The notes below the pieces were generated by a model. The model was not told where the DNA came from. It did no database searches and saw only the letters and a program-made list of their open reading frames with translations. Both the position numbers and the translations under genes were made by a program. Positions 1 through 64,000 of a stretch of 64,000 bases of DNA are shown piece by piece; position 1 is the first letter of the stretch, and each line of letters begins with the position of its first letter. This DNA is from Mobula hypostoma (taxonomy: Eukaryota). The DNA lies in assembly GCF_963921235.1 (NCBI RefSeq), contig NC_086108.1:62808001-62872000 (forward strand). The letters run 5' to 3'.

Positions 1-189
1 TCTCTGAAGCAGCATGGATTGTAAGATTGACCTTCTCTGCTAAGATTTGCACCATTAATCTACCCTCTTTTTTACACGTTACAATGAATTTGCAGTGAGC
101 TGAGAAGTACATTTGCACATGGTAACCTCCAAGAAATACTTTAAAAGGATAATCACTCCAGTTTTTATCACTTACCAAGTTTTATCAAT

Positions 190-1300
190 GCACCATAGAA
201 AGTATCCTGTCTGGATGCATTACAGCTTGGTATGGCAACTGCTCTGCTCTTGACCATAAAAAAACTGCAGATTTGTGAGCACAACTCAGCAAATCAAGGA
301 AACCAGCGTCCCATCTATGGACACTGTCTATACTTCTCGCTGCCTTAGAAAGGGAGCCAGCATAAATAAAGACCATGCCCACAATGGCCATGATCTCTTT
401 TCCCCTCTCTCATTGGGCAGGAGGTATTAAAGCCTGAAAGCACATACCAAGTCTCAACGGCAGCTTCTACCTTGTTATAAAATGACTTGAATGATTCCCT
501 AGTATGGTAAGATGGACTCTTGATGTCAAATCAGAGAGAATCTGCAGATACTGGAAATCGAAGCGATACACACAAAATGCTCGAGGAACTCAACAGGCCA
601 GGCAGCATCTATTGAAAACAGTACAGTTGACATTTTGGGCCGAGACCCTTCAGCAGGACTGGAGAAAAAAAGATGAGGAGTAGAGTCAAATGGTGGGGGG
701 AGGGGAGAGAGAAACACAAGGTGATAGGTGAAACTGAGAGATGGAGGGGTGAAGTAAAGAGCTGGGAAGTTGATTGGTAAAAGAGATACAGGGCTGGAGA
801 AGGGAGAATCTAATTAGAGAGGACAGAAGGCCCTGGAAGAATAGAAAAGGGGGGAGGAACACCAGAGATGAGCAAGCAGAGAGGGAAAAGGCGATAAGGA
901 ATGGTGAAGGAGAGGGTGTGAGGGCCATTACCAGAAGTTTGAGAAATTAATGTTCATGCCATCAGGTTGGAGGCTATCCAGAGGGAATATAAGGTGTTGT
1001 TCCTCCAACCTGAGTGTGGTTACATCACAGGCGTACCAGAATGGGAATGGGAATTGGAATTAAAATGGGTGGCCACTGGAAGATCCTGCTTTTTCTGGTG
1101 CAAAATGATGTCACAATTTACATTGTTATGATCTTACGCATTATTCTTCTGCCTGCACTGTACTTTCTCTGTAGCCGTAATACTTTATTCTATATTCTGA
1201 TACTGTTTTATCTGGTACCCCTGTGCTCTGTGTAATAATTTGATCTATATGAACAGTATGCAAGTCTGCCTGTGACAACACCAAACCAATTCCAATTTCA
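190..1300 (+). mobile_element. Rex1/Babar-type LINE 3' fragment, split by a PLE insertion at 529-1105
   Basis: Similar to the 3' part of other Rex1 copies here (catagaaagtatcctgtctggatgcattacagcttggtatgg vs 13700-13740). Resumes after 1113 and ends near ccaattccaatttc. Confidence 0.7.
529..1105 (-). mobile_element. Older Penelope-like element 3' fragment (GIY-YIG C-terminus, pLTR, decayed hammerhead)
   Basis: Collinear with 4230-4830. Flanked by the 8-bp direct repeat tgatgtca (521-528 and 1106-1113). The hammerhead at ~625-660 reads CTGCTGA...AAAA on the - strand, so its core is mutated. Confidence 0.85.
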
Positions 1301-2358
1301 AAAGCGCCCACTGAGGTGAATGTCTTTCCTTTTCCAACACTCACTTCTAACAGGTCTCAATTCAAAAAGATTTATGGAGTCCATTAACTGTGATGTCACC
1401 AATCTGGCTGAGCAGCCAGTCACAAAGAAATCTCAGTCAGCACATTGAAAAGCAAAATGAATAATTGATTAACTTTTAATTAACTGTAAAATATTATACC
1501 GCTAAGAACAGAGCATACATATGGTTATCGTGGAATATAAAATATCATAAGTAAATATTTAAAGTTTTATTTTAAAATTACTTTGCTTAGAAAATGGATT
1601 GTATAGAGGTTTGTCCTTGTGAGTTTGTGGTTTTACTTCCATAAAAATAAAATATAATTTAAACTTAGATTTATCAGGTGGATCATGTCTGTGAATTTTG
1701 TTCTCATTCCTTCATGCACAGATCAATCAATATGTAATGCATGCCTGGGCAATAGTTAGTTGCTTTCACTGATGCCTGTATAGTTCATGCCAACCAAAAA
1801 TCATTCATATATGAACAAGCCTTCAAAGCACCTGATAGACTTATTCATTATTACTTAAAGGAAAGGTATCAATAACACCTACCCTCTGCTTCTAATTTTA
1901 TACTTACAGCACAGTTGATAATCACATTTGCTTTGTATAACAGTTGAACATTTATTCATTAAGTTTGTTATGATTTTGCATCACTGAATTGGAGTACCAG
2001 AATGCATTCCAATGTACTATTGAAATTATTTTTTGAGGGCTGCAATTATGCCTTACTTTAATGAGCATTTGAAGTTTTTCATGTTAATTTCATCTTATAG
2101 TTATAAAAGCTTACCCGGAGCTCCTTATGAAATGCGGCAACAGCTTTGGAATTATAAATTATCTATAAAGTTATTACTTCCCTGGCTTCCTTTTTTTAGT
2201 TGTGAGTAAGGAACATTTTATGGAACTTTGACAGGAAATTCTGTAAACTAGAAGTAACAAAAATGAGATTTATTATATTATCCCATCTTTATTTTATTGT
2301 AAATGATTTCTCAATTTTTTCTTATTTGTGACTTATTTACTTCATAGATTGACCCAAC

Positions 2359-2535
2359 ATGCGTTACTACATGGGGATTGATGTGGGGACTTCAAGTGTG
2401 CGGGGAGCACTTGTAGACCAAAATGGCAAAGTGATGGTCCAGGCTGAACAACCAATCCAGATCTGGGAGCCACAACCAGAATACTATGAGCAGTCTTCTG
2501 CTGATATCTGGGCTGCATGCTGTACTGTTTCAAAG
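2359..2535 (+). CDS. FGGY: FGGY carbohydrate kinase, first coding exon (exon begins at 2348 with 11 nt of 5'UTR)
   Basis: [23 protein letters not shown]...[16 protein letters not shown] matches the FGGY N-terminus (DVGT phosphate-1 motif). Acceptor AG at 2346-2347 after a pyrimidine tract; in-frame TGA at 2350; aacATG context; donor GTATG at 2536; phase 0. Confidence 0.95.
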
Positions 2536-3775
2536 GTATGTATAAAAAAACTGTATGACTTTATTGAACAAAAGAACTATTCATAGAATAAGCTGTATTT
2601 TTGTAGTACAGGAATCCAGCATCTTGTCTACTCTGTTTAAGTCACTGAAATCTAACACTATAGTTTTATGTCAACTCTCAATGCATTTGTAAATATTAAA
2701 TTCAATATTACATGTAATCTTAATCCTTACACCAGTTGGCATGAGGTACAGTACATGATTATTAATGCAGAATTTTGAAATTGCTCTTAAGTGAGCAATT
2801 GGCAAGTAGTTTCATCTATAAAACTAAACTTTGCTGACTTGATATGTTGAGCCATTATGGTTTTTTTCTGGATGAGTGGAGCCACTAGAAAATCGCACTG
2901 TTATGATTATTTCTCAAACAGTACTGTACTTTTACATTCTAGTTAATTGTTTCTCAATGGCCAGAAATAGACTTTGTTACCAAGAATAATCTGTTTACTC
3001 TGGAAAGTGAGAGGCCGGAAATGATGCCCACTGCAGTGATTCCATTTGTTTGTCAGGTGGTTCACAGTTTCTCAGCTGCCAGAAGGACCAGTACACTTCA
3101 GGGCTGGTTTTCGTGAACAAATTAAATAGATCAGCAACTGCAATCAATGTATTAAAAAAAACCAAGCACGTTATTGTTCCTGGATTATTTGTGACATTGC
3201 TATGTAGTCTTTCAGTGACTTAATCCTAAACTGGTGTGCAAGGGCCAATTTTTAGACTCAGTCACTTCCTGGCAGTACTTATTGTATTTCAGTAATTCAC
3301 ATGTAAAACAAGGCTTCTCCCTAAAATGGAACCATATTTTAACAGCATATTAGGGAAAAATGATGCCCTCAGGATATGAAGCCTGAAATTTGTCTTTGAC
3401 TATGAACATAGTTATAACTAAATATCAAAGTTTGCAGACTTTTTGATCTCTATTGCATTTTGGCATGCTGCATATTTACTTCCAGCAGATAATTTCATGT
3501 GGATTTTAAGAGAAGGTATTTCATGGATAGAACATGAAGAGGAGAGACAATGGAGGAAAATGGGGAGAAAGTACAGCCAAGATTTATTCAAATAATGCAT
3601 AATTTTGTGATAAGAATCTCTACAGTTTGGAATTATTTAGATATCTGCACAGGTGAATTATGAAGAATGAAGTGGGGAGGATTAAATCAAATTTGCAATC
3701 AGTAGATAGAGAAAAATACAGAATATAATGGCAAAAACAGCTTTCAATTTTATTAAATTTCTTTTGATCCTTCAG

Positions 3776-3887
3776 AAAATAACTCAGATGGTTGACTTGA
3801 GCCATATCCAAGGCATTGGCTTTGATGCCACCTGCTCTCTTGTTGTACTTGATGAAAACTTTGAACCTCTAGCTGTGAACGCAGAAG
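3776..3887 (+). CDS. FGGY: FGGY coding exon 2 (112 nt)
   Basis: Acceptor ttcag, then KITQMVDLSHIQGIGFDATCSLVVLDENFEPLAVNAE+G, donor gtaaag. Contains the conserved GFDATCSLVV motif. Confidence 0.95.
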
Positions 3888-3974
3888 GTAAAGCTATTGT
3901 TACTTCATATCAGAAAGATATATATCGATCTATTATATAATACCATTCAAAATATTTCAAAGGCGTTGCAGCTA

Positions 3975-4043
3975 TAGTTGTGCTGCAAAGTTAACAAATT
4001 TCACAACATATGCTGGTGATATTAAACCTGACTCTAATTCTGA
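3975..4043 (+). mobile_element. Rex1-type LINE 3' tail fragment
   Basis: acaaatttcacaacatatgctggtgatattaaacctgactctaattctga matches the tails at 14110-14161 and 24585-24632. Confidence 0.7.
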
Positions 4044-4322
4044 ACGGTGTTATATTACATAAGTAGCTTTGCCAAAAGTTAAAAACCTACCATTAGAGTC
4101 ATGCTGTGGAATATCTCCTAGAAACTGGAGTGCACAGCCTTGTTTTCCAATTATGGAAAGAGATTACACGCTTTATGCATGGTAGGTTATATCTAACTAA
4201 TCTTAAAGAGTAGCTTTAAACGCAAAACAACAGGAATTCTGCAGATGCTGGAAATTCAAGTAACACACATCAAAGTTGCTGGTGAACGCAGCAGGCCAGG
4301 CAGCATCTCTAGGAAGAGGTAC

Positions 4323-4358
4323 AGTCGACGTTTCAGGCCGAGACCCTTCGTCAGGACT
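4323..4358 (-). ncRNA. Minimal type I hammerhead ribozyme motif (PLE pLTR, inverted arm)
   Basis: Exact reverse complement of 7033-7068, with an intact CUGACGA / GAAA / GUC core. Confidence 0.85.
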
Positions 4359-4919
4359 AACTGAAGGAAGAGTGAGTAAGAGATTTGAAAGTTGGAGGGG
4401 GAGGGGGAGATCCAAAATGATAGGAGAAGACAGGAGGGGGAGGGATAGAGCCAAGAGCTGGACAGGTGATAGGCAAAAGGGGATACGAGAGGATCATGGG
4501 ACAGGAGGTCCGGGAAGAAAGACAAGGGGTGGGGGGAGACCCAGAGGATGGGCAAGAGGTATATTCAGAGGGACAGAGGGAGAAAGAGGAGAGTGAGAGA
4601 AAGAATGTGTGCATAAAAATAAGTAACAGTTGGGGTACGAGGGGGAGGTGGGGCCTTAGCGGAAGTTAGAGAAGTCAATGTTCATGCCATCAGGTTGGAG
4701 GCTACCCAGACGGAATATAAGGTGTTGTTCCTCCAACCTGAGTGTGGCTTCATCTTTACAGTAGAGGAGGCCGTGGATAGACATGTCAGAATGGGAATGG
4801 GATGTGGCCACTGGGAGATCCTGCTTTCTCTGGCGGACAGAGCGTAGATGTTCAGCAAAGCGGTCTCCCAGTCTGCGTCGGGTCTCGCCAATATATAAAA
4901 GGCCACATCGGGAGCACCG

Positions 4920-6735
4920 CTCTGCTCTCCACTCTCTCCACACTAATCCTAACCTTATTATTAAACCCGCCGATAAGGGGGGTGCTGTTGTAGTCTGGCG
5001 TACTGACCTCTACTTTGCCGAGGCACAGCAACAACTCGCGGATACCTCCTCTTATTTACCCCTCGATCGTGACCCCACTAAGGAGCACCAGGCCATTGTC
5101 TCCCTCACCATCACCGACTTTATCTGCTCAGGGGATCTCCCATCCACTGCTACCAACCTTATAGTTCCCACACCCCGCACTTCCCGTTTCTACCTCCTAC
5201 CCAAGATCCACAAACCTGCCTGTCCTGGCCGACCTATTGTCTCAGCTTGCTCCTGCCCCACCGAACTCGTTTCTGCATACCTCGACACGGTTTTATCACC
5301 CCTTGTTCAATCCCTTCCGACCTATGTTCGTGACACTTCTCACGCTCTTAAACTTTTCGATAATTTTAAGTTCCCTGGCCCCCACCGCTTTATTTTCACC
5401 ATGGATATCCAGTCCCTATATACTTCCATCCCCCATCAGGAAGGTCTCAAAGCTCTACGCTTCTTTTTGGATTCCAGACCTAATCAGTTCCCCTCTACCA
5501 CCACTCTGCTCCGTCTAGCGGAATTAGTCCTTACTCTTAATAATTTCTCCTTTGGCTCCTCCCACTTCCTCCAAACTAAGGGTGTAGCTATGGGCACCCG
5601 TATGGGTCCTAGCTATGCCTGCCTGTTTGTTGGGTTTGTGGAACAATCTATGTTCCATGCCTATTCTGGTATCTGTCCCCCACTTTTCCTTCGCTACATC
5701 GACGACTGCATTGGCGCTGCTTCCTACACGCATGCAGAACTCGTTGACTTTATTAACTTTGCCTCCAACTTTCACCCTGCCCTCAAGTTTATTTCCGACA
5801 CCGCCCTCCCCTTTCTAGATCTTTCTGTCTCTGTCTCTGGAGACAGCTTACCCACTGATGTCTACTATAAGCCTACTGACTCTCACAGCTATCTGGACTA
5901 TTCCTCTTCTCACCCAGTCTCTTGCAAAAACGCCATCCCCTTCTCGCAATTCCTCCGTCTCCGCTGCATCTGCTCTCAGGATGAGGCTTTTCACTCTAGG
6001 ATGAGGGCGATGTCTTCCTTTTTTAAAGAAAGGGGCTTCCCTTCCTCCACTATCAACTCTGCTCTTAAACGCATCTCCTCCATTTCACATAATCTGCTCT
6101 CACTCCATCCTCCCGCCACCCCACTAGGAATAGGGTTACCCTGGTCCTCACCTACCACCCCACCAGCCTCCGGGTCCAACATATTATTCTCCGTAACTTC
6201 CGCCACCTCCAACGGGATCCCACCACTAAGCACATCTTTCCCTCCCCCCCCTCTGCTTTCCGCAGGGATCGCTCCCTACACAACTCCCTTGTCCATTCGT
6301 CCCCCCCATCCCTCCCCACTGATCTCCCTCCTGGCACTTATCCGTGTAAGCGGAACAAGTGCTACACATGCCCTTACACTTCCTCCCTTACCACCATTCA
6401 GGGCCCCAAACAGTCCTTCCAGGTGAGGCAACACTTCACCTGTGAGTCGACTGGGTACTGTCTACTGCGTCCGGTGCTCCCGATGTGGCCTTTTATATAT
6501 TGGCGAGACCCGACGCAGACTGGGAGACTGCTTTGCTGAACATCTATGCTCTGTCCGCCAGAGAAAGCAGGATCTCCCAGTGGCCACATCCCATTCCCAT
6601 TCTGACATGTCTATCCACGGCCTCCTCTACTGTAAAGATGAAGCCACACTCAGGTTGGAGGAACAACACCTTATATTCCGTCTGGGTAGCCTCCAACCTG
6701 ATGGCATGAACATTGACTTCTCTAACTTACGCTAA
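4920..6735 (+). pseudogene. PLE reverse transcriptase + GIY-YIG endonuclease, 5'-truncated and frameshifted
   Basis: ORF 4783-6426 is RT-like from ~4920 to ~6090, then leaves frame. The endonuclease is in ORF 6442-6735. Confidence 0.9.
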
Positions 6736-7032
6736 GGCCCCACCGCCCCCTCGTACCCCATCTGTTACTTATTTTTATGCACACATTCTTTCTCTCACTC
6801 TCCTTTTTCTCCCTCTGTCCCTCTGAAAATACCTCTTGCCCATCCTCTGGGTCTCCCCCCACCCCTTGTCTTTCTTCCCGGACCTCCTGTCCCATGATCC
6901 TCTCGTATCCCCTTTTGCCTATCACCTGTCCAGCTCTTGGCTCTATCCCTCCCCCTCCTGTCTTCTCCTATCATTTTGGATCTCCCCCTCCCCCTCCAAC
7001 TTTCAAATCTCTTACTCACTCTTCCTTCAGTT

Positions 7033-7068
7033 AGTCCTGACGAAGGGTCTCGGCCTGAAACGTCGACT
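7033..7068 (+). ncRNA. Minimal type I hammerhead ribozyme motif (PLE pLTR)
   Basis: AGTC-CTGACGA-AGGGTCTCGGCCT-GAAA-CGTC-GACT: stem I AGTC/GACT, conserved CUGANGA box, short stem II, GAAA, palindromic ACGU in place of stem III. Predicted cleavage after GUC at 7064. Confidence 0.85.
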
Positions 7069-8384
7069 GTACCTCTTGCTAGAGATGCTGCCTGGCCTGC
7101 TGCATTCACCAGCAACTTTGATGTGTGTTGCTTAAAGAGTAGCTGTTGCCTACGTGGTCTTTAGCAAAGCATTTGGCAAAGCCTCGCATGGGTGGTTGGT
7201 CAAGAAAGTTGAGTTGCTTGGCATTCAAGATGAGCTGGGAAATTGGATTAGATACTGGCTTCGTGGGAGAAGCCAGAAAGTGGTAGTAGATGGTTGCCTC
7301 TCTGGCTGGTGACCTGTGCCTAGTGGAGTGCTGCAGAGACGGGCGCTAGGTCGGTTTTTGCTTGTCATCTATATCAACGATCCGAATGATAATGTGATAA
7401 AATGGAAAAGAAAATTTTTGGATGACACCAAGATTGGATGTGCAGTGGGCAGCGAGGAAGACTATCAAAGCTTGCAGTGAGATCTTGATGAATTGGAAAA
7501 ATGGGCTAAAATCTGACCGATGGAATGCAATGCAGGCAAATGTGAAGTGTTGCATTTGGAAGGACAAACCAGGGTAGGACTTGCACAGTGAGTGGCAGGG
7601 CACTGAGGACTACAGTAGCACAGAGTAATCTGGGAATACAGATCCATAATTTCATTGGAAGTGGCATCACAGGTAGATAGGGTCATAAAGAAAGCTTTTG
7701 GCATATTGGCCTTCATAAATCGAAGTATTGAGTACAGGAGTTGGGATGTTATATTGAAGATATTTAAGACATTGGTGAGGCCCAATTTGGAGTATTGTGT
7801 GCAGATTTGGTCACCTACCTACAGGAAAGATGTAAATCAGGTTGAAAGAGTGCAGGGAAAATTTACAAGAATGTTGCTGGGTTTGAAGGAGTTATAAGGA
7901 AAGATTGAATAGGTTTGGACTTCATTCCCTACAGTATAGAAAGTGAAGGGAGATTTGATAAAAGTATACAAAGTTATTGGAGTGGTATAGATAGGGTAAA
8001 TACAAGCAGGCTTTTACCACTGAGGTTCGGTGAGACTCAGATGAGAAGTCATGGTTAAGGGTGAAAGAAAATATTTAAAGGGAACATGAGGGGGAAATTC
8101 TTCACAAAGTGGGTGGTGATTGTGTGGAACGAGCTGCCAGAGGAAGTAGTGAATGCGGGTTGGATTTCAAAATTTAAGAGAAATTTAGATAGGTACATGA
8201 TGGGAGGGGTATGGAGGGCTCTTGATTTGGGTATAGGTCGATGGAACAAGGCAGATTCATTGCTCAGCACAGACTAGATGGGCCGAAGGCCCTATTTCTG
8301 TGCTGTGGTGCTCTGTTTCTCTAATTTTATGGATTTTCAGGATTGCTATAAACCCATCCAAACCATCCTAATTTTTCTACCTGT

Positions 8385-8560
8385 TACCCACACTAGGGAT
8401 AAATTACGGGAACCAATTAATCTACCACCCAATGTGCCTTTGGGATGTGGGAAGGAACCAGTACCTAGTGACAGGGAGAGCAAGCAAACTTCACATGGAT
8501 GGCACTGAAAGTTGGGGTTGAATTCAAATAGTTAGAACTTTGAGGCATTTGTACCAGATC
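8385..8560 (-). mobile_element. Degraded tRNA-derived V-SINE
   Basis: ctttgggatgtgggaaggaacc is the reverse complement of the V-domain-like motif seen at 33332-33361. Confidence 0.6.
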
Positions 8561-8993
8561 AGTGCAAATCAGTTACTTGCTTCAAAATCAGTCTTAATAC
8601 TGATGGAATTGAAGTGTTAACCAGGCAGATTTAGTAAAGAATGAATTAATTTGTCATATAATTTCAAATCTTGCATCTTCAAGGATTCCATTCATTGCCA
8701 AAATTAATTCTCACTTTTACAGTATAGAACATCTAAATATGTTTTCTAAAACTTTCATTTGTTTAATAATTAAAAAAAGGAAAATCCATATCATTTATAC
8801 CAGTATCTACATTTATTTTTTTAAAGATTTTGACTAAGGATTTGCCTTCGTACAGCATGCGATAAATAATTAGCAAAGTTTTTGACAATGTGTTTGATAT
8901 TTGGATTGCAGCTTTTTTTTGACCTATGGGATTATGCTATTAAGATAGCTGTCATACTGTGGTTTTAATGCTTTTTTGCTACATATGATGCAG

Positions 8994-9145
8994 GGGTGAA
9001 CAATAGGAACATTATCATGTGGATGGATCATCGAGCGGTTGATCAAGTAGACCGAATAAATCAAACAAAACACTCTGTGCTACATTATGTGGGCGGAGTG
9101 ATGTCCCCAGAAATGCAGCCACCAAAGCTTCTTTGGTTAAAAGAA
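8994..9145 (+). CDS. FGGY: FGGY coding exon 3 (152 nt)
   Basis: Acceptor tgcag, then (G)[50 protein letters not shown], donor gtaag. W-D-RA and PKLLWLKE are FGGY motifs. Phase fits the previous exon. Not in the ORF track. Confidence 0.95.
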
Positions 9146-9789
9146 GTAAGTCTTTATCTTTAAACTTTTTACCTTTCTAGCAATGTGCTTCATACAGGTA
9201 ATACAATAAAAAAATTGTAAGTGAAATCTTTATTACATGAATACAATATAAGTGAAACAAAAGTTCATAAAATGTGGGTCATAAATATTCCAGTTTTTCA
9301 TTTTGCTCCAGAAGGCAACCTTGCTAGATTAATAATTATTTACAGCCACTTCAGCAACATGTATGATTAAAGAGAAAATTTAAATCTTAAGCAGTTTGCA
9401 TTTCGAGCAGTAAAACTTCCAGTTTAAGATGACACTGGTGAAATACCCTAATGCTTTGCTGGCAGCAAACAAAACTACTAACTACTCTATTAATCACACT
9501 TTTTCTGGAAAAAGATCACTGTAATCAAAAGCCAATCAGCTCCCTTTTGGATTTGAGCTTTTGGACTGCATGTACAACCTGGACCTTTTGGGGTGTGAAC
9601 TGATGTCTCAAAGATGCAGGATGGTTGCAGTGCAGCATGCTCAGGCCAAACGAGTCTCAGGGCCCAGGCCTGAGTGTGAGGATTAGCTAATGTTTGGCCA
9701 TTGCTGGAGTGGACTTGGAGATGATTGGAAGTGCAGAACCAAGGCAAGGCAAAGAAAGGCCCAGTCCAAGAATGAACGCAGCCTGTAGC

Positions 9790-10020
9790 TCACAGACACA
9801 AGGCTGCAGATACTGTAAAGTAAAAATCAAACTGTTGGAGAAACTCAAGCAGCACACATAAAAATTGCTGGTGAATGCAGCAGGCCGGGCGGCATCTATA
9901 GGAAGAGGTACAGTTGACGTTTCGGGCCAAGACCCTTGGAGAAACTCAACTGGTTAGGAAGCATCTGTGAATGTAAAGGGGTAGTTGACTTTTTGGATCA
10001 AGACCCTGCATCAGTGCTGG
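9790..10020 (-). mobile_element. Old PLE pLTR remnant containing a nested 87-bp younger pLTR fragment (9849-9935)
   Basis: The inner piece matches 4260-4347 and is flanked by the 14-bp direct repeat ttggagaaactcaa (9835-9848 and 9936-9949). The outer piece has a decayed hammerhead at ~9983-10018. Confidence 0.8.
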
Positions 10021-10044
10021 GAGTGTAGAGGAAGGTAACTAGAA

Positions 10045-10480
10045 ACAGGATGCTGTCTGGATTAGAGAGCATGTCCTATCAGGATAGATTGAGCAAGTTA
10101 GAGCTTTTCTGTTCAGACGAAGCTGGATGGGATATGATTTGATAGAAGTGTACAAGATGATAAGAGGCATAGACAGCCAGAAACTTTTTCCTAGGGCAGA
10201 AATGGCTAATTTGAGCAGACATAATTTCAGATGATTGGAAGAAAATATAAGGGAGAGAAGTGGATGTCAGAAATACGTTTTACACAGATGGAACATGCTG
10301 CGGGGAGGTAGTATATGGAGGCAGATACATTAGGTACATTTAAAAGACTCTTAGATAGGCACAGTGATGAAAGAAAACTGAAGGCTATGTGGGAGGGAAG
10401 GTTTAGATTGACTTTAGAGAAGGGTTAAAGGTCAACAACATTGTGAGCTGAAGGGCCTGTACTGTGCTGTACTGATCTAT
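10045..10480 (+). mobile_element. CR1 3' fragment
   Basis: Similar to other CR1 3' ends in the window; ends gaagggcctgtactgtgctgtac. Confidence 0.75.
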
Positions 10481-12094
10481 GTAAATAGGTGAGAGGGAGA
10501 GGTGTGGTAGGGGGTGGTATATGTATGATAAGCAGAACCAGGTGAAGAGGGGGATGATGGACAGATGGAGCTGGAAGGGAAAGGTTTGAAGAGTGTGGTT
10601 GGGAAACCAGTGGCTGTGGATTATATAGGCAGATAAGGAGTGAGAGGAAAAAAAGGCAGTTAAACCCAAGTTATCTGGAAGATGTAGATTATTGAATCAA
10701 GACAAGAGAGGCATTTCTAGTTTAGCCTTAGATCCTGGCCTAGATACAGCAAAGGAAAGTTGACGACCAACTTTGTCCTGAAGTGTTAATTCGGCTTTTC
10801 TCTCCAAAGTTTCTGCTTAATCTCCTGAGTATTTCTAGTATTTTCTGTTCCTTTGACAAGTATTGGCCTCTTTCTCGATACGTCTAAAAGAGCAGTTAGC
10901 CTAGTCATTTTCCATTTTTTTCCTCTCCATTTATTGTCACATGGGCACCAAAACAACATATCAAACAAAAATTTGGCATGGCTTCATTCTCAGATATTCT
11001 GACAGGAGAGGGGCCATTAATTTTCTTTATGTATTTTAGTGTTATTTTCTTTATATAATATTTTATTTTTTACTGTGGATTATAATATTTTAAAAGTGTT
11101 TTAGTTATTTATCTCACTTTTTAAAAACCTCTTTAATGTTTTAGAATGTCAAGGATTGTGAATATTTGATAACCTTGACACCAGAGAGCTTTTCATGCTC
11201 AATCTGGCCCACATATTACTTTCACCTCCTGTAATTGCACTTGTTGTTTTTTAGAGTGGGCGGCTCCCAGGGTCCCGTGAGGTAGCATGATCCGTGAGAT
11301 ATCACTGGGGCTCAGCCAGCACAGATTTCTTGCTCATGCATTTAGCAGGTCCTTTCCACAGTCTATAAGTGTCTCTGTTGATTAGAAATATTGCAAATTA
11401 GTGGAAGTACAATGCAAGTAATTTGGAGACACAAAATAAATTTATAAATTAAAAATATCAAGTACATGTAGCCCTTCAGCTTAGTACAAGCAGTAGTCTC
11501 CTCTAGACGACACAGTAGGTGAAAGGTCAGATAATACAGCATCTGACCTTCCCCCTTTTCTCTATTTATGTAGTTCTGGCTGCAGGAATAGAAGCCTCAA
11601 ATGAGCTGTCATGAGCTGTGTAGGTAGCTAGCAGTTTCCCTTGGTGCCATTAACTGGCTGTCAGTGTGATCTGACTCATTAGTTGCATTCAAAGCTAAGA
11701 TTGATTTTTGGTCCACAGGGGAATCGAGGATTATGGGGTTCAGGCAGTAAGTGGAAGTTGAGACGAAAAATGTGATGAGCCCTGATCTTTTTGAAGGGCA
11801 GAGCAGGCTGAAGGGATTGTAAGTTGAACTGCTTCTCCTTCTTCTTAGTTTTTTCTTTCTTTATATTTTATTGCTTGTTCTTGGGCCTTTTATGGAGCAA
11901 AGAAATGAACAAAAACTGGGAGGAATGAAAGAAGCTGAAAGGAGAGTGGAGGAGGTAACAGGATTTGGCTAGATGAAGGTATGAACACTCTCCCATTTTT
12001 CACATTGCTGTCCCTTCTGTGCCTTTCTTCCTACGTTTCTTCTTTCTCTCCTGCACTGTATTACCTCTACATCACTGTACTTACTCCCTCTTGT

Positions 12095-14600
12095 GTTTTT
12101 CAAGAAAGGCTCTAAGAATAAACTGGAAAATTATAGGCCCGTGAGCCTGATGTCAGTAGTGGGTATATTATTGCAAGATATGCTAAGAGACAAGATATAT
12201 AAATAGTTGGATAGACAGGGTTTGATTAGGAATAGTCATTATGGCTTTGTACATGGTAGGTCATGTCTAAACAATCTCATAGAGCTTTTGGAGGAGGTTA
12301 CCAGGAAGGTTGGTGAAGAAAAAGCAGTGGACGTTGTCTACATGAACTTTAGCAGGGCCTTTGACAAAATTCCGCATGGAAGGCTGGTCCAGAAGGTAAA
12401 GTTACTTGGCACTCAGGATGATGTAGTCATTGGATCTGACAGTAGCTTAGCAGGAGAAGCCAGAGTGTAGTAGTAGATGGCTGTCTCTTTGACTGGAGAC
12501 CTGTGACTAGTGGTATGCTACAGGGATCAGTGCTGAGTCTGCTGGTGTTTAACACCTATATTAATGATTTAGATGATAATGTGGTAAACTGGATCAGCAA
12601 ATTTGCAGATGACACCAAGATTAGGAGGGGGGGTGTAGAGGGCAGCAAGAAAGGCTATCAAAGTTTGCAGCGCCAAACTGGGAAAGTAGGTTGAAAAATA
12701 GCATATGGAATTTAACATTGACAATTGTGCGGTGTTGCAGTTTGGGAGAATGATCCGGGGCAAGATGTATACAGTGAATGGTAGGGCTCTGAGTTGTGCA
12801 GTAGAACAAAGGAATATTGGGGGGGAGGAGTATAGATTGATAATTACTTGAAAGTTGCATCACAGCTAGATAGGGTAGTAAAGGAGCTTTTAGCATATTT
12901 GCTCTGATGAAGTGCTTTGAGAGGTTGGTCATGGCCTAAGCAAAATCCTGAACTCACTGCAATTTGCCTTTCGCCACAATAGGTCTAAAGCGGGTGCAAT
13001 CTCACTGGCTCTCCACTCGGCCTTGGATATCTTAGACAATAGTAATACCTGTGCCAGAGTGCTGTTTGTTGATTACAGCTCAGTGTTTAACCCCGTCATA
13101 CCCTCTGTACTAATAAACAAGCTCCAGAACTTCAGCCTCTGTACCTCCTTCTGCAGCTGGATCCTTAACTTCCTCATTGGGAGACCACAGTCAGTGTGGA
13201 TCAGAAGTAACATTTCCTTGCTGACAGTTAACACTGGCATACCTCAAGGATGCACACTTAGCCCACTGCTCTATTCTCTCTAACACCCATGACTATGTGG
13301 CTATGTACAGCTCAAACATCATCTGTAAATTTGCTGACGATACAACCGTTGTTGGCGGAATTTCAGATGGTGATGAGAAGGCATACAGGAGTGAGAGAGA
13401 TCAGCTGGTTGAGTGGCGTTGCAACAACAACCATATGCTGAACGTCATTAAGACCAAGGAACTGATTGTGGACTTCAGGAAAGGGAAGTCAAGAGAGCAC
13501 ACACCAGTCCTCATTGAGGGACCAGCAGTGGAAAGGTTGAACAGTTTCAAGTTCCTGGGTGTCAACGTTTCTGATGATCTACCCTGGGCTCAACATATTA
13601 ATGTGATTACAAAGAAGGCACGACAGCAGCTATATTCATCAGGAGATTGAGGAGATCTGGTGTGACACCAAAGACTCTTGCAAATTTCTATGGATGTACT
13701 GTGGAGAGCATTCTTACTGGTTACATCACCATCTGGTACAGAGGGGTGACTGCACAGGATTGGAAAAAGCTGCAGAAAGTTGTGAACTCAGCCAGCTCCA
13801 TCATGGACACTATTCTACCCAACATCCAGGACATTTTCAAAAGGTGATGTCTCATAAAGGCAGCCTCCATGATTAAGGACCCCATTATCCAGGACATGCC
13901 CTCTTCTCATTGCTACCATCAAGGAGGTGGTACAGGAGCCTGAAGACATACCTCAATGCTTTACGAACAGCTTCTTCTCTGCCGTTAGATAATGAACCCA
14001 TGTACACTATGTCAATATTCATACACTATTTATTTAATTTATTAAAATGTATTTCTTATTCTAATTTATAGTTTTATTATTATGTATTGCAATATACTGC
14101 TGCCACAAATAAACAGATTTCGTGACATATGCCAGTGATATTAAATCTGATTCTGATTCTGATTGGCCTTCATAATCAGGGCATTGAGTACAGGAATTAA
14201 GATGTTATGTTGAGGTTGTTTAAGATGTTAGTGAGGCCAGACTTAGAATAGCGAATGCAGTACTGGTCACGTACTTATAGGAAAGCTATCAATAAGCTTG
14301 AAAGAGTGCAGAGAAAAATTACAGGGATGTTGCTAGGACTTGAGGACCTTAGTTATAGGGAAAGATTGACTAAGTTAGCACCTTATTCCCTGGAGCACAG
14401 GAGAATTAGGGGAGATGGTGCATGTGGAATGAGCTGTTATCAGATGCAGTGAATGTGGGTTCACTTGTAATGTTTGAGAATAGTTTGGATAAGGACATGA
14501 ATGAGTTGTTTAGACCGATATGGTCCAAGTGCAGTCAGGTGTGAAAAGGCAGAAAATTGAGTCAGTATAGACTGGGTAAGCTGAAGAGCCTGTTTCTGTT
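12095..14600 (+). mobile_element. Degraded CR1 LINE split by a Rex1 insertion
   Basis: HYGFVHGRSCLNNL, DVVYMNFSRAFDKIPH and KFADDTKI. Resumes at ~14163 (ttggccttcataa) through LERVQRK and the 3'UTR. Confidence 0.85.
12902..14161 (+). mobile_element. Rex1/Babar LINE, 5'-truncated
   Basis: RVLFVDYSSVFN, GIPQGCTLSPLLYSL, KFADDTT and [11 protein letters not shown]; (ATTCTG)n tail. Confidence 0.9.
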
Positions 14601-16559
14601 CTGTAGTATTCTATGACTCTGTGCTGCTGGACCAGTTGAGTTCCTCCACAGCTTGCTTGTTGCTTTTGACTCTAGATGCTCTATATAGTGGGGTCTGAGC
14701 ACTGGTGGTGCTCTGGCTTTGCTTGAGCATGTTTGTTCTGATTCTATATGCCTTTTGGAGAAGTTCAAGGTATTAGTTCTTAACACCCCTATTTATAAGT
14801 AAATGTTTGAATGTTCAAAAATTGTATATTAACATTAAGGTGTTGATTATCATTTCTAATTCTATTTAAGTGGAACTTAATTTTGTATTACCAGTATTTA
14901 CATAACTGCACAAATACGACAACAGAAATGCACTTGCTGGCGAAGGGTGTGGTCAGTGCAATGTAGGCAGAAACACTACTCACATAGAATCAAGTTATTA
15001 GATTTGTTGTCCTATAATTCAGTCGTACAATTTTTATTGACTGCATGCTCTTCTGTATTGACTGCATGTCGAATGGTTTTAATAATGAGAAGACAGTGTG
15101 TTATAAGTGACTGGGAACAGCTGACAATGGAACTAACTATGCTTCTTTGAGTTTGTTTTCATATTCAAGCTATAAGTGAGATGTATATTATTTTAATTCC
15201 CATAAATTATTTGGCTAAGTATAGATCACAGAAGCACCTTGTTTATATTGTATTCACTGTTGTTGTGAAAGCAATTCATTTTGTTAAATATATTGCTTGA
15301 CTGCAACAATTGTTTGCAATAATTACTGAACTATATTAATTAGAAATTTAATAACATGTTTATGTTTAAATTTTCGAGTTAAATTGATCCCAGGCCATAA
15401 ACAACATATTAAGCCTTTCATGTTGACATATGGATTGTAAATGATTCGGATGCAAGCTAAAATTTGTTTCTTTTTGTTCCTTACTATCCAATCCAGAATA
15501 AGTTTTTTTTCTTCATCTGGACCTAATAATGCCTGCAGCTGTGTTGATATGTGCCAAATGTGAACTAGTTTCTGTTTGCTTTGAGCAGCTGGAGTCTTCT
15601 AACTTTATAAACATAGAAAAGCCACAGTAACATGGTTCAGGATGTGAAAAATCAACAAAGATAAGGGCCTAGCCTTAGTCCCTTAGAGAAAACCTTGCAT
15701 CAATTCTCTATGGGCATTTTTGAGCATGGTACAAAGCAACACAATGAGAGAGGTCCTAGGTTTGATCTCTAATCTGTGCTGAGGTCAGTCAGAGCAGGAT
15801 TTTGAGTACTACATTTTGCCATACTATTTGTTGTATTAACCAATCCAGCCTGGTATAAAGTCCCTGTATGAATTGCAGATGTGATGAGGCATCCACTCTT
15901 TTGGTAGTTACATCTATGTTGTACTTTTTAAAAAAAAAACAAGCTCATTGTATTGTGATTTCAGGTTGTATACTGTATACATTCCCTGATAATAAATGGA
16001 ACCATTTGAACCATTTGAGCATATAGTGTAACATAATTAGATTAGGAAACTAAAGATTTATGTATGCATATGACCTAGTAAATGTAATTTGGGGCATAAG
16101 CTTATAGTTCTATTCTTAGAGCTGATCTTGTGAGAGTTACTGTGAATATATGAACCTTGCACATTCACTATTATTGATGTGCTAACAAAATTATATCTTG
16201 TGTTAGATTAGGATCTAAATTGCTATTTAAATTGTTATTTTTCTTGTAGTTTAATTTTATGCTTGCTAATATGTTTGTATAATCACCTGCTTAATCATGT
16301 CTTAAAATGATGTGCTTATTAAAGTACCCATGGCTGCCACTGTGGATTTCAATTGGAGTAGTCCTAACAGGAGTATTTGATGAGCTGCACACAAAGAGTC
16401 ATCTTTTCTGTGGGCTTGCAGGCCATTACTTCCTACAAATAAAAACCTTGTGTCATGAATGGCTGTCATGCTTCACTCCCAGATGCGTTCAACTCCTTTT
16501 ATGCATGCTTTGAAAGGGAGAATAAAACTATACCTGTACAAATCCACATGGTATTTGGT

Positions 16560-16963
16560 GACCCCATGATCTCTGTCTTGGAGGCAACATCAAAACATCT
16601 TTCAAGAGGGTGAATCCTTGTAAAGTGTCAGGCCCTGATGGTGTACTTGGTAGGGCACTGAAAACCTGTGCCAACTAACTGGCGGGAGTGTTCAAGAACA
16701 TCTTCACTGTTGCAGTTAGAGGTTCCCACCTGCTTTAAAAGGGCAATAGTCATACCAATCCAATGTTCAAGAAGAGTAGGGTGAGCTGATAAACAAGTTC
16801 CAAGACCCCCATCACCCAGGACATGCCCTCTTCTCATTGCTGCCATCAAGGAGGAGGTACAGGTGCCTGATGACACACACTCAATATTTCAGGATCAGCT
16901 TCTTCCCTTCTGCCATTTTATATATGTATGTGTGTGTGTGTGTATATATACACACACACACAC

Positions 16964-17012
<49 letters not shown>

Positions 17013-17140
17013 TATATATACACACACACTTGTAATTTATAATTTTAAAATTATTACGTATTGCAATTTATTGCTGCCGCAAAACAACAATTTTCATGAT
17101 GTATGGCAGTGATATTAAAAGTGAATCTGATTCTGATTCT
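16560..17140 (+). mobile_element. Internally deleted Rex1 LINE
   Basis: 16560-16790 is homologous to the reverse complement of 20920-21150 and is joined directly to the 3' region; ends tctgattctgattct. Confidence 0.8.
16919..17029. repeat. Compound (TA)/(TG)/(CA) microsatellite inside the Rex1 3'UTR
   Basis: Visible alternating purine-pyrimidine dinucleotide tracts. Confidence 0.95.
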
Positions 17141-19747
17141 ACTTGTCAGTAAAGTATAGTGTATTGTTTTTGTACTTATGTAGCTTCTTTGTAAGCCTGA
17201 GATGTCATGGCAGAGTAAATTATAACTCTCAATGTTGTTTCACAGACTGTCTTTATTAGAGAAGACTCCCAAATCTAATCAGTTCAAACTAGCATGCAGT
17301 ATAAAGGGGAAATACGAGGTGCAGTGCTTTGATACTGGCCTTCCTGCTTTTCCTCTTACTGCTATTCTTTGCTGCTACTCTGTATTTTACTTTACTTTTT
17401 ACTTCATGTTACTTACCTTTCACACTGTCTTACCTGTACAATGATGAGCATCCAATATAACAGCTATAACCATAAGATTTGTACCTCATTCTTGACTTCC
17501 TAAGAATCTTTTGGACAATATCATCTCCAGATCTAACACTTGCTGTTTCTTAAGTGTTTCAGTCACTGCAGCTGGGTAGTTAGATCTTTTTATTTATACG
17601 ATTAATTGCAGTGGAAAAAATCTGGCGTAGGATATCTCCTAGCTTTCTAGGATTGTGATATACAATTGTACTAAATAAGGTGTCAGTCTCCTCCTTCCAG
17701 GGCTGACAAGTACTTCACTTTCTACATTGACCTCAAAGTCAACTAGGGAAATTGACAACCATTTCCAGCTTCTCTTTTGTGTGGGATGACTACAATTGTA
17801 TATTGTCAGCAGGTTATCCAGAATACTGGTCAGCAGAGAAGGAATTACTATTTACTGAAATCACTGAAGCAAGATGCCAAAGCAGCTTTCATAGTGTCTC
17901 CCTGTGACATACAATTTTATGAATAAAATGGAACGCCCAATGAGGAACAAATGAAGCCCTGTGCATAATAAGCCATCAGCATCCCAGTAACACTCAATGT
18001 AGCAGAGTTGTGGAGGTGCTCCAAGAGAGAGTCAAGTGTTTGGTAGCTCCTACCAATACACCTTATACTTGTAGTGGTGTACAGTCTGAAGGAGACATGG
18101 AATAGATGAGATATGACGTCAACATTTGCGTTCAGATAATGAAAACCAGAGTGAGGAAATAGCAAAGGAAAAAAGTCTGATTAAACACCTTGAGGAAGAG
18201 GAACAAGAGCTGAGTTCATCATAAAATAATTGTGTGACTTGCTTGTTTTCCTAAACTGAAAAAGTACACTGCATTTATAATTCTTGTTACAACATTCACC
18301 TTCCCTTAATTCTATAACAAGGAACACTGAAACCATTCAGTCAATTCACATGTCAATGACAGACTGACAATGTAGACTCAGAAGCTGACTTAAAACCACA
18401 TTGCACACCACAGAGCCAAAAGTGATTAAGATGAAAAATTTCTTCCCCAGCACGAGAATTGATTTCATTTTGCCTCTAGTTTAGTGTCAATTCCTGCTGC
18501 ATTCATATAAAGTGTATTAAGTTAACTGTTCCAACGTATACCTCCCCTAGCAGCCCAGGAAAGTTGGTGGATAGCTGTTACGCATGCCTAAATATTTGAG
18601 ATACTTTGATATTTGATATTCACGTCTTTTCTTTGACCCTTGAATGCCAAATGACAAATCTTTGTGTCTTGGCTCTTTTAGTCCTTTTAATCCAGCTAAT
18701 TCCAATGTACTGCACATGTTCAGCTGGAGTCTTCACATTTTGAGTCTCAACACTGAACTTCCTTTGAAGGACTAGAGTTATATAACACCTAGTGAGAGGA
18801 AAACGCATTGTCTACTGGACAATAAAAATAGCACCAATGCTGATTCCACAAGATCCTCCAAAGTCACTGGAATGAAAAGTCAGTGTCTCCTAGGCCAGCA
18901 TCCACATTACTGAGGCCCTAGTACTGGAATTGGACTCAAACTGCTTTGGACATCCAGGCAATGGCAACTGTAAGACTGCAGCTTTTCAAAAGTACTATCT
19001 TCTTAGAAATGTGAGGCTTAGTAAGATAATGAAATCTGCTGGAAAGATGTGCAGAAGTAATGCTTCATAACCATGGCTGAGAAGTTCCTTCCCCAAAACT
19101 CTAAAGAATGGCACTGTATGTTTAATTTAAAAAACCTATATGTCTAATTTAAAAAATTCTTGGTGTCTGACTGTCTGTTGTGAATTCAGTTATTACTTTT
19201 TGGCATGATTTAGATATCCTAACTTCTGAAAGGTAAACAACAGTAGTACTCAAAATTTGGTTTTAATGGCATTTGTCTGTAAAATAAGCACTTCTATTTA
19301 CTCACAGAACAAATCAACCTTCAATCTGTAATAAAGAAGTTCTCATGTGTTTTTACTGTATTTCCTATGGAGGTCAGAGTAATGATCACTGGTTGAATAG
19401 ATTACAGGGAAATAAATGGGAAATTATAATTGACGGGATTGCTCTCACTGGTAAATTTAATGGTCTAGTTGGCCTCCTTCCATGTTATAAGGAAATATGA
19501 TGTCTTTGGTACAGAATCAAAGTGGCTATTGCTTATCACTGCTACATTGCATGGTTTGTTGCTTATTACTAAATTAAGGAGATAAAACGCTGCATTATGA
19601 AAGCGAGAAAGCTTCATCTGCTCACAGGTATGTGCATTTTCCTGCGTTGCATGCTTTTCCCTAGTGCAGGTAATCTTAGATTGCACTCATGTCTACAGTA
19701 ATCTCCCTGACAATTTCTGTCAAGACCACCTGGCTAAAAAACTAGAG

Positions 19748-21898
19748 TCAGAATCAGAATCAGGTTTATTATCACTGGCATGTGACGTGAAATTTGTTAA
19801 CTTAGCAGCAGCAGTTCAATGCAATACATAATCTAACAGAGAGAGAGAGAGGAAAAAAAAGAACATAATAATAAGTAAATAAGTAAATCATTTACATATA
19901 TTGAATAGATTTTTAAAAATATCCCTAAAGATGTCCTGGGTACTTTGTAGGCTACTGTCCAAGATGGAGCTAACTAGATTTACAAACTTCTGCAGCTTCT
20001 TTCAGTCCTGTGCAGTACCCCTCCATACTAGACAGTGATGCAGCCTGTCAGAATGCTCTCCACAATCAACTATAGAAGTTTTTGAGTGTATTTGTTGACA
20101 TGCCAAATCTCTTCAAACTCCTAATAAAATATAGCAGTTGTCTTGCCTTCTTTAAGACTACATCGATATGTTGGGACCAGGTTAGATCCTCAGAGATTGT
20201 GACACCAAGGAACTTGAAGCTGCTTACTGTCTCCACTTCTGATCCCTCTATGAGGATCGGTATGTGTTCCTTCGCCTTACCCTTCCTGAAGTCCACAATC
20301 AGCTCTTTTGTCTTATTGACATTGAGTGCCAGGTTGTTGCTGCGGCACCATTCCGCTAGTTGGTATATCTCACTCCTGTACGCCCTCTCGTCACCACCTG
20401 GGATTCTACCAACAATGGTTGTATTGTCAGCAAATTTGTAGATGGTATTTGAACTATGCCTAGCCACACGGTCATGTGTATACTGAGAGTAGAGCAGTGG
20501 GCTAAGCACACACCCCTGAGGTGCACCAGTGTTGATCGTCAGCAAGGAGGATATGTTATCACCAATCTGCACAGACTGTGGTCTTCCGGTTAGGAAGTTG
20601 AGGATCCAATCGCAGAGGGAGGTACAGGGGCCCAGGTTCTACAACTTCTCAATCAGGATTGTGGGAATGATGGTATTAAATGCTGAGCTATAGTCGATGA
20701 ACAGCATCCTGACGTAGGTGTTTGTGGTGTCTAGGTGGTCTAAAGCCATGTGGAGAGTCATTGAGATCGCATCTACCATTGAACTATTGTGGCGATAGGA
20801 AAATTGCAATGGATCCAGACCCTTGCTGAGGCAGGAGGTCAATCTAGTTATAACCAACCTCTCAAAGCATTTCATCACTGTCGATGTGAGTGCTACCAGG
20901 AGATAGTCATTTAGGCAGCCCACATTATTCTTCTTAGGCACTGGTATAATTGTTGCCTTTTTGAAGCAAGTGGGAACTTCTGCCCCTAGCAGTAAGAGGT
21001 TGAAAATGTCCTTGAATACTCCCACTAATTGGTTGGCACAAGTTTTCAGAGCCTTACCCAGTACTCCCATCGGGATCTTCCGCCTTGCGATGGTGTACTC
21101 TCTTTAAAGACAGTCTAACATTGGCCTCTGAGACGGAGATCACAGGGTCATCAGGTGCAGCAGGGATCTTCACAGCTGTAGTTGTGTTCTCCCTTTCAAA
21201 GCATGCATAGAAGGCGTTGAGTTCATCTGGTAGTGAAACATCGCTGCAATTCATGCTATTGGGTTTCGTTTTGTAGGAAGTAATGTCTTGCAGACCCTGC
21301 TAGAGTTACTGTGCATCTGATAACGTCTCCAACCTCGTTTGAAATTGTCTCTTTGCCCTTGAAATAGATCTCCACAGCTCATACCTGGTTTTCTGGTATA
21401 GACCTGGGTTGCCAGATTTGAATGCCACAGATCTAGCCTTCAGCAGACGACATACCTTCTGGGTCATCCACGGCTTTTGGTTTGGGAATGTACAGTAAGT
21501 CTTTGTAGGCACACACCCATCCACACAGGTTTTAATGAAGTCGGTAACAACTGCAGGATACTCATCCAGATTCAAAGACGAATCCCTGAATGCAGTCCAG
21601 TCCACTGATTCAAAGCAGTCCTGTAGGTGCTCCTGTGCTTCCCTTATCCAAACTTTCTTGGTCCTCACTACTGGTGCTGCAGTCTTCAGTCTCTGCCAAT
21701 ACTCAGGGAGTACAAGTACAGCCAGGTTATCAGACTTACTGAAGTGAGGGCGTGGAATAGCACGATAGGCATTCTTGATGGGGGTGTAGCAATGGTCCAG
21801 TGTGCTGTTTCCTCTGGTATTGCAAGTGATCTGTTGATGGTAATTGCATAGTGATTTTTTTTCAGACTGGCCTTGTTAAAGTCTCCCAAAACGATGGG
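19748..21898 (-). mobile_element. Rex1/Babar LINE, ~2.1 kb, from the end of the endonuclease to the 3' tail
   Basis: [26 protein letters not shown] and [14 protein letters not shown] in successive minus-strand ORFs; (TCAGAA)n tail at 19748. Confidence 0.92.
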
Positions 21899-22159
21899 TT
21901 CCTTGAATAAAGAACATGCTCCCCGAAGGCACTTATTTTCACCAGCCTTCCTAAGTATCAGCAATTTTTGGGGGAAACCCTTCAAACCTTCTTCCTGCTA
22001 TTGCAAAATCCATTCACCTATTAGCAATACTTCCCCAGAACTTGTAGAGTACTTCCTGTTTTATGTTCCTTTAAGAGCTGACTGCAGAGGTTACATCTGG
22101 AAAGCTAAATACTTGCAGTAAATAGCTGAAAATGTTGTTAGTAAATAAGTGTTATACAT

Positions 22160-22400
22160 GAGTCCCACAGCAGCAGGTTCAAGAACAGATACTTCCTTCA
22201 ACCATTCAGTTCCAAACCAACCGACAAAAGTCTAATTATGCTCCTTCTCATAAAAAGATGTATAATATATGCTTAATGTACGTTTATCTTGTGAATGCTG
22301 CTTATATGATTTTATGTGCCTGTGATGCTGTTGCTAGTAGGGTTTTCATTGTATGTGTGCATACATGCACTTGTGCATATGACAATAAATTTGACTGATT
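22160..22400 (+). mobile_element. Rex1-related 3' end fragment
   Basis: cagcaggttcaagaacag...ccttcaaccattc resembles 30355-30395; ends gacaataaatttgact. Confidence 0.55.
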
Positions 22401-23429
22401 GTGAAATGGGTACTGTCAGTTTCAGTGTGGTGTTACACAGGGATTCACTACCAGATTTGGGGATCATGTTCTTAATGTGACTTTTCAAACGGCCTTAAGT
22501 TGACCCACAAAGACATCTCAATGTCAGTAAATGGCAGTCATGCAATTTCTACACCTTAATCCTTATATTTAACAATAAAAATAATCCATCAATACATGTG
22601 CTATGTATTTACTAAAAATTTGCTTTGTTGTTTGACTGATACTTGTGCAGAACTCAATGGGTATAGACTCCTTTCCAACATATTTATTCTTCTTTTCAAA
22701 GGTAAAAACACCATCTGGTGAATTTTAAGGTAGTTAATGGACTGATATTTTTGAATACTGAAACCTTGAAAAAGGTGGTTTTTGAAATGTTCAAATGTTC
22801 AATTTATTTTGCAGTATTTTAAATTTTGTTACTTGTTGGAGCCTATTATCATATTATAGAACTGAGCACACAGAAGTTAGTACAACAGGCAGCCACTGTT
22901 GCTCAGGTTTTATTCATTGTCAATCAAAGTTAATGCATCCTCCATAATTTAGCATATGTAACACTCCCATTTATGAAGGTGGGATGAATGCTGATCATCA
23001 TATCTATGATACAAGTTTCAGCAACAGTTCATGGGCTACTTACAAGCAGAAGCTGAGATTAGGTTTGTGATCTTTTTTATTTGGTATTAACATGACAGAA
23101 GAAGATTCCAATGGTATAGAGTAAAAATTTCCTTACTGAGTTGAGATCAGTCAGAGGCAGTAAAAGTTAATAACAATGAGATGTACTGATCTTGAAGAAA
23201 GCTGCCCTTATAAATTGTAGTACCTCCCAGTTGTCAGTTTTGGCATTTCCAATGTCAATTGGTTTTCGTGCCTCTTTTTTTGAAGGATATCTGGTATCCA
23301 GCTTTGGTGTTATTGGGTGGGCTGAGCAGCCAATCATATTCAAGAAATTGCCAGGAAAGGAAGTAGAATGTATGCAGTTCTACTTTTGGGAAATCAGAGA
23401 TTCATTGGCAGTGGTTTTGGATTTTTGTG

Positions 23430-23627
23430 TTTAACAACAATCTTTTTAGTGGGTTGAACAGCATCTGTTGGGGGCGAAAGGAATTGTCAATATTTCCAGC
23501 CAAAACCCTGCATCAGGACAATACTAGGGTTTGACCCCACACATTGACAATTCCTTCCCCCCCTCCTGGTGTTATTGGACTAATTGAGTTCCAGTAGCAA
23601 GTTACTTGTTGCTCCAGATTCAGGCAT
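23430..23627. mobile_element. Old inverted (palindromic) PLE pLTR remnant; its tail continues at ~24633-24650
   Basis: Arms ggaattgtcaa...aaaccct and agggttt...ttgacaattcc. Decayed hammerhead box CTGATGC on the - strand at ~23510-23516. Confidence 0.7.
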
Positions 23628-24632
23628 CAGAACCTAGGCCTCTGCATCTCCCTCTGCAATTGGATCCTTGATTCCTAACCGGAAGAACACAATCTGTGCC
23701 CATTGGTAATAATATCTCCTTCTCAGTGGCAGTCAACACTGGCACACCTCAGGGTTGTATGTTTAGCCCACTGCTCTACTCTCTCTATACCCATGACTGT
23801 GTGGCTAGGTGTAGCTCAAATGTCATCTATAAATTTGCTGATGATACAACTGTTGCTGGCAGAATCTCAGGTGGAGATGAGAGGATGTACAGAAGTGAAA
23901 TATACCAGCTAGTTGAATGGTGTTGTAGCATCAACCTTGCACTCAGCATCAGTAAGACCAAAGAGCTGATTGTGGACTTCGCGAAGGGTAAGACGAGGGA
24001 ATACGAACAAATCCTCATAGAGGGATAAGAAGTGTAGAGAGTGAGCAATTTCAGCGTCCTGGGTGTCAAGATCACTGAGGACCTAACTTGGTCCCAACAT
24101 ATCAATACGGCTATAAAGAAGGCAAGATACTAGCTATATTTCATTAGGTGTTTGAGGAGATTTGGTTTGTCTTGAAAATTTCTACAGATGTACTGTGGAA
24201 AGTTGTAAAATTAGTCAGCTTCATCTTGGGTATTAGCCTCCGTAGCAATCCTAGACATCTTCAAGGAGCGGTGCCTCAGAAAGGTGGTGTCCGTTACTGA
24301 GGACCCCCATCACCCAGGACATACCCTCTTCTCATTGTTACCACCAGGAAGGAGGTACAGAAACCTGAAGGTACACACTCAGCAATTAAGAAACAGCTTC
24401 TTCCCCGATTCCAAAATGGACATTGAACCCATGAACATTATCCCACTTTTTTTTGTTTTTGTATTATTTCTGCTTTTGCACTACTTTTAAATTAACTATT
24501 TATTGTACATATATACTTAATGATTTACTGACTTATTTATTTATTCTCTATATTATGTATAGCATTGTACTGCTGCCTCTGTTAACAACTTTCATGACGT
24601 GTTGGTGATAATAAACCTGATTCTGATTCTGA
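23628..24632 (+). mobile_element. Rex1/Babar LINE, 5'-truncated
   Basis: GTPQGCMFSPLLYSLYTHDC and KFADDTT; (ATTCTG)n tail. Confidence 0.9.
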
Positions 24633-25788
24633 TCTGCAGTCCTTTGTATCCCTTCAGTGTAAAACATATCTCTGTAGTAGAGATGTTGTTGCTAGTGTCA
24701 GTGTGTTAGGAACAACTAATGGCTACAGTTTTGTTGTCATTGAATTACAAAATCTGACCTACACACTTACCTTTTCTTGATGGTTCTATGGAGGTCAAAA
24801 ATAAACCAGAAGCATCTGATGTGCTTTACCACTAAGTTCAGAGTTAGATTAAGAATGCACTGAGCTGAGGAGTGACACATTTTATGTCTGGCCATTCATT
24901 CACCTTTATTGCCAGTGTTGGGTTGACAGATGTAACTTTTGAATGTATTTATTGCCTTCATTAAAAACCTAAGTGCAGATAAGAAAAATGGTTACCTTTC
25001 TTTATTGGATTCTGTATTTTAATTAATTCATAATACTTTGTGTTTTAAAGTAATTTTACTTTCTGAAATATTGTTTTGATTATGTCAATATATTGAACTT
25101 TTCTATATTTTTGGTTGATAGACTGTTTAAAAACAATTTGAAGATCAAAACACCATTAATTCAATTAAATTTCCTCTCTGGAAATGCCATTTGTGGCCTG
25201 GTCATTCTTTGTTTTTTTGCTTTGCATTTTAGGATGGCAGCTTGGCCTCCGGCTTAATTTAATGCTCCCAAAGCATCACAAAAACAAAATGCAAAGCATG
25301 GGTAGACGGCCATGTGGTAGATGGTTCTGCCCAATGTTTCTTTATTCATATGATTAATTTCTCACTTGGACTGTCTTCAACTGTAATATGCAGAACATTT
25401 TGAAAAATCTTAATGGCTAGAAACTCATTCTGGCTTAATTGCATCAACACAATATTTGTCTAGAATATTCAGTTAAGCAAAATAAATTTAATTTTTTTTG
25501 CTGTGTTTCTTTTAAAAACTAGAAATTTCAAAGGAATGTGATTATTTTTATGTTAATGTTAATCTTTACATTTTAAATTGTGATTTATTATACTAACAAC
25601 TATAGACATCTTTCTAAGTGGATTAATGTAACAGTTTAAAAAACTGTGTTAATTAGTTATACTGTAAATATTCTGGCACAGTAGCACCTAAAGTATAAGA
25701 GACAAAAATATCTGGTAAGTATCACATGGAAAGGATATTTACTTGTTTTGGAATGAAGTTAACTGTATTTACTGTTTAAACTTGACAG

Positions 25789-25877
25789 AATCTGCGAAGC
25801 ATTTGCTGGGAAAAAGCTGGTCATTTCTTTGATCTCCCTGATTTTCTGTCTTGGAAGGCCACAGGTGCAACTACAAG
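25789..25877 (+). CDS. FGGY: FGGY coding exon 4 (89 nt)
   Basis: Acceptor ttgacag, then [29 protein letters not shown]+AG, donor gtattt. Conserved [10 protein letters not shown] motif; phase 0 start fits the previous exon. Not in the ORF track in this frame. Confidence 0.95.
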
Positions 25878-27574
25878 GTATTTGTTTACATAAAGTCTGG
25901 TATTGCTGCAATAAAGATTGTTCATTACTCCAGTGGGAATCTTCAGGGAGAAAGAAGTAAACTATGCCAAAATGGTTGGGGGTGTTGCAGATGTAGTTTT
26001 GGCAATTTTCCAGTTGGACAATCTGAAACTAAGCCAGAAGATGAGATCATCGTGAAGCTTGAGGACAAGTTAATCCTGGACAATGTGCCTTAATTTGACA
26101 AAGTAAAGATTGTTCAATGAAACAGTCTTTCTAAATTCCCTCATGGGGTGCAGAGTGGGGGTAGAATTTGCAGGTGATGTGGATTGGACCCATACTATGA
26201 AAGAAAGCTGCTGTTCTCTTGGCTGACATTTGCAAACTCCCCCCTTCCACTGCCTGGCATGATTCAGTGTGTCTGCACTCTCAGTAAAATAGTGGTTTCA
26301 TGTGAAATATGAGAGGCATATGCAGTTTTCTATTTCAAGAAAATGATCTCAAGCAGTGAATGTGTTTCTGTTAGTTCTTGTACACAGGATCAGGATGAAA
26401 TGGTTTAATGATGGGAAGATGAGAACAAACATTGATACTTGTCACCATATGTAATTTTACCTTCTGAGCAAACAAAATAGTAACTGGGACAAAAAATGAT
26501 TGTAGGTTTGAACAAAAACAAAACAAACTATTTTTGGAAATTCTGTTGTTGGATACAAGTATTTTACAGAATATTTGACAGTATTTTAGAATAAAAAAAT
26601 GAAATATGATTCAAACTTGTGGCATATCAAGAAAACAGTGAATTTTTATATTTCACTAATGAAGTTACTCTAACTTTCAAAATCACCCTTTTATGCAAGT
26701 AAGTATATTACAATTTTGTAACATTGCTGAACATGTGATTGTTTTTGTAAAGCTAGTATAAGTTCTGCTCTGTGCCAGATTATAGAGCCCAAATTTTAGT
26801 TGACATTCCAAGACAATACCAGCAGAATGTTGACCATCAAATGAATTCACAGCAGTAGAAGTATTGACTCTCCCCTCCCCCACTTGCTTCAACAGAAGCA
26901 GCGACCCACACCCTCCACCATGCAAGTAACAGCAAATGCCCCTCAAACAGACTTTGATCCAGAGTCCATCAAAACTACAGTCCGTAACCCAGCACTTTAA
27001 TATCTCAGACAGGCTGTCTCTGCAACCATGAGAGCAGAGACTAGCAAATTGCTGTTCAGATGTTACAATCTTCTGCGTTGCTTCTCCAAGCACCCTCCCC
27101 TGCCCTGCAAAACTGTCTCGAGGAGGGAGAGGGGGAGATATATATATATATACAGCTTTTAGTGCAGGGTCCTTCTTCTGACAACAGCCAGTGATTAGCA
27201 GTGCTCGATGTTTTAGTCTGTCACGATGCTTCATTCAGTGAAATCAGGGAGGAACCGTGTCATCTACAGGGCCACTCCCCGAGGTCGCACCTCTTCCAAG
27301 AGTCCTTTTGATGGACTCTTTCTATCTCTTCCTGGAGATAGAAAAACACTAGGCCGCATAGCCGGTCTGAAAATCCACTGCTTGCGAAAAATTGTAGTTT
27401 GAACTGCAGATTCCGGACCCTGACAGAACTCCAAGCACCCTAAAAAGAATGGAAAGGCATAAGAGAAGAAGAATAAGCTGTTTCGTGGACGAAGTGGAAG
27501 AAGTTGCCTGTGTCTGTAAAAACTGCTGGGGCCATCTTTCCTTGCTCCTCCCTCTTTGTGTTATGGGTATTCAT

Positions 27575-28125
27575 AGTAAATTCAAGAAACACAAGAATCA
27601 ATGAAAGATTATACCCAACAGGATGAACGAGGGATCAATCTACAGAAGACAACAAACTACAAATACAAAAAGAAAGAAAAAAAGCAATAAATATCGAGAA
27701 CAGGAGATGCATAGTCCTTGAAAGTGAGTCCACAGATTGTGAGAATGGGTCAGGGATAGGGCAAGTGAAGTTGAGTGAAGTTATCCCCTCTGGTTCAAGA
27801 GCCTGTTGGTTGAAGAGTAATAACTGTCCCTGAACCTGGTGGTGTGAGTCCTAAGACTCCTGTACCTTCTTCTTGATGGTAGCAGCAAGAAGAGACATGA
27901 TCTGGGTGGTGGGGATAATGGATGCTGGTTTTCTGTGACAGTGCTCTATGTAGATGTGCTCTGTGGTGGGGAGGACATTACCTGTGATAGACTGGGCTAT
28001 ATGCACTACTTTTTGTAGGGATTTCCATTCAAGGGCATTCGTATTTTCATACCAGGCCATAATGCAACCAGTCAACGTGCTCTCCACTTGACATCTATAG
28101 AAGTCTGTCAAAGTTTTAGATGTTT
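27575..28125 (-). mobile_element. Rex1 LINE 3' fragment
   Basis: FYRCQVESTLTGCIMAWY; reverse-complement match to 30100-30430. Confidence 0.85.
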
Positions 28126-28129
28126 TAGA

Positions 28130-28685
28130 GTATGATGAGTAAGTTTGAGCCTCTTATCTAAGAAGGGATGTACTGGCATTGGAGAGGGATCAGAGGAAGT
28201 TCACGAAAATGATTCAGAGAATGAAAAGGTTAATATATGAAAAGTTTTTGATGGCTCTGGACCTGTACTCACTGGAGTTTAGAGAAATAAGTGCGAATCT
28301 CAGTGAAACATGTTGAATACTGAAAATATCGACAGAATTGATGTGGAGAAGACGTTTCCTACAGTGGTGGAGTCTTGGACTAGAGGGCACAGCCTCAGAA
28401 TACGGGGACGTCCATTTAAGACAGAGATGAGGGGGAATTTCTTTAGCCAGATGGTAGTGAATCTGTGAAATTCATTGCCACAAGTGGTTGTGGAGACCAA
28501 GTTGTTGGGTTTATTTGAAACAGGCTTTGATAGGTTCTTGATTAATAAGGATGCCAAATGGTTTTGGGGAGAAGGGAGGAGAATTGGTTTAGGAGGATAA
28601 TAAATCATCCAGGATAGATTGGTGGAGCACACCTAATGGGTTGAATGGCCTAACTCCAATTCTATATCTTACGGTCTTATGGCTT
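28130..28685 (+). mobile_element. CR1 3' fragment
   Basis: CR1 C-terminal coding remnant with a tcttacggtcttatgg tail. Confidence 0.85.
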
Positions 28686-29134
28686 ACCAATCCCCAGTCC
28701 CTCTATGCCTCCAGTACTGTGCTCTGTGTTGTCCTCTGACTCCCTCCCTCTGAATACTTGTTCATTGTCCCCGAAACAGAACAACAGCCAGAATACCTCC
28801 TGGAATTCAATTCTTTTTTTCTTTATCCCCTCCCTTTCTATTCCAAATCGACGGTTCTAATGATGCCTGCCCACATCTAACACTGTAAGCCTGGTCTTGT
28901 ACAAGGAGGACCAGGTGGCATGCATGTACATACCATCTGTTGCGACTAAAGATTTCCACTTTGATTGTAACTGATGTTTGATAGTGTGGCTTAGTACTAA
29001 AATAGTTGTTGGCCCACTGCATCTGTACTGATCAAATGGGATCCAATGGATGCACTAAAATTTCTAGGCTATTATCTTGTAATTGTCAATAGCCATTGTT
29101 TCTGCAGACCTGCCATCTTCAAATTAGTTTTACT

Positions 29135-29240
29135 TTTCTTGCGTTATATCAGTGACTACAGCTCGAAAACACTAACTCCTGAGCACTTTGGTATATCCTT
29201 AAAAAATATCATGAAAGGTGCTACGTAAATGCATGTTCTT
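29135..29240 (+). mobile_element. Old SINE 3' end (DeuSINE/L2-type tail)
   Basis: cagtgactaca...gcactttgg...tgaaaggtgctacgtaaatgca resembles the DeuSINE 3' tail as recalled; not searched. Confidence 0.45.
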
Positions 29241-29459
29241 CCACTGAAATAAACGACGAATGCATTGTTTAAATGACGTCATCTTTCAACAGCTCTTTCC
29301 AGGAGTGTACACAAAATATTGACAGTTAGCCACAAAAGGAGATGTCAGGACAGATGCTTGCTTAAAGTGGTAGACATGGTTTGCAATAGGAAAGAGAAAT
29401 AGATGTTTAGAAATGGATTCTACAGAAACAAAATACACAGTTATTGATAATTTAGTGAT

Positions 29460-30645
29460 TAAAATGCGGTTGGGCAAAAATGCATACATCTGGATGCTCT
29501 ATATCAACTGTAGCTATCATCCCCTCAAGACTAATCAATAAGCTCCAAGACCTTGGCCTCAATACATCCTTGTGCAATTGGATCCTTGATTTCCTCACTT
29601 GTAGAACCCAGCAAGTTTGAATTGGTAACAATATCTCCTCCACGATCTCCGTCAACACAGATACACCACAAGGCTGTGTGCTTAGCCCCCTGCTCTACTT
29701 GCTTTACACTTAAGACATTGTGGCTAAATACAGCTCCAATGCCATATTTAAGTTTGCTGATGACAACACTGTTGTGGGCTGAATCAAAGGTGGTGATGAA
29801 TCAGCATGAAGGAGAGAGACTGAAAATCTGGCTGAGTGGTATCATAACGACAGCCTCTCAATCAATGTCAGCAAGACCAAGGAACTGATTGTAGACTTCA
29901 AGAGAGGGAAACCAGAGCTTCATGAGCCAGTCTCATCAGAGGATCAGAGCTGGAAAGAGTTAGCAACTCTGAATTCCTCGGTATTGCTATTTCAGAGGAT
30001 CTATCCTGGGCTCAGCATATATGTACAACTAGGAAGAAAACATGGGAGCACATCTACTTCCTTAGGAGTTTACAGAGATTCGGCAAGACATCTACAAATT
30101 TGACAAATGTCTGTAGGTGTGTAGTAGAGAGTATATTGCCTGGCTGCATCAGAGCCTGTTATGGAAACACCAATGCCCTTGAATGGAAAATTCTACAATA
30201 AGTAGTGGATTTGGCCCAGTTCATCATGGGTAAAGCCTTCCCAACTGTTGAAAACATCTACATGAAACACTGTCATAGGAAAACACCACCCAGACCATGC
30301 TCTCTTCTCGCCGCTGCCATCAGAAAGAAGTTACAAGAGCCTCAGGATTCACACCACTAGGTTCAAGAACAGTTACTGTCCCTCAACCATCAGGCTCTTG
30401 AATAAAAGCAGATAACTTCACGCAACTTTATTTGTCACGTCATTGAAACGTTCCCTCAACCAATGGACTCACTTTCAAGGACTCTTCATCTCATGTTCTC
30501 ATTATTTATTACTATGCCCTAGTTGGACAGTCTTTCATTGATTCTGTTATAGTTACTATTCTATAGTTTTGATGAGTATCCCCCTATGAAAATGAATCTC
30601 AGGGTTGTATATAGTGACATATATGTACTTTGACAATAAAATTTA
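29460..30645 (+). mobile_element. Rex1 LINE, 5'-truncated and degraded
   Basis: DNA similarity to 13050-13980 and 23630-24400. 3' end atgaatctcagggttgtatat...aataaa. Confidence 0.85.
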
Positions 30646-30856
30646 CTTTGTACATTGTACATTGAACTTTGAAAAATTGGAGGTACTATACCAACAAAAT
30701 TGTGCATAATCCATGTTGCAGTTGAAAAAGAATGTTGAATTGGTAATGAATACATCGCTGTATGGTCTTTCTTTTTGTTCTTGAAGATGAGCACTACAAT
30801 ACTGTACATGCGGGGGGGGGGGTGGTTCTGAACACCATTGTTGTGGTGTGTGGCTA

Positions 30857-33035
30857 GACCATAAGACAAAGGAGCAAAAGTAGGCCATTCGGCCCATCGA
30901 GTCTCCTCCGCCATTTTATCATGAGCTGATTCATTTTATCCTATTTAGTCCCACTGCCCCACCTTCTCACCATAACCTTTGATGCCCTGGCTACTCAGAT
31001 ACCTATCAATCTCTGCGTTAAATACGCCCAATGACTTGGCCTCCACTGCTGCCTGTGGCAACAAATTCCATAGATTCACCACCCTCTGACTAAAAAAATT
31101 TCTTCGCATTTCTGTTCTGAAAGGGCACCCTTCAATCCTGAAGTCATGCCCTCTCGTACTAGACTCCCCCATCATGGGAAACAACTTTGCCACATCCACT
31201 CTGTCCATGCCTTTTAACATTCGAAATGTTTCTATGAGGTCTCCCCTCATTCTTCTAAACTCCAAGGAATACAGTCCAAGAGCGGACAAACGTTCCTCAT
31301 ATGTTAACCCTCTCATTCCTGGAATCATTCTTGTGAATCTTCTCTGTACCCTCTCCAACGTCAGCACATCCTTTCTTAAATAAGGAGACCAAAACTGCCC
31401 ACAGTATTCCAAGTGAGGTCTCACCAGCACCTTATAGAGCCTCAACATCACATCCCTGCTCCTATACTCTATTCCTCTAGAAATGAATGCCAACATTGCA
31501 TTCGCCTTCTTCACTACTGACTCAACCTGGAGGTTAACTTTAAGGGAATCCTGTACGAGGACTCCTAAGTCCCGTTGCATCTCAGAACTTTCCCCATTTC
31601 TTTCCCCATTTAAATAATAGTCTGCCCGTTTATTTTTTCTGCCAAAGTGCATAACCATACACTTTCCAACATTGTACTTCATTTACCACTTCTCTGCCCA
31701 TTCTTCCAATCTATCCAAGTCTCTCTGCAGACTCTCCGTTTCCTCAGCACTACCCGCCCCTCCACCTATCTTCGTATCGTCAGCAAACTCAGCCACAAAG
31801 CCATCTATTCCATAATCCAGATCGTTGATGTACAATGTAAAAAGAAGCGGCCCCAACACTGATCCCTGTGGAACACCACTGGTAACCGGCAGCCAACCAG
31901 AATAGGATCCCTTTATTCCCACTCTCTGTTTCCTGCCAATCAGCCAATGCTCTATCCACGTATGTAACTTTCCCGTAATTCCATGGGCTCTTATCTTGTT
32001 AAGTAGCCTCATGTGTGGCACCTTGTCAAACGCCTTCTGAAGATCCAAATATACAACATCCACTGCATCTCCCTTGTCTAGCCTACTGGTAATTTCCTCA
32101 AAAAATTGTAATAGGTTTGTCAGGCAGGATTTTCCTTCAAGGAATCCATGCTGAGTTCTGCCTATCTTGTCATATGCCTCCAGGTACTCTGTAACCTCAT
32201 CCTTGACAATCGACTCCAACAACTTCCCAACCACCGACGTCAAGCTAACAGGTCTATAATTTCCTTTTTGCTTCCTTGCCCCCTTCTTAAATAGCAGAGT
32301 GACATTTGCAATCTTCCAGTCTTCCGGAACCATGCCAGAATCTATCGACTTTTGAAAGATCATCGCTAATGCCTCCGCAATCTCCACAGCTACTTCCTTC
32401 AGAACACGAGGGTGCATTCCATCTGGTCCAGGAGATTTATCGACCTTTAGCCTATTCAGCTTCCTGACTACTTTCTCTGTCGTAATTGTGACTGCGCACA
32501 CTTCTCTTCCCTGCCACCCTTGAGTGTCCGGTATCCTGCTGTTTTCCTCAGTGAAGACTGATGCAAAATACTTGTTCAGTTCCTCTGCCATCTCCTCATC
32601 TCCCATTACAATTTCTCCAATATCATTTTCTATCGGTCCTATATCTACTCTCACCTGTCTTTTACTCTTTATATACTTGAAAAAGCTTTTAGTATCCTCT
32701 TTGATATTATTTGCTAGTTTCCTTTCATAGTTAATCTTTTCTCTCTTAATGACCTTCTTGGTTTCCTTTTGTAAGGTTTTAAAAACTTCCCAATCCTCTG
32801 TCTTCCCACTAATTTTTGCTTCCTTGTATGCCCTCTCCTTTGCTTTAACTTTGGCTTTGACTTCTCTTGTCAACCACGGTTGCATCCTTTTTCCACTCAA
32901 AAATTTCTTCCTTTTTGGAATATACCTGTCTTGCACATTCCTCATTTTTCGCATAAACTCCAGCCACTGCTGCTCTGCCGTCTTTCCCGCCAGTGTCTCT
33001 TTCCAGTCAACTTTGGCCAGTTCCTCTCTCATGCC
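30857..33035 (-). mobile_element. Young CR1 LINE, 5'-truncated
   Basis: ORFs 31683-33032 and 30945-31682 are in the same frame, separated by one TAA. They contain GVPQGSVLGPLLF and FADDTK; gaccataagac tail. Confidence 0.95.
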
Positions 33036-33194
33036 TTACTTGAGTTGCTGTCACCCTCCTGTCTGCTTAAACCAGTCTGGCCATTCTCATCTAACCTCGC
33101 TCATTAACAATAATTTTTGCCCACAGAACTGCTGCTCACTGTATGTTTTTCTGTTTTTCGCACCATTCTCTGTAAACTCTAGACTGTTATGTGT

Positions 33195-33416
33195 GGGGTG
33201 CCATGGCAGCATAGCAGTTAGCATGACACTATTACAGCTCGTGGTGCTCTGGAGTTTGGAGTTAAATTCCAGCGCCGTTCTATAAGGCATCTCTGTATGT
33301 CCACCCTATGGAATGTGTGGATTTTCTCTGAGTGCTCTGGTTTCCTCCCACAGTCCAAAGATGTTACAGTTAGTAGGTTAATTAGTCATTGTAAATTATT
33401 CTGTTATTAGGTTAGT
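33195..33416 (+). mobile_element. tRNA-derived V-SINE (HE1-like)
   Basis: A-box-like tggcagcatagcagttag, B-box-like gagttaaattcc, V-domain-like gtgctctggtttcctcccacagtccaaaga. Confidence 0.8.
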
Positions 33417-36035
33417 CTGGATAATGCCTGTCTGGCATCAACAATCATGCATAGTCAAAGTCACTTCGATCACATTTCATCCCTACTCTGATGTTTGGTC
33501 TGAACAACAACTGAACTTCTGGAACATGATTTTATGCATTCAGTTGCTGCCCCATTATTGGCTGATGAGATATTTGCGTTAATGGGCAGGTGTACGTGTA
33601 TCTAATAAAGTGGCCACTGAGTGTATATTTTATTGTTAAAATTAAGTTAATTCATTAATTTCTTTCTTGTTCATTCATAGTATCAGTTCAAAATGCTTTC
33701 TTGTGATGTTGTCATTGCGTTCTTGACAAGTTAGGTACTCTATATGACTTTGAAATGAGTGATTTTATGCAAATTGATGCTTTCATTGCTTTTGAAAGTC
33801 TTGACTTCCTTCTTATGAAGATAAAATATCTGTTGTCATAAAAATCAGCATTGATTTTTGTGTAATCTAACTGTTGCTTAATTCCCATTGGAAAATGCCT
33901 CACTAATGTGATATTTTTGACATTGTGTGCCCCATGCATGCAATATTTTGGCACAAAGGGAAATACATAAGTATTCATAAAACAGAAAAATAATGTAAAA
34001 GTGATTAAAAATATACATACATTTCACCAATTATACCAAGTCAATAATTATACTTGGGAGCCATTTGATATCACATTGAAACCTTTAAATTGTTTTCCAT
34101 CTATTTTTGCTGCATCTCTGGGCTGCTAAGTTTGTACTAACACTAAATTAAGGATTATTAAATATTATTAAATAGGGACATTCTTGTATTAATAAATCAT
34201 TATTGTTATTTTCTTCCATTTCTAAGTAATACACCTAAATATTTACAGATTTGCATCTGCCGTCTCATTCATTCACCATCTGTTGGGAAGCAAGTTAGTG
34301 TATCAAAAGTGTACTCTCCTTCTTATTTGCAGAATGTTTAAGAATCGAAAGAAGGGAATGACAAATGTTAGGAAGGAATGTGTGGGTAAGGAATGAGTAA
34401 CCAATGATAGAACAGATGGAATTCAGAGAGAGCAGAAAGGTGAAATAAGGTATTGTACTCTGATGGGTTATCCTATACTTTGTAATGTGCCAGATTGAGT
34501 TACTGTCTGGATATTGCCATTGCAACCTGTGCAAAATGCTGAATCTTTCTTAGAGATGATTCTGAGCAAAAGAAAAGCAACTGAAATCAGTGAAAACACA
34601 ATTCATGTCCCAACAGGGATCATATATATGTTCCTGACTTGCTGTGCAATTTACAACTTGTTTAACTCGGAAGAGCTCAAGGAAAGTCATCAAGGGTGAC
34701 TCTTTGATTCAATTTCTGCTTGATCAGTGAGAAACTGTTGTCATACGCATTTTTGACCTTATCAGGTATGTGAATGATGAAAGGATGATGGCATTCATGC
34801 AGAGTAAAATAAATACAGTAAACATTCAGCCCAACTTTCTGAGGGGTGGAATTTTGACATGAAATAGGTACACTCTTTAAGATATGCATTTAAACTTTTT
34901 GTGTACAATTAATGCATATAAGAGATGTAATTTTTCAGTCCTACTTTTAGACTTTTATAATTGAATGTCATTATTTCAAAAGGTTTTCTTCAAATTTTCA
35001 GATATTTTAAATTATAGCGATGTGCAGTTTTAGAGAAACCCTTTAAGCTTTCTGATCTAGGACTCTACCAAAGTGAAGTCACTGGCTAAAAGTTGTATTA
35101 TTTTTGGCTGAATGGAAGTCTCTCCCAGAGACCAAAATGCAGCAGATATGGCAGTTGAGTTCCTGCTGCGTTTTGCGTGTATAAAAATTTCCAATGTTGT
35201 GTTACAGTAAAGTACTACTGTTAAGTAACAAACATTATTCTTGGGCATTAGTTTGTGTTAATCGACTGCCATATTTGCTTACAAAATAAAAGTAATTAAA
35301 ATTTAAAATTTTGGACTGCATCGATGTGTTCTGAGGACATAGTGTTGTGGCCAGTGACTTGAATGGGAATATTTGTGTAGCTAATTATCTGCAACAGAAT
35401 ATGCTGTAGAAATGAACTGTCCTTACACATTTGCAACTGCTGGTAAGTGATGTAAGAGATAACACCTTTGTATCTCATGTTAATTCATCTGTATCCTTCT
35501 TTATATTGGAAGCAAGCTGAGTGAAGGTTTGCCAGATTTGTCTCCTGATAATTATGCCCTCTGTGACACAATTCTGTGTAACAACACAACACTCTTTGAA
35601 ACTAGCTTCTGACTTCTTGATCAATACATTTTTTTCTGAATACTTGTGTCATTTTTACATTAAGGGTGGTGTTAATGTTGGTAATTATGTTAAGGAATAC
35701 AATAGCTCAAGAAGGCATTTTACTATCATCCCTTGGGCATCCAATGGTAAGTTTTAAATGTCAGTCTTGCCAGAGACAGCAAGAGCCCAGCTATGGATAT
35801 GAAAAGATACAGTTTTATGATTTCTTGTCACATTGACTGTCTAGTAAGATACTTCAGCAAATTATTTCCTTTTTTTCTGGTAAGAATGGAAAATAGAAGC
35901 ATTATTGAATTTCAAAGGGAATTTTCCTGAGTGCTAGGCAGACTGAATGAGCTTAATGGAGTTTTTGACTATGTAGCTTTCATTGGCTTTGCATTTCTTA
36001 GCTGGCATAGTAACAGGGTGATGTGAAACCAAATC

Positions 36036-36627
36036 TGAATAAACAATTTTCGGGTTTCTAGCTGGGTCCAGGTATCTATTTTAACCAGTGTTTTGATGAC
36101 AAACTCTGCCATCTTCCTCAGAGATGATGCCTGGGTGTGCCTAGTCTGGTGGTATTTATACCTCTGTTGTTCATTCCTCCTGATTGGTTAGTCCTCATCC
36201 AGTCAGGTTTCATCTGTACCACCTTGGTGGTAGCAGAACATTGCATTTGCAATGGCCATAGGATTGACTTTGACGGCACAAAGCTACTGTGCTGTGCCAT
36301 TTGCTTTTGGGACTGCAGTGAAGGAAGCCATTGAAATAAAACTAGATGAAAATAATTTTTAAAAAGACAAAGGTCTCACTCTAAGTAAGAATCTGAATTG
36401 GATTGTAAACAAGGTGGAACAGCGGAAACCTGATTGGATGAAGAGTGACCGATCTGGAGGGACGGATGTCGGGGGTGTAAATGTCATTGGAGTAGGCATG
36501 CACAGATATCATCCGTGATGAAGATGGCAGAGTTTATTATCAAAACGGCAGTTAAAATCTATAACTGTACCTGGCTGGAAACCCCAGAGGAGTTTATTCA
36601 TCATATACGCTGGGAAAGCACTAGATC
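36036..36627 (+). mobile_element. Second PLE family (Penelope/Poseidon-like) remnant with 191-bp inverted arms and decayed hammerheads
   Basis: Arms 36036-36226 and 36410-36600. The spacer encodes VAEHCICNGHRIDFDGTKLL...KEAIEIK...KDKGLTLS (GIY-YIG C-terminus). Hammerhead remnants at ~36085-36124 (-) and ~36512-36552 (+). Confidence 0.85.
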
Positions 36628-37036
36628 AGAAGGATGAGGGGGATCTCTGTGAAACCTTTCAAATGTAGAAAGGCCTAGACAGGGTAGATGTGGAAAGGGT
36701 GTTTCCCATGGTGGGAGAGTCTAGGACAAGAGGGCACACCCTCAGGATAGAGGGGCACCCTTTCAAAACAGAGATGCGGAGAAATTACTTTAGCCAAAGA
36801 GTGGTGAATTTGTGAAATTTGTTGCCACATGCAGCTGTGGAGGCCAGGTCTTTGGGTGTATTTAAGGCAGAGATTGATAGGTTCTTGATTGAACATGGCA
36901 TCAAAGGTTACGGGGTGAAGACTGGGAACTGTGGTTGAGGAGGCGATTATAAAAAAGGATCAGCCATGATTGAATGGCGGAGCAGACTCGATGGGCCAGA
37001 TGGCCTAATTCTTCTCCTATGTCTTATGGTCTTATA
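36628..37036 (+). mobile_element. CR1 3' fragment
   Basis: Reverse-complement similarity to 30860-31250; tcttatggtcttat tail. Confidence 0.9.
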
Positions 37037-38263
37037 CAGGGGACCCCAACCTTTTTTGCACTGCGGACTGGTTCATTATTGACAATATTCTTGCGGACTG
37101 GCCGACCCGGGGGTTGGGGGGGGAGGGTGCAGGGGCGGGTTGGGTTGCCAACGGACAAGAGTAGCAGTCAAATACGTTGTGCTTACCTTGAAAAAGACTA
37201 CAATGACCATGAAGCTTTGCGCGAGCACCAGTGCGCATGCGTGACCTGCGCATCCATGTACCTGCCGATTTTTTTCCTGCAAATCGTTTTTGGCGATTCT
37301 GTTCGGGGTGGGGGGTGTTAATTACGACTGCAATATAGGTAATAACTGGCTAATACACTCAATTTCGTTTCTAAATGGGTTTTTCTAACGAATTTAATAT
37401 TAAACACACAGCGCATATTTTCCTCGCATGAATATAGTGTTAAGTCAATTATCAGGGGAGGACAGGGGAGCTTGAAGTAAGTGTTGAACGAACTCCCAGT
37501 AGAAGTGGCAGAAGCAGGTTTGATATTATCATTTAAAGAAAAATTGGATAGATATATGGATAGGAAAGGAATGGAAGGTTGTGAGCTGAGTGCAGGTCGA
37601 TGGGACTAGGTGAGAGTAGCGTTCGGCACGGACTAGAAGGGCAGAGATGGCCTGTTTCCATGCTGTAATTGTTATATGATTACATAAGTCATTTATAAGT
37701 CAATAGCATCATAACATTTTAAGTAACGTTTGGATATTAAACACACAGCACATATTTTCCCCGGATGAACATATAAAATCATTGCAACACACCAATATCG
37801 CTGTTTCAGTGGGGGCACTGGGCTTGTTTCCTTACAACAAGACGGTCCCATTGAGGGTGATGGGAGACAGCGATACTTGAAGGGGGTTCCTTATGTCCAG
37901 TCTATTCCGCAATTTAGTTTTCGTTGCATTCATTGCAGAGACATGTTGGAAATGGAAGCAACGTTTTCAGTGCTTTCGTGGCTATCTCAGTACATTTAGC
38001 CTTGACTTAGATCCGGAATGCCGGCAGCGATGTTATGTCAAACATACTTTTCAGCCCGCCGTCATTTGCAAGCTTTCAAGGAGTTGATCTCCTTCCCGCA
38101 CTGACATGGTTGGCGTGTGGGTAATGACCTCGCATGCATAATGGCTCAACAGTGGGCGTGACAGGGAATGAGGAAAGGTGCAGCTGACTCATATCGCCAA
38201 ATCATATCTTTTCCTCGCGGCCCGGTAGCACATGCTTTGCGGCCTGGTGGTTGGGGACCGCTG
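37037..38263 (-). mobile_element. Non-autonomous hAT (Charlie/Buster) deletion derivative with an internal CR1 3' fragment
   Basis: TIRs caggggaccccaacc and ggttggggaccgctg. 8-bp TSD gtcttata at 37029-37036 and 38264-38271. Homologous to both ends of 51242-53641. Confidence 0.92.
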
Positions 38264-40499
38264 GTCTTATAGACCTGTAAAACCGAAAGCTTCTTTAATT
38301 CCATTTTATAAAACTTTAAATCATGGAAAGAGCCAATTTGTCCTTATGCTGCCAATTTTAAAAAGGTATCTAAATTATCCCAATCTCTTGCTGTTTCCCA
38401 GAACCTTATTTTTAAGAGCTTCAAAGTGCCAAAGGCCCTTTGACCTACAGTATTAATTTTACTGTAACTATAGAAATTTTTTAGTATTTTCCCTATTGAA
38501 CATTTTTCTCTGGAAATGACAGTTTAGGTTTTATATAATGAAATCCCAGTAAAGAAGCACACCAGGCATTTGAGTTTTCTACCAAACTGTTATTTCTACT
38601 GACTAAGTAAGACCAGAGGGGTATGGATTCCTATGTTAACCATTATTAGTTTCTGGTGAATAAGGATTTGCTCCAAAATTTGTTCTGGTTCAGTGGGTTT
38701 CAAATTTGGTATTTAATAGAATCAAAAGGGTTAAAATTTCTGGTGCTGTGCTTCAGCTCCTGTGGAAATGCAGAAACAATATAGGCTGTTATCAGTCACC
38801 ATATTTAAAACATTTGTGGGAAGCAGTGTTATGTTAGCAGTCCGCTACAATGTCTTCAAATAAGTGCACTTAATTTGTAAGAAGTTCAATATCAGCTGTA
38901 TGACTAGCCTTAATCTCTTGGCTCCATTTAAAATGATGAAAGCATGCTATTCTACATCTTCACCTTCTAAGTTTGGGTTTTCTCAAAATTCACTTCTGTA
39001 GCTGAATGTTCATGTTAAAAGAAAGCTGTTGTTTCCTTTTTTGTTTTAACCAAAAAAGATTTGTATTTGCCTAACATTCAGAGTTAGAATTAAAATTGGG
39101 CCTGTAATTTCTTCTGTTGGTAATGTTAGTAAAAATACATTCAAGAGAAGGGGTAAAAAAAGACAGAAACCTGCTGTAGATTTTTTATGTGTTTGACTGC
39201 TGCTGTAAATCTGGTTTCCATCCTTAAATGTGTTCATAGAGATGAACAAAAACACTGTGACTGGATAAAGCCTATTGAGTCTTTATCCAGAGTTATGTAA
39301 AAAAAAAACATGCAGAATTAAGGTAGGATGTACAAGCAAGATGTGAGATCCAACCTGTTAGAAACGAAGTTAGTTTAATTAAAGAGAACATTTCTTGATA
39401 TCAACAGTGAAGTGTTTGTATAGTATGACAATTTTATATTGACTAGTCTATGTTTTGTTTTGCACTTGTCACGGAGGCAAGAAGCAAATATGCAAAACAA
39501 ATGAGAAAATGCATGATTCATGATTTTTTTGTGTATTTTGCTGAAAGATAATGCGTAAATATTGGTCCTTGTTTTCCAGCTCTAAATAGTCACTATAGTT
39601 TTGGCCACTTGTTGTATCCCCTCCTGATACTTGCTTCTGCTAACTTCAGTGGAGCTAAATATCACATGAAGAGTAAAATGGACTGCTATTAACCACATTT
39701 ATGCTGATGCCTAAATTCAAATTTCTAACGGTGGTCCTGTACTTATAAATTACCTTCATACCTTTTATCTCAGTGAACATGTTTACTTTTTCTTTGTGTG
39801 CAAAATCAAAGTGAAGAATTTTAAGCCATGTAAATGAATAGATTTGGAAGCTGATATGTGGTTAAATATTTACATAGAAGTTGGCTTTGAGTCAGTTACC
39901 TGAGACTGACTTGACAATTTCTGTATTTAAAACAAACACTCAAGACTGCTATAGGAAAATGTCCTCTGTGGAAATATGGAATCAATTTAAATATGTTAAT
40001 CTCTTATACTAAAACATTGACGTCAGTTTTGGAATCTGGCGCAAGTATTGTAGCTATGCAGGTATTTTCTTAAGGGTCTTTGTGAAAGGTTTTCTACCTA
40101 AGAATTGCTTCATTCTTTCTTTGGGAAAGCTTGGACCATTGCAGTTAATATCTATTGCTTTGAGGCTGCCTACTTGATGACAGTATTCAGCAGTTGCCAA
40201 AGCCTTGGTCATAATGGATGCTATGAGAGGAGATCTTTTACTTGGCCAATTTGGCATGAAATTGCTGAGGTTGCTATAGTCCTCTTCATTGGCAAGGCCA
40301 ACAAGAACGGAGGTGATTATGGTCTACTTTCTTCAACCATTGGGATCTTCTGGTAAAAGAACTTTGACAATGCTGTTGTGGAGGAAGTTCCAGTGACCAT
40401 GAAGACATGGCATTGAACAACTTGAAAGCACTGGTTGCACGAAAGGTTCTGAGACTAGGCAATAAGATGCTAGATGAAGGAAGGGTCGTAGAATTTGGC

Positions 40500-41600
40500 A
40501 AGATCATGCCTGGTCGGCTAGTTCGAAAGATTGAGACTCATAGGGTCGAGGTTGAGCTGGCTAATTGTATCTAAAATTGGCTTTACTGATAGGAGATACA
40601 GGATAAAGGTAGAAAAATGCTTTTCTGATTTGATGCATGTGACCAGTGTAGTACCACAGCTGTTGGTATGGGACCTTTGTTATTTGAAATACAGTGCATA
40701 ATCATGATTTTGATCTGAATGTAGGAGGTCTGATTAGTAAGTCTGTTGATGACATGAAGTTTAGTGAGTCAGTTTGTAAGTTAGTGGTTTTGTAGGTAAT
40801 GAGTAAGGTTGTCTCAGATTATATCAGGGTATAATTCAGATGGAGAGTTGGGCAGAGGTGAAGTGATGAATTTTGAAAAGTCAGATAACACTAGAACATC
40901 TACAGTAAGTGCAAGGATGCTAAGGGAATGTTATTAATAGAGAGATTCTGGGATTCAAGACCATAATACCTTGAAATTGGCAACATGGGTTAATAGAAAT
41001 GGGGCATACTTGTCTTCATAGATCAATACATTTAATATAAAACCTGGGATGTTACAACTTAACAAAAAAATGATTGGACTGCACTTGGAGCACTATGTGC
41101 ATTTCTTGTCACCTCCTAAGGGGAGGATATGAATGCACTGGAGATTGCAGAGAAGTTTCACCAGGATACTGCTTGGAGTGGAGAACTATAATCATGGGGA
41201 GGGGTTGTTTTCCTGGAGCAAAGGAGGCTGAGATGTGATCTGATAGAGCTATATCAAATCGCAAGAGACATAGATATAGTCAGTAGTCAGACTCTTCTTT
41301 TTTCTCATGGCAGGGTTACCAAAAACAAGAAGGAATCTGTCTAAGGTGAGAGTAAGGAGTATTACAGTGGTTTTTAAGGGAAGATTTTTACATGAAGTGG
41401 TTGGTATCTGGAACTCACAGCCAAAAGAGATGGTCAAATCAGAGATAGTCACAATATTTAAGAGCCATGTTGTAAAGCACTTGAGTAGGCAATTCATAAA
41501 ATGATATGGCCAAATATAAGTACAGCCTAGATGGACAAAAAAGTGCATTATGGATGTGGTGGGTTGAAGGACCATTCCTGTGATTTTCTGAATGCTATGA
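40500..41600 (+). mobile_element. Old CR1 RT to 3' end
   Basis: Diverged similarity to 7170-8320. Confidence 0.7.
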
Positions 41601-41884
41601 CTGATGTCCCAGTCATAAAAACTAGCCACACTTTTAGCCAGACTGTTCTTATACATTTGAAGCATTGGGTATCCATCAAAAAAGGAATATATCAAAATGT
41701 TGCAGTGCATTCTGTAGCTTTGGTGCAGCAGTTTAGTAGAATAGGGTGTCAATCAAGCAGGCTGTTTGTCTTGAATGCTTTGGGGCTTCTTGATTGTTAG
41801 CAGAACTGCACTCAACCTATAATCAAGCATTCCTTTGGATTCCTTGTGATTTTGACTTCCCAAATATTGACTGGGACTTCCATA

Positions 41885-43275
41885 ATGTAAAAGGACTAGA
41901 TGGGATAGAGTTTGTCAAATGTGTTTAGGAAAGTTTCCTTAATCAGTACATAGAACTTCCAAAGAAAGGGTGCGCAATACGATCTAGTGTTAGGGATTAA
42001 GGCAGGGCAGGTGACAGAAGTTTATGTAGGGGAGCACTTTGCATCTCGTGGTCACAGTGCTATTAGTTTCAAAGTACATATGGAAAAAGCTAGGTATGGT
42101 TTGCAGGTTGAGACTCTCAATTGGAGAAAGCCAATTTTAATGACATCAGAAATGATCTGGTAAGTATGGATCGGGGCAGGCTCTTTTCCAGCAAAGAAAC
42201 ACTTAGTGGGAGGCCTCCCAAAGTGAAATTTTGAGAGTACAACACTTGTATGCGCCTGTCAGAATAACAGGTAATAATAACAGGTTTAGGGAACCTTGGT
42301 TTTCAAGAAATATTGAAGCCCAGGTTAAGAAAAAAAAGGGTGCATAGCAAGTATAGGCAGATAGAAACAAATGAGGTGCTTGTAGAGTAGAAGAAATGCA
42401 AGAGAACACTTAAAGAAATCAAGAGGGCTAAAAGAAGGCATGAGGTTGCTCTACCAGACAAGGTGAAAGCAAATCCTAATACAGATATATTAGGAGCAAA
42501 AGGATTGTAATGGACAAAATCGTTCCTCTGGAAGATCAGAATGGTCGTCTATGTGAAGAGCCAAAAGATATGAGGTAGGTCTTAAATGCATTATTTGATT
42601 CTGTATTTACACAGGAGACAGACACAGAATCTGTAAAAGTCTGGCAAAGCAGCATCAACTCCATGGACCCTATACACTTTACAGATCAGGAGTTGTTCAC
42701 TGTCTTGAGGCGAATTGGGGTGGATAAATCCCTAGGGCATGTCCCCTCAGACCCTGCAGGAGGCAAGTGCAAAAATTTCCGGGGCCTTAGCAGAGATATT
42801 GAAATCATCCTTAGCATCAGGTGAGGTACCGGAGGATTGGAGGATAGCCAGTGTAATTCTGCTGTTTAAGAAAGGCTCTAAAGATCAATCAGGATATTAT
42901 AGACTGGTGCGACTGACTTCAGTAGTGGGAAAGTTATTGGAAGTTATTCTAAGGGACCGGATATATGAGTATTTGGATAGACATGGACTGATTAAGGATA
43001 GTCAGCATGGCTTTGTGATTGGTAGGTCATGTTTAACCAATCTTATAGAGTTTTTAAGGAAGTTACGAGGAAAGTTGATGAAGGCAAGGCAGTAGATGTT
43101 GTCTACATTGACTTTAGCAAGGCATTTGACAAGGTCCCGTATGGGAAATTGGTCAAGAAGGTTCAGTCACTTGGCATTCAAGGTGAGGGAGTAAATTGGT
43201 TTAAACATTGGATTTGTGGGAATGGTAGCAGATGGTTGCCTGTCTGACTGGAGGCCTGCGACTACTGGAGTGATC
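41885..43275 (+). mobile_element. CR1 ORF2 internal fragment
   Basis: GEVPEDWRIASVILLFKKG, YRLVRLTSVVGKLLE and DVVYIDFSKAFDKVP. Confidence 0.9.
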
Positions 43276-44290
43276 CTGGCAAAACCTAAAATGAACATCA
43301 GTGAGCAGGTTATTGGAATAAGGGCCAGTTTAAATGAATAAATGAATCTGATAGCATTGTTAAAGCCACCATCAATTACTTTGCTGATGCTTGTAAGTAG
43401 ATTGATGGTATGATATCAGCTGGAATGGATTTGCATTTCTTTTTGTGGACAAGAGACTTACCTGGGTGATATCCAAAATTATAAGACTGAAGCTAATGTT
43501 GTGACTGTACTTGAATGGTTTGACTAAAGCTAGTTCTAATGTGCAAGTGTTCAGACCTACAGCTGAACGTTTTATGTTTTCATTGCCTTTCCTGAATCCA
43601 GTGTTCTCAGCTATTTTCTGATATTTGTCTGGAATAAAGAATGCTTTTGTGTTGGTGAGGACCTTAGGAGGAAGTTGAGATTGATCATTTATTCTGCTCT
43701 TCAGGCTAAACATGGTTTCAAATAATTCAGTTTTGTCTTTGGCACTGACATGCTGGGCTCTGCCGTAGTCAAGGATTGGGATGTTTTGTCTTCTCTCATT
43801 AGAAGATTAATTGTCCACAGTACTTCATGCCGTGACTACAGTGATTTCATCTGATCTATTGGATGTGGAATTCCATTGTCTTGTCTGTTGTATAATGTAT
43901 TTGCTGTTTAACATACATATTTTACAGCATCTCTCTTTGGGACAAAAGTATAAGAATGCTTGCTGCTATCATCCTATCCTTTTTCATTCTTCATTGAACA
44001 AAGATTGATCCCCTGGTTTGATCGCAAATGTTGAATCAGACTTATGTCAGACTATGAGGTTACAGATTGTGGTGGCATACATTCTTTGTGTTACTGATAA
44101 TCCTTGACACCTCATGATTTACCACTTTTAAGCTGCCTGGGTAGTGCTACACAATATCTTGGAGGATGTCTTTGGTGTGAAGGCTGGACTTTGCCTCCAC
44201 AGAAAATGTATGATTTTCACTTTGATTAATGCTGCCACTGATAAATGCATGCTTAGCTGGTAGATTGGAAAGGATGAGGTCAATTAGCTT
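43276..44290 (-). mobile_element. Highly diverged CR1/L2-group LINE remnant (probably continuous with ~41690-41880)
   Basis: Recognised only at the DNA level from memory of elasmobranch repeats; no clean ORF. Confidence 0.4.
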
Positions 44291-45132
44291 TGAGAACCTT
44301 GCTTACACAGTGCAAAATATGTGAAAATGTTAATGGACGCATTAGTAATTTGAAAGAGCATAATTATCGATATTGCATGCAGTTTTACATTACATCATGT
44401 AATTTGTTTTCCTTCTTACTTTAAGATATGGTAATTTGCAGTATTCACACCTTTGGTGAAATGTAAATCATGTTAACATCCTTCGTTTCACCCACCACAG
44501 TATCCTTAAATAGACACAGTAATTTTGTAAATGCAGTTGCATGTAATTAATTTCAAATTTTTCAGTACTTGAGAGTAATGAGGTAACTCATAAAAGTTGG
44601 CACCATTTTAGACACAATTTTCTTTTTACTTGCAGTATCTGATAAAGGTTACGGACATCCTAATATATAGCGCAGAGCGGATATATTATAACTTTGCGTC
44701 TTATTGAAATCTGCACTAAATCAAATTTCATCCCTTATTCTTTTTCCGCCCACTGTTTCCATTTCATTAGTTGTCAATGCAAACTGCCAGAAAATGGTGA
44801 CAGATTATAGGCAAAAATACCATTTTTTAATCAATTCATAAATGAGTTTTAAATAGCATTTTCCAAACGTTATTTTTCTCAGATGAGAATCCATGTGCAA
44901 AGCCCTTTTGGTTTTTCTTGGATTCAGAATGAGTTATCGAACCTAAAATTTATGCTTCAGGGTGAAGTACTTTTTCTCTGTCCATAAAGAATAATATGTA
45001 ACATTATATACAAACTTACTGATAATATCAGAGTCGATCATTGTTGGATGGACTGTGCTGCATCTATAGTCAAACTTCAATAATCATTTTTCTGATTGCT
45101 TGGCATTCAGCTCACCAAGTGCTATTGCGCAT

Positions 45133-45325
45133 CCTTTAATTAACAAACTGGGGCCCAGGGTTTCCATGATCCCTTCAGCACACTAGCATTAAAGGTTCTC
45201 ACATTCCCTTCAACATACTAGATCCAGGGATCCCAACAGTAACTTCAACACCCTGTGGTGTGGTCCAAGGCTCCCACACCCCCTTCAATATATTGAGAAC
45301 CCAGTTACCAGCTTCCCTTTAAATT
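45133..45325. repeat. Degenerate ~35-bp minisatellite
   Basis: cccttca-like anchor at 45171, 45206, 45241, 45281 and 45315. Confidence 0.6.
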
Positions 45326-45464
45326 TTCCTAGCCCCTTATCCTGAGCTGTCTTGAATTTCACCTGGTGCAGTTTCTTGCATTGCATTTAACCTTACTGGG
45401 TTTTTCCGAAACTTTGTTAACTATGTCTTGTCTAAAAGCAGTGCATTAGAAGTGTGTTAGAGTA

Positions 45465-46090
45465 TCAATTGAAAATGAAAGGACTAAAATATAAAAGCAA
45501 GGATGCAAAGCTCAGAGATTGGTCAGACCATATTTGGGGTATTGTGAGCAGCTTTTGGCCCCATAATGTAAGAAAGGGTGTCCTGGTATTGGAGAGGATC
45601 CAGAGGAGGTTTACAAGAACGATCCCAGGAATGAAAGGGTTAATGCATGATGAACGATAGCTTTAGGCCTGTACTTACTAGAGTTTGGAAGAATAAAGGG
45701 GGGGGGGGAATATCATTGAAACCTAACGAATATTGAATAAGGCCTAGGTAGAGTAGACTTGGAGAGGATGTTTCCAATAGTAGGAAAATTTAGGATCAGA
45801 GAGCACACACTCAGAATAGAAGGACATGACATCAGTTTAAAACAGAAATGAGGAGGAATTTCTTCAGCCAGAGGGTAGTGAATCTGTGGAATTTATTGCC
45901 ATGAATGGTTGTGAAGACATAATCGGATGGGGTGAAGGGGGTTGATAGGTTCCTGATTAATAGAAGCTTTACAGGTTACAGGGAGAAGGCTGGGGAATGG
46001 GGTTCAGAGGTAAATTAAAACAGCCATGATCTCGTGGAATGGATTTGATGGGCTGAATAGACTACTTTTGCTCATATGCCTTGCAGTCTT
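45465..46090 (+). mobile_element. CR1 3' fragment
   Basis: LERIQRRFTRTIPGMKGL followed by a CR1 3'UTR. Confidence 0.85.
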
Positions 46091-47700
46091 ACTATTATTG
46101 TGTTTCTTGTTGACCATTCTGTGCATTGTCATGTTGTTTCATTTATTCAAATCATGCAGAATGAAAAGGTGAAATACCAGCTTATTCATACTACAGTGAA
46201 TAAATACCAATGAGTTAATTTTTTAATTATACCTTAATTTATTTTCTGATATGCTAAATCATCATCTAGGCAGAGAAATAAACTTGAAGGCTTTATGAAA
46301 GTTTAGCAGTTCTTCTTCCACAGATGTGAAGATAAATGTGCAAAGACTCTTCATTATAGTCTTCTACTCAAGTGAAAGCTTTTTAATTTAAAATACATTC
46401 ACAGTGGTCACAATGACATGAAGGCACCCTACTTCATTCTTTTTTCCTCTTATCTCTACAATTCAAGGGAGATTGTTTTACATTACATTCTCTCTCACTT
46501 CTTGTTACAACTCTTCCTTTCTAAATTGAAGCTTCATTCTAGCTACTCATGCAGGTACTATTTAGTCTCCTTATTTCATGTTGATTTCCTTCTTCTTTCC
46601 CGATTTTATATTGGTACACTTTTTCTTCCATTTTGTTTCATGTTTGTGTTCTTCTCCCTTTTACAATGAATTTAATCCATCTAGCCTTTTCCCCTCGTAC
46701 AAACTCCCACACTTTTCAGAAAGAGGTTTCTCAATTTAATGATACATACCCACCTATTCTTTTCAGTTAGCACTGGTATTCTTCACTTTCCTCGGCCTCT
46801 TTCCATTTAACACTGGCACTTGTTTCCTGGTTGACGTGTATTCCTAATCTTTCAGTGTCTTCTCATCACCTTCATTCACATCATTCAGCATCTTGGAACA
46901 GCAGTAGATGGAAAACTTGCGGTGTGCTAGTTGCAAAGGAGCCAGAAGTGACACTGAACACCAAAGCTAGAACCAATAGTAGTCGGGACAGGCAAATACT
47001 ACAATTTTTTATCCACCAGTGTAGATAATCGGAAACAGCACTAAAAATGATACCTATTGTTACGAATTGGAGGTTCTAATCTTACATGAAACAAGAAACA
47101 TATTTGATTTTCCTCTTACCAAGCCTAAAAGCTGTGATAGTTAGGAAAATCTGTATTAAATAAAGGTGGATAATTATAACACAGTTGAAGAATTTTATAA
47201 GTAGGTGCCGGTGGTGTGCCTGGATCAAAATGAATTGAGCTACTACAATAATTTAGTATCTGGCTTGGCAGTTTCTTTCTGGTTTGCTGTTACCACTAAG
47301 ATCACAAGAAAGGGATTCAAAGCCAAAGCTCAAGTGAGAATTAAAGTGAAAGGTGCCTGGGGGATTTCAGGCTAGACCAGGAACAAAATATTTTAAGTAA
47401 TTAAAAGGCATAAAAAATACGCCAATGCTGGAAAACAGAAATGAAAACAGAGAACGTTGGAAGTACTAGTAGGAGGTAGAGCATCTGTGAGAGTAAAAGC
47501 TCTGTTAATCTTTGCTCATTCAACAGCATTGCTGCCTTAAACCACTATTCATTTATCATCTCTGTCTTCACTGACCTACATTATTTCAGTTTACAGTATG
47601 TTTCTTTCATGGTGTTTTCCATTCCAAACTTCATAGAGCTCTGCAGTGCTATAACCTTCATCTTTGGTTCCACTGATGTACTTTCAGTTCCCTACTGCCT

Positions 47701-47850
47701 AGCAATACACGCAAAATGTTGGAGGAACTCAGCAGGCCATGCAGCATCTATGGAAAAAAAAATAGAGTCGACTTTTCAGGCCGAGGTCCTTTGGTAGAAC
47801 TGTGTGTGTTGCTTTGATTTCCAGCATCTGCAGATTTTCTCTTGTTTGTG
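47701..47850. mobile_element. Short inverted PLE pLTR remnant
   Basis: 47701-47800 matches 4260-4358 with a decayed hammerhead. 47801-47850 is the opposite orientation, including the terminal extension. Confidence 0.8.
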
Positions 47851-48669
47851 TCAAATCAAGCGGTAGCTCCAGTTGCTTTAGCCCAAAAACCCAAAAGTCT
47901 GGAATTCCCAGGTTAAACTTTTCTGCATCAAGAACTCCCTCATTTTTTTTTTGAACTTTCCTTAAAACTCCTTTGGCAAGTTTCAATCAACCTTCCAAAT
48001 ATTTCACTCTTTGACCTGGCACCCATTTGTTTAGAGTATGGCTCTGTGAAATAATTTGGGCTTTGTAATGCGAATGACATGGTAGGGGTTTCATTCCTTG
48101 AAAAGAGTCTGTATCACTATTTCCCATTATGAAAAACTGTGGCATCAACAATGCAGATTTTTTATTTACTTTTTTTCAACATAAGATTTACATGAGCACA
48201 TTTTTATTCCAAATCCCAAAATTTTTGATAGCAATTTGTAAATACTGTAAGGGCAAATTTCCATTATATTAATGACACTACATGACAGTTGCCTGTAAAT
48301 GCAGTGGTCTGTTTAAATGTACACTATTGATGAAGCACAACAATTAAATTTGAGACTACCTTCAATCTTTTTATGTCTAATCTATGAATGTAAGAAATTA
48401 ATTTGTTGGCTAAAATTTTACTAATGGCACAATCAGCATGGCTTGAAAGTTCTTGCCAGATATAATGCACATTACAATTTCTCAAATGGACTCAATATAT
48501 GGATTTATGTAAATTATACTGATTACAGTGCAAGTTTTCACAAATGCAAAATATTAAATACACATATGTATTGACAATTTAGTGACATGATATATTGATT
48601 CAGAGAAACATAAACCGAATTTCCCAATAAGTTGCATAATTAGCAAAGGATCAGAAGTCAAATTCTGAT

Positions 48670-49110
48670 AGGATATATAGATAAATGGCAGGAATCTTAG
48701 AAGTGTTAATATACAGAGGGAGCTGGGAATGCAAGTTTATTGTTCATTGAAAGTGGTTACACAAGAAGGGCAGTGAAGAATGTATTTTGTATGTCCATCG
48801 GCTGAATTATTGAGAATAAGGGATGGCATAGTTTCAAGTTACAACAGTAACGAAAAGTTGTAGATACAGCCCAGTCCATCGCGGGTAAAGCTGAGCACAT
48901 TTACACAGAACACTGTCGCAAGAAAGCAGCATCCATCAGCAGGAGCCCCCAACCAGGCCAAACTTTCTGCTCGCTGCTGCCATCAGGAAGAAGGTATGGA
49001 GCTCACACCACCAGGTTCAGGAACAGTCTTGGCCTGAAACATCGACTGTTTATTCATTTCCATAGATACTGCCTGACCTGCTGAGATCCTCCAGCATTTT
49101 GTGTGTTGCT
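48670..49110 (+). mobile_element. Stacked fragments: CR1 (~48670-48845), Rex1 (~48850-49025), PLE pLTR (~49026-49110)
   Basis: Each piece matches longer copies elsewhere in the window; gtcttggcctgaaacatcgactg is the 3' half of the hammerhead. Confidence 0.7.
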
Positions 49111-50650
49111 TTATTCATATAAATTTTGTTTCAGATGTTTATTTTTTGTCTTCTGCATGAGTGGTTCAGTAGAAAAGAGCAAAAGTTAGATTTCCAAACA
49201 TTCATTTTCCAAAAAAAATGTTACAGTGAGAGTTTTGTATTTTGTTAAAGACGCATATTAAGCAATAGACCACTTTTTGCATAGAAACTTGATCATTTTG
49301 TAAGTATATAATCCAGTGCATGATTAAACAAAGTTAACAATTAGGATGCTAATGATCAATGACATAATGAACTAAACTGATGAACTGAAACAAAAACAGT
49401 TGTAGAATGAATCAAACTGGGCGACAGACAACCAAACTAAAAGGTGAGGGTGTGGCAGATGCGACTGTTTAACCTTCAAAAGATCAATTCTTACACCATG
49501 GCAAAAGTGAACGAAGTACAAAGACACAGGTGGTCATTCTGTGTGGACAAGGCCTCTCTCAAGCAGCAATTTTGTGGCAGACTGGAGTTTCAAGATGCGT
49601 TGTTCAAGCTCTTCCGAAGAAGAACAAAGAAACAGGCAAGTTGAGGACCAGAAATGCAGTGGTCAGCCATGGAAACTGAGTGCAGCAGATGAGAGATACA
49701 TCAAACTGTTGTCCATTCTAAATCAGAAGCCCAGCACAGATATCATCTCTGAACTCACAGAAACCATTAGGAATCCAAGTAGACCCATCTATAGTCTAGA
49801 GAAGTCTTGTCAAAAGAGGACTTCATGGAAAAGCTGCTGCCAAAATGCTATTCCTCTGAAGTTGAAACAATGCCAAGAGATTCACCAATGCACAAAAACA
49901 CACTGACTGGAGAGCTGAACAATGGCAGCAAGTGCTCTGGAATGACTCGTCAAAATTTGAAATTTTTGGCTCAAACAATCAGCAGTGTGTTCGTAGAAGA
50001 GCTGGAGGGTGCTACATGGATGAGTGTTTGCAGCCAACGGTGAAGCACAGTGGAGGTTCCCTGCAGATTTGGTGCTGCATTTCTACAAATAGAGTTGGTG
50101 ATCAAGTCAGAATTAATGGAATTTTCAATGCTAAGAAGTACAAGCAGATTCTCATCCATCATTAGGTGCAATGAGGAAGGCATCTGATCAATCCTAACTT
50201 CATTCTGCAGCAGAACAATGACTTCAAATACACGACCAAGGTCATAAAGAGCTACTGTATCTTCAGCAAAACAAAAAAACAAGGAGTTTTGCAACAGATG
50301 GTGTGGCCGCCACAGAGCCCTGATCTTAACATAATTGAAGCTGTCTGGGATTACCTGGAAAGACAGAAGCAAATGAGACCACCAAAGTTCACAGAACAAC
50401 TGTGGCAAGTTCTTTAAGTTGTTTGGAACAGCCTACCAGCCGATTTTCTTAAAAAAACTGCATAGCAGTGTGCCTAAGAAAATTGAGGCAATTTTAAAGG
50501 CAAAGGTGGTCAAACCAAATATTGATTTGATTTAGTATTTTTACCATTTACTGCTCTTTATAGTAAATGTTTTGATATATAGAAACTTTTCATTTCGTTA
50601 TTTTTGAAAACATCTTCAATTGTGTGCCTAGGACTTTTGCACTATACAGT
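49111..50650 (+). mobile_element. Tc1 DNA transposon with a degraded transposase (~49498-50522); left TIR not seen
   Basis: VLWNDSSKFEIFGS, PTVKHSGGSLQIW, LQQNND and WPPQSPDLNIIEAVW (DD34E-type motifs). Right end cctaggacttttgcac. Confidence 0.9.
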
Positions 50651-51241
50651 ACACAGTCCTCTAATCTCAGGACAGGCTGTCTTTGGCCTCCAGAGGACAT
50701 GTGGATTTACAGACTTAGGGCTCTGGCCATTGGGCCTCAACTTATGATCCTCCGACTGGCCTTCAGACTTCGATCTGGACCTCTGATCAACCTTTGGGAT
50801 TTGATCTGAGTCACCCATCGACCTTTGGGCTTTGATGATAGGAAATGTTTAGAGGGATTTGAGTCAAATATAGGCAAATGGAAAAAGTTGAGGAAGATCC
50901 TTTGTCAGCATTAACAAGTTGGACTTGTTTTTGTTTATGGGTCAAATTTTAATGCTTTATAGTAATGACTTTATGATACTTCCAAGTGAAGAAAATAATG
51001 TATTACTATTATCACCAATCACCAAAACTTTTGGAATATAATTCCCCTCAATGATAAGGGAATTTACTTATAAGTTTTTAGTAGTAATAAACATATTTAG
51101 GTGTGCATGGTGATAGCATTGTTTTCCTTCAGTTTTTAAATTGATATTGTCTCTTTCCTGAACAGAAAATTTTGTAGCCAATTCAAAAGGCAATCCAAGT
51201 GGATTAAAGGGTGACCCAAGGTTTTGCCTGGTAGTTTAGAG

Positions 51242-53641
51242 CAGGGGTCCCCAACCATTTTTGCACTGCGGTCTGGTTTAATATCGACAATATTCTTGCG
51301 GATCGGCGGACCGGGGTGGAGGGGGGGGTTGCGGGGGATGGGTATTAATCACAACCAAAATATAGGTGATAAATCAACTATAAGTCACTTATAAGTGGCT
51401 AATACACTCATTTTCGTTTCTAAAAGGGTTTATCTAATGAATTTAATATTAAACACACAGCACATATTTTCCTTGCATGAATATAGTGATAAGTCAATTA
51501 TAAGTCGCTTATAAGTCAATAGCATCATAACATTTTAAATAACGTTTGGATATTAAACACACAGCGCCTATTTTCCTCGTATGAACATATAAAATCATTG
51601 CAACACACCAATATCGCTGAATCAGCAGGAGCCCTGGGGTTATTTCCCTGCAATGAGACGGTCCCATCGAGGGGTGATGGGAGACAGCGATACTTGAAGG
51701 GGGTTCCTTATGTCCAGTCTATTTCGCAATTTAGTTTTCATCGCATTCATTGCAGAAAACCCCGCTTCGCAGAGATATGATGTTGGAAATGGAAGCAACG
51801 TTTTCAGTGCTTTCGTGGCTATCTCAGGATATTCAGCCTTGACTTTGATCCAGAATGCCGGCAGAGATATTATGTCAGACATACTTTTCAGCCCATCATC
51901 ATTTGCAAGCTCGAGGAGTTGATCTTCTTCCCCCACTGACATGGATGATTCACCGGGGACATTCACAAATGGGTCATGGACCCATTCCTTTGCATGTCTT
52001 GGGTCATTTGTGGTTGGGAAGGAACACTCAAATTGTGTTGTCAGTGAAGTTAGGTGATTGCGCACTAGCTGTGAGAAGGACGGTGCAGCCTCAGTCTCTC
52101 CCAAAATCACTTGCCGGCCCACAGTTCCAGTTGGGCTTTGAAAGCAGACACTTTATCTGCCGACTTGAAGACAGTTGTCGTTCTTCCCTGAAGTGACAAA
52201 TTGAGTTTATTGAGCAGGTTGGAGATGTCACACAGATAAGCGAGTTTTGCTATCCACTCCTTGTCACTGAAGTGTGCTGCCAGTGGTGACTTTTTTCCTG
52301 AAAGAAATCTCTTAACTCAAAAACCCTGGCCAGGGCTCTCCCCCTTGATAGCCACCAGACCTCAGTGTGTAAGGGAAGGTGTTTGTGCTCTGCACCCATT
52401 TCCTTGCAAAGCTGCTCAAACAGATGTGAGTTAAGGGCTTTTGGTTTGATGTGATTGATAACTTCAACGTCACTCAATACGCTGTTAAGATCAGGTGACA
52501 TTTTTCGGCTAGCCAGCATTTCCCTGTGTGTGACACAGTGTGTAGACTGGCATTCAGGAGCAACCTCTTTGACTCGGGTAGTGAAACCAGACAGCCGTCC
52601 AGTCATAGCTGCAGCCCCGTCTGTGCATATTCCAACACAGAATGACCAGTCCAGTTTGCCTGACATGTAGTCATTCAAAGACTTGAATAGTTCTGCCCCA
52701 GTTGTGTTAGTTGGCAGTGGCAGTGCACACAACATAATCTCATGCACATCATCTTGAAATATATACCACACATAAACCAGCAGTATTGCCTTGTTGTCGA
52801 TATCGGTAGACTCGTCAACCTGGATAGCATACCATGGTGACTTGTTAAGCAGTTCCAACAGTTGTGCTTCAATGTCCTCTGCTATGTCATCGATCCTCCT
52901 TGAATCTGCGGTAGCTGAAAGAGAAACCTGTGCCATCTTGTTAGCTGCAGCTTCTCCCAACAGCTCACGGCACATGTCCTTGGTAGCAGGCAGAATCAAT
53001 TCTTCACCAACAGTGAAAGGCTTCTTAGCCTTAGCAATACGACTAGCCACTCAGTACGATGCTCTCAGAGCAGCAGCATTCGTGGAGGTGGTGACTCTCA
53101 GCACTTGCTTCTGCCCGCTTGCTCATGTTTTTTTCCGCTCAAAAGACTCATCGGGTTTGTCTTTAAGTGCAGGTGCTTGGACTCAAGGAGCCGAAGCAGT
53201 TTTGAGGGCTTCATTGCCTCATTAGACAGCTTGTCTCTACATATCACACACGGGGCTTGGAGCGTGCGAGTCACCGGTCACAATAAAGCCATATTTTATG
53301 TACAACTCGTCGTATTTTCTGTTGAAGGAGCTTTCTTTTTTTTTTGCAGTCTCGGCCTCAGCTGTCTCTGCATTATCATCATTGTTAGGCCTTTTATGTC
53401 CCCTACCATCTCTTCCAAAGAAACTCTCAAGTGACGTTTGTTTTTTTTACTCATCGAGTAGTTGTAGGTTAATGACCTCGCGTGCGTAATGATCTCGTGT
53501 GCGTTCAAGTTCAACAGTGGGCGTGACGGGGAATGAGGAAAGGTGCAGCTGATGCATATCATTTCATATTGCCAAATCATATCATTACCACATGCTTTGT
53601 GGCCTGATAACGGTCCACAGCCCAGTGGTTGGGGACCTCTG
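51242..53641 (-). mobile_element. Full-length hAT (Charlie/Buster) transposon, 2400 bp, with a disrupted transposase (~53454 to ~51622)
   Basis: 15-bp TIRs caggggtccccaacc and ggttggggacctctg. TSD gtttagag at 51234-51241 and 53642-53649. Motifs IQVDESTD, CTDGAAAMTG, HCVTHRE, WLSRG and TSYLCEAGFS. Confidence 0.96.
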
Positions 53642-55747
53642 GTTTAGAGTACCATTCACAAGGAGAATAATTCAGATAATCAGACTATGGTGGTGTAATT
53701 CTGCATCTGAACCACATTTCTGCAAGTGTGGGTTTTGTAATGCAAGGATGGAGTGACAGATTTGCCTAGGTGCTGTTGATGCTCTTTTTTACAAAACACT
53801 TTGTTTTCTTTTTTTTACATAATTTGTATAGGAAAAATTACCAGAAGGGCACAGAAATAATCTGTTTATAATAGTAGAAAAAGTTGTAGATAATGTTGAA
53901 AATGGGAAGGAGTGATATATAGGACAATTCCTATCAAATATGGAGTTGAACAGATAAATGTTAAATTAAATTTAATATTGATAAATGCCATATTGAGTGA
54001 AATAATGTGCATCAGTCATCCATTGCACATTGAATTAGCACTGGGAGAATATAAAAATAACCTGGAGTCTACTGTAGACTCTGTTTTTTCATTGTCTAGA
54101 CATCATAGCGCAATAATTAAAGTGAATAAAATGTGGGAACACCGAGTTTGAACAGTTGGAACAAGGTTTCTTTAATACACTAGTCAAATTAGGACTGTGC
54201 AAAGTTTTTTTTGTCAAGCTAAAAATGGAAATGTGTAGGTTAGACAGGTTTAAAGAAGAATGAACTCAAGTGTGAAGGAGGATGAGCTTCAATAAAAGTA
54301 TTAGATAAATATATAGTCCAGAAAAGCATTTCTGAAGCTTATAAATTTTGATCATATATATCCTGAAAATCTAGCAAGTTACCACAGAGTAATATGATGA
54401 GAAGGTTAATTTACAATAAAATAAATATTGTTTCTCCTAAATTTGAAAATGTTTGGAATATCTTGACTGGATATATTGATAGATATATTTGCATTAGGAG
54501 ACTAGACAATGGAAATGGATGTTAGCTGTGAGGGTCAGGCTAGGTAGTATAAATGACCTCTTTTTAACTTATCATGTTTCATTGCCCTTATATTTTGTCT
54601 CAAAACAAGAGTTATCAATCTGAAACATCCAGAAATGTTCATGTTTAAATTTAATTTTGATTTGATTTTTAAATCAAGAATGCATGCAGTATCTTCACCT
54701 TCAGAATGGCTGGAAATACATTTTAACAATTCTGAAGTATTTGAAGCAAACATGGGGAGCTCATGTAAAATATCACTCCATTAACACCATTGAGATAAAT
54801 GACCAATTGATTTATATTTGATGGTGTTCATTAAGGATTAAAAGACACTGGATAAAATTTCTTGATGCTACTTACATCTTTGGATCAATATACAAGATCC
54901 TCCCAGGAGGTTGCTTTTGTCAGGAGTGTACCAAGCTTCACTAAAGTACTAGAATAAAAATAAATGAGAAAATTAAGTGTTTTAACTGGGTGTGCTGCAC
55001 CTTTCTAAACCATAATGGGGAAAAGCAAAATCATCTCTTTACATCTTAACATTAAGTGTCATATTTCTTTTTCTTTCTATCTCAAATAGCATGTAATACA
55101 AACACCAGACAGCATTACTTTCACTACTTCATCACCTCTGATTGGAATGACCCTTTTAAACTTTCCATTTGTATTTTGCGCCGGGCTGAGCTGAGCATCT
55201 GATCATGTTTGACACACACTCAAGCTAACCCCACATTTTCCTTGTTATCATTTTTACCATAGGGTTAGCATTTGTTCTTTGATTTGAGATTGTTCTCGGA
55301 AAATTCTTGTGACCTTCTGCAGTTACTTTCTGCTGAAGATCTCCACATAGTAAATAATTATTGTAGCACATCATGTGACATCATATGGAAGATCTTATTT
55401 TTGAAGTTCCTTAACTTTGCTGGATCTCCCAGTTCCCAGGCATACTAGTATTTTTCAAAGTAGGAAAGAACAAGTTGTTTCAATTAATTTTAAATAGTGT
55501 TATTCATTTGGAATCTTGGGACTCAATTATTTTCTTATTATAAGCGTGAAAAAAAAATTTGCACAGAGCATGGATTTTTATTTATGAATAATTAAAAGAA
55601 CAATTTTAGTTGGGCATTATATTGCGGGAGTTTATATCCGTACATATTGATTGTCAGTAGATATTAGCCACTGGGTGTGGGAAAATGGAACTTTACTAAT
55701 TAGCTAGTTTCTATATGAAGATTCTAAAGAAAATGTTTTTAAGAAAG

Positions 55748-55937
55748 ACATAAAAGAGACTGCAGGTGCTGGAATTTGGAGCAACTAACAATCTGCTGGA
55801 GGAACCTAGTGGGTCAGACATTTTGGGTTGAAATCTCGGTCCTGATTCAAGTTTTTGAACTGAAATGTTGACAATTCCTTTCTTGACACAGATGCTGTTT
55901 AACTCACTGAGTTCCTCCAACAGATTGTTTATTGCTT
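55748..55937. mobile_element. Old inverted PLE pLTR remnant
   Basis: Arms gcaactaacaatctgctggaggaac and gttcctccaacagattgtttattgc, with a central decayed hammerhead gtcctgattc...gaaatgttgac. Confidence 0.7.
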
Positions 55938-56261
55938 GTTTTTTTTTACTCCTTAAGCCTTTCAGTAATAGAAATCATTTTTTAGTTTATGTGCTACCTT
56001 CTATTTTACTAAAAAGGCATGTTCCATGGACTTTTGGGAACATTACATTATAACTACTGGCAATACACGACGGCAGCCTGACTGATAATTAGATTTTCCA
56101 CGGTAGGTGGCATGAAAAAGAGAATCAGAATAAAAGTATATGATTTTTTTAAAAATTAAGTGCTGCGTAGGTATTTACCTTTATGATCTCAGCAAAAATG
56201 GTAAGCGTTTCTAAAAATCTAGCAATGGTACACAATAACCCTTCCCTGTGGCATACAAATA

Positions 56262-57365
56262 GATAAGAACAAGAAATAGGAGCAGGCGGGATCATTTGGT
56301 CTGTCGAGCCTTTTCCATCATCCAGTAAGATCATGGCTGATCTGCCGATTAACTCAGATCCATCTATCTGCCTTTTCCTCATTGCCCTTAACTCCCCTGT
56401 TATGCAAAATTTCTATTTAACTCTCTTAAATATTTTGAATGAGGTAACCTCTACTGCTTCCTTGTGCAGATAATTCCATAGATTTTTTCTACTCTCAGGG
56501 AAAAACAGCTTCTCCTCATCTCCATCCCAAGTCTGTTTTCCCTGAATCTTGAGGCTTTGTCCTCTAGTTTCACTTACCAGTGGAAACAACTTTCCTGCCT
56601 CTATCGTATATATCCCCTTAATAATTTTATGTTTCTATAAGGTCCCCTCTCATTCTTCTGGATTCTAGTGAGCATAGTTCCAGGTGACTCTAGCTCCCCT
56701 CATCTCTGGAATCAACCTCATGAGCCTCCTGAGCACTACCTACAAAACCAGTAAGAGTTTCCTCAAGTAAAGAGACCAGAAATGCACACAATACTCCAAA
56801 TGCAGCCTTGCCAGTACCCTATACAGTTGTAGCATAATCTCCCTATTCTTAAATTGAATCCCCTTAGCAATGAAGGCCAACATTCCATTTGCCTTCTCAA
56901 TAGTCTGTTGCACCTACAAGGCAACCTTTTGCAATTTACGCACCAGCACTCCCAATTCCCTCTACACAATAGATTGCTGTAATCTTTCACTGTTTAATTA
57001 ATAATCTAATCTTCTATGTTCCTTCCAAAGTGGATGACCTGGCATTTATCAATGCGGTATTCTATCTTCCAGACCCTTGTCCACTCACTTAACCTATTCA
57101 CATCACTCTGTAGACTCTCTTCATCCTTTTCACAGTTTGCTTTTCCACTCAGTTTAGTATCATCAGCAAACTTGGGTTATGCTACACTCCCGGCACTCCC
57201 TCCATATTGTTAATGTATATCGTGAACAGTTGTGGGCCAAGCACCGACCTCTGGGGCACTCCACTTACCACTGACTGCCAACCAGAGAAACATCTCTCTC
57301 CCTTCTGTTGGTTAATTAATCTTCCATGCAAATACATTACCCCAACAGAACTTCCCACCACTTGC
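56262..57365 (-). mobile_element. Degraded CR1 RT to 3' end
   Basis: SGVPQRSVLGPQLFTIYIN; same-strand similarity to 30860-31950. Confidence 0.85.
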
Positions 57366-58614
57366 ATGATGTTCTAGTTTACAAAATAAAATCTTTATCT
57401 CTGATTTTTATTGCATAATTTGTAAGAACCTTGTGGCAGATTATGTAAAGAATAAATGGAAATAGCAAAAAAAAACTTAGTTCCTTGGGATGTCCTGGGT
57501 TTCTTCCTTTTCTCAGCATTTATAAGAATGGCCATGCAAAGATATCACACAACCATCTTGTAACTTATACCAAGTGAAATCAATTAATATCAGGGACCAT
57601 CATCTGATCAATAAAGTTCCAACATTTAATTGGATATTGAAAAAGTATGGGATCTTTGTGTTCTTTATTAAAATTCAAAGGCGACAGAAGAATACTATTA
57701 CTATGACGAATATCATGCCCTATTTTGCAAATAAATAAAAAGCATTGATCTTGAGAAAAAAAACAGGTTGCAATAAGAACGCAAGTGATAAATTAGTTCT
57801 CTGGTTTAATTGTCTCTTTTGATAATTAACATCTTATAAAATAGTAGATTCAGCAGAAAATAGTGCCATAAAGGACAAAATAAAACAAAATCAAGACTAG
57901 ATAACAACAAATAACATTACAAATGCTTGTTTTTTTTTAAGATATAACTGGAATCTTAGTTCTTGGTACATCAACACATGTTTTCCACCAACTTCTAAAC
58001 TGAACAAAATCCTTTTTTTGAGGGAAGACTATCTAAAATAATCACATCTATATAGAGTATGGTTTCTCATTTATCTTGCTGTACTCTTTAATGGCAATAC
58101 ACAGATTCCAGCCTTGAAAGACACTGAGGCCACCCTTCCTTTAATTGATAGCACTAATATATCCCAAGGCAAAAGCTATTCAAATTTTCCATAGTAGCAT
58201 GAAGCCAAGAAGAAAACTACTGAGAAATATACTAAGATAACTATTAGGTCATTTAGGCAGTATTTCAGAAGCAAGATGGATATTGATAAAATGTTTTTTT
58301 GCTCTCTGTTAGCCTTCAGTAGAACTGTGTCAATACAAATATTATTCATCTTTGGATACACATAAGATATGTGGCACAAGTTGTACTTGATAGCTTTGTT
58401 TCTTTAGTGTGAAGTAGTGATTCAAGTTTCATATCATAAATTTAGAATTTTATTGTTTTCCCCATTAATATGGTGCAGACTGAATAATTTTCTGAGAATT
58501 GCAAGTCACTGATATCAACTAGTTTTGACTGATGTCATACTTCCACATTTTAAAAAGGAGATAAATACTGAATCAAGCCACAGATGAGTTTTTTCATAAA
58601 TCTGTGTGAACTCT

Positions 58615-59030
58615 TGGAGGAAAGCAACATTCAACATCAGGGACCCCCACCACTCAGGTTCTGCACTCTTCTTGCTGCGACCATCAGGAAGAAGGTCCCT
58701 CAGGACTCACACACCAGGTTCAGGAACAGTTATTACCCTTCAACCATCAGGCTCCTGAATCAGTGGAGATAACTGCACTGAACTTCACTTGCCTCAGCAT
58801 TGAACTGTTCCCACAACCTATACACCCATCTTTAATGCTTATTTGTCTCATGTTCTCATTATTCTTATTATTATGTCTTCTTTTCCTTCTTTTTGTATTT
58901 GTACAGTTTGTTGTGTTCTACATACTGACCATATGCCCTGTTGATTTTTGTACTTATTGAGTATGCCCACAAGAAAATGAATCTCAGGGCTGTATATGGT
59001 GACATATGTGTACTTTGATAATAAATTTGA
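58615..59030 (+). mobile_element. Rex1 3' fragment
   Basis: HTRFRNSYYPSTIRLLN; 3' end matches 30590-30645. Confidence 0.85.
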
Positions 59031-59204
59031 TACTCCAACTCAGAACCTTCTTGGAAAAAGGAACACGTGGACAAAAAATGCTCTTATTAGGCAGCTTGGG
59101 AACCAGGGCCCTGAAGAATGGCAGCCGAGGAACAGAGATACCAAAGAGAAGGCTAAGGGGAAAACTTAACCCCACTGCAGAGTTGTCTAAGAGCAGATGA
59201 CATA

Positions 59205-59551
59205 GGTTTAACGTTCAAAGGAAAATTATGTCAAAGTACATATATGTCATCATATACTACCCTGAGATTTATTTTCTTGTGGCCATTTACAGTGGAACAA
59301 AGAAATACAATAGAAACGATGAAAAACTGCACACATACCAGTGTGACTGACAAACAACCAAAGTGCAAAAGAAGTGAAACTGTACAAATACAAAGGAAAA
59401 TAAATAAATAAACAAACAAACAAACAAACCTGAAAACATGAGTTTGTAGAGTCCTTGACAGAAAGTCCATAGGTTGTGGAATCAGTTCATTGTTGAAGTG
59501 AGTGAGGTTATCCACAGTGGTTCAGGAGCCCGATGGTTCAAGGGCAATAAT
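59205..59551 (-). mobile_element. Rex1 3' fragment, interrupted by the hAT at 59552
   Basis: Reverse-complement match to 58730-59025. Confidence 0.85.
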
Positions 59552-61621
59552 CAGGGGTGGCGCTAAGGTGGTGCTAGCTGGGGCTATAGCCCCAGCAGAA
59601 ATTGCAATAGCCCCACTATAGCAACACCAAGAAATTAACTGCAGCTGCTTTGCTTTCTCTGTATAGTTTTGAATACAGCTTGTTTCTCCAGCTGATCTAG
59701 TGAAACAGCGCCCCCAATTACCATAGCACCCACTCAGCAATAAAGTTATAAACTCTGTCAGATCCACTCTACACTTCTGCTTTTTCGTTCGTTGTCAATG
59801 TCTTGCCGTTGCTGTCCTCAGATCAGTTAAGATGATCTAAGATCACTTAAGGGGGTGATGTCACTCACTCTCACTCACGCGAGAGATTGATGTATACATC
59901 CAGGCGCTGATCCGTGGTCTCGCGAGACTAACGGATGCCACACGCGCACATTGTGCTTTTACAAACTAGCGTCGACCTGGCACGTGCATTATTTTGGCTG
60001 GCATGAAAAATGGATCAATTTTTAGTCAGAAAACGAGCTCATCCAGAGGAATCAGTGGTGTCTCAGCCTGAGCATGTCTTAATTGAAAGTGACATGCAGA
60101 AAGAAGTAAGTGGGGATGAGGACGACACCAGTTCATCGAAGGAGTGTGAGGGCGAAGTAAAAGGACAAGAAATGGAGCGGGATTCGGAAGAGAACATGGA
60201 TGAAGCTGCTCTTAGTGCGAGTGGGAATACTGTTAGCGATGTTAGTCAGCAGCCAGCAGCCTGAGGAAGGACCCCATCGGCCAGCATTGAAAAAGCACTC
60301 TTCGCAACAGTTTGGCAATCAGCAAAGGAGTTTTATTCGTGGCTGGTTTGACCTGTACTCCTGGCTGGAATATTCAATCACAAAAGATGCTACATTCTGC
60401 TTCGCATACAGGCATTTCCTGTGCGGAGGAAATGGGTTCCATTCTGAGTCTACCTTCACTGTCACCGGTTACCGCAACTGGCGGAAAGCTACAACAGCTT
60501 TCAAAACCCACCATGCAAGTGCAGCTCATAAGTTTGCGATGGAGGCATGGGCCGAATTCAGATTGAGAAAACAAGACGGTTCAAGATTGGGAAATATGCT
60601 TGATAAAGGACATGCGAAGGTTGTCCAAGAAAATCGTGAGTATATGAGAGCAGTAGTCGAGTTTCTACGCTATACTGCGTGCCATGGCATTGCCCAGCGA
60701 GGACACCAGGAGAATGATGGATCTGGCAATAAGGGAAACTTTGTTGAATTGCTCAGTGTAATTGGGAAGTTTGATAAGACTGTAGCTAAAAAAATAGAAG
60801 ACAATCTTGGAAATGCAAAAAACACCCATCACGATATCCAAAATTAAGTTATGGGTATTATGGCAGATATGGTCATACGTCAAATAAGTGCAGAAATCAA
60901 GGAGGCTGGATATTTTCCCATCATGGTGGATGAAAGTAAAGACTTCAGTAAAAAGGAGCAAATATCAGTGGTGGTGCAGTATTTGAATAACGAAACAGTG
61001 CTTGAAGAATTCTTGCACTTCATTCCAGCAGAAGGTTTGGACGCAGAGTCGCTTCTTAAAAGCATTGAACAGACACTCGCCCAGTGTGTTATTGATAAGA
61101 ACGCGTGTTATGACGGGGCGGCAGTGATGTCTGGGTGCAATAACGGGGTACAAGAGAGGTTCAGGAAAGAGGTCCTGCATGCATTATATATACACTGCCA
61201 TGCTCACAGACTTAACCTTGTTTTAGTGGATGCTGTGAGCAATGTACCACAAGCGGGTGAGTTTTTTGAAACTGTGCAGCTGCTTTACAACTTCTTTTCA
61301 AACTCTGTTGCCCACGATCTTTTCATGAAGAAACAGAGAGAACTGGAATCAACTGCACAGCCCGTGGAGTTGAAGAAATTGTCAGGTACACTCTGGGCAT
61401 GGCAGTATACAGCTTTATGGGCTATAAGGAAATCACTCCCTACATTCTAGCTACACTACAGGATATTATGGGTCAACCAAATGCACGGAGGAAAATGGAG
61501 GCCAGAGCTGTAAATGGACTGATTGATGAGCAGTTTGCTTTACTTCTCACTCTGTTTGAGGATTTATTCAGAGTCACCAAGTTTATGTCAGACCAGCTAC
61601 AATCTCCCAGTTTGGAGCTTT
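59552..61621 (+). mobile_element. hAT transposon (Tip100/ZMYM1-like: TTF zinc finger + DUF4371), left part; transposase pseudogene from 60010
   Basis: Starts caggggtggcgc. Motifs RSFIRGWFDLYSWLEYS, QRGH..GNFVELL, IMVDESKD, YDGAAVMSG and HCHAHRLNL. Frameshifts and a TAA at 60845; cut by a CR1 at 61622. Confidence 0.92.
59917..59928. promoter_or_regulatory. CGCG element (TCTCGCGAGA) in the hAT 5' region
   Basis: Perfect palindrome gtctcgcgagac ~80 bp upstream of the transposase ATG in a CpG-rich patch. Function is inferred. Confidence 0.5.
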
Positions 61622-64000
61622 CATAAGACCATAAGACAAAGGAGCAGAAGTAGGTCATTCGGCCCATCGAGTCTGCTCCGCCATTTTAGAGCTGATCCAT
61701 TCTCCCATTTAGTCCCACCCCCCCCCCCCCGCCGCCTCCTCACCATAACCTTTGATGCTCTGGCTACTCAGATACCTATCAATCTCTGCCTTAAATACAC
61801 CCAATGACTTGGCCTCCACTGCTGCCCGTGGCAACAAATTCCATAGATTCACCACCCTCTGGCTAAAAAAATTTCTTCGCATCTCTGTTCTGAATGGGCG
61901 CCCTTCAATCCTGAAGTCATGCCCTCTCGTACTAGACTCCCCCATCATGGGAAGCAACTTTGCTGCATTCACTCTGTCCATGCCTTTTAACATTCGAAGT
62001 GTTTCTATGAGGTCTCCCCTCATTCTTCTAAACTCCAAGGAATACAGTCCAAGAGCGGACAAACGTTCCTCATATGTTAACCGTCTCATTCCCGGAATCA
62101 TTCTACTGAATCTTCTCTGGACCCTCTCCAACGTCAGCACATCCTTTCTTAAATCAGGAGACCAAAACTGCCCACAGTACTCCAAGTGAGGTCTCACCAG
62201 CGCCTTATAGAGGCTCAACATCACATCCCTGCTCCTATACTCTATTCCTCTAGAAATGAATGCCAACATTGCATTCGCCTTCTTCACCACTGACTCAACC
62301 TGGAGGTTAACTTTAAGGGTATCCTGTACGAGGACTCCCAAGTCCCGTTGCATCTCAGAACTTTGAATTCTTTCCCCATTTAAATAATAGTCTGCCCGTT
62401 TATTTTTTCTGCCAAAGGCATAACCATACACTTCCCAACATTGTACTTCATTTGCCACTTCTCTGCCCATTCTTCCAATCTATCCAAGTTTCTCTGCAGA
62501 CTCTCCGTTTCCTCAGCACTACCGCCCCTCCACCTATCTTCGTATCGTCAGCAAACTTAGCCACAAAGCCATCTAGTCCATAATCCAAATCGTTGATGTA
62601 CAATGTAAAAAGAAGCGGCCCCAGCACTGATCCCTGTGGAACACCACTGGTAACTGGCAGCCAACCAGAATAGGATCCCTTTATTCCCACTCTCTGTTTC
62701 CTGCCAATCAGCCAACGCTCTATCCACGTATGTAACTTTCCTGTAATTCCATGGGCTCTTATCGTGTTAAGTAGCCTCATGTGTGGCACCTTGTCAAAGG
62801 CCTTCTGAAAATCCAAATATACAACATCCACTGCATCTCCCTTGTCTAGCCTACTGGTAATTTCCTCAAAAAATTGTAATAGGTTTGTCAGGCAGGATCT
62901 TCCTTTAAGAAATCCATGCTGAGTTCTGCCTATCTTGTCATATGCCTCCAGATACTCTATAACCTCATCCTTGACAATCGACTCCAACAACTTCCCAACC
63001 ACCGACGTCAAACTAACAGGTCTATAATTTCCTTTTTGCTTCCTTGCCCCCTTCTTAAATAGCGGAGTGACATTTGCAATCTTCCAGTCCTCCGGAACCA
63101 TGCCAGAATCTATCGACTTTTGAAAGATCATCGCTAATGCCTCCGCAATCTCCATAGCTATTTCCTTCAGAACACAAGGGTGCATTCCATCTGGTCCAGG
63201 AGATTTATCTACCTTTAGCCTATTCAGCTTCCTCACTTTCTCTGTTGTAATTGTGACTGCACACACTTCTCTTCCCTGCCACCCTTGAGTGTCCGGTATA
63301 CTGCTGATGTCTTCCTCAGTGATATCTGATGCAAAATACTCGTTCAGTTCCTCTGCCATCTCCTCATCTCCCATTACAATTTCTCCAGCATCATTTTCTA
63401 TCGGTCCTATATCTACTCTCACCTGTCTTTTACTCTTTATATACTTGAAAAAACTTTTAGTATCCTCTTTGATATTATTTGCTAGCTTCCTTTCATAGTT
63501 AATCTTTTCTCTCTTGATGACCTTCTTGGTTTCCTTTTGTAAGGTTTTGAAAACTTCCCAATCCTCTGTCTTCCCACTAATTTTTGCTTTCTTGTATGCC
63601 CTCTCCTTAGCTTTAACTTTGGCTTTGACTTCTCTTGTCAACCATGGTTGCATCCTTTTTCCACTCGAAAATTTCTTCTTTTTTGGAATATACCTGTCTT
63701 GCACATTCCCCATTTCTCGCATAAACTCCAGCTACTGCTGCTCTGCTGTCTTTCCCGCCAGTGTCCCTCTCCAGTCAACTTTGGCCAGTTCCTCTCTCAT
63801 GCCACTGTAATTTCCTTTACTCCGCTGAAATACCCACACATCAGATTTCGGCTTCTCTTTTTCTAATTTCACAGTGAACTCAATCATGTTATGATCACTG
63901 CCTCCTAAGGGTTCCTTCGCCTCAATCTCTCCAATCACCTCCGGTTCATTACACAATACCCAATCCAGTACTGCCGATCCCCTAGTGGGCTCAACTATCT
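61622..64000 (-). mobile_element. Young CR1 LINE (same subfamily as 30857-33035), running off the window
   Basis: GSDHNMIEF endonuclease end; RT with KFADDTK; frameshift near 62520; cataagaccataagac tail. Confidence 0.95.

What the first reader, a model, noticed from the sequence alone, without database searches (positions are those of the whole stretch)
7033..7068. Intact minimal hammerhead ribozyme in sense orientation within the FGGY pre-mRNA, with its own antisense copy upstream
Seen: all core nucleotides are present (CUGACGA 7037-7043, GAAA 7057-7060, GUC 7062-7064), with stem I AGUC/GACU and a short stem II. Stem III is reduced to the palindrome ACGU. The exact complement lies at 4323-4358. 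Established: PLE pLTRs carry such minimal type I hammerheads, which are thought to cleave as dimers. Inference: a self-cleaving motif in a host intron could cut the pre-mRNA, but here the previously transcribed antisense arm can sequester it and no intact same-strand partner is nearby. This suggests a built-in ribozyme/anti-ribozyme lock that may make inverted insertions tolerable inside genes. All other sense-strand copies I found in this window are decayed or partial.
Basis: partly seen in the sequence, partly recalled or inferred. Interest (0 to 1): 0.75.

Follow-up and report, generated by a model that had tools for sequence, protein, structure and literature searches.

The report
Ordinary Penelope insertion with mirrored hammerhead
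A broken copy of a very common Penelope-type jumping gene sits in an intron of the FGGY gene with a mirror-image arm; its tiny hammerhead motif is one of tens of thousands of identical copies and is likely inactive on its own, so the mirror arm is likely a routine by-product of insertion rather than a safety catch.

Summary
Observation confirmed; interpretation largely unsupported. The minimal hammerhead (7033-7068) and its exact complement (4323-4358) lie in the two arms of one 5'-truncated Penelope-like insertion (4216-7130). It has a 14-bp target duplication, head-to-head arms and a one-sided tail: the published typical structure. The 36-mer occurs 32,886 times in this genome; 9 of 12 close pairs among 100 listed copies are head-to-head. 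The arm would bury the motif, but a lock seems unnecessary: published monomers do not cleave, FGGY holds no intact same-strand partner, a local hairpin is predicted to mask the core anyway, and FGGY is spliced across this intron. In 2.02 Mb of seven genes, 3 of 9 intact sense copies lack an arm. It fades when counted by state at insertion (18:27; youngest 11:12) and is absent among fully exposed motifs (11:10). A splice-acceptor-like tract just upstream is a rival target of selection. The scan noted such loci many times before.

The parts
7033..7068 (+). Minimal type I hammerhead motif at the 5' edge of the pLTR; predicted cut site 7064/7065; G10.1-U11.1 variant
   Evidence: 32,886 exact genomic copies
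4323..4358 (-). Identical hammerhead motif in the inverted arm (antisense to FGGY)
4216..4919 (-). Inverted, 5'-truncated second copy (end of endonuclease region, 3' UTR, pLTR) including a ~39-bp tail at 4216-4254 found only on this arm
4920..7130 (+). 5'-truncated Penelope-like element: RT, Cys-rich linker, GIY-YIG endonuclease, 3' UTR, pLTR without tail; reading frame broken near 6090 and 6450-6460
   Evidence: (RVT_1 E=2.3e-6; GIY-YIG E=0.004, both under Pfam cut-offs)
6472..7136 (+). Right arm of the inverted repeat (665 nt, 98.3% complementary to 4255-4919; its last bases run into the target duplication); both arms share a 15-bp deletion near 6583 that other copies lack
4202..4215 (+). 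Left copy of 14-bp target-site duplication
7131..7144 (+). Right copy of target-site duplication (first 3 bases also fit the element end)
7018..7048 (+). Predicted local hairpin pairing the upstream pyrimidine tract and UCAG with the CUGA/GAAGGGU core
   Evidence: not more stable than shuffles (z -1.12)
7010..7034 (+). Splice-acceptor-like tract in host sense: branch-point-like motif, pyrimidine tract, CAG 7028-7030 and TAG 7032-7034 (use untested)
   Evidence: sequence; consensus recalled
3776..3888 (+). FGGY exon upstream of the insertion
8993..9145 (+). FGGY exon downstream of the insertion

Best explanation
The motif is the standard minimal hammerhead of a young, broken Penelope-like (likely Neptune-type) retroelement that inserted once into an FGGY intron as a head-to-head pair, and it is likely inert in the pre-mRNA, with the antisense arm likely a mechanical by-product of integration rather than a selected lock. 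Shown: one target duplication around both arms, a one-sided tail, a private deletion shared by both arms, 32,886 identical motifs in the genome, no intact same-strand partner in FGGY, and a contig joining the two flanking exons. Inferred: the motif needs a second copy (and probably the element's protein) to cleave; in context it is predicted to be folded away twice over, by a local hairpin present in most full-context young copies and by the 665-bp arm duplex. So the arm would silence something that is already silent.
For: TSD 4202-4215/7131-7144 and tail; 15-bp deletion shared by both arms, absent in 15 alignments to other copies. Same layout called typical in PMC3846280 and PMC8557442 (passages). 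9 of 12 close pairs among the first 100 listed exact copies are head-to-head, 1.3 expected per class; 18 such units among 89 arms in seven genes, tail on exactly one arm in 17 of 18. Exact copies in these genes: 20 in 2.02 Mb, about 19 expected from genome density. 3 of 9 intact sense copies have no covering arm, one of them starting at the motif's first base with stems predicted formed (P 0.84/0.88). Uncovered whole motifs 18 sense: 27 antisense (p=0.23), youngest 11:12; fully exposed 11:10. Of 45 5' ends near the motif, 12 fall at its first base and 1 at the cut site (1.7 expected), so copied RNAs were mostly uncut. Monomer inactive, dimers weak (PMC4209133); protein needed and no RNA ends at the site in Anolis (PMC11167929). 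One RNA-guess contig joins the flanking exons with no mismatch.
Against: Strictly intact unpaired copies are 3 sense: 11 antisense (binomial p=0.057; Fisher 0.015 against non-intact family copies; 0.066 after dropping 14 truncated copies). Copies truncated inside the motif are 12 sense: 2 antisense (p=0.013), which I cannot explain. Sense solos are shorter (p=0.005). Tandem hammerhead retrozymes are reported under-represented in Xenopus introns (bioRxiv 10.64898/2026.07.22.740005, passages). The sample is 2 Mb of 3,476 Mb; no cleavage assay or raw RNA reads; the RNA individual may lack the insertion.
Confidence: 0.82

Rival explanations
1. Ribozyme/anti-ribozyme lock: sense hammerheads occasionally cut host pre-mRNA, with partners or protein supplied in trans, so uncovered copies are weakly purged and arm-covered copies survive.
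For: Arm duplex is overwhelming (36-mer -76 kcal/mol; arms -1427) and is transcribed first. 6 of 9 intact sense copies are covered versus 7 of 18 antisense (Fisher p=0.24). Unpaired intact 3:11 (p=0.057). Exact-exact pairs 3 of 17 units in genes versus 9 of 91 on C1 (p=0.40). Anolis PLE hammerhead cleaves with its protein (PMC11167929).
Against: No deficit in the class that should be most dangerous (exposed motifs 11:10). Non-intact unpaired copies, most of them presumably intact when they inserted, are 73 sense: 53 antisense. Sense copies are more diverged everywhere, not just at catalytic sites (critical 0.080 v 0.049, rest 0.073 v 0.056, downstream 0.093 v 0.067). Several cuts of the data were tried, so p near 0.05 is weak.
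Confidence: 0.07
2. The selected feature is not the ribozyme but the splice-acceptor-like tract just upstream of it (7010-7034); long sense copies risk mis-splicing, and an inverted arm would mask that acceptor as inverted Alu pairs are thought to.
For: Branch-like motif, 85% pyrimidine tract and CAG/TAG at 7010-7034. In D. virilis Penelope the intron ends at helix I (PMC4209133). Solos with this context 8 sense: 16 antisense, without it 18: 9 (Fisher p=0.025).
Against: Use of the acceptor untested; 8:16 alone is p=0.15; the excess of short sense copies cannot come from purifying selection, so part of the contrast is noise; the threshold was chosen after seeing the data.
Confidence: 0.08
3. 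The copy is a host-adopted regulatory intronic ribozyme controlling FGGY.
For: Core is intact and in sense.
Against: Identical to 32,886 repeats; arms only 1.5% diverged, so intactness is explained by youth; site probably empty in organism C (one contig); lacks helix III.
Confidence: 0.02

Closest known systems
Minimal hammerheads (min-HHR) in pLTRs of metazoan PLEs (Cervera and De la Pena 2014, PMC4209133)
   Same: Type I, 4-bp helix I, extra base between 9 and 10.1, palindromic 15.2/16.2, no helix III, thousands of solo copies, opposite-strand pairs 100-700 bp apart already noted there.
   Different: The dominant variant here has G10.1-U11.1 rather than the conserved G-C (32,886 versus 4,891 exact copies); the count of this one variant exceeds the 4,000-9,000 reported for coelacanth and Xenopus.
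Insertion units of C-terminal EN+ PLEs with adjacent inverted pLTR, one-sided 30-40 bp tail and TSD (Arkhipova et al. 2013, PMC3846280; Craig et al. 2021, PMC8557442)
   Same: 5'-truncated copy plus head-to-head inverted copy, tail at one end, TSD around the unit.
   Different: Nothing structural; the inverted arm here is long (704 bp) and reaches into the endonuclease region.
Anolis Poseidon PAc (Frangieh et al. 2024, PMC11167929)
   Same: Two clusters of 3' ends about 35 bp apart; templates apparently uncut at the hammerhead.
   Different: Different clade (Cys-rich linker here); activity of this hammerhead untested.
Ultraconserved intronic hammerheads of amniotes (review passage in PMC6765202; details recalled)
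   Same: Hammerhead in sense in a host intron.
   Different: Those are few-copy and conserved; this is a young high-copy repeat without helix III.

Membership tests
C-terminal EN+ Penelope-like element | RT followed by GIY-YIG endonuclease in one coding region | tested here: met
   RVT_1 E=2.3e-6 and GIY-YIG E=0.004, both just under Pfam cut-offs; frame now broken
C-terminal EN+ Penelope-like element | DKG motif ahead of the RT core | tested here: met
   seen in the translation near 4965; motif named in PMC8557442
C-terminal EN+ Penelope-like element | pLTR with hammerhead; inverted 5'-truncated copy; one-sided tail; TSD | tested here: met
Neptune clade | CX2-5CxxC linker between RT and EN | tested here: met
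   C-x4-C-x2-C in ORF 6093-6539; feature from PMC8557442
Neptune clade | Placement in RT phylogeny | not tested
   no tree built; Nematis also has such a linker
Minimal type I hammerhead (min-HHR) | CUGANGA, GAAA, NUH core with helices I and II | tested here: met
Minimal type I hammerhead (min-HHR) | Palindromic 15.2/16.2, no helix III | tested here: met
   ACGU 7060-7063
Minimal type I hammerhead (min-HHR) | G10.1-C11.1 pair | tested here: not met
   G-U wobble in this copy and its subfamily; G-C in the sister variant. Described as highly conserved, not part of the search descriptor, in PMC4209133
Minimal type I hammerhead (min-HHR) | Self-cleavage as a dimer | not testable with these tools
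   needs an assay; only assembled contigs were available
Rfam hammerhead families | Covariance-model match | tested here: not met
   no hammerhead hit at E<=1 in the window

The most novel reading that the evidence does not exclude
Fold-back integration shapes which Penelope copies survive in genes: sense copies whose pLTR edge (hammerhead, or the splice-acceptor-like tract that ends inside its helix I) is left unpaired are weakly purged from introns, while head-to-head units hide that edge in double-stranded RNA and are spared. That would make an insertion by-product a genome-wide self-masking device, testable on ~38,000 near-identical copies.
Probability: 0.12. Interest if true: 0.55.

Novelty: already known. 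Interest (0 to 1): 0.13.

Why it matters
As it stands it is one of about 33,000 identical motifs in a described element structure, so it matters little. If a sense deficit of uncovered copies held genome-wide, it would be an in vivo sign that minimal PLE hammerheads (or their acceptor) cost the host something, a point the papers read here leave open; this genome has the copy number to test it.

Tried and rejected
Rfam scan: no hammerhead hit, only simple-repeat miRNA matches at ~16.9 kb. RNA ends at 7064/7065 and A-to-I editing of the arms: not testable, all 24 listed runs are contigs and no holder is on record as RNA. Empty-site test: runs X5 and X9 have no cover at 4082-4147 and no listed piece of X1 or X5 covers the right junction, which proves nothing; only the single X9 contig starting at 7131 is suggestive. 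Tandem versus inverted test: 0 of 27 intact copies in seven genes had an intact same-strand partner within 4.5 kb (0 of 9 sense, 0 of 18 antisense), so it cannot discriminate. Strand runs among 76 unpaired copies on C1: 40 of 75 neighbours same strand, no signal. Local hairpin as an evolved switch: z -1.12 against shuffles, no covariation looked for formally, so kept as a prediction only. AGG/CCU register of stem II rejected on energy and on the C-variant. Lunse et al. on dimer cleavage (PMC5785218) is not held; known only through a review passage. Literature searches for a lock or intronic orientation bias found no paper proposing or testing it; most subscription papers are outside the library. 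No supplements were read; the cleavage gels of PMC4209133 are in its supplement.

Full report
Observation. All stated coordinates hold. The 36-mer at 7033-7068 has the hammerhead core, a 4-bp stem I and the ACGU palindrome, and 4323-4358 is its exact reverse complement. Stem II is better read as GGGU/GCCU after a bulged A, with a G10.1-U11.1 wobble. A variant with the canonical G-C pair exists in 4,891 exact copies, against 32,886 for the form seen here (reversed control 0 in both).

What it is. The two motifs sit in the arms of one insertion. A 14-bp duplication (4202-4215, 7131-7144) frames 4216-7130. The right part is a 5'-truncated element with RT, a C-x4-C-x2-C linker and GIY-YIG, frameshifted near 6090 and 6450-6460. 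The left part is an inverted copy of its 3' end, 98.3% complementary over 665 nt, with a ~39-bp tail that the right arm lacks. Both arms carry a 15-bp deletion near 6583 that is absent in 15 alignments to other copies, so they likely came from one template. PMC3846280 (passages) calls ORF plus adjacent inverted pLTR, optional 31-bp tail and TSD the typical Penelope structure, most often head-to-head; PMC8557442 (passages) says the same; PMC4209133 (parts 1-2 of 4 read) already notes opposite-strand hammerhead pairs 100-700 bp apart.

How common the arrangement is. Among the first 100 of 32,886 listed exact copies (contig C1, 8.5 Mb), 12 neighbour pairs lie within 4.5 kb: 9 head-to-head, 1 tail-to-tail, 2 tandem, with 1.3 per class expected. 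In 2.02 Mb from seven genes oriented by family searches (the names GMDS, CDKAL1, FARS2 are my recalled labels for those hits), 89 arms formed 18 head-to-head units, with the tail on exactly one arm in 17 (one further long pair was missed and counted once on each strand).

Is a lock needed? Published minimal hammerheads show no cleavage as monomers and low cleavage as dimers (PMC4209133); the Anolis one cleaves only with the element's protein, and no RNA reads ended at the site (PMC11167929, parts 1-2 of 4 read). In 292 kb of FGGY, 16 hammerhead-like copies were found and only the two arms are intact, so there is no partner in cis. In its own context the core is predicted to pair with the upstream tract (stem probabilities 0.02; competent fold 7.2-7.5 kcal/mol worse), though this hairpin is no more stable than shuffles. 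Genomic copies argue that templates were uncut: of 45 5' ends within -100..+60 of the motif, 12 fall on its first bases and 1 at the cut site, 1.7 expected. A 688-nt contig of run X15 (RNA is a guess; same species label) carries 2347-2533 and 3774-3888 and, by matching length, depth and offsets, 8992-9145, so FGGY is spliced across this intron; whether that individual has the insertion is unknown. The arm would certainly pair if transcribed, but would silence a motif already likely silent.

Orientation test. 175 hammerhead-like copies (up to 9 mismatches) were found in the seven genes, 93 sense and 82 antisense; 27 were strictly intact. Exact copies number 20, about 19 expected from genome density. 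Of 9 intact sense copies 6 have a covering arm and 3 do not; one of the three (C62:50,184,037) starts at the motif's first base, has both stems predicted formed and its nearest antisense relative, with 9 differences, 15.8 kb away. These are counter-examples to a required lock. Against my reading: unpaired intact copies are 3 sense to 11 antisense (p=0.057), and against non-intact family members Fisher p=0.015 (67 copies with downstream identity of at least 0.8). After removing 14 copies truncated inside the motif, whole motifs are 23:30 (p=0.41) and intactness 3 of 23 versus 11 of 30 (p=0.066); sense copies are more diverged at all positions, not only catalytic ones; and the exposed class is 11:10. 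By insertion unit, uncovered whole motifs are 18:27 (p=0.23) and 11:12 among the youngest. Non-intact unpaired copies are 73:53 in favour of sense. Selection at insertion should have left a deficit in these too. Two asymmetries remain: truncated-in-motif copies 12:2 and shorter sense solos. I made several cuts of a small sample, so none of these p-values is strong. A 2026 preprint (10.64898/2026.07.22.740005, passages) reports tandem hammerhead retrozymes under-represented in Xenopus introns, so a cost of active ribozymes in introns is not far-fetched.

A rival target. Directly upstream of the motif lies a branch-like motif, an 85% pyrimidine tract and CAG/TAG (7010-7034); the second AG ends inside helix I, as the Penelope intron of D. 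virilis is reported to. Solos with this tract are 8 sense to 16 antisense, those without 18 to 9 (Fisher p=0.025, post hoc). If anything is masked by the arm, this acceptor is as good a candidate as the ribozyme; the parallel with inverted Alu pairs rests on search listings only. Its use is untested.

Verdict. Already known: an ordinary PLE insertion with its usual minimal hammerhead. Earlier AI notes of this scan reached similar readings at other loci; they are unchecked and were not used as evidence. Searches found no paper on a ribozyme/anti-ribozyme lock, so the idea may be unpublished, but my data give it about a one-in-ten chance in any form. Interest 0.13.

Noticed in passing
window 7033 and copies in L001-L200: 5' ends of family copies pile up at the first base of hammerhead helix I (12 of 45 nearby ends), not at the cut site; likely the transcript start. 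Also noted by earlier scan reports.
   Followed up: partly
window 7056; genome-wide: The dominant variant has G10.1-U11.1 (32,886 exact copies) instead of the conserved G-C (4,891), so the latest burst may have come from elements with a weaker ribozyme.
   Followed up: partly
window 7010-7034: Splice-acceptor-like tract ending inside helix I; some relatives carry TACTAAC there. May be the element's own intron end.
   Followed up: partly
seven genes: Copies truncated inside the hammerhead are 12 sense: 2 antisense to the host gene; unexplained.
   Followed up: no
window 4765-6426: The antisense-arm sequence reads in frame across the inversion junction into RT, giving a 553-codon stop-free stretch; probably chance.
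   Followed up: no
window 3981-4043, 14076-14164, 17050-17144, 19740-19832: Short 3' ends of another very abundant repeat family, ending in TCTGAT-type repeats.
   Followed up: no
window 7145-8300: The Penelope unit landed at the edge of an older LINE-like fragment (about 75% alike to 12429-12622 and 14174-14400).
   Followed up: no
window 541-1098 (-), 9840-9937 (-), 47725-47847, 49012-49111 (+): Older, decayed copies of the same family; 47725-47847 is itself a small fold-back.
   Followed up: partly
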